A stretch of DNA of 44,506 bases from a virus (lineage: Duplodnaviria; Caudoviricetes): positions 1-44,506 of the IMG/VR virus record IMGVR_UViG_3300011423_000013, one strand, 5' to 3'. The translations under genes and the position numbers were made by a program. The notes under the pieces were generated by a model. It saw nothing but the letters and a program-made list of their open reading frames with translations, searched no databases and had not been told where the DNA came from. Below, one piece after another: positions 1 to 44,506 of the stretch. The number at the start of each line of letters is the position of its first letter. The first letter of the stretch is position 1.

Positions 1-258
1 AACGTTCCCGCTGTCGGCGTTACCCCGCCTGACGTGGGCAATCCAACGGGCAAGAAGGCCATCGGGGCGCCCAATCCCGCCACTCTCACCGTCCCTGCGG
101 ATGGTCGGCTGGCGGTGACGGTGGGCGGGGTAGCCACTGCTGCGTCGGGTACGGGTGCTTACAAGACCTTCCTCCCTGCCGGTACGGTTCTGTCGTTCAC
201 GGCGGCGGTGGGTAATACCCCGGCCATTCAGCAGTACTTCTGGGCCTTTGAGGTCTAA
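1..258 (+). CDS. C-terminal part of a virion (capsid-associated) protein; N-terminal part probably 44269-44506
   Basis: Frame is open from base 1 (NVPAVGVTPPDVGNPTGKK...) to TAA at 256-258. Ala/Gly/Thr-rich composition matches the ORF running off the right end. Confidence 0.6.
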   Translation, partial: NVPAVGVTPPDVGNPTGKKAIGAPNPATLTVPADGRLAVTVGGVATAASGTGAYKTFLPAGTVLSFTAAVGNTPAIQQYFWAFEV

Positions 259-639
259 ATGCTGAACCACCAACTCATCCTGACGGACTCGGAGGGTCGC
301 CTGCGTGCTACGCTGGAGGCCCCCACTGACTTCAACGGTGGTACCCCCACCAAGGATGGGTTGCTCAGTATTCTGTACGAGGATGGCGTGACCTACGTCA
401 ACGGGCTCAGCTACGGGCCTGAGGGCAGGGTTACGGCCGAGCAGGCTATTAGCCCTGCTAGCGACAATCCCTTCATGAGCTCTAATGGTAGATTGAGGTC
501 AGCCGTAGGGGGCACACCGTCCGTGTGGCTCTACGGGTTGCCTTTCGATGAGGATGGTAACATCTGTATCACACTGGACGATGCCCCGCCAGTAAACACC
601 CGCGAGTTTAGCAGCGCCTTCAGTTCAGCCTTCAAATGA
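259..639 (+). CDS. Hypothetical virion protein
   Basis: ATG abuts the previous stop; lies in the late operon; ends REFSSAFSSAFK. Confidence 0.6.
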   Translation: MLNHQLILTDSEGRLRATLEAPTDFNGGTPTKDGLLSILYEDGVTYVNGLSYGPEGRVTAEQAISPASDNPFMSSNGRLRSAVGGTPSVWLYGLPFDEDGNICITLDDAPPVNTREFSSAFSSAFK

Positions 640-646
640 GGACTAT

Positions 647-1216
647 ATGCCCTACCGTACCATCATAGCCCTCCGCGAACAAGTCGGTGACACGCTGCCG
701 GACAACACCACCGGAGACATCAGCGCGGCTGCAGTCAGGGACATGTTCAAGGATGTCATCGACACGTTCGCTCCTGGCTACGGCATCATGTCGATCGACT
801 CTCTGACCCTTCCAGCCCTAGGCATTACCCCACAGGTGTTAACCTATGATACGCTCCTGGCTCAAACGGACACTTATACTGCTCTGCCTCCATCTGGTAC
901 GGTTACGCGACTGGCTCGTGGGCTTCCTTCGACGGTGAACAGGGTATCGTTCTACGCCGACGTGTCTGCCCCCACGGGCGATGAGGTCGTGTTCTCGCTA
1001 TACCGCGACGGGGTGGACATCCCCGGCGGCGGTACGGTCAGCGGTCAAGGCTTAGGCAACGTGGTCCAGGTAGCGTTCAGCATCTCAACGAGTGCTGAGG
1101 ACGACCTCGACCATACCTACGACATTCGCGCTCTCAAGGTCACTGGGGGCGCTGATAACGTTGACCTGGCTAACGTCAGGTTTATTCTCGAATACATCCC
1201 GACCATCGGGATTTAA
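647..1216 (+). CDS. Hypothetical virion structural protein
   Basis: GAGG RBS; N-terminal LPDNTTGDISAAAVRD motif of a kind seen in phage structural proteins; beta-rich C-terminus. Confidence 0.6.
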   Translation: MPYRTIIALREQVGDTLPDNTTGDISAAAVRDMFKDVIDTFAPGYGIMSIDSLTLPALGITPQVLTYDTLLAQTDTYTALPPSGTVTRLARGLPSTVNRVSFYADVSAPTGDEVVFSLYRDGVDIPGGGTVSGQGLGNVVQVAFSISTSAEDDLDHTYDIRALKVTGGADNVDLANVRFILEYIPTIGI

Positions 1217-1228
1217 CCAGGAACAGAA

Positions 1229-1816
1229 ATGTCCACCGATACCCTCGACTTTGTAATGAATTTTGAAGAGGCTCAGCAAGCTGACGCCGACAAGAAGCTG
1301 TTTGTCGTTTTCTACAGGGACGTACAGAAGAATGAACTCAAATCCATTGAAGCTGGACGGCCCATCTTCGACGAAATTGACCTCGTCAAGATCGTCACGC
1401 CAGGCTCTCGCGACAGCTTCGTCGGCATCGCTGACTACGAGTACCAGCAGCGCTTTCCCACCCACTGGGCTCGGTATAAACAGGGCAAGTCGCAGGAAAT
1501 CAGCGGAACACCTCTCAACCAACTGCCCTGGCTGGGCATCGCTCAGATCGCGGAGTTCAACGCGGTAGGGTGCCACACGGTGGAGCAACTCGTCGGCATG
1601 GCCGACCAGGTCAGCCAGAAGTTCATGGGTCACCACGCCATCAAGCAGCGGGCGGCTCAGTACCTGAACCTGGCCAAGGAGAACGCTCCACTGATGAAGA
1701 TGGAGTCGGAACTGAAGAAGCGGGACGATGAGATCGCCCAGCTTCAAGAGACAGTAGCTGCCCTGGTGGCCCGCGATAAGGCGAACCAGGCCGCGAAGGT
1801 CACACCAAAGGGGTAA
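1229..1816 (+). CDS. Conserved phage protein with C-terminal coiled coil
   Basis: AGGA RBS, typical codon usage, position between capsid and adaptor genes. Confidence 0.65.
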   Translation: MSTDTLDFVMNFEEAQQADADKKLFVVFYRDVQKNELKSIEAGRPIFDEIDLVKIVTPGSRDSFVGIADYEYQQRFPTHWARYKQGKSQEISGTPLNQLPWLGIAQIAEFNAVGCHTVEQLVGMADQVSQKFMGHHAIKQRAAQYLNLAKENAPLMKMESELKKRDDEIAQLQETVAALVARDKANQAAKVTPKG

Positions 1817-1819
1817 CCC

Positions 1820-2539
1820 ATGGCTGAATACTGGGCCGCTGTAGATATTCTGAAACAAGTCGCCGGAGAACTTGGGTTGCCCCGGCCGTCCACGATTGTG
1901 GGCATCGATGACATACAGTCGGTCCAGTTACTGTCCCTGATGAACGCGGCGGGCAACGAGCTGGTGGTGTGGTACCCATGGGCCCAATTCTCCAAGGAGT
2001 GGGTCTGGAGTACCGTACCGGGCCAGGAGGATTACCCGCTACCTGACGATTGGTCCTACTTCCACGACCAGACGCAGTGGGACAGAACGAATCGCTGGCC
2101 CCTCCTGGGGCCGAAGTCGCCCCAGGAGTGGGCCTGGCTGAAGGGCTCCCTGGTGGCGGCGCTACCCCGTCAGCGCTTCCGCGTGGCGGATGGGAAGTTC
2201 AAGCTGTGGCCCGTGCCCGGCTCCCCCAATCAGAACATGGCCATGGAGTACGTGGTCAAGAACTGGGTCAGGACCAATACCTCCCAGGTCAAAGACATGG
2301 TGAACCAGGACTCGGACATTGTCCTGTTCAACCCCTGGCTGATGATCAAGTTGATCAAGCTGAAGTTCTACGAGCTCAAGGGCTTCCCCACTGGTGGCGT
2401 CCAGGGCGACTTCATGCGCGTGTTTACCTCGCTCACCGGCAAGGATACCGGGGCCAAGATTCTCTCCCTGAGCCCTCGCTACACCAGTGAGTACCTCGGC
2501 CCCTGGTCGGTTCCTGACGGGAATTGGGACGTCAAATGA
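1820..2539 (+). CDS. Head-tail adaptor (P22 gp4 / T7 gp11-like)
   Basis: Size, position before the nozzle gene, and YPLPDDW and KLWPVP motifs typical of podovirus adaptors. Confidence 0.65.
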   Translation: MAEYWAAVDILKQVAGELGLPRPSTIVGIDDIQSVQLLSLMNAAGNELVVWYPWAQFSKEWVWSTVPGQEDYPLPDDWSYFHDQTQWDRTNRWPLLGPKSPQEWAWLKGSLVAALPRQRFRVADGKFKLWPVPGSPNQNMAMEYVVKNWVRTNTSQVKDMVNQDSDIVLFNPWLMIKLIKLKFYELKGFPTGGVQGDFMRVFTSLTGKDTGAKILSLSPRYTSEYLGPWSVPDGNWDVK

Positions 2540-4128
2540 TACCCTTCATGCCCGTCGCTGCTGAGGCTGCTAACAAGCCAGCTAGCGTTGCCTCGCCCAT
2601 AGGCGGGATCAATGCTAGGGATTCGCTTGTAGCCATGCCTGAGACCGACGCGGTGATAATGCAGAACTGGTGGCCCCAGCCCTACGGCTGTACCGTGCGT
2701 AAGGGTTTCCGTGAGTGGGCTACGGGCATGCCCTCCAGCGTGGACACCATAGCCCCTTGGGCGGATCGTACCGGGGTACAGAAGCTGTTCGCTTGGTCCG
2801 GCACCGCAGTATTTGATATCACCTCCCCCGGCCCCGCTGCTACTACCCCCCTTTTCGGGCTGACGAACGCGGTCTGGGACTTCACCAACCTCGTTAATGC
2901 TGCCGGTAGCCACCTCATAGCCCTGAACGGCATAGACGATGGTATCATCTACAATGGGACGGGCAATCGCATAATCTTTGGTGATGGTATAGTTCCGTTC
3001 ACCTGGAAGGGCATCAGCCCCAAGAACGCGCTCTGCCCTTGCGTACATCAGCATAGGCTCTGGGTGGTGGAGAAGAACACATCTAATGGATGGTACCTGG
3101 GTCCCGATCTTATCCAGGGTACGTTCCTCAAGTACGATTTTGGTCCGTTGTTCAGTAGAGGCGGCTTTCTACAATTCCTCACCACGTGGACACTCGATGA
3201 CGGCTCGGGAGCAACGGACCACCTCATAGCTTGCTCTTCCAGGGGCGAGGTGGTGGTGTACGAGGGTATCGACCCTGATGACGATCTCAACTGGAAGCTC
3301 ACAGGCGTGTACTACATCGGGGCTCCAGTGTCGGGTCGGCGCGGCTTCTGTAAGGCGGGCGGGGACCAGTTCATCCTCACCCAGCAGGGTCTGATCTCGA
3401 TGAGTGCTGTTCTGTCCTCCAGCAAGGTGGGGGACGAGGACAGGAAGGTCAAGACAGATAAGATTCAGTTCCTCTTGTCTGAGTTGGTATCCACCTACTC
3501 AGCAGCCTTTGGCTGGGACCTGAAGTACTATCCGAAGGACAACATGCTTATCCTGAACGTGCCTTCGGTCACGGCCAGCGGTAACATACAACTAGCGGCT
3601 AACCAGATCACCGAAGCCTGGACGGAGTTCACCGGCATGGATGCGTCCTGCTGGGGTTTCTTCGGCTCCACTCCGATGTTCGGGGACCATGCTGGCAAGG
3701 TATTCCAGGCCTGGGTGGGCAACTCAGATAACGTAGCCGTGGACGGTACGGGGGGCGTGGGCATCATAAGTCGGGTACAGCAGGCCTATTCCTACATGGG
3801 TGCCCGCGCCGTACAGAAGCAGGTGGGGATGTACAGGCCTGTGTTCGTAGTGACGGACCAGGCCTCGTTCCACTCCACCATACGGTACGACTTCAAGCCA
3901 GAGTTGCTTACCGTACCAGGTCCGCTTCCTGTCGGCAGTAGCTCGCTGTGGGGCTCGGGCATCTGGAACGAGTCCCTATGGGGCGGCGGGGATACGGTTC
4001 AGAAGCAGTGGGTGCAGGCTGATGGCATGGGCGTAGCCGCCTCGCTGCTCATGGTTATGAAGACTGAAGGGGAAGTCCTGTGGGTGTCCACGGACTACTC
4101 CATTACTGGTGGATGGGGTCTATTTTGA
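2536..4128 (+). CDS. Tail nozzle / packaged-DNA stabilisation protein (P22 gp10 / T7 gp12-like)
   Basis: ATG at 2536 overlaps the adaptor stop (ATGA); N-terminal SPIGGINARD; Trp-rich beta-propeller-like sequence of about 530 aa. Confidence 0.7.
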   Translation: MIPFMPVAAEAANKPASVASPIGGINARDSLVAMPETDAVIMQNWWPQPYGCTVRKGFREWATGMPSSVDTIAPWADRTGVQKLFAWSGTAVFDITSPGPAATTPLFGLTNAVWDFTNLVNAAGSHLIALNGIDDGIIYNGTGNRIIFGDGIVPFTWKGISPKNALCPCVHQHRLWVVEKNTSNGWYLGPDLIQGTFLKYDFGPLFSRGGFLQFLTTWTLDDGSGATDHLIACSSRGEVVVYEGIDPDDDLNWKLTGVYYIGAPVSGRRGFCKAGGDQFILTQQGLISMSAVLSSSKVGDEDRKVKTDKIQFLLSELVSTYSAAFGWDLKYYPKDNMLILNVPSVTASGNIQLAANQITEAWTEFTGMDASCWGFFGSTPMFGDHAGKVFQAWVGNSDNVAVDGTGGVGIISRVQQAYSYMGARAVQKQVGMYRPVFVVTDQASFHSTIRYDFKPELLTVPGPLPVGSSSLWGSGIWNESLWGGGDTVQKQWVQADGMGVAASLLMVMKTEGEVLWVSTDYSITGGWGLF

Positions 4129-4565
4129 TCATCACCGAAGGTCAACTCATTATGGCCAAATGGCTGGAAGCCAAGATTGGTTACGTGGGTACGCCTCATC
4201 TACGGTGTATAGGCAACTATCTGAACGACAAGTTAATGGGGGTGGTAGCGTTCGATCATTTCAACGGGTGTAGCATGATGATACACTCGGCGGGGGAGGG
4301 CAACTGGCTCACCAAGGAAATGCTCTATGCTGTATTCCACTATCCTTTTGAGGTGTGTAAAGTACGTATGCTTATTGGTCTGGTGCCTTCAGCAAATGAT
4401 CAGGCTCTACGGTTCAATAGTCATATTGGTTTTAAGGTCGATTCAATTCTTGATGGTGCCCACCCCGATGGCGCGCTAGTCATAATGACTATGCAGCGCG
4501 GGGAGTGCCGCTACCTCCATAGGAGAAGCCATGGGCAAAAAGTCGAAGCCGCCACCAGCGCCTGA
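4125..4565 (+). CDS. GNAT-fold virion assembly protein (T7 gp13 / P22 gp14-like)
   Basis: FHYPFEVCKV...GLVPSANDQALRFNSHIGFK is a GNAT pattern; conserved slot between nozzle and ejection genes. TTG start is inferred. Confidence 0.65.
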   Translation: MIITEGQLIMAKWLEAKIGYVGTPHLRCIGNYLNDKLMGVVAFDHFNGCSMMIHSAGEGNWLTKEMLYAVFHYPFEVCKVRMLIGLVPSANDQALRFNSHIGFKVDSILDGAHPDGALVIMTMQRGECRYLHRRSHGQKVEAATSA

Positions 4566-5523
4566 TTACACTCCGCTGGCGGAGAAGACCGCTGCCTCTG
4601 CTAACGAGGCGGCTACAGCCACCACGATGCAAAACCGCCCTAACCAGGTGGACATCCATGGCAATACCTCTACCTGGACCACGGACGCGCAGGGTCGCCC
4701 GGTACAGACTCAGACCCTAGGGGCGGCTGCTCAGGGCCAACTCGACGCGGGCAACGCCCTAGTTACCGGGGCTCAGGGCCGGGCTACCGACGCCCTGGGC
4801 CAGCCCCTGACTACGGAAGGCCTGCGGGAGGTGGGGGACTACGATACGTCTCAGCTTCAGGGCGTGGACGCCGAGGGGCTGCGGGCGGGGGCCGGTCAGT
4901 TCAACATGGATCCGACTGGTAATTCCAAGTCAATTCAGGACGCTACCTATGGTCTTCTTTCGTCCCAGAGGGACCTTGCGAGGAACTCCGAAATACAGCG
5001 ACTCAAGTCGCAAGGACTCACCGAAGACTCCCCTGCGTTCCAGAGGGCTATGCTACGTCAGGGACAAGCCGATACGGATGCGCAGCTCAAGTCGCTTCTA
5101 GCCGGCACCACGGAGTACGGCAATCAGTTCAACCGGGGCTTGGCCCAGAACCAGTCCAACTTCGGTCAGCGTACTGACGCCGAGAAGTTCGCCATGGGCC
5201 TCCGCGGTCAGCAGTTCGGGGAGCAAGGCGCTCAGATAGAGGCTGATGCGGCTGCTAGGAAGGCGGGCCTGGACGAGCGCATGGGATTGCGTAACCAGTC
5301 CATCGATGAACTGACGGCCCTCAGCAGCGTGCCCCAGGGCAATGGTCCGGCGTTCGGGCAGTTCGCCGGGGCCACCGACCAGCAGGGGGTGGACTACCTC
5401 GGCGCGGCCAAGGACAAGTACGGGGCTGAGGTGAACGCCACCAACGCTAAGAACGCAGGTAAGTCTAGCACGATGTCTGGCATTGCCTCTTTGGCCGGTA
5501 CGGCCGCAATGGTGTTCCTATGA
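4531..5523 (+). CDS. DNA ejection / pilot protein
   Basis: N-terminal MGKKSKPPPAPDY, Gln/Ala-rich body and glycine-rich hydrophobic C-terminus, as in podovirus ejection proteins. Confidence 0.65.
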   Translation: MGKKSKPPPAPDYTPLAEKTAASANEAATATTMQNRPNQVDIHGNTSTWTTDAQGRPVQTQTLGAAAQGQLDAGNALVTGAQGRATDALGQPLTTEGLREVGDYDTSQLQGVDAEGLRAGAGQFNMDPTGNSKSIQDATYGLLSSQRDLARNSEIQRLKSQGLTEDSPAFQRAMLRQGQADTDAQLKSLLAGTTEYGNQFNRGLAQNQSNFGQRTDAEKFAMGLRGQQFGEQGAQIEADAAARKAGLDERMGLRNQSIDELTALSSVPQGNGPAFGQFAGATDQQGVDYLGAAKDKYGAEVNATNAKNAGKSSTMSGIASLAGTAAMVFL

Positions 5524-6191
5524 AAGTCCTACAATTCTCCGGCGGCATTGACTCCCTGGCGTGCCTGGAGTTGCTGAAGAATGAGCGCGGCCTTCACGTG
5601 GTCACGGTCAGCACTGACGGGTCCTACCCTGAGCGGGACGCCTACCTCAAGGTGGTGGCGGATAGGCACCCCCATATCCCGTTCATGACCACCATGAGCG
5701 ACCGGGACCTGGACCAGTACGGCCACCCTGTTGACGTAGTGCCCATGCGCTACACCGGCCTGGGCAATATGATCGAAGGCACGCCGGTGAAGTACCAGAG
5801 CGCCTTCGAGTGCTGCGCTAGGGGCTTCTGGCACCCTATGTTCGATACGATGATCCGTATGGGAGCCACCGAGGTATTCCGTGGCCAGCGTCGGGACGAC
5901 CTGCTCAAGTCCCCCATCAAGGATGGGCACGTAGAGGGTCCGATCACCTATCGGTTCCCAATCTACGACTGGACCAGGGGACAGGTCGCCCACTACGTCA
6001 AGGTCAATTGCCCCGATCTAGTCCCTGAGTACTACAGCAAGGAGCTGACCTCGCGGGACTGCTGGGACTGTACAGCTTACCTACGGGACAACGATGCCCG
6101 TATCCGTAACCTGCCCCATGAGCAGCGGGTCAAGGTGTCCGACATTCTAGCCGAATGGCGGCGTGACGTCAACTCAGAAACGAGGTGGTAG
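5520..6191 (+). CDS. PAPS-reductase-like PP-loop (adenine nucleotide alpha hydrolase) protein
   Basis: QFSGGIDS PP-loop, a CC pair, RGQRRDD, FPIYDWT and C-terminal SRDCWDCT. Confidence 0.75.
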   Translation: MKVLQFSGGIDSLACLELLKNERGLHVVTVSTDGSYPERDAYLKVVADRHPHIPFMTTMSDRDLDQYGHPVDVVPMRYTGLGNMIEGTPVKYQSAFECCARGFWHPMFDTMIRMGATEVFRGQRRDDLLKSPIKDGHVEGPITYRFPIYDWTRGQVAHYVKVNCPDLVPEYYSKELTSRDCWDCTAYLRDNDARIRNLPHEQRVKVSDILAEWRRDVNSETRW

Positions 6192-6192
6192 C

Positions 6193-6441
6193 ATGTTTCC
6201 TCAGACTGGTAATATGGATATGGGGGACCCCCATGCTAACCCCATGGCCACACCCAATGCTATGGACCCCGCTTCGCAAGCGCGGGCTAAGATGATGTCG
6301 GGTGCTCTACGCCAGGGTGCTCAGCAGACTCCCCAGGGACAGATGGTGGGTGGCCTCTTCGTGCCCCCATCCTTTGCTGCTCAATTAGCCCCGGCCGCAA
6401 GCGCGGCTGGCTACGGTTACATGCAAGGTCAAGGGGGGTAA
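6193..6441 (+). CDS. Small putative internal virion protein
   Basis: GAGG RBS; shares ALR...PQGQMVGG..V.PS.A..L with the N-terminus of the next gene. Confidence 0.55.
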   Translation: MFPQTGNMDMGDPHANPMATPNAMDPASQARAKMMSGALRQGAQQTPQGQMVGGLFVPPSFAAQLAPAASAAGYGYMQGQGG

Positions 6442-6442
6442 C

Positions 6443-7801
6443 ATGCCTCTATTTGATCCTCAAGCCGAGCTAGTTGCTGCCGTACCGCCGCCTGACTACG
6501 GCGTTACCAGCGCTAAGCGCCAACGTCAGCTAGCGGACGCCTTGCGTAAGAAGGCTGAAGTAGCGGGGCCGCAGGGTCAGATGGTGGGCGGCCACTATGT
6601 TGCCCCCTCGTGGGCTCAGCACCTGGGAACCATCGCCAGCGGCGCGGGCGCGGGTTACATGGAGGGTAAGGCTCAGGAAGCTGAGGACGCCTCCACCCAG
6701 CAGATCGCCACTGCTCGTAAGCAGGCTATGTCCAATCTGCCCCAGGCCACGGCGGCTGTAACGGGGCAGAAGATTGAGGGCCTGGGCGGTCGGGAGAAGG
6801 TCACTGACTACGAGGTCTCACCCGCTAAGCCTCTCCAGCGCGCTGACGTGTTCAAGAAGTACGCTGAGATGATGGAAGTGCCGGGCATGGAGAAGACCGC
6901 CACGGCCTACCTGAACAGCGCCCAGTCTGAAATCCAGCGTGAGGACCTCCAGGTAGAGGCTCAGCGGAAGCAGAGGGATGACATCGAGCGTCGGCGCGAG
7001 GAAGCTGAGCGCCATAGCAACGATTTGGCCCGGTCGGAGTGGCAGCGTTCCCAGGATAAGGCCCAGGAACTGGAGTACAGGCGGGAACGGGACAAGAAGG
7101 ATGACCAGCTTCGTAGGGACCTGGCCGCGCAGAAGGCTGGCGAGAAGAAGCCTGAAGAGTCCAGTGCCCAGGCCAAAGAGCGTCAGCTAGTGGAGCAGAG
7201 CGTCAACTCCGCCATGCAGCGTGAGAACGCTCTGAAGGGTGCTGATAAGCTCGTGGAGAAGTCCACAGGTTCGCTCTACGGCAGAGGCCGGGATTACGTG
7301 GCTGGCTTGGCCGGGGCGTCCACCGAGGGGTCCAGGGCCATCGCTGACCTCAAATCTCTGGAAGGTCGCTTGCTGGCCAATACGCCCAAGTTCTCTGGCC
7401 CCACGTCCGACCGCGATGTGATCGTGTATCAGCAGGCCGTGGGTAGGCTAGCTGACCCCTCTACGCCTGTGGGTGACCGCCTGTCTGCCCTGAAGCAGGT
7501 GCGTGAAATGTCCCGCGACGACTACCACCAGTCCACCAGGATGGCGGGTAACTTTAACAAGCGTGCGGTGAGCCCGGACCATACGGTGGACGTGCCCGAG
7601 TTTAAGCTGGAGCCTCTGGAGACCGAGACTGGCCCGCGCGTAGCCAGCGGGAAAGTGAACGCGCTACCCCAGGCCGTGGCCACCCAAGCTCCTGCCGCTG
7701 CTGCCCCCGCCTCTGTAGGTAAGCCTGCTGCTGACGGGGCTACCCAGGTCATAGGGGGCACTAAGTACGTCAAGCGCGGCGGTCAGTGGTTCCAAGAATG
7801 A
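6443..7801 (+). CDS. Internal virion / DNA ejection protein
   Basis: Helical with a charged coiled-coil middle; C-terminal GGTKYVKRGGQW; position in the ejection module. Confidence 0.65.
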   Translation: MPLFDPQAELVAAVPPPDYGVTSAKRQRQLADALRKKAEVAGPQGQMVGGHYVAPSWAQHLGTIASGAGAGYMEGKAQEAEDASTQQIATARKQAMSNLPQATAAVTGQKIEGLGGREKVTDYEVSPAKPLQRADVFKKYAEMMEVPGMEKTATAYLNSAQSEIQREDLQVEAQRKQRDDIERRREEAERHSNDLARSEWQRSQDKAQELEYRRERDKKDDQLRRDLAAQKAGEKKPEESSAQAKERQLVEQSVNSAMQRENALKGADKLVEKSTGSLYGRGRDYVAGLAGASTEGSRAIADLKSLEGRLLANTPKFSGPTSDRDVIVYQQAVGRLADPSTPVGDRLSALKQVREMSRDDYHQSTRMAGNFNKRAVSPDHTVDVPEFKLEPLETETGPRVASGKVNALPQAVATQAPAAAAPASVGKPAADGATQVIGGTKYVKRGGQWFQE

Positions 7802-9546
7802 AACCCGTAACAGACCCTAACCTGCTAGCCGAGCTGGAGAGCCAGTCGGGTGGCCCAGCCGCGCCCAGGCCTGTTACTGACCCAGCCCTGCTGGAGCAAT
7901 TGGAGGGCAAGCCTAAGATTGGGCTAGTCCAGGGCGGGGTGGGCGGACTAGAGCATGGCCTCCACAGGGCGTCGAGGGGCCTACTGAAGAGCGCCGAGTT
8001 CATGGCGGGTCAGCCTATCTCTAACCAGGTCAAGAAGCTCCACCAGTGGGCCGTGTCGAAGGGTATGCCTTCCATGGCCCCCACGGATGAGATGATGGCC
8101 AAGGAAGAGCAGTTCGTCAAGGACGCCCCCTGGACCGCTAACGTAGGCCAGGTCATAGGGGAAGCCGCGCCTGAGATGGCCACTGCCTTCCTCGGGGCAC
8201 CAGCCGCAGAGAAGGTCGCCTCCACGGTGCTACCCAAGTTCGCCCAGAAGTTGGCCCCCGCCGTGGCGGACATAGGGCTCAATGCCGCTACCTCGGCCAC
8301 CTTTGCCCCTGAAGAGAAGGGCAAGGCTGCGGCGTGGGCGGCGGGAGGTTCTGCTGCGGGCCGTGCTCTCCCCCACGCCGTTAACTACGCTCGCAAGGGG
8401 GCCACCGCAGCTGCTGACTTCGTAGTGCCCAGTAGGTCCGCTGCTGGTAGGATCACTAAGCATATGGGGGACCAGGCCGATGAGGTTACGGACCTGGCCA
8501 GGAAGGGCCTGGCGTCGGGCGACAGTATGCTGCCCCAGACCACAGCAGGTTTGACTGGTAACACTAAGGTAGCTGGCCTGGAGGCCGGTATCCCTGGCCG
8601 TGGGCTGGTAGACCTGAGCGAACTGCGCGGGAAGCAGGCTGCGGCTAAGGCTGGCGCCCTCACCAAGATAACGGAAGGTGGAGAGCATGTAGGTGCCCTC
8701 ACCAAGGAGGCCGACGATCTGGCCAGTGAGGGCGTGGAGAGGCTTCGCAAGATGCCCCTGGGCAAGGAGAGGAAGGCAGGCGTGGTGGCTGGCCTGGAGT
8801 CCCTCAAGACCACCGATGAGGTCATCGGGAACACCCATGTACAGGGGGCCATTAACCGCGCTCAGAACGCCATAAATGACCCCAATTCCTCCACCCTCGT
8901 CCTCACTGAACTGCGGAGGAACCTGCCCAAGGGCAAGGAGTTTGACTCCGTCAGGAACGTCCTCATGGAGGCAGCTAACGAGCGCAGCAAGTTTATCGCC
9001 TCTGCCGCCGAGGAAGGGGCGGGGGCCATTAGGGATAAGGCGACGGCTGCTCAGGCCTCCAAGTCCCTGCGCGGGGAGTATCTGGACGAGGGGCGTAAGC
9101 TCAAGGACATTAATGAGCTGTCCCTCAACAAGTCTCTCACCGCCAAGGGCCTGGATAGCGACGTGGTGGAGCAGGGCGCTAAGCTCTCAGATGAGGTACG
9201 CAGGGCGGACCTCTACAAGCATACCGAGGGTGCCCCCACCGACATCAAGAAGAGCCTGATACAGGTGGCTACGGATAACCCACTAGGGGCCGCTGTGGGT
9301 ACGTTCCTGTCCGGCGGCAAGATGGCCCCAGTGTATGGTGCCCTCAAGGTTAGGGATCACCTGACCCGTAAGGCAGTGGACGAGGCCGTGGCTGATCCGA
9401 AGACATGGGTCAAGATAATGGGTGCGAAGCAGGCTAGGGGCGCGACCCTTGAGGCCTGGGAGAAGGCTCTGTACAAGACGCTGAGGCCAGCCACGATGGC
9501 TGGTTCCCAGGCCGGTCAAGCAATTGGAGAACAAGATGCCCCGTGA
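7798..9546 (+). CDS. Large internal virion / DNA ejection protein
   Basis: ATGA overlap; N-terminal tandem motif (K/R)PVTDPxLLxxLE; Ala/Gly-rich helical protein. Confidence 0.65.
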   Translation: MKPVTDPNLLAELESQSGGPAAPRPVTDPALLEQLEGKPKIGLVQGGVGGLEHGLHRASRGLLKSAEFMAGQPISNQVKKLHQWAVSKGMPSMAPTDEMMAKEEQFVKDAPWTANVGQVIGEAAPEMATAFLGAPAAEKVASTVLPKFAQKLAPAVADIGLNAATSATFAPEEKGKAAAWAAGGSAAGRALPHAVNYARKGATAAADFVVPSRSAAGRITKHMGDQADEVTDLARKGLASGDSMLPQTTAGLTGNTKVAGLEAGIPGRGLVDLSELRGKQAAAKAGALTKITEGGEHVGALTKEADDLASEGVERLRKMPLGKERKAGVVAGLESLKTTDEVIGNTHVQGAINRAQNAINDPNSSTLVLTELRRNLPKGKEFDSVRNVLMEAANERSKFIASAAEEGAGAIRDKATAAQASKSLRGEYLDEGRKLKDINELSLNKSLTAKGLDSDVVEQGAKLSDEVRRADLYKHTEGAPTDIKKSLIQVATDNPLGAAVGTFLSGGKMAPVYGALKVRDHLTRKAVDEAVADPKTWVKIMGAKQARGATLEAWEKALYKTLRPATMAGSQAGQAIGEQDAP

Positions 9547-10588
9547 TCTATCAGGTAACTATACCCTGCCCGATGGCAACCCCGTACAGGGGGGCCAGGT
9601 CATTGACGTGGAGTGGGCCAATCCGACGATGGGGGATATAGCCCAGCAGCTTAACAACGTCTTCACCCGGGATGGCCTCCTGGGCCCACTGGCCCCCTGG
9701 AAACTCATCGACGGCGTAGCTGCTGCCCCCTCCATGACCTTCAACTCCGAGCTAGGCATGGGCCTGTTCCGCGAGTCTCAGAACGTCATGGGCATAGCCA
9801 TCAATGGCGTGGTTATAGCTAGGTTCTCACCAACGGGCGTGGGGATAGCGGGGGACATAGGTAGGAACGGTACTGCTATTGCCGAAGTACCTACGGGCAC
9901 CATCCTCGACTTCGCAGGACCCACGCCCCCATCTGGTTACCTGGTGTGTAATGGCCAGGCAGTGTCCCGTACCACCTACGCAGCCCTATTCGCGGCTATT
10001 GGGGGGTACTGGGGAACCGGTGACGGCTCTACTACGTTCAACTTGCCCGATTTGCGGCGTCGCAATACCATCCATGCCGGGGGCACAGCCGTAGCGGGGC
10101 CGGGTAGTGCGCTGGGTAGCCTCGGTGGTGCGGAGACTACCGCGCTGGGGGCGACCCATCTTCCCTCCCACCTTCACTCCATCAACGACCAGATACACGC
10201 GCACTTGGTGGGTGTCTCGGGAAACACCGGCACGGTTAGCAACGACCACAGTCACAACTTCGGCACCGATGCGCAGGGCTGGCACCAGCATCGCTACCAA
10301 ACAGCGGTTGCTAGCCCCGTATGGCAGGGACACTCCGAGGCTTACGGCCTGTTTGGCGGCGGCACGATGGACGACACGGGCTTCATCTACAAAACGGAAG
10401 GGGACGGCTCACATACTCACTCTGGTACCACCGGCGGGATAAATCAAAACCATACGCATACCTGGGGAGGGACTTTCGCATCTGATAACCGCTATACAGG
10501 CATCAATACTACAAATGCCACCGGAAGTAACGCTGCCTTCGGCATTATGCCTCCGTCAGCTGTCGTTAACAAGATCATCAAGTTCTAA
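9536..10588 (+). CDS. Tail fibre protein with tail collar domain
   Basis: GTILDFAGPTPPSGYLVCNGQAVSRTTYAALFAAIG...FNLPDLR tail collar signature; repeated HxH motifs; ends VNKIIKF. Confidence 0.9.
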   Translation: MPRDLSGNYTLPDGNPVQGGQVIDVEWANPTMGDIAQQLNNVFTRDGLLGPLAPWKLIDGVAAAPSMTFNSELGMGLFRESQNVMGIAINGVVIARFSPTGVGIAGDIGRNGTAIAEVPTGTILDFAGPTPPSGYLVCNGQAVSRTTYAALFAAIGGYWGTGDGSTTFNLPDLRRRNTIHAGGTAVAGPGSALGSLGGAETTALGATHLPSHLHSINDQIHAHLVGVSGNTGTVSNDHSHNFGTDAQGWHQHRYQTAVASPVWQGHSEAYGLFGGGTMDDTGFIYKTEGDGSHTHSGTTGGINQNHTHTWGGTFASDNRYTGINTTNATGSNAAFGIMPPSAVVNKIIKF

Positions 10589-10589
10589 T

Positions 10590-10793
10590 ATGACCCTAAA
10601 CTTTGACGACAAACAAATGGATTGCCTATTCAGGGCATTGTCCGCTCGTCCGTGGGGGGAGGTGGTCTCCCTCATGACGAGTATTTCTCAACAGATACAG
10701 CTACAGGAGCAACAAAATGCCAGATCAAGGAATGCCGATGGGCCTATCGGGCCTCCTACAGAGGGCGCAGCAGGGGGACCCGAGTGCCCTTGA
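10590..10793 (+). CDS. Small hypothetical protein (possible fibre chaperone)
   Basis: ATG just after the fibre stop; ALSARPWGEVVSLM helical motif. Confidence 0.5.
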   Translation: MTLNFDDKQMDCLFRALSARPWGEVVSLMTSISQQIQLQEQQNARSRNADGPIGPPTEGAAGGPECP

Positions 10794-11016
10794 AATGCTA
10801 CAACAACTGGGCATAGGCCCGGATGGTCAGCCTGCGCCGCCGCCTGGCGGCCCACCTGGTATGCCTCCTGGAGGTGGTGGCCCTCCTGGTATGGGCGCTG
10901 GTCCTCCACCTGGGGGTATGGCGCCCCCCGGTGGGGGTGGAATGCCACCCCCAGGAGGTGGGGGTATGCCCCCGCCAGCAATGATGTCTCAAGCTCTACG
11001 TGGAGGTATGCAATGA
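10717..11016 (+). CDS. Pro/Gly/Met-rich low-complexity protein
   Basis: GGAG RBS; repeated PPGGGGMP; ends MMSQALRGGMQ; ATGA coupling to the next gene. Confidence 0.55.
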   Translation: MPDQGMPMGLSGLLQRAQQGDPSALEMLQQLGIGPDGQPAPPPGGPPGMPPGGGGPPGMGAGPPPGGMAPPGGGGMPPPGGGGMPPPAMMSQALRGGMQ

Positions 11017-11279
11017 AATACATTCTCGCCCTCTTGGCCTTGGTCTCGACCTTGGCCGTCGCTCAGCCGGCACCCCGGCCCAATCTGCCCGGCCCCGACA
11101 GGGACCGCTGGGACCAGCAATGGCGACCCCATCCGGGTCACGTTCGCTACCCCCGCAACTGTCGCGAGTGGCGCCGTGAGGTTCGCCATCACCCGCGCCT
11201 CCGTCTGCCGTACTATTGCCGGTATGACGAGCGCCGCGATGGCCCTCCCTTCGGTCCCCCCAGGCCGGAGCACCGTTAA
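11013..11279 (+). CDS. Exported Arg/Pro-rich small protein
   Basis: Signal peptide MKYILALLALVSTLAVA; GGAGG RBS; two Cys. Confidence 0.65.
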   Translation: MKYILALLALVSTLAVAQPAPRPNLPGPDRDRWDQQWRPHPGHVRYPRNCREWRREVRHHPRLRLPYYCRYDERRDGPPFGPPRPEHR

Positions 11280-11449
11280 TGCCTAAGGCCCTTCACGACA
11301 AGCTGGCCAGGCAGGCCTCTAAGAAGGGCCTGAAGGGCGACAGGGCTGACGCATACGTGTACGGTACGATGCGTCAGACCGGGTGGGAGCCTGAACGGGA
11401 GAAGAAAAGCAAGTCCAAGCGGCTTTCCAAAGCGTTACGGGGGAAATAG
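11279..11449 (+). CDS. Small basic protein (56 aa, not in the ORF track)
   Basis: TAATG coupling; translates MPKALHDKLARQASKKGLKGDRADAYVYGTMRQTGWEPEREKKSKSKRLSKALRGK. Confidence 0.6.
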   Translation: MPKALHDKLARQASKKGLKGDRADAYVYGTMRQTGWEPEREKKSKSKRLSKALRGK

Positions 11450-11556
11450 CCCCCGTTACAGCAAAACCAAGCCCTAATGCAGGCCCGTGCAGCGATTATT
11501 TTCGGGGGGGTAAGGGGGTAGGTAGGGGTAAAATCGGGGCGGTCCTAGGAGTTTAT

Positions 11557-12792
11557 ATGTCAGAAGCATCAGCCGTACTAGACCACGCGGACGAGGTGAT
11601 TCTCCCGATCATAGCACTTGCTTCGGGCTACAACGGTGCTGTCATTAGTATCACCGAGGACCTTCATCTGTATGTCCGCCCAGCTGGCAGCGATGCCAAT
11701 GATGGGTACACCAATACGGATGCCCATGCCTTCTCTAGCGGCACCCGAGCCTATGAGGAAGCCAAGCGGTTCATCCCCAGCGATGGGGCCCAAATCATTA
11801 TCCACCTGGGGACGGGCATGCTCGCCCCCATACAGGCTGTCGGGTACATACCTGGACCGCCAGTCGTCTTTAGGGGTAATGGCGCAGCCGCTACCTCAGT
11901 GGTTAAGGGGGTATTGGGTGCCCCCGTTGACGCATCCTTCTATGCTGACGCCGGGGCCAGTATCCTGGTGGAGAGCTTCAAGGTGGGAGGCGACGGCCAG
12001 AGTAACGGGATCATGTCCTCTCATGGGGCTACCGTCACCATCGGTACAGGCATGGACCTGGGCTCTGTAGCGGGCTCTCAGTTGCTGTCCGCCTCCGGGG
12101 GGTCCATCTACAACTACTCCCCCTACACCATCAGCGGCGGCGGGGCTAGCCACATGGGGGCCTGGGGAGCAGGGGCCTACATTGAGGGCGGTAGCACCGT
12201 TGTAACGATCCCCGCAGCCATCACCTTCACCTCGGCCTTCGTTGACGTAGGCATGGACGCTACGGTGTTCAACTCGGACACTGACTACGTGGGCCGGGAG
12301 AACGTCACCGGCATGCGGTTCATAGTGAAGGACTTCGGTTACATCAATACGGAGAACAGCGGCCTCAACTACTTCCCCGGCACCATCGCAGGGACCTGGT
12401 TGAATGGTGGGGCCTACGACCAGAGTGGCGGGGCGAATCCCGGCCCCCCTGGCCCTACGGGTCCCATGGGCCCCAAGTCCCTGTCCCTCCAGTTGCCCAT
12501 CGCTGGTGACGAGGTGTCGATGTTCTACGCCAGAGCGGCGCTGACCATTACCCAGATCAATGCGGTGGTGAGGGGGACTACCCCAGGCGTGACGTGGCAG
12601 GTGCTGTACGCTGCCTCCCGCAACTCGGCGGGTACGCCAGTGATCACGGCCCCCACCAACACCACCTCTCTCGCTAACAATACGATCACCACGTTTAACA
12701 ATCCCAACGTACCAGCTAATAACTGGGTATGGATGAAGGTTACGGCCACTTCTGGGATTGCGTTAGAACTCGGCCTGAGCCTTCAATTCTAG
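11557..12792 (+). CDS. Tail spike / appendage protein (beta-helix-like) with short collagen-like linker
   Basis: AGGAG RBS; LYVRPAGSDANDG motif; Gly-rich beta repeats; PGPPGPTGPMGP. Confidence 0.6.
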   Translation: MSEASAVLDHADEVILPIIALASGYNGAVISITEDLHLYVRPAGSDANDGYTNTDAHAFSSGTRAYEEAKRFIPSDGAQIIIHLGTGMLAPIQAVGYIPGPPVVFRGNGAAATSVVKGVLGAPVDASFYADAGASILVESFKVGGDGQSNGIMSSHGATVTIGTGMDLGSVAGSQLLSASGGSIYNYSPYTISGGGASHMGAWGAGAYIEGGSTVVTIPAAITFTSAFVDVGMDATVFNSDTDYVGRENVTGMRFIVKDFGYINTENSGLNYFPGTIAGTWLNGGAYDQSGGANPGPPGPTGPMGPKSLSLQLPIAGDEVSMFYARAALTITQINAVVRGTTPGVTWQVLYAASRNSAGTPVITAPTNTTSLANNTITTFNNPNVPANNWVWMKVTATSGIALELGLSLQF

Positions 12793-12800
12793 GAGCTATC

Positions 12801-13223
12801 ATGACACTCAAGTACAGCACTACAGTCAACACCGGTCGGCTGAACGCCATCGAAACGGCCACCCCGGCCAGCCCCTCGCTGCGTATCTACAAAGGTACGG
12901 AGCCCGCCATCGGCGCAGTGGCCACCTCCAGCGATCTGCTGGCCAAGATCGTGCTGGGAGCAGACTGGCTGAGCGCCCCATCGGGCTCGGTCCCCAACCT
13001 GAAGGTGGACAAGGTGGGCACCTGGTCCGTCGCCGCCACTGGTGCGGGTACGGCCAGCTGGTTCCGTATCAGCGCCACGGGTGCCGACGAAACCGTGGTG
13101 GGTCACGTACAGGGCTCTTGCGGCCAAGGCTCGGGGGACATGTCCTTCGACAACAACGTCATTCAGGTCGGTCAGACCGTTACGGTTAACACCTTCTCGA
13201 TCACTGCCGGTAATCAAGCCTGA
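12801..13223 (+). CDS. Virion structural protein
   Basis: AGGAG RBS; LRIYKG, GTASWFRI and VTVNTFSIT motifs typical of small phage structural proteins. Confidence 0.65.
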   Translation: MTLKYSTTVNTGRLNAIETATPASPSLRIYKGTEPAIGAVATSSDLLAKIVLGADWLSAPSGSVPNLKVDKVGTWSVAATGAGTASWFRISATGADETVVGHVQGSCGQGSGDMSFDNNVIQVGQTVTVNTFSITAGNQA

Positions 13224-13232
13224 TAGGGCCAT

Positions 13233-16200
13233 GTGGCTACAACCCTCTGGCTAATAGGGCAAGGCGGTGAACTGTACCCCGATCAGGGGGAACAGGCCAC
13301 CAATCTGCCCAAGGCTACCAACAACGTTGCTTCCGGTAGCAGCGCTGAGGGTCGCCTTAGCCTGTTCCTTAACGGTAGTGCTAACAAAGAAGACAGGTCT
13401 GTCGACCTCACGGCCACTACCGCGCTACAGTCCACGTACTTTGGTAGGTTCACTAGTCGGAAACTAGCAGCCCAGACGATCCCTGCCCAGACGTGGACTG
13501 CTGCCTTCTTCATGGGGGAGGAAGCAAGCACTGCTAACCAGTACTTGTGGCCTGTAATATACGTCTGGAGGCCAGGGGTAGGCCGAGTTGGCTTTATATT
13601 TGACGCAGCAGCAGCAGCGGGCACGGAGCTTCCCACCACTCCTGCTATTGCGTCAAAGACGTTCTCTGGCTCGGCCCTTGCCGTACAGGCCGGTGACGTT
13701 CTTGTCCTTGAGGTATGGTATGCTGGCACGTCAGGTGGCGCGGCGGGGCAGACTCAGACGTTGCGGGTTACATCTAACCCCGACACTAAGCTCACCTCGC
13801 CCTACACCATACTGTTCGAGCCCAATCCTAAGATAGAGACACTGAAGGAGGACTTTGAGGCCCCCCTCGATACAGCTAAGTGGCTGACGGATACAGTAAG
13901 TGGTACTGTCACCTTCTCCGGGGGTACAGGCAACTTCAACTATACATCGACGGTAAACGGCACCCACGCAGGCTTAGAGTCCCAAGGTGAGTACGACTTC
14001 GCAGGTAGCTCGGCCTTCGTCAAGATAGCTGATGCCCCATGGTGGGGAGCCGGCAACCCCGCAGGTGGTGAATTCTCGTTCAGTATTGAATCCGCGAACA
14101 CCAATCGGATTGACTGGACGATCTACTCGACTGGTAACCTCTCGCTCATCAAGTTCACCAATAACACTTGGGCGCAGATTGCGGAGATAGAGGCCAACTT
14201 CCGCCCGGTCAAAGACAACTATGCCTGGCTGCGGTTTCGGGAATCAGGTGGTACGATCTACTTTGAAGCGGCCCCCCTCACTGCTTCTAATCCACCCCTA
14301 CCGGGTGAGTGGGTTGTTAAATACTCGGGTACAGTCGCCAGCCTACCGATAACGCTTGCCTCTGCTAAGGTTACTTTCAGGGTTTGGATAAGCAATGCTA
14401 CGGCTGGGTACGCTAACCCGATGCCGAAGATTGATGCGCTAAATAACGCCACCACCTCCGGCCCCACTAGCATAGCCACCCTTACCGCTACTGAGGAAGC
14501 GGATACAGTAGCAGCCACCGTATCGGTTACAACTCCCCCTCGTACCGCCAACCTTGCCGTTACAGAGGCAGCAGATACGGTGGCTGGCGTAGTCAAGTCT
14601 ACAGCTACCGCCAACCTCGACGTGACCGAGGCCAAGGATACGTCAGCTAGTGCGGTCAAGGTCGGAGCCCCTGCTAACCTCTCCGTCACCGAGGCCCCGG
14701 ACACCCTGGCCTCGACCGTATCTGCCCCCTTCCCGTTGATTGAGACCTTCACGGAGAACTTTGAGGCCCCGCTAGACACTGCTAAGTGGGACCCAGTTGT
14801 AGTCAACGGAACGATTACATTTACAGACGGGGTTGGGGTCCAAACCCTAACCTCAGCAGCGGTAGCTAACCAAGCGTCCCTGATCTCAAAGGGGTTCTAC
14901 AACTTCATCGGTAGCTCGCTGTTCTACAAGTTCGTCCAGCCGATACGTACAGCAGGCAATGTCGTAGGACTTGAGAATGGCTTTGGGGTTAGGACCCCCG
15001 CCAACGGTCGCACTATCCAGTGGTGGCTAGAGGCGGACGGTGTACTGAAGGCGGTAAAGCAGGACCAGTTCGTACAGACGGTGTTCGCTATAGTAGAGCC
15101 CAACTACTACGCGAACCCACTCCCCTACACCTGGCTGCGTATCCGGGAGTCAGGTGGGACGGTTTACTTTGACTCGGCCCCCGACACCGCCTCCAACCCA
15201 CCCATAGAGGCTGACTGGGTCAACAGGGCTTCCGCCGCCACCGCCACCATAAACGGGCCGTGGACCCAAGCTCAGGTTAACTCCTACATATACATGCAGG
15301 GGGCAGCTGCCGGGGTCCCGATCCAGCCGCTGAAGATTGACGGTATTAACACTGCTGCTAATGGCCCCACCATTAGCACAGGTGACCTGTCTGTAACTGA
15401 GGCCAAGGATGTCGTAGCGGCTACTGCTACCGCAGGGTGGCCTGGGCTTAACGCTACGCTGTCTGTAACGGAGGCCAATGACACCGTAGCCAGCACCGCT
15501 TTGATAGGCCGGGATGCTACCCTGGCCGTGACCGAGGCAGCGGATACCATCTCAGCCACCGTCAAGTCCACGGCTGGTGCTACCGCTACCCTAACAGAGG
15601 CCCCGGACAGCATTGCCTCCACGGCCACGGTGAGCAGGGCTGCTAGCGCCTCGATGACGGAGGCCAACGATACCGTAGCATCTACAGCGGTGACCGTAAT
15701 TGGGGCTTCCCTGTCCGTGACGGAGGCCAATGATAGTGTTGCCTCTACGGGCACGGTGGCGTGGCCAGCGATAACCGCCAACCTGAACGTGACCGAGGCG
15801 GCGGATACAGCGGCAGCTACGGTCAGCGTGGTTACCCCCACCATACTGTACTTCTCCGACGTTGTACCATCCCAAGCGCCTACTACGGGGGACAAGTCCA
15901 CCTATATGCCTGGGACAGGATTGTTCAGGGATGGGTGGACCCCGGAGGCTACGTGGACCACCACGGTCCCCCCAGGGCCGGAAACTATACATAGTATCAA
16001 TGTCGGACCCGGCTATGACGGCGGTATCTCTGGGTTCTTTGGTAGGTTCTCCAGCAATCCCCTAATAGCTCAGACTATACCTGCTCAGAACTGGACCTAT
16101 GGGCCAAAGGTAGGGGGCAACTCTAACGTACAGCCCAGACACGTACCCGTAATGTACGTGTGGAGACCGTCGAACAATACAGTAGTTGGCTATATCTTTG

Positions 16201-17066
16201 ACGCCAATTACATCCCCAATAATGGGGTACCATGGCCAACAAGTGGGGGCGTACAACAGCAGTTCCAGGACTTCGCCGGGGCCAGCGTAACCGCCCAAGC
16301 CGGGGACATACTAGTTATTGAGACCTGGAGCTATGGCGTAGACACCATAGGCAACGGGTCGGGGGCTCAGTGGTATAGCAACTCTGCCGTATCATATATT
16401 CGTTCCCCGTACCCCATTCTGTTCTCTGGGGCGGTACTCAAGGCTGACCTTGGTAAGACAGAGGCTGACGACACGCTGGTCTCTACCGTTAGCACTACCA
16501 TAACTGCTAATGCGGCCATCACCGAGGCCCCGGATAGCCTGGCGACTGACGTAGATGTCGTAGCCAAGGCCAACGCGGGCATTACGGAGGCAGGGGATAC
16601 CTTGTCGGCCACGGTTAAGGGCATAGCTGGCGCCGCCCTATCCGCAACGGAGGCAGGGGATAGCATCGCCGCGACGGCGCGGGGTATAGCCGGGGCCACC
16701 CTAGTCGTAACGGAAGCTGGAGATACCCTTTCCAGTGCTGGGGTAGTAGTCCCAATTATTACCGCTACCCTCTCCGTCACAGAGGCCCCAGATACCGTAG
16801 CAGCTACAGCTGCGCTAGCAAACCCAATTAGGGTTGCGGACCTCTCCGTTACAGAGGCCAAGGACACCCTAGGCTCCACGGCTACGGTGGCATGGCCCCC
16901 CTCAGCCGGCAGTCTCTCAGTCACAGAGGCTAAGGATACATTGTCGTCCACGGCTAAGGTATCCGCATTCGGGGAGGTAATTGCTAACCTGGCTGTAACG
17001 GAGGCCCCCGATACAGCGCTTGGCTACACGGTCAAGCCCAGGAAACGGGCCATACTGATCACCTAA
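13233..17066 (+). CDS. Large repetitive virion appendage / adhesin-like protein (1277 aa)
   Basis: Many (L/A)xVTEAxDT repeats separating two pairs of duplicated globular domains. Confidence 0.7.
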   Translation: MATTLWLIGQGGELYPDQGEQATNLPKATNNVASGSSAEGRLSLFLNGSANKEDRSVDLTATTALQSTYFGRFTSRKLAAQTIPAQTWTAAFFMGEEASTANQYLWPVIYVWRPGVGRVGFIFDAAAAAGTELPTTPAIASKTFSGSALAVQAGDVLVLEVWYAGTSGGAAGQTQTLRVTSNPDTKLTSPYTILFEPNPKIETLKEDFEAPLDTAKWLTDTVSGTVTFSGGTGNFNYTSTVNGTHAGLESQGEYDFAGSSAFVKIADAPWWGAGNPAGGEFSFSIESANTNRIDWTIYSTGNLSLIKFTNNTWAQIAEIEANFRPVKDNYAWLRFRESGGTIYFEAAPLTASNPPLPGEWVVKYSGTVASLPITLASAKVTFRVWISNATAGYANPMPKIDALNNATTSGPTSIATLTATEEADTVAATVSVTTPPRTANLAVTEAADTVAGVVKSTATANLDVTEAKDTSASAVKVGAPANLSVTEAPDTLASTVSAPFPLIETFTENFEAPLDTAKWDPVVVNGTITFTDGVGVQTLTSAAVANQASLISKGFYNFIGSSLFYKFVQPIRTAGNVVGLENGFGVRTPANGRTIQWWLEADGVLKAVKQDQFVQTVFAIVEPNYYANPLPYTWLRIRESGGTVYFDSAPDTASNPPIEADWVNRASAATATINGPWTQAQVNSYIYMQGAAAGVPIQPLKIDGINTAANGPTISTGDLSVTEAKDVVAATATAGWPGLNATLSVTEANDTVASTALIGRDATLAVTEAADTISATVKSTAGATATLTEAPDSIASTATVSRAASASMTEANDTVASTAVTVIGASLSVTEANDSVASTGTVAWPAITANLNVTEAADTAAATVSVVTPTILYFSDVVPSQAPTTGDKSTYMPGTGLFRDGWTPEATWTTTVPPGPETIHSINVGPGYDGGISGFFGRFSSNPLIAQTIPAQNWTYGPKVGGNSNVQPRHVPVMYVWRPSNNTVVGYIFDANYIPNNGVPWPTSGGVQQQFQDFAGASVTAQAGDILVIETWSYGVDTIGNGSGAQWYSNSAVSYIRSPYPILFSGAVLKADLGKTEADDTLVSTVSTTITANAAITEAPDSLATDVDVVAKANAGITEAGDTLSATVKGIAGAALSATEAGDSIAATARGIAGATLVVTEAGDTLSSAGVVVPIITATLSVTEAPDTVAATAALANPIRVADLSVTEAKDTLGSTATVAWPPSAGSLSVTEAKDTLSSTAKVSAFGEVIANLAVTEAPDTALGYTVKPRKRAILIT

Positions 17067-17076
17067 GGAGGTGTAT

Positions 17077-17319
17077 ATGAAGTACTTTGTACTTGCGCTT
17101 ATGGTTCTCTTGGCCGGTTGCGCGGCGCGTCTTAACTTGCCTGGTCCGAACGACGTGGAGATCAGCATCCCAGCCGTGACGATAGAAACCCGCCCTGAAT
17201 ATCAGGGTCGGGTCCATCTGCGTCGGCATTGGGTTGAGAGGGGCACCCGCTACTGTGAATACAGTAATGGGGTTGTCCATCAGCGGCGTTACCGCTACGA
17301 CTGCCCCTACACCTACTAG
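17077..17319 (+). CDS. Lipoprotein
   Basis: AGGAGG RBS; MKYFVLALMVLLAGC lipobox. Confidence 0.75.
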   Translation: MKYFVLALMVLLAGCAARLNLPGPNDVEISIPAVTIETRPEYQGRVHLRRHWVERGTRYCEYSNGVVHQRRYRYDCPYTY

Positions 17320-17627
17320 CAGCGTGTAGTAGGTTTGGGCCGATGCTTCGGCTTCACCTTCGGCTTCAGTGGAACTGAGGCCGGGGGTGGGTTCTGGCAC
17401 ACCGGCATCATGATCGGTGGAGCCTGGACCGGGGCCGCGTAGGCCACCGGCGGTGGAGCAGGCACATGGGGCTTCACATGGGCATGAAGCTCCGCGTTAC
17501 ACTTGCTGAAAGAACCTGCGGACTTATGCCCGCCGTTCCACGAGTAGCAGGTGGGCTCATCCTGGAAGCCACCGCCCGCGTAGGAGCAGGTGGCGACCAG
17601 GAGGCCCGCAAGGGCCAGGTATTTCAT
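17316..17627 (-). CDS. Exported Pro-rich small protein
   Basis: Signal peptide MKYLALAGLLVATCSYA; ATGA overlap with the upstream gene. Confidence 0.6.
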   Translation of the reverse strand: MKYLALAGLLVATCSYAGGGFQDEPTCYSWNGGHKSAGSFSKCNAELHAHVKPHVPAPPPVAYAAPVQAPPIMMPVCQNPPPASVPLKPKVKPKHRPKPTTRC

Positions 17628-17860
17628 TTGGTGTTCCAGGTTACGGCCTTGACTGCCCACATCTGGGAAGTCTGGGCCTCGGTGATGGCGATGGAGAGCA
17701 TGCGCTTTTCATCCGGGTCGGTGCTTTCAGTACGCAGGTCGTTGAGGTTGTCGATGACATCCGCAAACTGCCCCTTGATAGCGTTGACCGTAAGATTGCC
17801 CCCAGGATTGAAGGTAAGGCCCACTGCCCTACCTCCGAACGTCAGGTCATCTTTGGTCAT
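17624..17860 (-). CDS. Putative Acb2/Tad1-like helical-hairpin anti-defence protein
   Basis: 78 aa; GLTFNP, then a helix, then KRMLSIAITEAQTSQMWAVKAVT, resembling the second helix of Acb2/Tad1 cyclic-nucleotide sponges. Confidence 0.6.
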   Translation of the reverse strand: MTKDDLTFGGRAVGLTFNPGGNLTVNAIKGQFADVIDNLNDLRTESTDPDEKRMLSIAITEAQTSQMWAVKAVTWNTK

Positions 17861-18447
17861 TTGGGTGCCTTCACTTCCTTGGAGATGATCGCGTCGTTCA
17901 TGGCGCCGAGGCCACGAACTGCGTCCATCATCAGGATCATGAGCTCACCCTTCTCTTGAGGATGGGCCGCCCCGTCAAGGGATTGCATGGCCATGCCGAT
18001 GACTCGGACGTTTTCACGGACGACGCAGGAGGGCTCGACACTGGCCCCATTGAGTCCCAGACCCCATCCTGGACCAGCGAGTCCCAGTCCACCGCTGACG
18101 CCCGTACAGGGGCCGCTTGCGGGACCGGACATTGCGATACCCGGTACGTTCTTGAGGGTCTGCTTCCCTGAGTAGTGAACGTTGGTATTGTTCGTGGTAG
18201 TGCCCGACTGGACATTCTCGACCCTCCCGGTGTAATGCTCGTTGACCGTTTGCGTTGATGTAGCGTTGACCGTTTGGGAGGTGGGGCCAGACTGGTCAAT
18301 GACGACCACGTTGCCCGCTGCTACCGATCCCGATTGAGACTCGGCCCGCGCCGCCGACTGAGCCTGTGACTGAGCGGTGGCTTCCGCTTCCTGCGCCTGA
18401 GCGCCGAAGGCGGCGAACAGGGCTAGGACGATGATGGTATGTTTCAT
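17857..18447 (-). CDS. Exported protein
   Basis: Signal peptide MKHTIIVLALFAAFGAQA; low-complexity N-half; Cys pair flanking a Gly-rich hairpin. Confidence 0.7.
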   Translation of the reverse strand: MKHTIIVLALFAAFGAQAQEAEATAQSQAQSAARAESQSGSVAAGNVVVIDQSGPTSQTVNATSTQTVNEHYTGRVENVQSGTTTNNTNVHYSGKQTLKNVPGIAMSGPASGPCTGVSGGLGLAGPGWGLGLNGASVEPSCVVRENVRVIGMAMQSLDGAAHPQEKGELMILMMDAVRGLGAMNDAIISKEVKAPK

Positions 18448-18463
18448 GAGTTCCTCTGTGATG

Positions 18464-18503
18464 AAAAAGAAAAGCCCCGCCAGGCTGGTAGCTCGGCGGG
18501 GCT
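18464..18503 (-). terminator. Intrinsic terminator / attenuator
   Basis: Minus strand reads AGCCCCGCC-loop-GGCGGGGCT followed by TTTCTTTTT. Confidence 0.7.
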
Positions 18504-18524
18504 AGGTGCCTTCAGGCCCCCGGA

Positions 18525-18905
18525 TTAGGGGTTGACGAAGACGAAGCCCTTCAGGAGGCCGAAGCTGCCCGAAGCCGAGCTGTTCGAGGCGCCCAGGCTG
18601 GAGCCATTCTGACCGGCCAGGCCGAAGCTGAAGCCGTTCTGGTTGGCCGAGGCGGTGTCCTCGTGGAGCGAAGTGGTCTGACCACCGGTCGAGTTGACCA
18701 GGGTCGTGTTCTCCGCGCCGCCAGCGCTGGAAGCGTCTTGATGACCTGCCGACACCCCGAACAGGAGGGAGCCTTGGTTGCCGCCGGCAATGGCGCCACC
18801 GCTGGTTGCCGAGGTCCCGGTAGCACCGGCAACGCCGGCACCGATGTCCAGAGCGAAGGCGGAAGTTGCGGCGAGCATAGCCAGGGCAATGAGAGTCTTC
18901 TTCAT
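18525..18905 (-). CDS. Exported Gly/Ser/Ala-rich protein
   Basis: Signal peptide MKKTLIALAMLAATSAFA; GAGG RBS; strongly biased codon usage. Confidence 0.75.
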   Translation of the reverse strand: MKKTLIALAMLAATSAFALDIGAGVAGATGTSATSGGAIAGGNQGSLLFGVSAGHQDASSAGGAENTTLVNSTGGQTTSLHEDTASANQNGFSFGLAGQNGSSLGASNSSASGSFGLLKGFVFVNP

Positions 18906-18972
18906 GATCAATTTCCTCTTACACGTGTATCCCAGGAACCGCTGGGCCGGTGTTTCGATCCTTCTCAGGGGA

Positions 18973-19152
18973 TCAAATCTTGATTGCGATGGCGAAGAGC
19001 GCCACCGTAACGCAGAGAACGATGAACCCCCCCATGAGGGGGCGGGCTTGCCGCTCAGGGCGGCAGCCCGAGTATGCGTAGTTAACGCCCTTGGATACCC
19101 GGCTGAACCGGGCGACCGTCGAATTATGCCCTGCGGGCAACGATACTCTCAT
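18973..19152 (-). CDS. Small membrane-anchored protein (59 aa, not in the ORF track)
   Basis: GGAG RBS downstream of the promoter at 19195-19202; C-terminal hydrophobic FIVLCVTVALFAIAIKI. Confidence 0.55.
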   Translation of the reverse strand: MRVSLPAGHNSTVARFSRVSKGVNYAYSGCRPERQARPLMGGFIVLCVTVALFAIAIKI

Positions 19153-19194
19153 CTGATCTCCTACTATTTACTTCCCGTTTCCGGGGCCTAGGCT

Positions 19195-19202
19195 CTATTA
19201 TA
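19195..19202 (-). promoter_or_regulatory. TATAATAG promoter motif
   Basis: One of 12 copies seen; upstream of the exported-protein operon. Confidence 0.7.
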
Positions 19203-19208
19203 GGGACT

Positions 19209-19520
19209 TTATCGGTGCTCGTAGGGTTTATTCTCTGTAGAGTAGCTTTCCGGCCCTAGGGTAGCTACTGGGGGAACCACCTTGCGGACGATGGAGTCAA
19301 TCCGGTTCAGTTGGTCCACGGTCAGCTCAGTGTAGGCCAGCCACATACACGCGTAGTCGATGACCTTGATCAGGTCCTCCTGAAGCTGGCCCTTATGCTC
19401 GGCCCGCTCTGCGTACTTGGTGATGTTTCCCGCGTACCAGTTCAGCTTCAGCCGGATCGCCCGCCGGTGGTGCTCTTCCCCCGGCACCGTTTTGTAGTGT
19501 GCGCCTTGTATTTCAGCCAT
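19209..19520 (-). CDS. DUF3310-like nucleotide-modification-associated protein
   Basis: GAHYK...GNITKYAERAEHKG..EDLIKVIDY pattern. Confidence 0.7.
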   Translation of the reverse strand: MAEIQGAHYKTVPGEEHHRRAIRLKLNWYAGNITKYAERAEHKGQLQEDLIKVIDYACMWLAYTELTVDQLNRIDSIVRKVVPPVATLGPESYSTENKPYEHR

Positions 19521-19986
19521 GGTATTCCTTGAAGAGTTGTACGGCCTTGTCGTTCGGATGTCCTATACGGTTGAGGGCGTCCCGTGCTGTAGCAACCACC
19601 TTCTGCATGGTCTGGTTACCCAGCCATGTCTCGCGGCGGGCGAACAGGAAACACTCGAACATATCTGCCCACTTCAGGATATGCTGCTCTTCCGAGTTGA
19701 GGCCCTGACACAGGCCATACTCGAAGTTGAACGCTTCCTCCGCGTCCTCAGAGGCAGACTTGAGGTTGTAGTTGTCCCGCTTCGCGGTGTAGGGGATGTC
19801 CCCTGTTCGGCCCTCGGCCAGGTCGTGGGTCAGGGCCGCCATTAGCAGCTGATACCCCTGGGGGTATATCTCGTTGACGATCATAGCTACACCCCACTGG
19901 TGGTCGGCCAGGGTCTGGGTCTGGAGCGTGATCTGGGTGTGATACCGCTTCACCTGCCCAGCGTCGTATTTAATCCTGAAGTTCAT
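19513..19986 (-). CDS. HD-domain 5'-deoxynucleotidase (YfbR-like)
   Basis: VKRYH, QTLADHQW, ALTHDLAEGRTGDIP and KWADMFE. Confidence 0.85.
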   Translation of the reverse strand: MNFRIKYDAGQVKRYHTQITLQTQTLADHQWGVAMIVNEIYPQGYQLLMAALTHDLAEGRTGDIPYTAKRDNYNLKSASEDAEEAFNFEYGLCQGLNSEEQHILKWADMFECFLFARRETWLGNQTMQKVVATARDALNRIGHPNDKAVQLFKEYHG

Positions 19987-20968
19987 ATGCGTCTTCCCAT
20001 TTGCGGCGTTCCAGCCATTGCTTACAAGCTGTCCGTACTTCCAGGTCAGCGATGTCGTTACAGGCCTCCAGGGCCTGAATGCGCCGCTTGTTCTTGTAGA
20101 ACCTGTACGCCGTCAGCATAGGCCTGAGGACGAGCAGGATGTAGGGGTTGGTATAGTCCCCCCAGTCTGGGGTGCCCATCCATTGGACTATCTCTTCCAG
20201 GTCCGACTGCGAGTTACCGAAGCGCACGATGGATACGTGGGTGGCTGACATTTCCTCGCTGTAGTAGGGAGGTTCCTCAATCTCTTCCATGAGATCAAAG
20301 TGTCGCTCGTAGATGTGGAAGTTGTTACTGAACTGGGTGTAGTGGCCTACATCGACCCCGAGGGAGTCAGCGATAAACTCCTGGAGCATCGACATGTGAA
20401 CCACGTTGGCCCCGTAGGCCCCCCAGATCATGTCGTTACTACGGTTGGTCACCGTCATGTTCAGGAAGCCGTTAACCAGCTCGAAGTACACCGCCGTATT
20501 ACAGGGGATGTCCTTGCTCGGCGGATGGGAGACCAGGGGCTGGTCTGTCTCCGGGTCGAACATCTGTATCACGGCCCTACGGGAGTTGGGGTCATGCCTG
20601 AGGTGATTAATGACCCAGACCAGCTGGTCTCGGCCAAAGTGTTTCCTCCAGCGATGGCCGTATGCCCCCCGGAGGGTAACGCCATCGTCTGAGAACTGGA
20701 CGATGTTCGTATTGAACGCCATAATCCAGCCCACGTCGTCGCGCCCCGCTAGCATCCACACCCCTTCAAAGATGTGGAAGAAGGGATTGGCGTCCCGCTT
20801 AGGGTCAAGCAGCATACGCTCCTTGGGACACCGGTAGGTCGTTGCCACCGGCCCGAGGATACGCCTGACCCTGCCATTTCTTGAGTTCTGTTCGACCCCG
20901 ATGACCCGCATGCGCCAGAGCGCCTCCGGGTACACGTGGTTGACGTTACGACCCGCTATGTCTATCAT
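19970..20968 (-). CDS. Thymidylate-synthase-family dUMP hydroxymethylase
   Basis: SRRAVI, KDIPCN (catalytic Cys), RSNDMIWGAYGAN (Asn indicates dUMP specificity) and NFHIY; clustered with the 5hmdU kinase. Confidence 0.85.
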   Translation of the reverse strand: MIDIAGRNVNHVYPEALWRMRVIGVEQNSRNGRVRRILGPVATTYRCPKERMLLDPKRDANPFFHIFEGVWMLAGRDDVGWIMAFNTNIVQFSDDGVTLRGAYGHRWRKHFGRDQLVWVINHLRHDPNSRRAVIQMFDPETDQPLVSHPPSKDIPCNTAVYFELVNGFLNMTVTNRSNDMIWGAYGANVVHMSMLQEFIADSLGVDVGHYTQFSNNFHIYERHFDLMEEIEEPPYYSEEMSATHVSIVRFGNSQSDLEEIVQWMGTPDWGDYTNPYILLVLRPMLTAYRFYKNKRRIQALEACNDIADLEVRTACKQWLERRKWEDAYELQD

Positions 20969-21218
20969 TGAATACCTTTAAGTGTTCGTTGAGTTCCGCC
21001 TTCACTTTGCGTGCTGTCCCCCCGCGCCACTGGTGAAGAGCATTCAGTGCGCGGGCTACCACCATGTCCCCCCATTCTAGGCCATATCTGTCCTCGCATG
21101 TACGCATGGTCAGCATAGCCTCGACGTAGGGCATCGATTGGATACGGTAAAAGGCCGAGCTGGGGGACTCTTTCCAGTCCACCAGTATCTCGGCCGCAAG
21201 TTGGTTTAGGGGTTTCAT
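20946..21218 (-). CDS. Conserved phage hypothetical protein
   Basis: AGGA RBS after a promoter; PYVEAM and WRGGTARKVKAEL motifs. Confidence 0.65.
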   Translation of the reverse strand: MKPLNQLAAEILVDWKESPSSAFYRIQSMPYVEAMLTMRTCEDRYGLEWGDMVVARALNALHQWRGGTARKVKAELNEHLKVFNDRHSGS

Positions 21219-21237
21219 TGTCCTTCCTAGGTAAACC

Positions 21238-21245
21238 CTATTATA
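21238..21245 (-). promoter_or_regulatory. TATAATAG promoter motif
   Basis: Intergenic, 20 nt upstream of the ATG at 21218. Confidence 0.7.
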
Positions 21246-21247
21246 AC

Positions 21248-21820
21248 CTAGTCAGGGCGGTAATTAGATGCCATCCAACCCCTCCAGTGGACGACTCCTG
21301 AGGGCAGGAGAGGGTGGAATGTACCTATGGGAGGTCGGGGGTTATTCTGCCTGTCCCACTCCAGGTTCTCTACTACAACCTTGTCCTCGGCGGCGGTCTC
21401 CATGTACGCCTCTATGGCAGCGTGGGCTAGTCGCAGGTTCTCTGTAGTGGCGAAGAACTCCAATGTCTGGGTGGTCTCGTGCTTCAGGCTCGACTTCACG
21501 TACATGCCAGGGTAGTTCTCGAACATGTCGTAGGGGTAGGAGCAGAGCCACTTGGCCCCATAGTCTGGGAAGTAGCCCCCGGAGTGCTCCATCCACAGCC
21601 TGTAGTACTCCAGGTAAGCACCCTGCTTCTCGGTGGGGGCGTTGAAGGCCACCTCCTGGAGGCTACTGGCGGTGGTGTAGGTGATTCGCGCTGTAGCGGT
21701 ATCGACCCAAGAATTGAGGCCCCTATGGATGGGGGCTATATGGTTCAGGTCCATATAGGTCATCATAAAGACCTCCTTGGAGCAATCCATCTTAGCGATG
21801 ATCTTGCGTATGTGCTTCAT
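21248..21820 (-). CDS. Hypothetical protein in the DNA-modification cluster (190 aa)
   Basis: ATG (MKHIRK) overlaps the kinase stop codon; no motif recognised. Confidence 0.6.
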   Translation of the reverse strand: MKHIRKIIAKMDCSKEVFMMTYMDLNHIAPIHRGLNSWVDTATARITYTTASSLQEVAFNAPTEKQGAYLEYYRLWMEHSGGYFPDYGAKWLCSYPYDMFENYPGMYVKSSLKHETTQTLEFFATTENLRLAHAAIEAYMETAAEDKVVVENLEWDRQNNPRPPIGTFHPLLPSGVVHWRGWMASNYRPD

Positions 21821-22653
21821 ACCTGGTACTTGTTCTTGAGCCGTTCGTCGAAGTGCTTGGCCCGAACGTACTTGCTCAGTTCGCAGAGGCAGTTCTGGGT
21901 GTTCTGGGCGCAGAGGGCCAGGCCTACGTTCTTCAGGATGTGCTCCCTGATCACGTTGACCTCCGCGATGAAGTTGGGGACCGGTATGGTCATCGTGCGG
22001 GGTCGCTCGTGGATGAAGTTGAGACCCATCTGCGAGCCGGGGCCAGGAGCACACCACGAGTACCAGTCACTGGCCTGGGAGAGGTGGTCCGTATGCTTCA
22101 GGTCGGCTATGACCTGGGCCACGAGGAAGGTTCCCATACCGGGCGTAGCCAGGGTCCCCGCCGCGAAGCTGAGCATGGCTGGCCTGGCCCCAATGAACCT
22201 ACGGCACATGTACGCAGCCCCGTCCAGGACGCGGGCGATGATCACCTGCTTGGTCTCCCCGCCAGCGGAGTAGCCGCCCGTCACCATGTAGGCCCCGGTC
22301 CAGGACTTGAGCCCCTTCTCCTTGCGCTTGTCGAAGGTCTCAATGAAGTGCTGGCGGTAGTCCGGTGTCCACCCCTTATGCGGGTAGCCCAGTTCCTCCA
22401 GAGTCTCCGGCCAGTTGACCAGGCGGGCTATACACATGGCGATGGGCAGATTCTCGTCCGACAGGCCGTGGGGCATGTAGTTGTTATGGATCCACCGCGT
22501 GACCTTGTCATGCTCGCGGCGGACGTTACACCACCTGTTCCCCGCCATGATTGGGTCCTCAGACCACGGCGGGTCCCACTGATCGTTCTCCTTGCGCCGC
22601 CGTATGGCCTCGCGCTCGTTGATCCAGTAGTATAGATCGTTGAGGTACTTCAC
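21817..22653 (-). CDS. 5-hydroxymethyluracil DNA kinase (aGPT-Pplase1 family)
   Basis: YWINEREAIR...PPWSEDPIM...CNVRREHDKVT, ARLVNWP, GAYMV, FLVAQVIADL, APGPGS and QNCLCELSKY. GTG start overlaps the upstream stop. Confidence 0.85.
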   Translation of the reverse strand: MKYLNDLYYWINEREAIRRRKENDQWDPPWSEDPIMAGNRWCNVRREHDKVTRWIHNNYMPHGLSDENLPIAMCIARLVNWPETLEELGYPHKGWTPDYRQHFIETFDKRKEKGLKSWTGAYMVTGGYSAGGETKQVIIARVLDGAAYMCRRFIGARPAMLSFAAGTLATPGMGTFLVAQVIADLKHTDHLSQASDWYSWCAPGPGSQMGLNFIHERPRTMTIPVPNFIAEVNVIREHILKNVGLALCAQNTQNCLCELSKYVRAKHFDERLKNKYQV

Positions 22654-22760
22654 TTGGGTTCCTTGAAGTTCCTCACGAACATCCAGCAGATGCCGATGAT
22701 GGTTGCGCAAGGCAAGCCAATCACGAGGCCCAAGGCGATAAGGATTTCAGTGTTGCTCAT
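22650..22760 (-). CDS. Small membrane protein (36 aa, not in the ORF track)
   Basis: MSNTEILIALGLVIGLPCATIIGICWMFVRNFKEPK; translationally coupled at both ends. Confidence 0.55.
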   Translation of the reverse strand: MSNTEILIALGLVIGLPCATIIGICWMFVRNFKEPK

Positions 22761-22975
22761 AGCTCATACTCCCATTTCAATGCGTCTTCCAAGGAAGTCG
22801 CGGTTACACGCCCGTCATCGGGGAAAACTTTGACGTAGTAAGTGAAGTTGTTCTTCTTGCGGTAGCGGACGAACCAGCCCGCGGCAATGAGCTCGTCCAG
22901 CATGGCCTGCTCGTATTGGAGCTTGGCCCCCCGGATATGGTTGTAGCCCATAGAGGACATGGGGGTGACGTTCAC
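22757..22975 (-). CDS. Hypothetical protein
   Basis: 4-nt overlaps with both neighbours. Confidence 0.55.
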   Translation of the reverse strand: MNVTPMSSMGYNHIRGAKLQYEQAMLDELIAAGWFVRYRKKNNFTYYVKVFPDDGRVTATSLEDALKWEYEL

Positions 22976-23508
22976 AGTAGCTCCAGGAGTTGGGGGGCCA
23001 TAGGTTTGTCGTGCTTCAGGACTACCACGGTATGCGTACCGCCCTCCAGCTTCCGGCGAAGGGCATCGATGGTAGAGTGCTTGTCCTTGGTAAGCTCGGG
23101 GTTGAACTTATTGTTCTTGCCGCTGACCGCCCTGCGGGCTACCACCCGGTCCAGGCAGATGTCGATAGGGGTGTCGAGGAAGGCATAGATGTAGTCCTTC
23201 CCATACTGTACAGAGTGGGCCCCCATCCGCCCGTAGTAGGTGGACTGGAGCAACCCCTCGAATACGACATGGCCCAAGACGGCATACTTGTCGATGAGCT
23301 TCATGACCGTGTCGGCGCTATCTAGCACGTCCACCCCTCCGCACTTGTTCTCGTAAGAGCCCAGCGTGAAGATGTCGTTGTCGAGGCGGTAAGCCTCAAT
23401 CTTGCCGTTCATCCCAATGATGGGCATCGGCTTACTGAACATGAGCTCCCGGACAGCGGTGGTCTTACCCGAGCCCGAGCAGCCGTGTATCTTGATTATC
23501 TTACTCAC
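22972..23508 (-). CDS. P-loop nucleotide kinase associated with base modification
   Basis: IIKIHGCSGSGKTT Walker A, CGGVD, VVFEGLL and LDTPIDICLDRV..RR; GGAGG RBS before GTG at 23508. Confidence 0.8.
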   Translation of the reverse strand: MSKIIKIHGCSGSGKTTAVRELMFSKPMPIIGMNGKIEAYRLDNDIFTLGSYENKCGGVDVLDSADTVMKLIDKYAVLGHVVFEGLLQSTYYGRMGAHSVQYGKDYIYAFLDTPIDICLDRVVARRAVSGKNNKFNPELTKDKHSTIDALRRKLEGGTHTVVVLKHDKPMAPQLLELL

Positions 23509-24092
23509 CTTACCTCCATTAAGTAGTAACAGGAACCCAACCCCATACGGCTGTCGATCAGCTTGAAGCCGTATACATGCTTCATATAGTCCGCGAACAC
23601 GGCTCTGTAGTTGAGCTTGTTTACCGGCTGGCCGCACATGTCCCGGTACAGCTTGAGCTGGTTCGGTAGGTGGCACCAGTAGGCCCCATACTCCTGCATG
23701 AGTATGTACTTCGCGTGCGAGTCGGCTATCTGCGATAGCAGCCGTAGCCAGGTCTGTTCCTTGGCCATGGCGTTGAGGGTGCCCTTATGGGGGTCTATCA
23801 CCGCCAGGTCTTCAAAGAATGTCGTGTCGAAGGCGTTGTCCCAGATGACCTCGGCCCAGGGTGCGTTCTTGCGGAACTCCTGTACGCAGTCGTGGTCCAA
23901 CTCGATAGCGGTCCACGAGACAGGCTCTAGGATCGGCTGCAGGGCGTTGGCTAGGGTCCCGACGCCCCCGAATAGGTCGGTCACTGCGAGGCCCTTAGGC
24001 AGCGCCGTAGCAAGCTCGCAAAAGATGTCCACGTACTTGGCTACGGGTTTATCCGCGTAGTTGAAGGGATGGCCGTAGCCGTACTCACTCAT
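23505..24092 (-). CDS. Class I SAM-dependent methyltransferase-like protein
   Basis: VTDLFGGVG (motif I), AIELD (motif II), WDNAF and AVIDP; start MSEYGY at 24092. Confidence 0.7.
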   Translation of the reverse strand: MSEYGYGHPFNYADKPVAKYVDIFCELATALPKGLAVTDLFGGVGTLANALQPILEPVSWTAIELDHDCVQEFRKNAPWAEVIWDNAFDTTFFEDLAVIDPHKGTLNAMAKEQTWLRLLSQIADSHAKYILMQEYGAYWCHLPNQLKLYRDMCGQPVNKLNYRAVFADYMKHVYGFKLIDSRMGLGSCYYLMEVR

Positions 24093-24501
24093 ATTTGATG
24101 TCCTTGGCGAAATCAGGATCGGTCCAGCCGGACTCGGGGACAGCGTCTGGCATCCCTTCGTACAGCTCGAGCATTGAGGCAATATAGGGTTTGAAGCCGA
24201 ACCTGCGTTCGTACTCCGTACAGAGGTCCACTGCGTAGTAGTACAGCCACCCATAGTGCTCGTGGGAGTCCATGGCCCACTTGACCCAGGGGTGGTTAAG
24301 GTCCACCGGGGCAAAGGTTGCCTTCCCTCCGATGGAGCAGCAAGTGGCGGTGTCCCATTTGAACACCTTGGGTTGGAGAAGATGCCACACCGCGGATAGA
24401 TGTACAGCGGCTCGGATCGGGCCGTTGATGATCCAGTCGTCGGATAGACCCTCAACCAGTTCCTGGGTTTTCTCCCCAGGGTAGAGAAGGTCGAGGCTCA
24501 T
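24085..24501 (-). CDS. Pyrimidine-dimer glycosylase (DenV)-like protein
   Basis: NHPWVKWAMDS..HYGWLYYYAVDLCTEYERRFG motif. Confidence 0.6.
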   Translation of the reverse strand: MSLDLLYPGEKTQELVEGLSDDWIINGPIRAAVHLSAVWHLLQPKVFKWDTATCCSIGGKATFAPVDLNHPWVKWAMDSHEHYGWLYYYAVDLCTEYERRFGFKPYIASMLELYEGMPDAVPESGWTDPDFAKDIKYE

Positions 24502-24725
24502 TACCAGAGCACCACGCGATCAGCCCGCGCAATCGCGTCTTCCCGGTTCATATGAACACCGGGCAGGGTCCAGCGGGAGCTATCCAGGTCATCCCGAAGC
24601 TCCAGCCAGTACATACCGATCAGGGTATTAAAGTACACCTTCACAGTAATCGGACGCTGGAACCGTTCCCCGACTTTACGAGCATGAACGACCTCATCGT
24701 GTTCTTCAATCTTAGCGGTAGCCAT
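24501..24725 (-). CDS. Hypothetical protein
   Basis: GGAG RBS after a promoter; TAATG coupling to the next gene. Confidence 0.6.
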   Translation of the reverse strand: MATAKIEEHDEVVHARKVGERFQRPITVKVYFNTLIGMYWLELRDDLDSSRWTLPGVHMNREDAIARADRVVLW

Positions 24726-24749
24726 CTATCTCTCCTAGTAGTGAAGCCT

Positions 24750-24757
24750 CTATTATA
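24750..24757 (-). promoter_or_regulatory. TATAATAG promoter motif
   Basis: Intergenic; heads the modification operon. Confidence 0.7.
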
Positions 24758-24762
24758 GGCGA

Positions 24763-26130
24763 CTATTCCCTGGGGACTATACGTTTTATTGCGTTGTTCA
24801 GGAGATTTTGCGTGCGGTCTTTCCCAGCTAGGGCAGCCACTACATCCTCGTCCTTCGTGTTCTCGGCTACGAGGTGGTGTACTGAGACTACGGGTGACGT
24901 CTGCCCCTGGCGCCAGATACGGGCGATGGCTTGCTGGTACAACTCTAGGTCCCAGGTTATACCAAACCAGCATATGTCCTTACACGCCTCTTGTAGGTTC
25001 AGGCCGTGGCCCATGGACCGGGGATGCCCTATCAGGAGTGGTATCCGCCCGGCATTGAACTCGTTGATAACATAGGCTACGTTCTTGACCTGGCCGATGT
25101 TCACTGCCCCAGGGAACTCCTTCATGATCCGCTCACCGTCATCGATGAACTCGTAACAGACCAGGAGGGGCCTGCCTTGCATTTCCTCAATAAGCTCCCG
25201 CAGGGCTTCAACCTTCTCATCGTGGAGCCGATGGGCAGTATGGAACTCGTCGTACAGGAAACCGTTGGCCACCTGGCGTAGCTTCGTCCCCAGGGCGGCG
25301 GTATTGAATACCGCCACGGTCTGCTCGCTCAGCTCTAGCAAGAATGTACGCTCTAGCTCCTTGTACTGGGCATAGGCCTGGGGAGGCAGCTTGATCGGGA
25401 TGTAGTTGTTAATGAGCTCCGGCATGTCGAGGTGGTCCTTGGCCATGAGGCGCAAGAGCTTCCCCGACACCTTATCGTAGATGTCCGTAGCCGAGTTAGG
25501 GGCCATGAGCCAGGTAAACCCATCGTGGGACTGGTACATATACCGCTGGCGGAAGTGCGTAATGTACTTGCCGAGGGCGACCCCCATGTCGCATACGTAC
25601 ATCTGGCCGAATAGGTCCGCCAGCCCGTTAGGTGCCGGCGTACCCGTCAGGATGACCCGGCGCTTGAAGCGGTGGAGTTCCTTCTTCAGGGCCTTAAACC
25701 TCTGAGTCTGGCTATCCTTGAACTTCGTACTCTCATCGATGACGAGCATGTCGAGGTCCACCCACTTCCAGGGGTCCAACTCCAGTAGCCGGGTCAGGGA
25801 CTCCGGGTTGATCACGTATACATCGTAGCCCCTACGGAGCATGTCCACTCTGGTCTCCCGGTCCATCTCAGTAAGGTCGCAGATCGTGAGGTGGTTGAAG
25901 TCCTCCCACTTCTGCGCCTCGACCGGCCAGACCGTCTTTGCCACCCGGAGGGGGGCCACTACCAGCGCGTGGTGGATGTAGTTGTCCTCCTTCAGGAAGG
26001 TAATCGCCGCCAGGGTGGCCGATGTCTTTCCCAGGCCGGGATCGAGCAGAAGCCCGCTATGGGGCTTCTCCATGAGCCACTTGAGGGCTACCTCCTGGTA
26101 GGGCCTAGGATTCCAGGGGACCGCGTTCAT
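24763..26130 (-). CDS. SNF2-family (SF2) helicase
   Basis: PRPYQ, DPGLGKT, VIDESTKFK, LTGTPAPN, GHGLNLQ and ARIWRQGQ. Confidence 0.92.
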   Translation of the reverse strand: MNAVPWNPRPYQEVALKWLMEKPHSGLLLDPGLGKTSATLAAITFLKEDNYIHHALVVAPLRVAKTVWPVEAQKWEDFNHLTICDLTEMDRETRVDMLRRGYDVYVINPESLTRLLELDPWKWVDLDMLVIDESTKFKDSQTQRFKALKKELHRFKRRVILTGTPAPNGLADLFGQMYVCDMGVALGKYITHFRQRYMYQSHDGFTWLMAPNSATDIYDKVSGKLLRLMAKDHLDMPELINNYIPIKLPPQAYAQYKELERTFLLELSEQTVAVFNTAALGTKLRQVANGFLYDEFHTAHRLHDEKVEALRELIEEMQGRPLLVCYEFIDDGERIMKEFPGAVNIGQVKNVAYVINEFNAGRIPLLIGHPRSMGHGLNLQEACKDICWFGITWDLELYQQAIARIWRQGQTSPVVSVHHLVAENTKDEDVVAALAGKDRTQNLLNNAIKRIVPRE

Positions 26131-26899
26131 ATTGACTCCAGTCTTGCTTCGGGGGTAGGTACTGGAGCAGGTCCGGGTACTGGGCCAGCTGCCGGTATTT
26201 AGAGTCAACGTCGTCACCAATGGTATGCGTCTTGGTGATGAAGTACCCCTTCATCATACAGAGAATGGTCTCTGCCTCGGGGTAGGAGCATGGGCGGTCG
26301 CCGCCCGGAGGGGCAGGGAACTTCCTCACGTAGTCAGTGACTATCTCCATGGCGTCATGGAAGTGTAGCTCTGGCCAGATGATCTTGGCGCATTTGCGCG
26401 GGTCGTCGGGGCAGTGCTTTACCGCCTCGGATAGGGTAATGTGGATGGGTCGGCCCCAGACACGATCCTGGAGGTCCATGACCTTCCATACGAAGTATGG
26501 GCCGAAGCCGCACCCTTGGAACTTGTGCTTGAACTTATCCACCAGAGCGGTGTAGTTGAATGCGTACATTTGCTCCCAGATGTCCATCGGAGTACCGCGC
26601 TCACGTAGATTACGCAGGAATACCAGGCCCTTATCACCCCTGCTATGCCGACGCTCGGTGCCCCTCTGGAAGATGGGGTAATTCGCTATCGTGTAGTCCC
26701 AGAAGGTTCTCTGAGTCGAGCACCGCGCCGCCTTCACTGCCTCGCCTAGGTCATAGAAGCAGAGGTAGTGGATGGCGAACTTGGTCGCCCAGTCGTCGCC
26801 GTTCGCCTTACGTGCGTTGTACAGGAAGACGTAGGACGGATCAAGGTCGTTAGTCTCGATGGTTATCTTGGCGAAGTCGCGCCAGTTGGTTACTCTCAT
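26105..26899 (-). CDS. Amino acid:DNA transferase (aGPT-Pplase2 family)
   Basis: TNDLDPSY, YLCFYDLG, RGTERRHSRG, GFGPYFVWKVMDLQDR and EAETILC. Confidence 0.8.
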   Translation of the reverse strand: MRVTNWRDFAKITIETNDLDPSYVFLYNARKANGDDWATKFAIHYLCFYDLGEAVKAARCSTQRTFWDYTIANYPIFQRGTERRHSRGDKGLVFLRNLRERGTPMDIWEQMYAFNYTALVDKFKHKFQGCGFGPYFVWKVMDLQDRVWGRPIHITLSEAVKHCPDDPRKCAKIIWPELHFHDAMEIVTDYVRKFPAPPGGDRPCSYPEAETILCMMKGYFITKTHTIGDDVDSKYRQLAQYPDLLQYLPPKQDWSQYERGPLES

Positions 26900-27185
26900 T
26901 GTCTATCAGCCCTTTCCATAGGTCTAATGCTCTCTTGCCTTCGTTGATGTCGTCAACTACCCATACGCTAAACCCGCAATGGTTCAGCTGCTTATGGACG
27001 TAGCTTTGTAGGGGCTCAGGCTTCTCACCGGGTCTCTTGTACTCAATGAATACCATCCGACCCTTGTAGCCGTAACCGTAGTCTGGCCACCCCTTCCTCC
27101 CTACTACGTTAATTCTAACCGGAATCATCCCGATGGAAGATGCGTACAGAGTAACTTTCTCCTGTATCTCAGACTCCTGCTTCAC
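26850..27185 (-). CDS. VRR-NUC family nuclease
   Basis: ESEIQ, GWPD, FIEYKRPG.KP.PLQ and GFSVWVVD. Confidence 0.85.
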   Translation of the reverse strand: MKQESEIQEKVTLYASSIGMIPVRINVVGRKGWPDYGYGYKGRMVFIEYKRPGEKPEPLQSYVHKQLNHCGFSVWVVDDINEGKRALDLWKGLIDNESNQLARLRQDNHRD

Positions 27186-27822
27186 ACGGGCCACCCTTCT
27201 TCTTGGAGTAGTCACACCACCGGCAAGCACCGCCGGGGTTGGGGCGGTAGTCCTTGTCCTCAAATATCTTAATGGCCCGCTTTGTCCAATGCTCCATTCT
27301 GGAGTCGGCTACACCGCCCCGGAGGATGGCCCCCTCATTGCCCACGTAGCCAGCGTCGAGGTACAGGGCGCCATATTCGGCCCGCTTGACCTCTGGGTAG
27401 TAGCACAGGCCCATGAGGGCGTAGAGTTCCAACTGCTCCCGATGCTCCGGGTACTCCCGGCCTGACTTGTGATCAATGACATGAAGGACGTTCCCCTCCA
27501 CATAGTGTACATCGATGATTGCCTTGATCCAGGGGAGGAACACATCCGGCTTCCACTCCTTGTCTAGCAGCCATGTCTCTTCTGCCTTGGCGCCCTTCTG
27601 CCTCAGGTCCTCCAGGCGCAGGGCTACCTTCTTCAGCTCGTAGGGGACGACTGTGATCTCACCCTTGACGTAGCCCTCGCAGTCAGCGTGTAGCCGCGTC
27701 CCCCTCGCCATGGCTGGGGATGGCTCGCTCGGCCTCCCGTCCAGGTACGAGTACTTCCACTTTGCTGGGCAACTCTCGTAGGTGCTCAGGCTTGAATAGG
27801 ACCACCGTGTTGGCAGGGGCAT
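27169..27822 (-). CDS. PD-(D/E)XK Cas4/RecB-like exonuclease
   Basis: WSYSSLSTYESCP, RGTRLH, IID, IDHKSG, QLELY and C-terminal CRWCDY...C. Confidence 0.85.
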   Translation of the reverse strand: MPLPTRWSYSSLSTYESCPAKWKYSYLDGRPSEPSPAMARGTRLHADCEGYVKGEITVVPYELKKVALRLEDLRQKGAKAEETWLLDKEWKPDVFLPWIKAIIDVHYVEGNVLHVIDHKSGREYPEHREQLELYALMGLCYYPEVKRAEYGALYLDAGYVGNEGAILRGGVADSRMEHWTKRAIKIFEDKDYRPNPGGACRWCDYSKKKGGPCEAGV

Positions 27823-29590
27823 TATACTTCTCCAGGTTATACCAGTTGGGGCCGTGCTCGACCTCGGCTATGAAAGGAACGTCGAAGCCAGGGAGCTTCT
27901 CCATGGCGTACTTGAGCTTGGCGATATTCTCATCGCGGTCTTTTAGGGGGCTCGACACGTCGTTTTCGTCGTGTACCGTCAGTAGGAACCTACCAGAAGG
28001 CGATAGTTTATGGTATTCAATGATAGACTGTTTTGTCTGGTCCGCAGCCGATCCTTGGATGAGGTGGTTGGGTAACTTATATGAGAAGTCCCAGTTGGTC
28101 CCCTCCGGGCGGTCGACAGGTATCCATCGGCCACCCCAAGTCGTCACCCCCTGACGGGATGAGGCATCATCAATAAAAGCCTTCAAACCTGGTATAGTTC
28201 TGAGGTAGACATCGCGTAAACGCTTCGCTACACCGTAATCTACACCCAACTGGCCCGCGAGGTTATCTACACCCGCCCCATAAATCAGGGAAAACCCCGT
28301 TATCTTGATCTTCTTGCGGGGGAACTCCAGCCCGGCCTCGACCTTAATTAGGTCCCTGGCTATCTCGTGGAAGTCGGCGGTGGGATTCTCGCGGTAGATT
28401 TGAGCTGCCCGGCCCTCTGCGAAGTGGGCCAGGAGCCTCATTTCCTGGCCGTTGTAGTCGGCGCAGATAATCTCTTCACCCAGGTCAGGGAGGATGTACC
28501 TCCGCATGAATACCATCGGCGGATAGCCGGGTATGTTAATGTTCTCAAACTCCGTAGGGACGTTCATGAGGTTAGGCTCGGAGCAGGATAGCCGCCCCGT
28601 GCGTGTCCCATACTCGTCCCCTCTGACCTGGTTCCACGATGGATGAAGGTGCCCATCGTGGGCGCTCATCGCGTACCAGGGATTCATGAAGGTCGTAAGC
28701 AGCGTCTTCAGTGCGCCCCTATACCGTAGCGCGGCGAGCAGCTGCGGGTCGCTGATAGCGCCTTCTAGCGATGCCCTAGCGGTTGAATAGCGTCCGGTCG
28801 GAGTCTTCTTCAACCGATCCATGTCTATGACCGGTGAGCCATAGAGGGACTTAATGAGTTCGGTGGGGGAGTCTACATTGAACCGCTTCCCAATCCGCCA
28901 CTGGATGTACTCCGTGATCTGGTTGAAGTACACCGTGTAGAGTTGGATGTCAATCCAGAGCTTCGGGCGGTCGATCCGCACGCCACGCTTCTCCATGTCC
29001 ATGAGGATAGGGGCCAGCTGTATCTCCCGCTGGTATGCGTTCTCCCAGCCCCTCTCCTTCATCTCAGGACGGAGGTACTCATGGAGGGATCGTGTACGGA
29101 ATACGTCACCGATGGCGTAGGGCTCGATCAGCGAGGCGGGGCACTTGCTAATGAAGGCCCCAGCCTTAGAGCGTGCCTTGGTCCACCCCTGGGCCACCAC
29201 AAAGTCAGCCACGGCGTCCTGTTCGTCTGGCGGGATGCTCAAGAGCTTCTCAGCTGAGGGTTTCAGTGAGACAGACTTGGCGAGGGGATTATGTAGATAA
29301 ATCTGGTACATGGTGTCGTCCCAGGAGGCAGGATGGCCGAAGCCCCAGTGCTCGCGTGCGACGCCGATGTCGAACTTGCCATGGTGGAACAGGACGCCCC
29401 TATCCCACATGCGGTGTATCTCCGCTTTGGCCTCATACTCCAGGCAGTTGTTCCCGGTCGGATGGCCCCACGCCATATAGCGAGGGCTCTTGCCAGGCTC
29501 CCAGATGGCAATGCCAACTGGCTTAGGGCTCTTGCCCGTGCCGTCCTGGATCGCTTCTGTCTCGAAGTCCAGTGTAACAATATCAGACAT
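27683..29590 (-). CDS. Family A DNA polymerase with 3'-5' exonuclease
   Basis: LDFETE, KFDI, TRTGRLS, motif A DYNGQEMR, motif B K...FSLIYG and motif C VHDE. Confidence 0.95.
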   Translation of the reverse strand: MSDIVTLDFETEAIQDGTGKSPKPVGIAIWEPGKSPRYMAWGHPTGNNCLEYEAKAEIHRMWDRGVLFHHGKFDIGVAREHWGFGHPASWDDTMYQIYLHNPLAKSVSLKPSAEKLLSIPPDEQDAVADFVVAQGWTKARSKAGAFISKCPASLIEPYAIGDVFRTRSLHEYLRPEMKERGWENAYQREIQLAPILMDMEKRGVRIDRPKLWIDIQLYTVYFNQITEYIQWRIGKRFNVDSPTELIKSLYGSPVIDMDRLKKTPTGRYSTARASLEGAISDPQLLAALRYRGALKTLLTTFMNPWYAMSAHDGHLHPSWNQVRGDEYGTRTGRLSCSEPNLMNVPTEFENINIPGYPPMVFMRRYILPDLGEEIICADYNGQEMRLLAHFAEGRAAQIYRENPTADFHEIARDLIKVEAGLEFPRKKIKITGFSLIYGAGVDNLAGQLGVDYGVAKRLRDVYLRTIPGLKAFIDDASSRQGVTTWGGRWIPVDRPEGTNWDFSYKLPNHLIQGSAADQTKQSIIEYHKLSPSGRFLLTVHDENDVSSPLKDRDENIAKLKYAMEKLPGFDVPFIAEVEHGPNWYNLEKYNAPANTVVLFKPEHLRELPSKVEVLVPGREAERAIPSHGEGDAATR

Positions 29591-29601
29591 AGTTCCTCTA
29601 T

Positions 29602-29626
29602 GAAGAAAAGAGCCCCTTACGGGGGC
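29602..29626 (-). terminator. Intrinsic terminator / attenuator upstream of the polymerase gene
   Basis: Minus strand GCCCCCGTAAGGGGCT followed by CTTTTCTT. Confidence 0.6.
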
Positions 29627-29728
29627 CAGTCGGCTAGGTCACGGCGACAGAGAGTAGATAGACAGCACCGCCCTAGCTGCTAGGGGTTATTGCCGACACC
29701 CCTAGCTGGTCGGGGAGGGGGCCTCCAG

Positions 29729-30520
29729 TTAGAACTTGTTCGAGCCACCGGAGGAACGCTCTGCCATTTCCTCCTTGGTCGGGTACACCGGGTAGGGCGC
29801 TTGTTCCATTGCCCAGTTGCGGTTAGCGAGGGTCTCCAGGATGGCCTCGTCCTTGATCTGCTCCAGGGGCTTCCAGTACACTTGGAACAGGGTGCGATCG
29901 TGGGGCTTCACGCTGAGCTCGACCACGAACTGGAACGGGGCCATCCCTGCCGACGCCGCGTCATTGATAAACTTCTGGAAGTTCTTCACTGACGTAGCGG
30001 GTAGGTCGCATTGGAGGAAGTCAGTGCGAGTAGCCTTGTCGATGTTCTGGGCAACGTCCGCCGGCAGGAGCCAGATGCGCCGCGAGTTCGTACAGGCCTT
30101 GCCCTTGGAGCCGCCACCGGCTGAGCCCCATTCGTTCTTCTCGCAGTTGGAGCAGTAGTCCGACATCTGCTCTTCGGCCTGATCGTGGGGCTGGAGGGAT
30201 TCCTCATCGCGGGCGAAGGCGTAGCAGCGTGGGGGTACGATCTTCGCTGAGTTGTACTCCGAGTCGAACCACTTGTTATGGAACAAGTAGTCGACAACCA
30301 CGCAGTCGATCTTGTCGTCGCGCATGAGCGAGTCACCGATGGAGAGGCGACCACCCTTGAAAGAGATGAAGCCCCCAGAGGGCTTCTCCGATTCAGCGAC
30401 CTTCACGGCCACCGCCTTAATGCGGTCCTTCCAGGAGCCGGGCATCGCCACGGCTGTCGAACGGGGAATAGCCACGGCTGTGCCGGGCTCAACGGGTGCG
30501 GGGGTTTTCTTGTCGGCCAT
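29729..30520 (-). CDS. Probable ssDNA-binding / replication accessory protein
   Basis: CSNCEKNEWGS...KGKAC motif, LPATSVKNF, and position directly upstream of the polymerase. Confidence 0.55.
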   Translation of the reverse strand: MADKKTPAPVEPGTAVAIPRSTAVAMPGSWKDRIKAVAVKVAESEKPSGGFISFKGGRLSIGDSLMRDDKIDCVVVDYLFHNKWFDSEYNSAKIVPPRCYAFARDEESLQPHDQAEEQMSDYCSNCEKNEWGSAGGGSKGKACTNSRRIWLLPADVAQNIDKATRTDFLQCDLPATSVKNFQKFINDAASAGMAPFQFVVELSVKPHDRTLFQVYWKPLEQIKDEAILETLANRNWAMEQAPYPVYPTKEEMAERSSGGSNKF

Positions 30521-30529
30521 GGTCTATCC

Positions 30530-30904
30530 TTAGACGTTGAATTTCAGGGAATGCTTGCGGACCTTCTCGATGCCAACGATGACTTCGCCCTCGTCCCATC
30601 GAGCCTTTACTGCCGAGGCGGTCAGCCTCTTCTGGAACAAGTCGGTCGCCTTGTTCGCAATGATGTAGTCTAGGACAGCTGGCCAGCCGCCTACAGTGAC
30701 CATCGGCTCGTCCGTTACGATGAGGCGTACCTCGTCATCGCCTTCGCGTCTCACGGTTTGCTTCAGGTGGTCCATCTCATTGATCAGTTGACCAGTGAGG
30801 GTCTTTTCCTCTTGCTCTAGCAGGTCTGCCTCGCGTTGGAGGGAGAGGCGGCGCTTACGCACCGAGAGGATGTTCGCCAGGGATATGTCGGATAATGTAG
30901 TCAT
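30530..30904 (-). CDS. Conserved phage replication-region protein
   Basis: N-terminal coiled coil; W..VLDYI...DLFQKRL motif. Confidence 0.6.
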   Translation of the reverse strand: MTTLSDISLANILSVRKRRLSLQREADLLEQEEKTLTGQLINEMDHLKQTVRREGDDEVRLIVTDEPMVTVGGWPAVLDYIIANKATDLFQKRLTASAVKARWDEGEVIVGIEKVRKHSLKFNV

Positions 30905-30951
30905 GTAGGATATGCTTTCTAGAGGCCCCCGATCGGATGACCGGGGAGCCT

Positions 30952-30959
30952 CTATTATA
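30952..30959 (-). promoter_or_regulatory. TATAATAG promoter motif
   Basis: Intergenic; heads the replication operon. Confidence 0.7.
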
Positions 30960-30966
30960 CCGCGAA

Positions 30967-31563
30967 TCAGCGCTGCGAACGCTTCGATTTCTTGCCACTC
31001 ATCGTTTCGGCAGGAGCCTCCTGCAGCGTTTCGGCGGGCGCGGAGTAGCTACCCCCTTCGCCCGCGTCGTTCGCGTCTGCAGGGGGCGGTTCCGCCCCTG
31101 CATCCGCTGTTTGCGCCTCGGGGTTAGCGGCGGCTTTCGCCGCCTTAGCCTTCGCAGCGGCCTCCGACTGCGCCCGGCGGTCCAGCTTCAGGGGCTGGAA
31201 CTTGTAGCCCTCTGGATAGGTGAACTCGTACATCGTGTCGGCCTGGTGATGGCCAGGGACGTAGAAGCTGGCGCCGTTGTAGATGAAGTAGGTGTAGCGG
31301 ATTTCGCCAAAGGTCGTTTGGGCAGCTTCGCATTCCTCGCCGTTCACCGTCAGCGTGTACCGCGCTGCCTTCAGGGGCATGGGGTACTTGATTGCCTTGT
31401 GCGCGTCGGTAGCGCCGACAGGGCGGAAGAGCAGCTGGGCGGGGCCAGGGCGCTTCGGCTTATCCGTGTCCGTTGGCTTGTCCGTGGGCGGATAGTCCCC
31501 CACCTCGTTCAGGATGAGCGTAGCGGTGGCGGGGGGCAGGCTTGAGCCTTCAGTATTTTCCAT
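30967..31563 (-). CDS. Hypothetical early protein with acidic/Ala tail and basic C-terminus
   Basis: GGAG RBS; own promoter; biased codon usage. Confidence 0.7.
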   Translation of the reverse strand: MENTEGSSLPPATATLILNEVGDYPPTDKPTDTDKPKRPGPAQLLFRPVGATDAHKAIKYPMPLKAARYTLTVNGEECEAAQTTFGEIRYTYFIYNGASFYVPGHHQADTMYEFTYPEGYKFQPLKLDRRAQSEAAAKAKAAKAAANPEAQTADAGAEPPPADANDAGEGGSYSAPAETLQEAPAETMSGKKSKRSQR

Positions 31564-31611
31564 GATAACTCCAGTTAAAGGTTGGGAAACGCCCTAGTGA
31601 GGGCGTGGTTC

Positions 31612-31619
31612 CTATTATA
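31612..31619 (-). promoter_or_regulatory. TATAATAG promoter motif
   Basis: Intergenic, upstream of the ATG at 31563. Confidence 0.7.
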
Positions 31620-31635
31620 CGCCTGGGCAGGCAAA

Positions 31636-31746
31636 TTAGGTTTGGTCCACAGCGGGTTTCGTCTGTGGAATCGTAACGAACAGTACGAGCCCGATCATTA
31701 CGAACAGGTACGTACAGGCGATGGAGGAAAGCAGTTCAAGTGTCAT
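31636..31746 (-). CDS. Small membrane protein (36 aa, not in the ORF track)
   Basis: MTLELLSSIACTYLFVMIGLVLFVTIPQTKPAVDQT. Confidence 0.45.
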   Translation of the reverse strand: MTLELLSSIACTYLFVMIGLVLFVTIPQTKPAVDQT

Positions 31747-31864
31747 ACTTTTCGCAGAGATAGACGTAGAGGGCAATGACGAGGCAGGATATGCCCCCAT
31801 AGAGGGCTCCAGGCCCCCCGCCTATCATGGCCCCCAAGACGGTACCAAAGATGACGAGGGCCAT
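31736..31864 (-). CDS. Small membrane protein (42 aa, not in the ORF track)
   Basis: MALVIFGTVLGAMIGGGPGALYGGISCLVIALYVYLCEKYDT; starts 2 nt after the upstream stop. Confidence 0.5.
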   Translation of the reverse strand: MALVIFGTVLGAMIGGGPGALYGGISCLVIALYVYLCEKYDT

Positions 31865-31866
31865 GG

Positions 31867-32265
31867 TTAGATTGCCTTCTTGCCCGAACGGAGGGGGAAC
31901 GTTGCGTTGATCCAACCTTCGAGCAGGTCGATACGCTCCGTCAGTTGCGAGATACGCAGGTCTTGGGCCAAGACGGTCGCCGCCAGGGTGGAGACGTCAG
32001 CCTCTACAGGCTTCGTTCGGTTGTTCTCCATGCCCATGGCGTCCCGGCGATTCTTGACGTTATGGCCCTTGATCTCGACGCCGGGGCGCAGCTTGATCTT
32101 GGTCGTCGCGTAGGCAGCGAATTCAGTATCATTCATGCCGCTGGCGCGGTACTCGGCTTCCATGAGCTTCATGAGGGCGAAGTTCTCATTCATGCCGATG
32201 TCCATACGGATACCTTGTCCCTTATGGGACTTCTTTTCAACGATGGCGAGTTCGGGTTGGTTCAT
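31867..32265 (-). CDS. Hypothetical protein with C-terminal coiled coil
   Basis: GGAG RBS before MNQPEL. Confidence 0.65.
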   Translation of the reverse strand: MNQPELAIVEKKSHKGQGIRMDIGMNENFALMKLMEAEYRASGMNDTEFAAYATTKIKLRPGVEIKGHNVKNRRDAMGMENNRTKPVEADVSTLAATVLAQDLRISQLTERIDLLEGWINATFPLRSGKKAI

Positions 32266-32281
32266 TTTCTGTCTCCTGGGG

Positions 32282-32770
32282 TTATTCATTGACGGGATCG
32301 ACGCATTCGAGGGAGTAGATGGGACGCGCTTCCTTGTCCGGCTCGGTGTATCCGGTAACGACCCGCTTACAGGTTTCGCTATCGGTCTTGAAGTTCGCAG
32401 TGATGGTCACCGTCAGCCGACCATAGAAGTCGGGCTCTTGGGACCAGAAGGTGAAGCGGTAGTTGCGAGCGTAGCTAGCTGCGTCGTCTTCAGTCGTGGA
32501 CTCGGCGGGCTCGTGATGGAGCATCGAGTTCAGGAGAGCAGCGAGGCCCTCGTCCTTGAGACCCGACAGCTCCTTAAGAGTCAGGTAGACAGAGTTGTAG
32601 GTCCCGTCGAAGTAATGGGACACCCCGGCCTTATGCTTCTCGGCCAGGTAATCGAGGGAGTCCAGGATTTTCCTCATCGGGGGCGAAGACATCCAACGCT
32701 TGCCTTCGCGCAGTTTGCGGGCCTTGTAGTCCGCGGTTTCAATCATCTCTTGTACTAGCTTCTTGCGCAT
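32282..32770 (-). CDS. Hypothetical early protein
   Basis: AAGGA RBS downstream of the promoter at 32817. Confidence 0.7.
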   Translation of the reverse strand: MRKKLVQEMIETADYKARKLREGKRWMSSPPMRKILDSLDYLAEKHKAGVSHYFDGTYNSVYLTLKELSGLKDEGLAALLNSMLHHEPAESTTEDDAASYARNYRFTFWSQEPDFYGRLTVTITANFKTDSETCKRVVTGYTEPDKEARPIYSLECVDPVNE

Positions 32771-32816
32771 GGGTTCTACTTTCCTTGCTACTCTAGGGGC
32801 CGCCTAGTCGGTAGCT

Positions 32817-32904
32817 CTATTATAGGCGGGCCACTTACTGTTTAAGTGCCTATCTTCTGTACAGAAACGAGGCAAACCCTGTCCCCCTAGAGCGCCTATA
32901 ATAG
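32817..32904. promoter_or_regulatory. Divergent pair of TATAATAG promoters (- at 32817-32824, + at 32897-32904)
   Basis: Both read CGCCTATAATAG and lie between divergent genes. Confidence 0.75.
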
Positions 32905-32937
32905 GAGGTTCCCCCCCTAGATAGACAGGAATAGGCC

Positions 32938-35106
32938 ATGCCTAGCTTTCCAACCAATATAAACCCATTGTCTACATTATTGGAGCGGCGCCATCTCACA
33001 GCCGCAGAGGGAGCCCTAATGGGGCTGGTTATTACCAACGTCAAGGACTCATCGGGGGACTTGGGGTATGTACCAGGAGGGCAGATAAAACATCTAGAAA
33101 AGCTGCCGTACCATGACCTGGATGGGGCACCGATCATAGACCCCAAGCTGAATATCCCATTCGTTCGATACCGCATCGAACGCCCTGAGGGGTACATTCC
33201 CCCAGTTAGCAGAGACCTAGGCTCAGATGGCAAGCCCGTCAAGCCAGCCAAGTATCTCTCCCCCAAGGCCTCAAGTCTGTTCGTGTACGTTCCCCGAGTC
33301 GATGGGTTCAATTGGACTAACATCGCGGCGAACGTCACTGTTCCAGTGCTTATTACAGAGGGGGAATTCAAGTCATACTCCGTATGTAAGACAGGAAATC
33401 CCTGCCTCGGCCTCATGGGCGTCCAGTGCTTCGGGAAAACCCCAGACCCCTTCCCTGCCCCGTTTGACCAATTTGAGCATCTCAAGCGTGAGTATTACAT
33501 TGTTTTCGATGCCGATAAGGAGTCTGACTACGAGAACACGCTCAAGAAAGAGGTTGCCCAAGCTGCGCTTCGGCTCGGGACCAAGCTGACCCTGGCCGGT
33601 GGGGAAGTCTTCCTGCTCCATATAGCCCGCACTGAGACGTTCCGTAAGGGCAGGGAGAAGGACCCTGACGCCAAGATGGGCATCGATGACTTCCTCGATG
33701 CCGGGGGCACGATGGAAGAGATCATGTCCACCGCTACGGCCGCAGTGTCGTGCCAGGACATGGCCGAGCTTCGGGCCAAGTATGCGTACTATACCGGCCA
33801 GGGGCCGCATATAATCAACGTTCTCAACGGTGCTATTTACAAGGCCGGGGTCTTCATTAATGAGCTGGAGGCCCCCCGAATTAGACTGGTCCCGACCAAG
33901 AATGGCTTCAAGGGCGTCAGCGTGGCTAGAGAGTTCTTTGAGGCAAGGGATCGGCCCGAGGTCGATCGCAAGGTGTTTTGGCCTGGCGAGCCCTCCGGGT
34001 ATGATCCAGAGAACCGAACGTACAACGAATGGACTGGCTTCGCCGTCGCCCCATGGGCGGGGGACGACAAGGACGAGTACAATGAGATGGTTGCCATATG
34101 GCAGAAGTTCATCGGCGGGCTGTTCCCCGGCTACGTTGACTACTTCCAGAAGTGGCTTGCTCATATGGTTCAATGCCCAGGGGAGAAGACTAACATTGCG
34201 GTAATCCTCGCCTCTGTACACAACGGGGTCGGTAAGTCCCTGCTAGGGGAGGTCATCCGGGGCATCGTGGGGTCGGCGCACTCGGTGGCTCTGGAGCTGG
34301 ATCGCTCGATGGCTAAGTTCAATATGCAGCTAGGGAAAAAGCTGGTCGTACAGATGGACGAAGCAGATGGCCGATTCTCAGGACACGAGAGTAAACTCAA
34401 GGATTTAGTCAGCGCCGACACGATGATCATCGAGCCCAAGGGCTTCGATGCGTATCCAGTGGACAACTTCCTCCGTATTTTCCTGACCTCGAACAGCTCG
34501 GCCCCGATCCGGCTAGATGCGGAGAACAGGCGATTCTTCGTATGCGGGCCAACGATGACGTCGGTGTACGCGAAGACAGAGTGGCAACCTTGGGTCGATA
34601 CAGTCGCTAAGCGCATGAAATCGAGCCGGGGCCTGGCGATGATCCACTGGCATTTGAGCAAGGTTGATCTCACGGGCTGGAATCCCATTGCTCGAGTTAT
34701 TGTAACTCCGCAGATGGAGGACATGGTAGAGGCGTCCCGTAGCAAGGCGACGACCGTAATCGATGGCCTCTGGGAGGTATTCCAGGGGGACGAAGACGGT
34801 GTTTGGCTCATTACCAGCGAGACTCGGGGCAAGGACAATAAGCTCTTTGCTGATCTCATCGAGAAGGTTCGCATTGAGGGCGGCTCCACTCTGGGCTATG
34901 ACGGCTTCTACAAGAGCGTCCGCTTCAAGGGTACGATCCTGGACCGGGAGGGGAAGCTGCCCCGAAAGCTCAACACCCAACAAAAGTGGGTGTTAGAGGC
35001 CGGGAGCAAGTTTACCAGCGAGGCGGCATGGAAGGCGGGGGTCAAGGCGACAGTAGCCTACACCGCCTGGAAGGACAACGCCCTTCCAGGATCAGTGAAG
35101 TACTAG
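32938..35106 (+). CDS. Primase-helicase (DUF3854-type TOPRIM fused to SF3/DUF5906-type helicase)
   Basis: LITEGEFKS, IVFDAD, GIDDFL; Walker A NGVGKS, Walker B QMDEA, FLTSN and NRRFFV. Confidence 0.88.
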   Translation: MPSFPTNINPLSTLLERRHLTAAEGALMGLVITNVKDSSGDLGYVPGGQIKHLEKLPYHDLDGAPIIDPKLNIPFVRYRIERPEGYIPPVSRDLGSDGKPVKPAKYLSPKASSLFVYVPRVDGFNWTNIAANVTVPVLITEGEFKSYSVCKTGNPCLGLMGVQCFGKTPDPFPAPFDQFEHLKREYYIVFDADKESDYENTLKKEVAQAALRLGTKLTLAGGEVFLLHIARTETFRKGREKDPDAKMGIDDFLDAGGTMEEIMSTATAAVSCQDMAELRAKYAYYTGQGPHIINVLNGAIYKAGVFINELEAPRIRLVPTKNGFKGVSVAREFFEARDRPEVDRKVFWPGEPSGYDPENRTYNEWTGFAVAPWAGDDKDEYNEMVAIWQKFIGGLFPGYVDYFQKWLAHMVQCPGEKTNIAVILASVHNGVGKSLLGEVIRGIVGSAHSVALELDRSMAKFNMQLGKKLVVQMDEADGRFSGHESKLKDLVSADTMIIEPKGFDAYPVDNFLRIFLTSNSSAPIRLDAENRRFFVCGPTMTSVYAKTEWQPWVDTVAKRMKSSRGLAMIHWHLSKVDLTGWNPIARVIVTPQMEDMVEASRSKATTVIDGLWEVFQGDEDGVWLITSETRGKDNKLFADLIEKVRIEGGSTLGYDGFYKSVRFKGTILDREGKLPRKLNTQQKWVLEAGSKFTSEAAWKAGVKATVAYTAWKDNALPGSVKY

Positions 35107-35418
35107 CTACCAGGCGCGGGGGTTTAGCCCGGCCCAATCGACCAGGAAGTCGATGGCCGACTGCTTATCGGCAGCGTCGCAAAGATGGTTCATGTCGACG
35201 AATCCGTTGTATTCGTCGCTGTCGTTCTTCTTGTAGATACGCAGCTCAACCGGCTTCCGGTCGGAGCTGTAAACGTATCGCTCCCAGCCGCGCCCGACCG
35301 GCAGGCCCTCGTCGTCGCTGAAGAGGACTTCGCCCCAGGTAGCAGGGTCCTTAGCGCCGGTGTCGTCGGTGATCTCAGCGGGGTACTTGCGGCCGAGGGG
35401 GTCTCTGTCTTGGGTCAT
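35107..35418 (-). CDS. Hypothetical early protein
   Basis: Start MTQDRD; typical codon usage; convergent with the primase. Confidence 0.6.
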   Translation of the reverse strand: MTQDRDPLGRKYPAEITDDTGAKDPATWGEVLFSDDEGLPVGRGWERYVYSSDRKPVELRIYKKNDSDEYNGFVDMNHLCDAADKQSAIDFLVDWAGLNPRAW

Positions 35419-35435
35419 GATTAGGTCTTTCTGAT

Positions 35436-35654
35436 TTAGAGCTTGACGCTGGGGGAGAACGGGGCCGAGTCGGGGAGGGCAGACCAGCCAATTACCGGGT
35501 CTTCTATCATGATCTCGTTCGTTGACTCCATCCAACCAACGCCCTCTATCCAGGTCGCAACGATAGGGAACGCTGTCTTGTGCTCCTTGGACCAATACCA
35601 GGCCAGGACGGGGGTAGAGTTCAGCGGGTAGGTCGGGGAATATTGCTTTTTCAT
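35436..35654 (-). CDS. Hypothetical protein (Trp-rich)
   Basis: ATGA overlap with the upstream gene. Confidence 0.55.
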   Translation of the reverse strand: MKKQYSPTYPLNSTPVLAWYWSKEHKTAFPIVATWIEGVGWMESTNEIMIEDPVIGWSALPDSAPFSPSVKL

Positions 35655-35851
35655 TGAACGCTTTCATTGAGGGTGTTACGGTAATCGGACAGGGCGGCTT
35701 CCAGCTGCTCCATCGCGTCCGCAAGGCGACCGATGGCTTGGGGTCCAGCGTAGGCCGTTTCGGGGGACAGGGCCTTCTCCTGCCGGTTGAGAATGGAGGT
35801 CACCGCCTCCAGCACGGCAGCGAGTCCGTTTACGTCCATGTGTTCAGCCAT
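35651..35851 (-). CDS. Hypothetical helical protein
   Basis: First gene after the promoter at 35884; leader GAGAGTAGAAAATG. Confidence 0.6.
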   Translation of the reverse strand: MAEHMDVNGLAAVLEAVTSILNRQEKALSPETAYAGPQAIGRLADAMEQLEAALSDYRNTLNESVQ

Positions 35852-35883
35852 TTTCTACTCTCTCGTTAGGGGTGGGGAAGCCT

Positions 35884-35891
35884 CTATTATA
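35884..35891 (-). promoter_or_regulatory. TATAATAG promoter motif
   Basis: Upstream of the ATG at 35851. Confidence 0.7.
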
Positions 35892-35953
35892 CGCCGAAAG
35901 GCCCTGTTTCGGGGTGAGTCTAATGTTTGTGCCGGTGACTAACTACTGAGTTG

Positions 35954-36140
35954 TTATCCTACGGTAGTGCTGGGTAGGATAGACGGTAGGATAGTGTAAG
36001 TCTTTGATTATAAAGGGGTTTTTGTTGTTTATCCTACTATCCTACTGTCCCTACTGTAAGTTTTATATACCCGACTCGTGGCAGAATTTCTCCGCCGGAA
36101 GCGATTTTTGGCACCGTAGGGACAGTAGGTAGTAGGATAA
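35954..36140. repeat. Iteron-like TATCCTAC/GTAGGATA repeats and a 25/26-bp inverted repeat; candidate replication origin
   Basis: TTATCCTACTATCCTACTGTCCCTAC (36029-36054) versus GTAGGGACAGTAGGTAGTAGGATAA (36116-36140), one indel; further copies at 35954, 35974 and 35986; AT-rich spacer. Confidence 0.65.
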
Positions 36141-36383
36141 GACCTGGCCCCAAACAACACACCACAACGAGTGTACAAAAACATCTGCAGCCCCCCACAA
36201 TTTGGGATAAATCGGTGTTACAGCATCGCTGGCACACTGCTTTGCCATGCTCCTGTGCCCGATGCCTGTCGCAGCCGCAGCACAGGCCCATAGCCTCAGG
36301 CTATCGCAGCAGCGCAGCCATAGGCACAGGCTATCAGCATGCGTGCTGTGCGAGCTTGTGTGGATAAAATCCGGCATATCCCC

Positions 36384-36391
36384 CTATTATA
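36384..36391 (-). promoter_or_regulatory. TATAATAG promoter motif pointing into the non-coding region
   Basis: TAGACG-N17-TATAAT on the minus strand; no credible ORF directly downstream. Confidence 0.5.
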
Positions 36392-36601
36392 ACCTGTTTT
36401 CGCTGTTCCGTCTAATTGTATTTCGCTATCGCAGCGTTGCTGCCGATAGCTGCGGGCTATGCTGCGCTGCCCCCGCCCGCCGCCTCCCCCGCCCTCCCAC
36501 CCCTATTCTACCCGATTTTCGGGTGAAAGTCTAATAGATTTCAGCTATAGGACCGATAGAAAATTTCTATGCTCGAAACGCCGGAATCACCCGAAAACCC
36601 C

Positions 36602-36609
36602 TATAATAG
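36602..36609 (+). promoter_or_regulatory. TATAATAG promoter of the TG/CA-free gene
   Basis: CCCTATAATAGAGCC about 90 nt upstream of the ATG at 36698. Confidence 0.7.
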
Positions 36610-36697
36610 AGCCTAGGGGAAGCCGATAGGGGCCGTACCCTAGGGGCCTTTTCCCCGAACCCGCCTAGGGGGTTTTCCCTAGTTTAGAGAGTAAAAA

Positions 36698-37180
36698 ATG
36701 CGTAAAGTTTTCGTTAACGGTAACCTTTCCCTCGTCCGCGTCCTTTCCCCCTTCGCGTATAAGGACCCGATTAAGACGCTCGATAAGTCGAACGAGGCCC
36801 GCGTTACCCTCGACGGCGTAAGGGTCTTTCGCTCGGCCGTTACCTCGGGCCGCGACGTTAAAAACGTAAACGGCGGACTAAAGTTTCATCTTTACTTCTA
36901 TAGTTCTAAGGACGCCGCCGAGGCCCGCGATACGTCGCGCCGCGAGTTCTTTCCTATTACGTCGGAGGAGTTTCGGGCGTATAAGGACGACCCGGCTTAT
37001 ACTATCGAGTTAGTTTCGGCGACGGGCCTCGAAAAGGCGGAAACGGAAGTACTACCCGACGGCGTAAACGAGGCCGTTCGTTCCGAGGAGGCGATTTTCG
37101 TTACCGTTTCGGAAACGGAAGTACTACCGGACGACGAGCCCGCGAACGAAGGTACTACCCGTAAGTCGCGTAGGAAATAA
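36698..37180 (+). CDS. Stand-alone hypothetical protein encoded almost without TG/CA dinucleotides
   Basis: Own promoter, leader GAGAGTAAAAAATG and terminator; 160 aa with no Gln, Trp, Cys or internal Met and only one His. Confidence 0.75.
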   Translation: MRKVFVNGNLSLVRVLSPFAYKDPIKTLDKSNEARVTLDGVRVFRSAVTSGRDVKNVNGGLKFHLYFYSSKDAAEARDTSRREFFPITSEEFRAYKDDPAYTIELVSATGLEKAETEVLPDGVNEAVRSEEAIFVTVSETEVLPDDEPANEGTTRKSRRK

Positions 37181-37186
37181 AAGTAC

Positions 37187-37208
37187 TACTACTCCCTAGG
37201 GAGTAGTA
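37187..37208. repeat. Perfect 22-bp palindrome
   Basis: TACTACTCCCTAGGGAGTAGTA is its own reverse complement. Confidence 0.85.
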
Positions 37209-37214
37209 CCTAAG

Positions 37215-37248
37215 TACCCGATAGGTAATCCCTATCGGGTATTTTTTT
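37215..37248 (+). terminator. Strong intrinsic terminator
   Basis: TACCCGATAGG-TAATC-CCTATCGGGTA followed by T7. Confidence 0.9.
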
Positions 37249-37419
37249 CGATAGGTGATAGCGAAAAGCTATCGCCGATTTTTCTTCATAGGAAAAATTA
37301 ATCGGCGGGGCGGGGTAGGGGGGATATGGGGGGTGGAGCGGCATACGCGTGCGGACATGAAATCGACACATGAAGGAATTCATGCAACCATGCACAGAAA
37401 ATTTCCATGCAACTGTGCC

Positions 37420-37450
37420 TTTACCTCCAGCGGAATCGCGCCTATAATAG
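37420..37450 (+). promoter_or_regulatory. Promoter of the packaging/structural operon
   Basis: TTTACC-N17-TATAATAG; the terS ATG is at 37455, close to the expected +1. Confidence 0.7.
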
Positions 37451-37454
37451 GGTC

Positions 37455-37874
37455 ATGGATGAGCCCAAACGCGACCCCGCACTCTCACATCTCTTGGACC
37501 AGATTGAGAATGGCCCCCCTATGTTACTTCAGGGACTCAATTTGGAGATGTCCCCTGAACTGACCCGGCTATTGGAGCGCGGGCTGATTGGGGATTCCCT
37601 CCCACCGGTGCTCAAGGACTCAAAGGCAGCTAAAGCCTTCCAGCAGGCCTTTGATATGATAGGTGGAGTACCAAGATTGGCCCTCTGGGCTGACCAAAAC
37701 CCGACCAAGTTCTACACCCTCTATAGCAAATTGGTCCCGGCCACTGCGGAAGTCAACACAAAGACCGATATTAAGGTCACAATCAGTTGGGCCTCCCCCG
37801 AGCGCCTGTCCTACGCACACGGTCCCATCGAGGACGTGGTCCCCAATCCTGAATCGGACGCTCCAAGTGCTTGA
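37455..37874 (+). CDS. terS: Terminase small subunit
   Basis: Directly upstream of and overlapping terL; AFDMIGGVPRLALWADQNPTKFYTLYSKLVP motif. Confidence 0.75.
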   Translation: MDEPKRDPALSHLLDQIENGPPMLLQGLNLEMSPELTRLLERGLIGDSLPPVLKDSKAAKAFQQAFDMIGGVPRLALWADQNPTKFYTLYSKLVPATAEVNTKTDIKVTISWASPERLSYAHGPIEDVVPNPESDAPSA

Positions 37875-39231
37875 GTATGTCCCTCGCCAGCAATTCCTCG
37901 GCTTTCACAACCGGAGGCACCGCTGGGCTGTCCTGAATACGCATCGGCGAGCAGGCAAAACTGTGGCTCTGACCAATGATTTGATCGTTGGGGCCCTCCA
38001 GAACCAACTCCGTAAGCCCCAACTAGCCTATATTGGCCCCACATTCACCCAGGCGAAGCGTATTGCGTGGCAATACCTCAAGGATTATGCTGAACCGTAC
38101 CTGGCCAAACCCCCCTCCGAGTCAGAACTCAAGATCACACTCCACGGTGAGCGGACGTTATATTGTCTCGGTGCCGACAATCCTGATTCACTCCGCGGAA
38201 TGTACCTTGATGGCGCGGTCATGGACGAGTACGCACTTTTTAGACCCTCTGTTTTCTCAACTATTATCCGGCCAGCCCTATCAGACAGGAACGGATGGGG
38301 AGTCTTCGCCTCTACACCAAGAGGCAAGAACCTGTTTTATAGCGAGTACAAGAAAGCAATCAAAAACCCCAAGGAATACTTCCAACTGACGCTGAAGGCG
38401 TCCATTTCGGGCCTGATTCACCCCCTTGAGCTGGAGGCCCTCCGCAAGGACATGGACCCGGAGGAATATGCGCAGGAGTACGAGTGTTCGTTTGATGCTG
38501 CTCTGAAAGGAGCCATCTATGCAGAAGAAATCAATCAAGTCTTTGCCGAGCAGCGGGTCAGACCTTCCCTATATGATCCCAATCTCTCAACTCATGTGGT
38601 ATTTGACCTGGGCTTCACAGATGCGACCGTCGCCATATATTGGCAAGAAGCACCAGACGGCACAATCCGAGTCGTCAACGTCGAAGTCACCAACGGAAAA
38701 GACATCTTCCACCACATCGACCGCATTATACAGTTCAAAGGTCAAGCTGACCTAGGTTCGGTCTGGCTCCCCCACGATGCCAAGGCCAAGAACCTCCAAA
38801 CGGGCAAGTCCATAATTGAGCAGTTCCTTGACAACGACATTCGGCCCCAGATCGTCCCCAATCACAAGGTTCGGGATCGGATTGCCGCCACACGCAACAT
38901 CTTCCCCCGTGTCCACTTTGACGAGGAAATCAGTGAGGACCTCCTGGAGGCCCTCAAGGGCTACCGCCGCGAGTGGGACGACAATCTGCTCATGTTCAAG
39001 GACATCCCGATGCACGACTGGTGCTCGGACTACGCAGACGCCTTCGGGTACATGGGTGTAGTTGCCGCCCCGAAATTCGGCAACTTGGGGACTGCTGATA
39101 TGTCCCCCGACGCGATCAGGGTACAGCAAGATCGCGCCAAGAAGCACAACGCGCCTGGCCAGTACACTATGGCCAACCTCTTTCAGGACTATGAGGACCG
39201 TCAGAAGGGTCTTCGCAGGAGAATCACATAA
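37867..39231 (+). CDS. terL: Terminase large subunit
   Basis: HRRAGKT Walker A, LRGMYLDGAVMDEY Walker B, STPRGKN, FDLGFTD nuclease motif and SDYADAFGY. Confidence 0.95.
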   Translation: MLEYVPRQQFLGFHNRRHRWAVLNTHRRAGKTVALTNDLIVGALQNQLRKPQLAYIGPTFTQAKRIAWQYLKDYAEPYLAKPPSESELKITLHGERTLYCLGADNPDSLRGMYLDGAVMDEYALFRPSVFSTIIRPALSDRNGWGVFASTPRGKNLFYSEYKKAIKNPKEYFQLTLKASISGLIHPLELEALRKDMDPEEYAQEYECSFDAALKGAIYAEEINQVFAEQRVRPSLYDPNLSTHVVFDLGFTDATVAIYWQEAPDGTIRVVNVEVTNGKDIFHHIDRIIQFKGQADLGSVWLPHDAKAKNLQTGKSIIEQFLDNDIRPQIVPNHKVRDRIAATRNIFPRVHFDEEISEDLLEALKGYRREWDDNLLMFKDIPMHDWCSDYADAFGYMGVVAAPKFGNLGTADMSPDAIRVQQDRAKKHNAPGQYTMANLFQDYEDRQKGLRRRIT

Positions 39232-41480
39232 TGGCCGATAATTCTGCTACCATAGAGTCCCTGAAGGACAAGAAGCTCACACCTTATGAGAGGTGGGAGG
39301 AAGAAATCAAGCAGGCCGAGCTTGAACTCAAGGAATTTCACAACCGTGGCAGAAAGGTTAACCGCAGGTTCCTGGATGAGCGTGATATGCTCGACTCGAA
39401 CAACAAGTGGTTCAATATCTACTATGCGAACACAAATATCATGGAGTCTGCGCTTTACGCGCAACTCCCGAAGCCTGCGGTCACACGGCGTTTCAAGGAT
39501 TACGAAGATGACACGGCTCGGGTTGCGGGGCTCATCATCGAGCGTTCCATCACACAAGACCTTGACGACCCTCGCGACACCTTTGACTCTACCATGCGAT
39601 GTGCTGTCCAGGACAGGCTTATCCCTGGTCTCGCTGCCGCTTGGCTTCGACTGGAGACTGACACTGCTGAAATACCCTATGATGGTGAGGGGGAAGCACC
39701 CAAAGACTACGAGCCGATGAAGAAGATCACGGACCAACGGGTCTGTGTCGACTACGTGTACTGGCAGGACTTCCTTTGGTCCCCATGCCGGGTCTGGGAA
39801 GAGCGCCGCTGGGTGGGCAAGAAGGTCTACATGGATCGCGATGCCCTGATCAAACGCTTCGGTGAGAAGGTGGGCAAGGTCGTCCCCCTGGACTTCAAAG
39901 TGGATGCCCTACCCTCCCATGGCTCGACCCCGGGCACCACCCCGAAGCATGAGGCCATCAAGAAGGCCTGCATCTACGAGATATGGGACAGGAACAAGAA
40001 GGAAGTAGTGTGGCTCTCCAAAGGCTACAAGCATATCCTGGACACCAAGCCAGACCCGCTGAAGCTGGTCGGCTTTGAGCCCTGCCCCCGGCCCATGCTG
40101 GCTAACATCACAACGTCCAATACTGTCCCCCGCCCTGACTACTACATGATCCAGGATCAGTACTCGGAGCTGGATACGGTCAATAACCGGGTGTCGATGC
40201 TGATCCAGGCCTGTAAGGTGGTGGGGGTCTATGACCAGTCCGCTACCGGCATCTCACGGATGCTGACGGAGGGCTTCGACAACCAGCTCATCCCGGTGGA
40301 TAACTGGGCGATGTTTGCCGAGAAGGGGGGCATCAAGGGTAACATAGACTGGCTCCCCCTCGACGTAGTGGTGGACGCCCTTACGCAACTGATCGCCAAT
40401 CGCGATCTAATCAAGGCGCAGATTTATGAGCTCACAGGGATCAGCGACATTGTACGAGGCGCTACCAAGGCCTCAGAAACACTCGGGGCGCAGGAAATCA
40501 AGTCCAAGTTCGCCTCTATCTCAATCAAAAAGCGTCAAGATGAGGTCGCCCGCTTCGCAGCAGACCTCCTTCGCATCAAAGCCGAAATCCAGGTCAAGCA
40601 TTTTGACCCGGAGATTCTGGTTGAAAAGAGCAACATAGTCGCCACCGGGGCCGCCAACTTTAAGTACATCGAACCGGCCATGAAGATGCTCCAGAAGGAT
40701 GAGGGCTTCGAGTGGCGCATCCAGATCACGGCTGACTCTATCGCCCAGGCAGACTACGCCATGGAGAAGGCTGACCGGCTGGAGTTTCTGACTGCTGTGA
40801 GTGCCTACCTAGAGAAGGCGGCCATGATGTTCCAATCCGTCCCAGGATCAGCGGAACTGCTCGTGGGAATGCTGAAGTGGGCTGTCTCGGGCTTCCGCAA
40901 TGCCTCTACCATCGAGGGTATGCTCGACAAGGAACTGGATCACCTGTCCAAGACCCCGCCGCCGCCCCCGCCGCCTGACCCGAACGCTCAAAAGATGGAG
41001 CTGGAGAAGGCCAAGATGGAGGGCAAGATGGAGCTGGACAAGAACAAGGCTCAAATCGACATCCAGAAGGGTCAGCAGGACCTGGAGCTCAAGAAGCAAC
41101 TGGGCGAAATGGAAATGCGCCTCAAGGAAATGGAGCTCAAGTTCAAGGAGCAGGAGCTTGGCCTGAAGGCCCAAGAGCACGAGATGAATATGCAATTCGC
41201 CGTGGCCGAGTCCGAGCGCAAGATGCAGACTGATGCCCAAGAGGCCCAGATGAATCTGGCCGCGAAGCACGAAGAGCACTCCATGGACCTGGAGCAATCG
41301 CGGGAAGACCACGCTATGCAACATGAGCAGGCCGAGCAGGACCATGAGATGCAGAGCAAGCAGGCCGCTGAGAGCCATAAGATGACGATGCAGCAGACGA
41401 AGGAAGCTGGCGCCATCAAGACCCAACAGATGAAGAAGGAAGCGGCTGCTAAGCCCAAGCCCAATGGAGCCAAGAAATGA
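39231..41480 (+). CDS. Portal protein (P22-like, with long C-terminal coiled-coil barrel)
   Basis: Follows terL; 749 aa; IYELTGISDIVRG; Gln/Glu/Met-rich helical tail. Confidence 0.85.
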   Translation: MADNSATIESLKDKKLTPYERWEEEIKQAELELKEFHNRGRKVNRRFLDERDMLDSNNKWFNIYYANTNIMESALYAQLPKPAVTRRFKDYEDDTARVAGLIIERSITQDLDDPRDTFDSTMRCAVQDRLIPGLAAAWLRLETDTAEIPYDGEGEAPKDYEPMKKITDQRVCVDYVYWQDFLWSPCRVWEERRWVGKKVYMDRDALIKRFGEKVGKVVPLDFKVDALPSHGSTPGTTPKHEAIKKACIYEIWDRNKKEVVWLSKGYKHILDTKPDPLKLVGFEPCPRPMLANITTSNTVPRPDYYMIQDQYSELDTVNNRVSMLIQACKVVGVYDQSATGISRMLTEGFDNQLIPVDNWAMFAEKGGIKGNIDWLPLDVVVDALTQLIANRDLIKAQIYELTGISDIVRGATKASETLGAQEIKSKFASISIKKRQDEVARFAADLLRIKAEIQVKHFDPEILVEKSNIVATGAANFKYIEPAMKMLQKDEGFEWRIQITADSIAQADYAMEKADRLEFLTAVSAYLEKAAMMFQSVPGSAELLVGMLKWAVSGFRNASTIEGMLDKELDHLSKTPPPPPPPDPNAQKMELEKAKMEGKMELDKNKAQIDIQKGQQDLELKKQLGEMEMRLKEMELKFKEQELGLKAQEHEMNMQFAVAESERKMQTDAQEAQMNLAAKHEEHSMDLEQSREDHAMQHEQAEQDHEMQSKQAAESHKMTMQQTKEAGAIKTQQMKKEAAAKPKPNGAKK

Positions 41481-41794
41481 GCAGAGAAACATGGGTGTAC
41501 CCCGATGATGGACCCCCGTACCGTAAAGGTGAGCGGCCTGACCGAGGCAGAACTGGACTTGTTATACTCCCAGACCTACCTGACTTTCAGTCCCCCATTG
41601 ACGGTAAAATGTACTCTGGACGAGCAGGGTTACGCGAGCATTGCGCTAGGCACAACGTTGTCCCTACCGCAGACCTCAAGGGATTACCCCCTATGCCTGC
41701 CGCTGGAGACCTACGCTCAACTGAGCAGAAGCGAGCCGATGCGGATCACCGTAAGCGGCATATCATCAACCAAGTCAGCAAATACGACAGGTGA
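41477..41794 (+). CDS. Conserved hypothetical protein
   Basis: ATGA overlap; FQSPIDGKMYSGRAGLREHCARHNV motif; sits between portal and scaffold. Confidence 0.7.
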   Translation: MSRETWVYPDDGPPYRKGERPDRGRTGLVILPDLPDFQSPIDGKMYSGRAGLREHCARHNVVPTADLKGLPPMPAAGDLRSTEQKRADADHRKRHIINQVSKYDR

Positions 41795-41797
41795 CCC

Positions 41798-42868
41798 ATG
41801 GGCGACGAAAATGAAGTTGTAGACCGGCGCACGGCTATTGAAGCCGCGTTCGTACACCAAGAGGCGGCGGAAGCTGCTGAAACCCCGGAGGCCGCTGCAC
41901 CGGCTCCGCCAACGGAGTCCGTAGAGTCCCCCGCGCCCGAGGCGAAAGCCGCTGAGCAGCAAGAGGAAGCCCCTGCGCAGAAGCCCGCAAAGGAAGCTAC
42001 CGCCGCGCCGCTTCCCGAGCAGCCTTCCTTTCCTGTGGACAAGGCTCCCCAGTCGTGGCGTGCGCCTGCCCGGGCCAAATGGGATAAGATGGACCCGGAG
42101 GTACGGCAGGAGGTGATGAAGCGGGAACGCGAAACCACCAAGGTCCTAGGGGAGACAGCCCAGGTCCGGCAGTTCGCTAATCAGTTCCAGCAGATCACTG
42201 CCCCCTACCAGGCGCGGATCGCCAGCCTGGGGCTAGACACCCTCGGTGCTGTCCACGAGCTTCTGAAGGGTGACTACCTCCTGGCTACGTCACCCAAGAC
42301 GCAGAAGGCTCAGCTGATGGCGAAGCTCATCACTGACTACGGCGTGGACATCATGGAGCTAGACTCGGCGCTGGCCGGGAAAGGCCCTGCTGACCCGGTG
42401 GACTCGCAGGTAGAGAAGCTGCTCCAGGAACGTCTGGCCCCCTTCCAGCAGTACATCGCGAATCAGCAGCGGCAAGCCCAGGAGTATGAGCAACACTCCC
42501 AGAAAGAGGTTAACCAGACCATCGAATCGATGGAGGACAATCCCAAATACCCCCATTTCGCTACTGTCCGGCTCGACATGGCAGACGCTATCGACCTGGC
42601 AGCGAAAAGAGGGCTTTACTTAACGCTTGATCAGGCCTATAATAGGGCTATTGCGATGAACCCAGAGGTAAGCGGCCAGGTAGCCGCCCAACAGCAAGCA
42701 GATGCCCGGAAGACCGCAGCCCAGCAAGCCAATGCTAAGGCTCAGCGAGCACTCGGAGCATCAGTTTCTGTAGGGGGCGCACCTAGTGGAGTACCGAGTG
42801 GGGCCTCAGGAGCAACTGATCGTAGGGCAACAATCGAGGCAGCGTTCGAGCAACTCTCAGGAAGATAG
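41798..42868 (+). CDS. Capsid scaffolding protein
   Basis: Acidic Pro/Ala N-terminus, APQSW, helical body, DRRxxIEAAF at both ends; upstream of the capsid gene. Confidence 0.8.
   Translation: MGDENEVVDRRTAIEAAFVHQEAAEAAETPEAAAPAPPTESVESPAPEAKAAEQQEEAPAQKPAKEATAAPLPEQPSFPVDKAPQSWRAPARAKWDKMDPEVRQEVMKRERETTKVLGETAQVRQFANQFQQITAPYQARIASLGLDTLGAVHELLKGDYLLATSPKTQKAQLMAKLITDYGVDIMELDSALAGKGPADPVDSQVEKLLQERLAPFQQYIANQQRQAQEYEQHSQKEVNQTIESMEDNPKYPHFATVRLDMADAIDLAAKRGLYLTLDQAYNRAIAMNPEVSGQVAAQQQADARKTAAQQANAKAQRALGASVSVGGAPSGVPSGASGATDRRATIEAAFEQLSGR
42615..42645 (+). promoter_or_regulatory. Internal promoter for the major capsid gene
   Basis: TTTACT-N17-TATAATAG inside the scaffold gene. Confidence 0.6.
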
Positions 42869-43000
42869 ATGTTAACCAATTTCATCCGTCGCATCCTCGG
42901 AGCAGTTCATTTCCCGCTGAAACCGACGCCGTTGACCGACATCGAACCTCAGGTCTATCAACCACCCGTGCCGCCTCCCCCGGCGCCACCTTCCTCATAG
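42869..43000 (+). CDS. Possible 43-aa Pro-rich peptide (not in the ORF track)
   Basis: ATG abuts the scaffold stop; MLTNFIRRILGAVHFPLKPTPLTDIEPQVYQPPVPPPPAPPSS; fills the gap to the capsid RBS. Confidence 0.4.
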   Translation: MLTNFIRRILGAVHFPLKPTPLTDIEPQVYQPPVPPPPAPPSS

Positions 43001-43009
43001 GAGCCAATC

Positions 43010-44020
43010 ATGGCATTCCCCAATAATGCGATTACCGACATCATCGCTACGACCATTCAGAGCCGCACCGGCCAGATCGCGGACAACGTGACGTCCAACA
43101 ACGCCCTGCTGACCAAGCTGAAGAAGCGCGGCAACATCAAGACGTTCTCGGGCGGCAACGTCATCATGCAAGAGCTGAGCTTCGCGTCCAACGGCAACGC
43201 CGGCTGGTACTCGGGCTATGAGACCCTGCCCATCGCGGCGCAGGACGTTCTGAGTGCAGCTCAGTTCGACATCAAGCAGGCTGCTTGCCCAGTGACGATC
43301 AGCGGACTGGAGCAACTCCAGAACGCGGGCAAGGAGCAGATCATTGACCTTCTGGACGCTCGGATGGAAGTTGCCGAGTCGTCCATGGCCAATCTGCTGT
43401 CGTCTGGACTGTACTCAGATGGTACTGCTGCCGGCGGCAAGCAGGTCGATGGCCTGAAGAAGCTGGTGGCCGCGGTCCCCACGAACATCGTTGGCGGCAT
43501 CGACCGCGCCACGTGGCTGTTCTGGAAGAATCAAGTCGTGAGCGCTGCTGGCGCCACGGCTGCGACCATCCAGGGCAAGTTCAATGAGATGTGGGCCAAG
43601 CTGGTTCGCGGCTCGGATCGCCCCGACCTGATCCTGGTGGACAACCTCACCTGGTCTCTCTACATGGCCTCCCTCCAGGCCATCCAGCGCTTCTCCGACA
43701 CCGAGACAGCCAAGCTGGGCTTCGTCAGCGTCAAGTACATGGACGCGGATGTGGTCCTCGACGGCGGCATGCAGATCAACTGGTCCTCCACCGGCGCTGC
43801 CGGCACGACCCCGGAATCTGTCCCAATCGGTGCCGGCAATGCGTACTTCCTCAACACGAAGTACATCCACTATCGTCCGCACTCCAGCCGGAACATGGTG
43901 CCTCTGTCCCCAGGTCAGCGCTACAGCGTGAACCAGGACGCGGCTGTCCAAATCCTGGCGTGGGCGGGCAACATGACGGCTTCTGGCCTCCAGTTCCAAG
44001 GCCGGATGACCTCCACCTAA
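43010..44020 (+). CDS. Major capsid protein
   Basis: AGGAG RBS, strongly biased codons, 336 aa; IADNVTSNNALL, YSGYETL, LYSDGT and YFLNTKYI. Confidence 0.9.
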   Translation: MAFPNNAITDIIATTIQSRTGQIADNVTSNNALLTKLKKRGNIKTFSGGNVIMQELSFASNGNAGWYSGYETLPIAAQDVLSAAQFDIKQAACPVTISGLEQLQNAGKEQIIDLLDARMEVAESSMANLLSSGLYSDGTAAGGKQVDGLKKLVAAVPTNIVGGIDRATWLFWKNQVVSAAGATAATIQGKFNEMWAKLVRGSDRPDLILVDNLTWSLYMASLQAIQRFSDTETAKLGFVSVKYMDADVVLDGGMQINWSSTGAAGTTPESVPIGAGNAYFLNTKYIHYRPHSSRNMVPLSPGQRYSVNQDAAVQILAWAGNMTASGLQFQGRMTST

Positions 44021-44029
44021 GGAACCGAC

Positions 44030-44269
44030 ATGGACCAAGCAGTCGTCACCAAACTGCTTCAGGACGCGAAGGCTCTGTACGATCTGGGGAAGTTCTCCAC
44101 CCTATATCAAGCAGAGTTCTTCTCGGCCATGGAAGAGCAGTTTCCACTACCGGCGCCATCGCCGCCGCCCGCGCCTGCGCCATCCCCTGAATCGGACAAC
44201 CTGTTCGAGGAAAGCGATGGCGTGGAATCAACCGCTACGGTGACTCCGGCCACCAGAAGGGGTAAGTAA
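44030..44269 (+). CDS. Hypothetical protein
   Basis: AAGGA RBS after the capsid gene; TAATG coupling to the next ORF. Confidence 0.6.
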   Translation: MDQAVVTKLLQDAKALYDLGKFSTLYQAEFFSAMEEQFPLPAPSPPPAPAPSPESDNLFEESDGVESTATVTPATRRGK

Positions 44270-44506
44270 TGAGCACCAATAACAGCGCAGCTGCTATCGG
44301 CTTCGACCAGGCAGTTACTCCCAAGCGGACGCCTTCAATCGGGCAATACGTTCAGGACCTGGGCGCCACTCCTGCGGGGACGGCTGATCCGGGGCCCACT
44401 GCTGACGGACCATACTTCGGCATCGTGGGCAACACGTCCTGGAACTACAATTGGCTAGGCGAAACTGTCGGCTTCACGGCACCATCCAATACCAATCTCA
44501 CGAACA
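44269..44506 (+). CDS. N-terminal part of a virion protein, truncated by the window end
   Basis: MSTNNSAAAIGFDQAVTPKRTPSIGQYVQDLG... stays open to the last base. Confidence 0.65.
   Translation, partial: MSTNNSAAAIGFDQAVTPKRTPSIGQYVQDLGATPAGTADPGPTADGPYFGIVGNTSWNYNWLGETVGFTAPSNTNLTN

Follow-up and report, generated by a model that had tools for sequence, protein, structure and literature searches.

One transcription unit of the phage genome analysed here (the window, the whole 44,506-nt stretch; a 44.5 kb record rated 100% complete by CheckV) is purged of the dinucleotides TG and CA. The purge is real and under selection, and it is very likely tied to the modification that the phage is predicted to place on its own DNA. 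We give a probability of about 70% to the explanation that the unit is kept free of TG so that host RNA polymerase can read it at once.

The TG/CA-purged unit

Positions 36590-37255 (666 bp, GC 53%) contain two TG/CA sites, against 83.7 predicted from the genome-wide rate (Poisson log10 P about -33). A sequence-only reading of this DNA had counted two where about 80 were expected, and our recount agrees. The sole TG belongs to the ATG start codon (36699) and the sole CA to the His64 codon CAT (36887). The three longest TG/CA gaps of the window (369, 188 and 111 bp) all lie in this unit, and the next-longest measures 68 bp. Within the unit TC and GA are unaffected, with observed/expected ratios of 0.91 and 1.07. 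Genome-wide, TG and CA stand at 1.0-1.07, and the 35 other window genes measured carry 41-88 of each per kb, which bears out the claim that the rest of the genome uses them freely. The purge spans the -10 box, leader, ORF and terminator, as had been described, but it does not stop at the unit's edges; these are soft, and depletion continues over 36470-37326 (9 TG/CA sites against 108 expected).

Amino-acid or codon bias is excluded as the cause by codon-aware tests. Resampling synonymous codons for the same protein with genome codon use gave an expectation of 22 TG and 22 CA in the ORF, where one of each is seen (z -5.8 and -6.0). None of the 65 codons that stand before a G ends in T, compared with 38 of the 95 before other bases; none of the 37 that stand before an A ends in C, compared with 58 of 123 before other bases (p 8e-11 and 6e-9 for these junction-specific zeros). 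The earlier claim that the purge shapes the protein also stands: the 160-aa product has no Gln, Trp, Cys or internal Met.

Genomic setting

The window encodes a portal, a terminase, a family A polymerase, a primase and a helicase; a scan of 58 window ORFs revealed neither an RNA polymerase nor a sigma factor. The island sits in a mostly non-coding stretch, with leftward small genes on one side and the terminase genes on the other (Table 1). A TATAATAG motif lies upstream of most window operons, with -35 boxes (e.g. TAGACT, TTTACC) that contain neither TG nor CA. The island promoter has no canonical -35; TTGACA would contain both TG and CA. Folding of its predicted leader was no better than that of shuffled sequences (z -1.1). 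Elsewhere in the window the next-longest TG/CA gaps (46-68 bp: 19154-19216, 11490-11558, 31024-31078, 32786-32926) fall mostly at predicted promoters, and two relatives have longer gaps of this promoter type (143 bp in G005, 152 bp in G013).

Table 1. Features of the window, with their positions and predicted roles.
Feature	Position	Strand	Remarks
PAPS reductase domain gene	5520-6191	+	Amid structural genes; in several relatives with and without the pathway
Acb2/Tad1 hairpin-domain protein	17624-17860	-	PF24729, E 8e-12; predicted sponge for defence signalling molecules
Thymidylate-synthase-family gene	19970-20968	-	PF00303; 39% over 337 aa to YuA gp17, E 2e-69
PF18723 protein	21817-22710	-	aGPT-Pplase1 in record annotations
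5-hmdU DNA kinase	22972-23505	-	PF18748, 35.8 bits (cut-off 27); homologous to M6, ViI, PhiW-14 and SH-Ab 15599 loci
Amino acid/amine:DNA transferase (Pplase2)	26105-26899	-	PF18724, 23.4 bits, under the cut-off of 26.2; best named match PhiW-14, E 2e-30
Densest TG/CA patch of the genome	36150-36349		Non-coding; 45-46 vs 25 per 200 bp; predicted heavily modified
Seven ATAG-N7-CTAT palindromes	36290, 36320, 36446, 36534, 36556, 37221, 37258 (span 36290-37272)		The window's only ones; 0.41 expected
Two tandem promoter-like sites	36386-36533	-	TAGACT-17-TAGAAT, TAGACG-17-TATAAT; leftward, adjoin island; -35 boxes without TG/CA
TG/CA-purged core	36590-37255		2 sites; softer depletion 36470-37326
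Predicted -10 box	36602-36607	+	TATAAT in genome-wide motif CCTATAATAG[AG]G; inferred promoter function
Predicted leader	36614-36697	+	About 85 nt; purine-rich ribosome-binding tract at 36686-36691
160-aa ORF, P0001	36698-37180	+	Conserved domain 1-110 (mostly beta), then an acidic disordered linker and a basic RKSRRK tail
His64 codon CAT	36887-36889	+	Only template-strand TG retained; His in at least 90% of 50 aligned homologues
Two hairpins	37187-37249	+	Second (37212-37244) with T-run, predicted intrinsic terminator, z -4.6
Second TG/CA-dense patch	37327-37420		21 vs 12; between island and predicted small-terminase promoter
Large terminase ORF	37663-39231	+	Landmark near which relatives' islands lie

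The dense patches that flank the island possibly represent heavily marked genome ends or a packaging signal. Clusters of ATAG-N7-CTAT palindromes also precede the terminase in G001, G008, G009 and G027. As the P0001 family is missing from three of these genomes, the palindromes may be bound by the small terminase or some other protein. Contig depth over about 36520-37310 is 1.6-2.2 times that of the flanks (runs X2, X4, X5), a measure that cannot rank regions; the rise could come from a terminal repeat, from better amplification of unmarked DNA or from collapsed strains.

Predicted modification pathway

The sequence-only reading had named a 5hmdU DNA kinase and an amino acid:DNA transferase. 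Homologues of both are present, together with dUMP hydroxymethylase-like and PF18723 genes; YuA gp17, the match of the first, is annotated as a putative dUMP hydroxymethyltransferase. M6, ViI, PhiW-14, PaMx11 and SH-Ab 15599, as described in passages of PMC8989533, PMC6449724 and PMC13458397, share with the window by homology the dUMP hydroxymethylase-like protein, 5-hmdU DNA kinase, Pplase2, PF18723 protein and HD phosphatase. The window Pplase2 retains its metal-binding and catalytic residues (D25, E222, T223 and Cys align). In its donor pocket Met and Gly occupy SH-Ab positions 227 and 230, where diamine enzymes have Gly and His and glycine enzymes have Lys and Ser. Because this pocket fits neither type, the adduct of the window phage may be new. 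The Pplase2 proteins of relatives have further pocket types, and new adducts are likely among them.

The published context in 5hmdU-hypermodified phages is TG and less often TC, judging from the sections concerned. One part of PMC6449724 describes TG or TC motifs as dominating the resistant sites in M6, ViI and PhiW-14, which matches the context named in the earlier reading, and includes an unpublished remark that the M6 kinase modifies TG. TG sites are given as almost fully modified in SH-Ab 15599 in a portion of PMC13458397, and F8 and 14-1 as modified at TG in one of PMC12191111; extracts of PMC12686479 and PMC13390438 held nothing further on modification context. We therefore regard TG as very probably the marked context in the window phage. 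According to a section of PMC8989533, virion DNA is without 5hmdU, and non-context 5hmdU is turned into ordinary T before packaging. Since non-context sites revert in this way, a TG-free stretch should be plain DNA in the virion. As to transcription, extracts report that kinase-treated templates gave an E. coli RNA polymerase yield of 10% of that from the 5hmU template (PMC6457204), and that bulky major-groove groups usually inhibit bacterial polymerase (PMC11550810).

Island type and modification enzyme among relatives

Relatives were gathered through their capsid and PF18723 proteins, from the best 80 of 225 and the best 80 of 436 loci, and the longer contigs were taken. The kinase occurs in 22 of 44 relatives and a TAGT glycosyltransferase in nine of 44, never together; two of the kinase calls rest on tblastn and six fall under the Pfam cut-off. 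An island was called where one strand had at most one site in 350 bp, a strict rule set after a first look at the new genomes; the fragment G024 lacks the terminase region and was not counted.

Under this rule 7 of 24 kinase genomes and none of 24 other family records have a TG-type island. TC-type islands are absent from all 24 kinase genomes and occur in six of nine TAGT genomes, or five of nine without the G050 repeat artefact, with no TG-type island among the nine. Four untyped records had no TG-type and two TC-type islands. In the 11 pathway-negative relatives (two of them fragments) there was neither a TG-type nor a TC-type island. Island type follows enzyme type with a Fisher p of 0.0013, uncorrected for kinship. 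Twenty-one genomes were fetched after the prediction had been written down (10 kb of one, G033, had been scanned earlier): three of 11 kinase genomes had TG-type and four of seven TAGT genomes TC-type islands, with no cross-over (p 0.029 for the new genomes alone). As the kinase and TAGT types mostly form separate clades, these p-values overstate independence. On the polymerase tree (40 rows) each island type needs four changes, at least three of them forced. No TG-type island was found in 13 named phages (M6, YuA, PaMx11, ViI, PhiW-14, SH-Ab 15599, F8, 14-1 and five others), and their two TC-type calls were both artefacts.

Islands of both types occupy the same place. In the assembled contigs, each of the 12 with an assignable position is found 1-3.2 kb ahead of the large terminase. 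In 13 of 21 kinase genomes, against one of 11 negatives, the stretch richest in the matching dinucleotide falls within 3.3 kb on the upstream side of the terminase anchor; for TC, this zone contains the richest stretch in four of six TAGT genomes and two of 21 kinase genomes. That this one place shows both a depletion and an enrichment, and that the two change over together, suggests that the dinucleotide is chemically important at this site. The gene enclosed differs: the TAGT genome G020 has a 1.08-kb island free of TC/GA around an unrelated gene, and hhalign detected no homology to P0001 in the island genes of G049 and G020 (0.3% and 0.0%), although the genes of G049, G046, G044 and G040 appear similar on visual inspection.

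G020 (L161:7222-9985) and eight other TAGT records combine a dUMP-hydroxymethylase-like gene, PF18723 and TAGT, with no kinase. From this gene content they likely have a sugar-on-thymine pathway, for which the predicted context is TC. Three PF18723-positive genomes (G051, G043, G054) match neither kinase nor TAGT; G051 has a clean TC/GA island (0 sites vs 39) and that of G043 is partial, which may reflect a further transferase.

The transferase pocket does not separate purged from unpurged relatives. G002, G010 and G005, which have the window's gene family and pocket, are without a strict island, and so are G008, G009 and G027, whose pocket is that of the purged G007. The early arm is the poorer in template TG in 16 of 21 kinase genomes and four of 11 negative ones (p 0.015, one of eight uncorrected tests). 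The TAGT counterpart of this test was not significant (p 0.098), and a genome-wide early-versus-late effect is weak.

Several look-alike dips were set aside. The island of F8/14-1 gp066 is a Lys/Glu/Ala-rich, low-complexity artefact, that of G025 a pentapeptide repeat, and the TC-type island of G050 a repeat artefact. In G006 a GC dip reflects AT-rich intergenic DNA and a TC/GA dip (6 vs 33) short repeats. TA dips in G008, G009 and G027 were dropped as false islands. An early idea that GpC islands mark cytosine-modifying relatives was also given up.

Purge states and the strand rule

Among 18 loci homologous to P0001 (one a duplicate), ten are purged of TG and CA, three only of coding-strand CA (template TG), and in five the template is not purged. 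The both-strand purge persists down to 65-70% identity, and the CA always retained in purged loci is the His codon. To place these states on a protein tree of 56 homologues (10 near-duplicates, fragments and one spurious match were left out), Gln loss served as a proxy for the purged state, checked against DNA for the 18 loci only. The unpurged state undergoes seven changes on this tree, at least six of them forced by well-supported branches, indicating that the purge was gained or lost repeatedly.

Eight one-stranded islands clear the template strand whatever the direction of the gene, with 9 template against 190 coding sites. Where the gene runs rightward (G004, L013, L019), plus-strand CA is cleared; where it runs leftward (G044, G046, G049, G007), plus-strand TG is. 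In these islands the purge starts near the predicted transcription start, and template sites return within 30-110 bp of the stop codon. This template-strand clearing points to transcription. In L014 and L015 the purge reaches 70-130 bp upstream of the -10 box, and in G020, G040, G051 and G055 it enters non-coding DNA by 200 bp or more; these four leave room for a packaging or protection role on top. The island of G040 (about 28100-30000 on the terminase strand) is about 1.9 kb long with zero plus-strand TG and holds two leftward ORFs, one acidic and without an ATG, plus long non-coding DNA.

The opposite of the strand rule is seen in G002, G010, G036/G037, G038, L017 and L018, where TG is reduced on the coding strand only (z -3 to -5). 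This reduction is incomplete and is accompanied by a general bias to C-ending codons. The early gene of these records (G002, G010, G036, G037, G038, L017, L018) is low in coding-strand TG and CA-rich; the capsid genes checked were normal.

The island protein

P0001 was modelled with a pLDDT of about 90 over residues 1-110, a mostly beta domain with 18 K/R and 14 D/E, and as disordered thereafter. Foldseek returned nothing at E<=0.001 in the PDB and BFVD, and the best VIA-align match had a Z of 2.8 and an rmsd of 4.9 over 49 aligned residues. The homologue set comprises 57 proteins at E<=0.001 among 443 candidates, P0001 included; 50% clustering leaves 12 representatives, none of them named, and 20 columns are invariant across 50 aligned homologues. 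P0001 has no Pfam or PHROGs family (two of 50 family members gave marginal PHROGs matches, E about 0.008). It had no match in named phages, GTDB genomes or the ESM Atlas (two queries), and tblastn found nothing in 50,697 phage records, 14-1 among them. A broadened profile placed the gene in 11 of 49 records, all kinase-positive and three of them weakly.

The basic tail and the conserved basic and aromatic residues would fit nucleic-acid binding. As the leading but tentative candidate role, P0001 would bind nucleic acid or polymerase and help to start expression of the marked genome. A role as a defence inhibitor is almost as likely, and some other role is less likely but conceivable.

Discussion

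The explanation that we favour is that the unit serves the start-up of transcription. In the predicted pathway the kinase and transferase attach a bulky group to the T of TG, and this adduct would slow host polymerase, chiefly on the template strand, as the strand rule suggests. The purged unit would enter the cell as ordinary DNA and be transcribed by host RNA polymerase at once; its position and its own promoter and terminator argue for immediate expression after entry. That selection acts through transcription of the incoming template strand is likely, and that the unit lies at or near the first-entering end and is expressed first is somewhat likely too, at slightly longer odds. The mark probably slows the polymerase rather than blocking it, in which case the purge would be an optional speed-up, gained and lost by lineages. 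The purge is not generally required, as 17 of 24 kinase relatives and the 13 named phages lack a TG island. Replication genes, which also need to be read out from incoming DNA, have normal template TG (61-77 per kb), so that the polymerase either copes slowly or is helped by the island product. The published polymerase inhibition is ascribed to promoter binding and was obtained with other adducts.

The proposal that one gene is kept unmodified for host RNA polymerase finds partial support, in the pathway genes, the published TG context, the dinucleotide that switches with the enzyme and the lack of islands in pathway-negative relatives. Three of its details need amending. Freedom from the mark on both strands is one variant, the template strand being what is always cleared; many kinase relatives do without an island; and some islands run far into non-coding DNA.

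The same unit might instead be a shield, an unmarked island that escapes host modification-dependent nucleases (END, GmrSD types) and encodes their inhibitor. Anti-defence slots often vary in gene content between lineages, as the island genes do, and both-strand purges with non-coding extensions would suit such a role. A part of PMC12191111 describes END nucleases that hit diverse hypermodified phages early and small phage proteins that block them; small early proteins counter modification-dependent nucleases in the Pbunavirus phages F8 and 14-1, whose context, there too, is TG. These two, however, have no TG island, no PF18748 kinase match and no sequence match to P0001, which went without a tblastn match in the phage records that include 14-1. 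Moreover, the eight one-stranded islands keep their coding strand loaded, which should not hide DNA from a nuclease. We consider this explanation improbable; an inhibitor role for P0001 would also be compatible with transcription start-up.

More improbable again is a packaging or entry element: terminase, entry or end-processing proteins would require unmarked DNA beside the terminase genes, and the gene would be purged solely through its location. The constant position before the large terminase speaks for it, as do the palindromes flanking the unit, the matching-dinucleotide patches in the same zone and the purges that cover non-coding DNA. Location, however, does not account for a cleared strand that tracks gene direction, nor for template sites that return so soon after the stop codon.

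Avoidance at the RNA level seems highly improbable. MazF-like RNases cleave RNA at specific sequences, and an mRNA without CA and UG would evade them; one-stranded islands do give an mRNA without CA, and their purge starts near the predicted transcription start. Yet the word absent from the mRNA becomes GA exactly in step with the change of DNA enzyme, the window shows loss of both reverse complements, and the purge of L014 and L015 extends upstream of the -10 box. Equally improbable is a purge without function, from composition, codon bias, a foreign insert or local mutation bias: low-complexity look-alikes exist (F8/14-1 gp066, G025, G050, and AT-rich or repeat DNA in G006), but the window unit has ordinary GC and complexity and junction-specific zeros, its purge persists across 30-35% protein divergence, sparing nothing but the start codon and the conserved His, and both the codon-aware resampling and the enzyme-switch survey contradict it.

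Sequence constraint on first-entering DNA is known from the leading end of T7 and from Ocr. In the first-step transfer of T5/BF23, as treated in a passage of PMC10644984, a short region thought to be expressed first is under a special sequence constraint and may carry cell-preparing genes, and we propose likewise for the window unit under the start-up explanation. In T5/BF23 and T7 the enzyme avoided is the host's, whereas in the window the purged word corresponds to the modifying enzyme predicted for the phage itself. Unlike the T5/T7 type, the window purge is of a dinucleotide, alters the make-up of the protein and tracks the template strand. It also sets the window apart from M6, ViI, PhiW-14, PaMx11 and SH-Ab 15599, none of which has a TG-free unit; nearly all TG is modified in SH-Ab 15599, yet it has no island. 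Open-access full texts, which were the scope of our search, yielded no description of purged islands. The enzymes belong to known families; the genome design around them appears undescribed.

A fuller reading, which we put forward with some reserve, joins these elements: a first gene purged of the phage's own modification motif and flanked by densely marked patches near a genome end would encode a factor of new fold that enables host RNA polymerase to transcribe the marked genome, and the island would read out the modification context, predicting TC for TAGT/PF18723 glycosylation. The islands bear on how a host first transcribes a chemically loaded phage genome, and the both-strand, template-only and unpurged alleles of one gene form a natural experiment. 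For uncultured phages the islands allow the modification context to be predicted, as TG under the kinase pathway and as TC under the TAGT pathway. They also point to the genes most needed in the first minutes of infection, a short list in which to look for new transcription factors or defence inhibitors.
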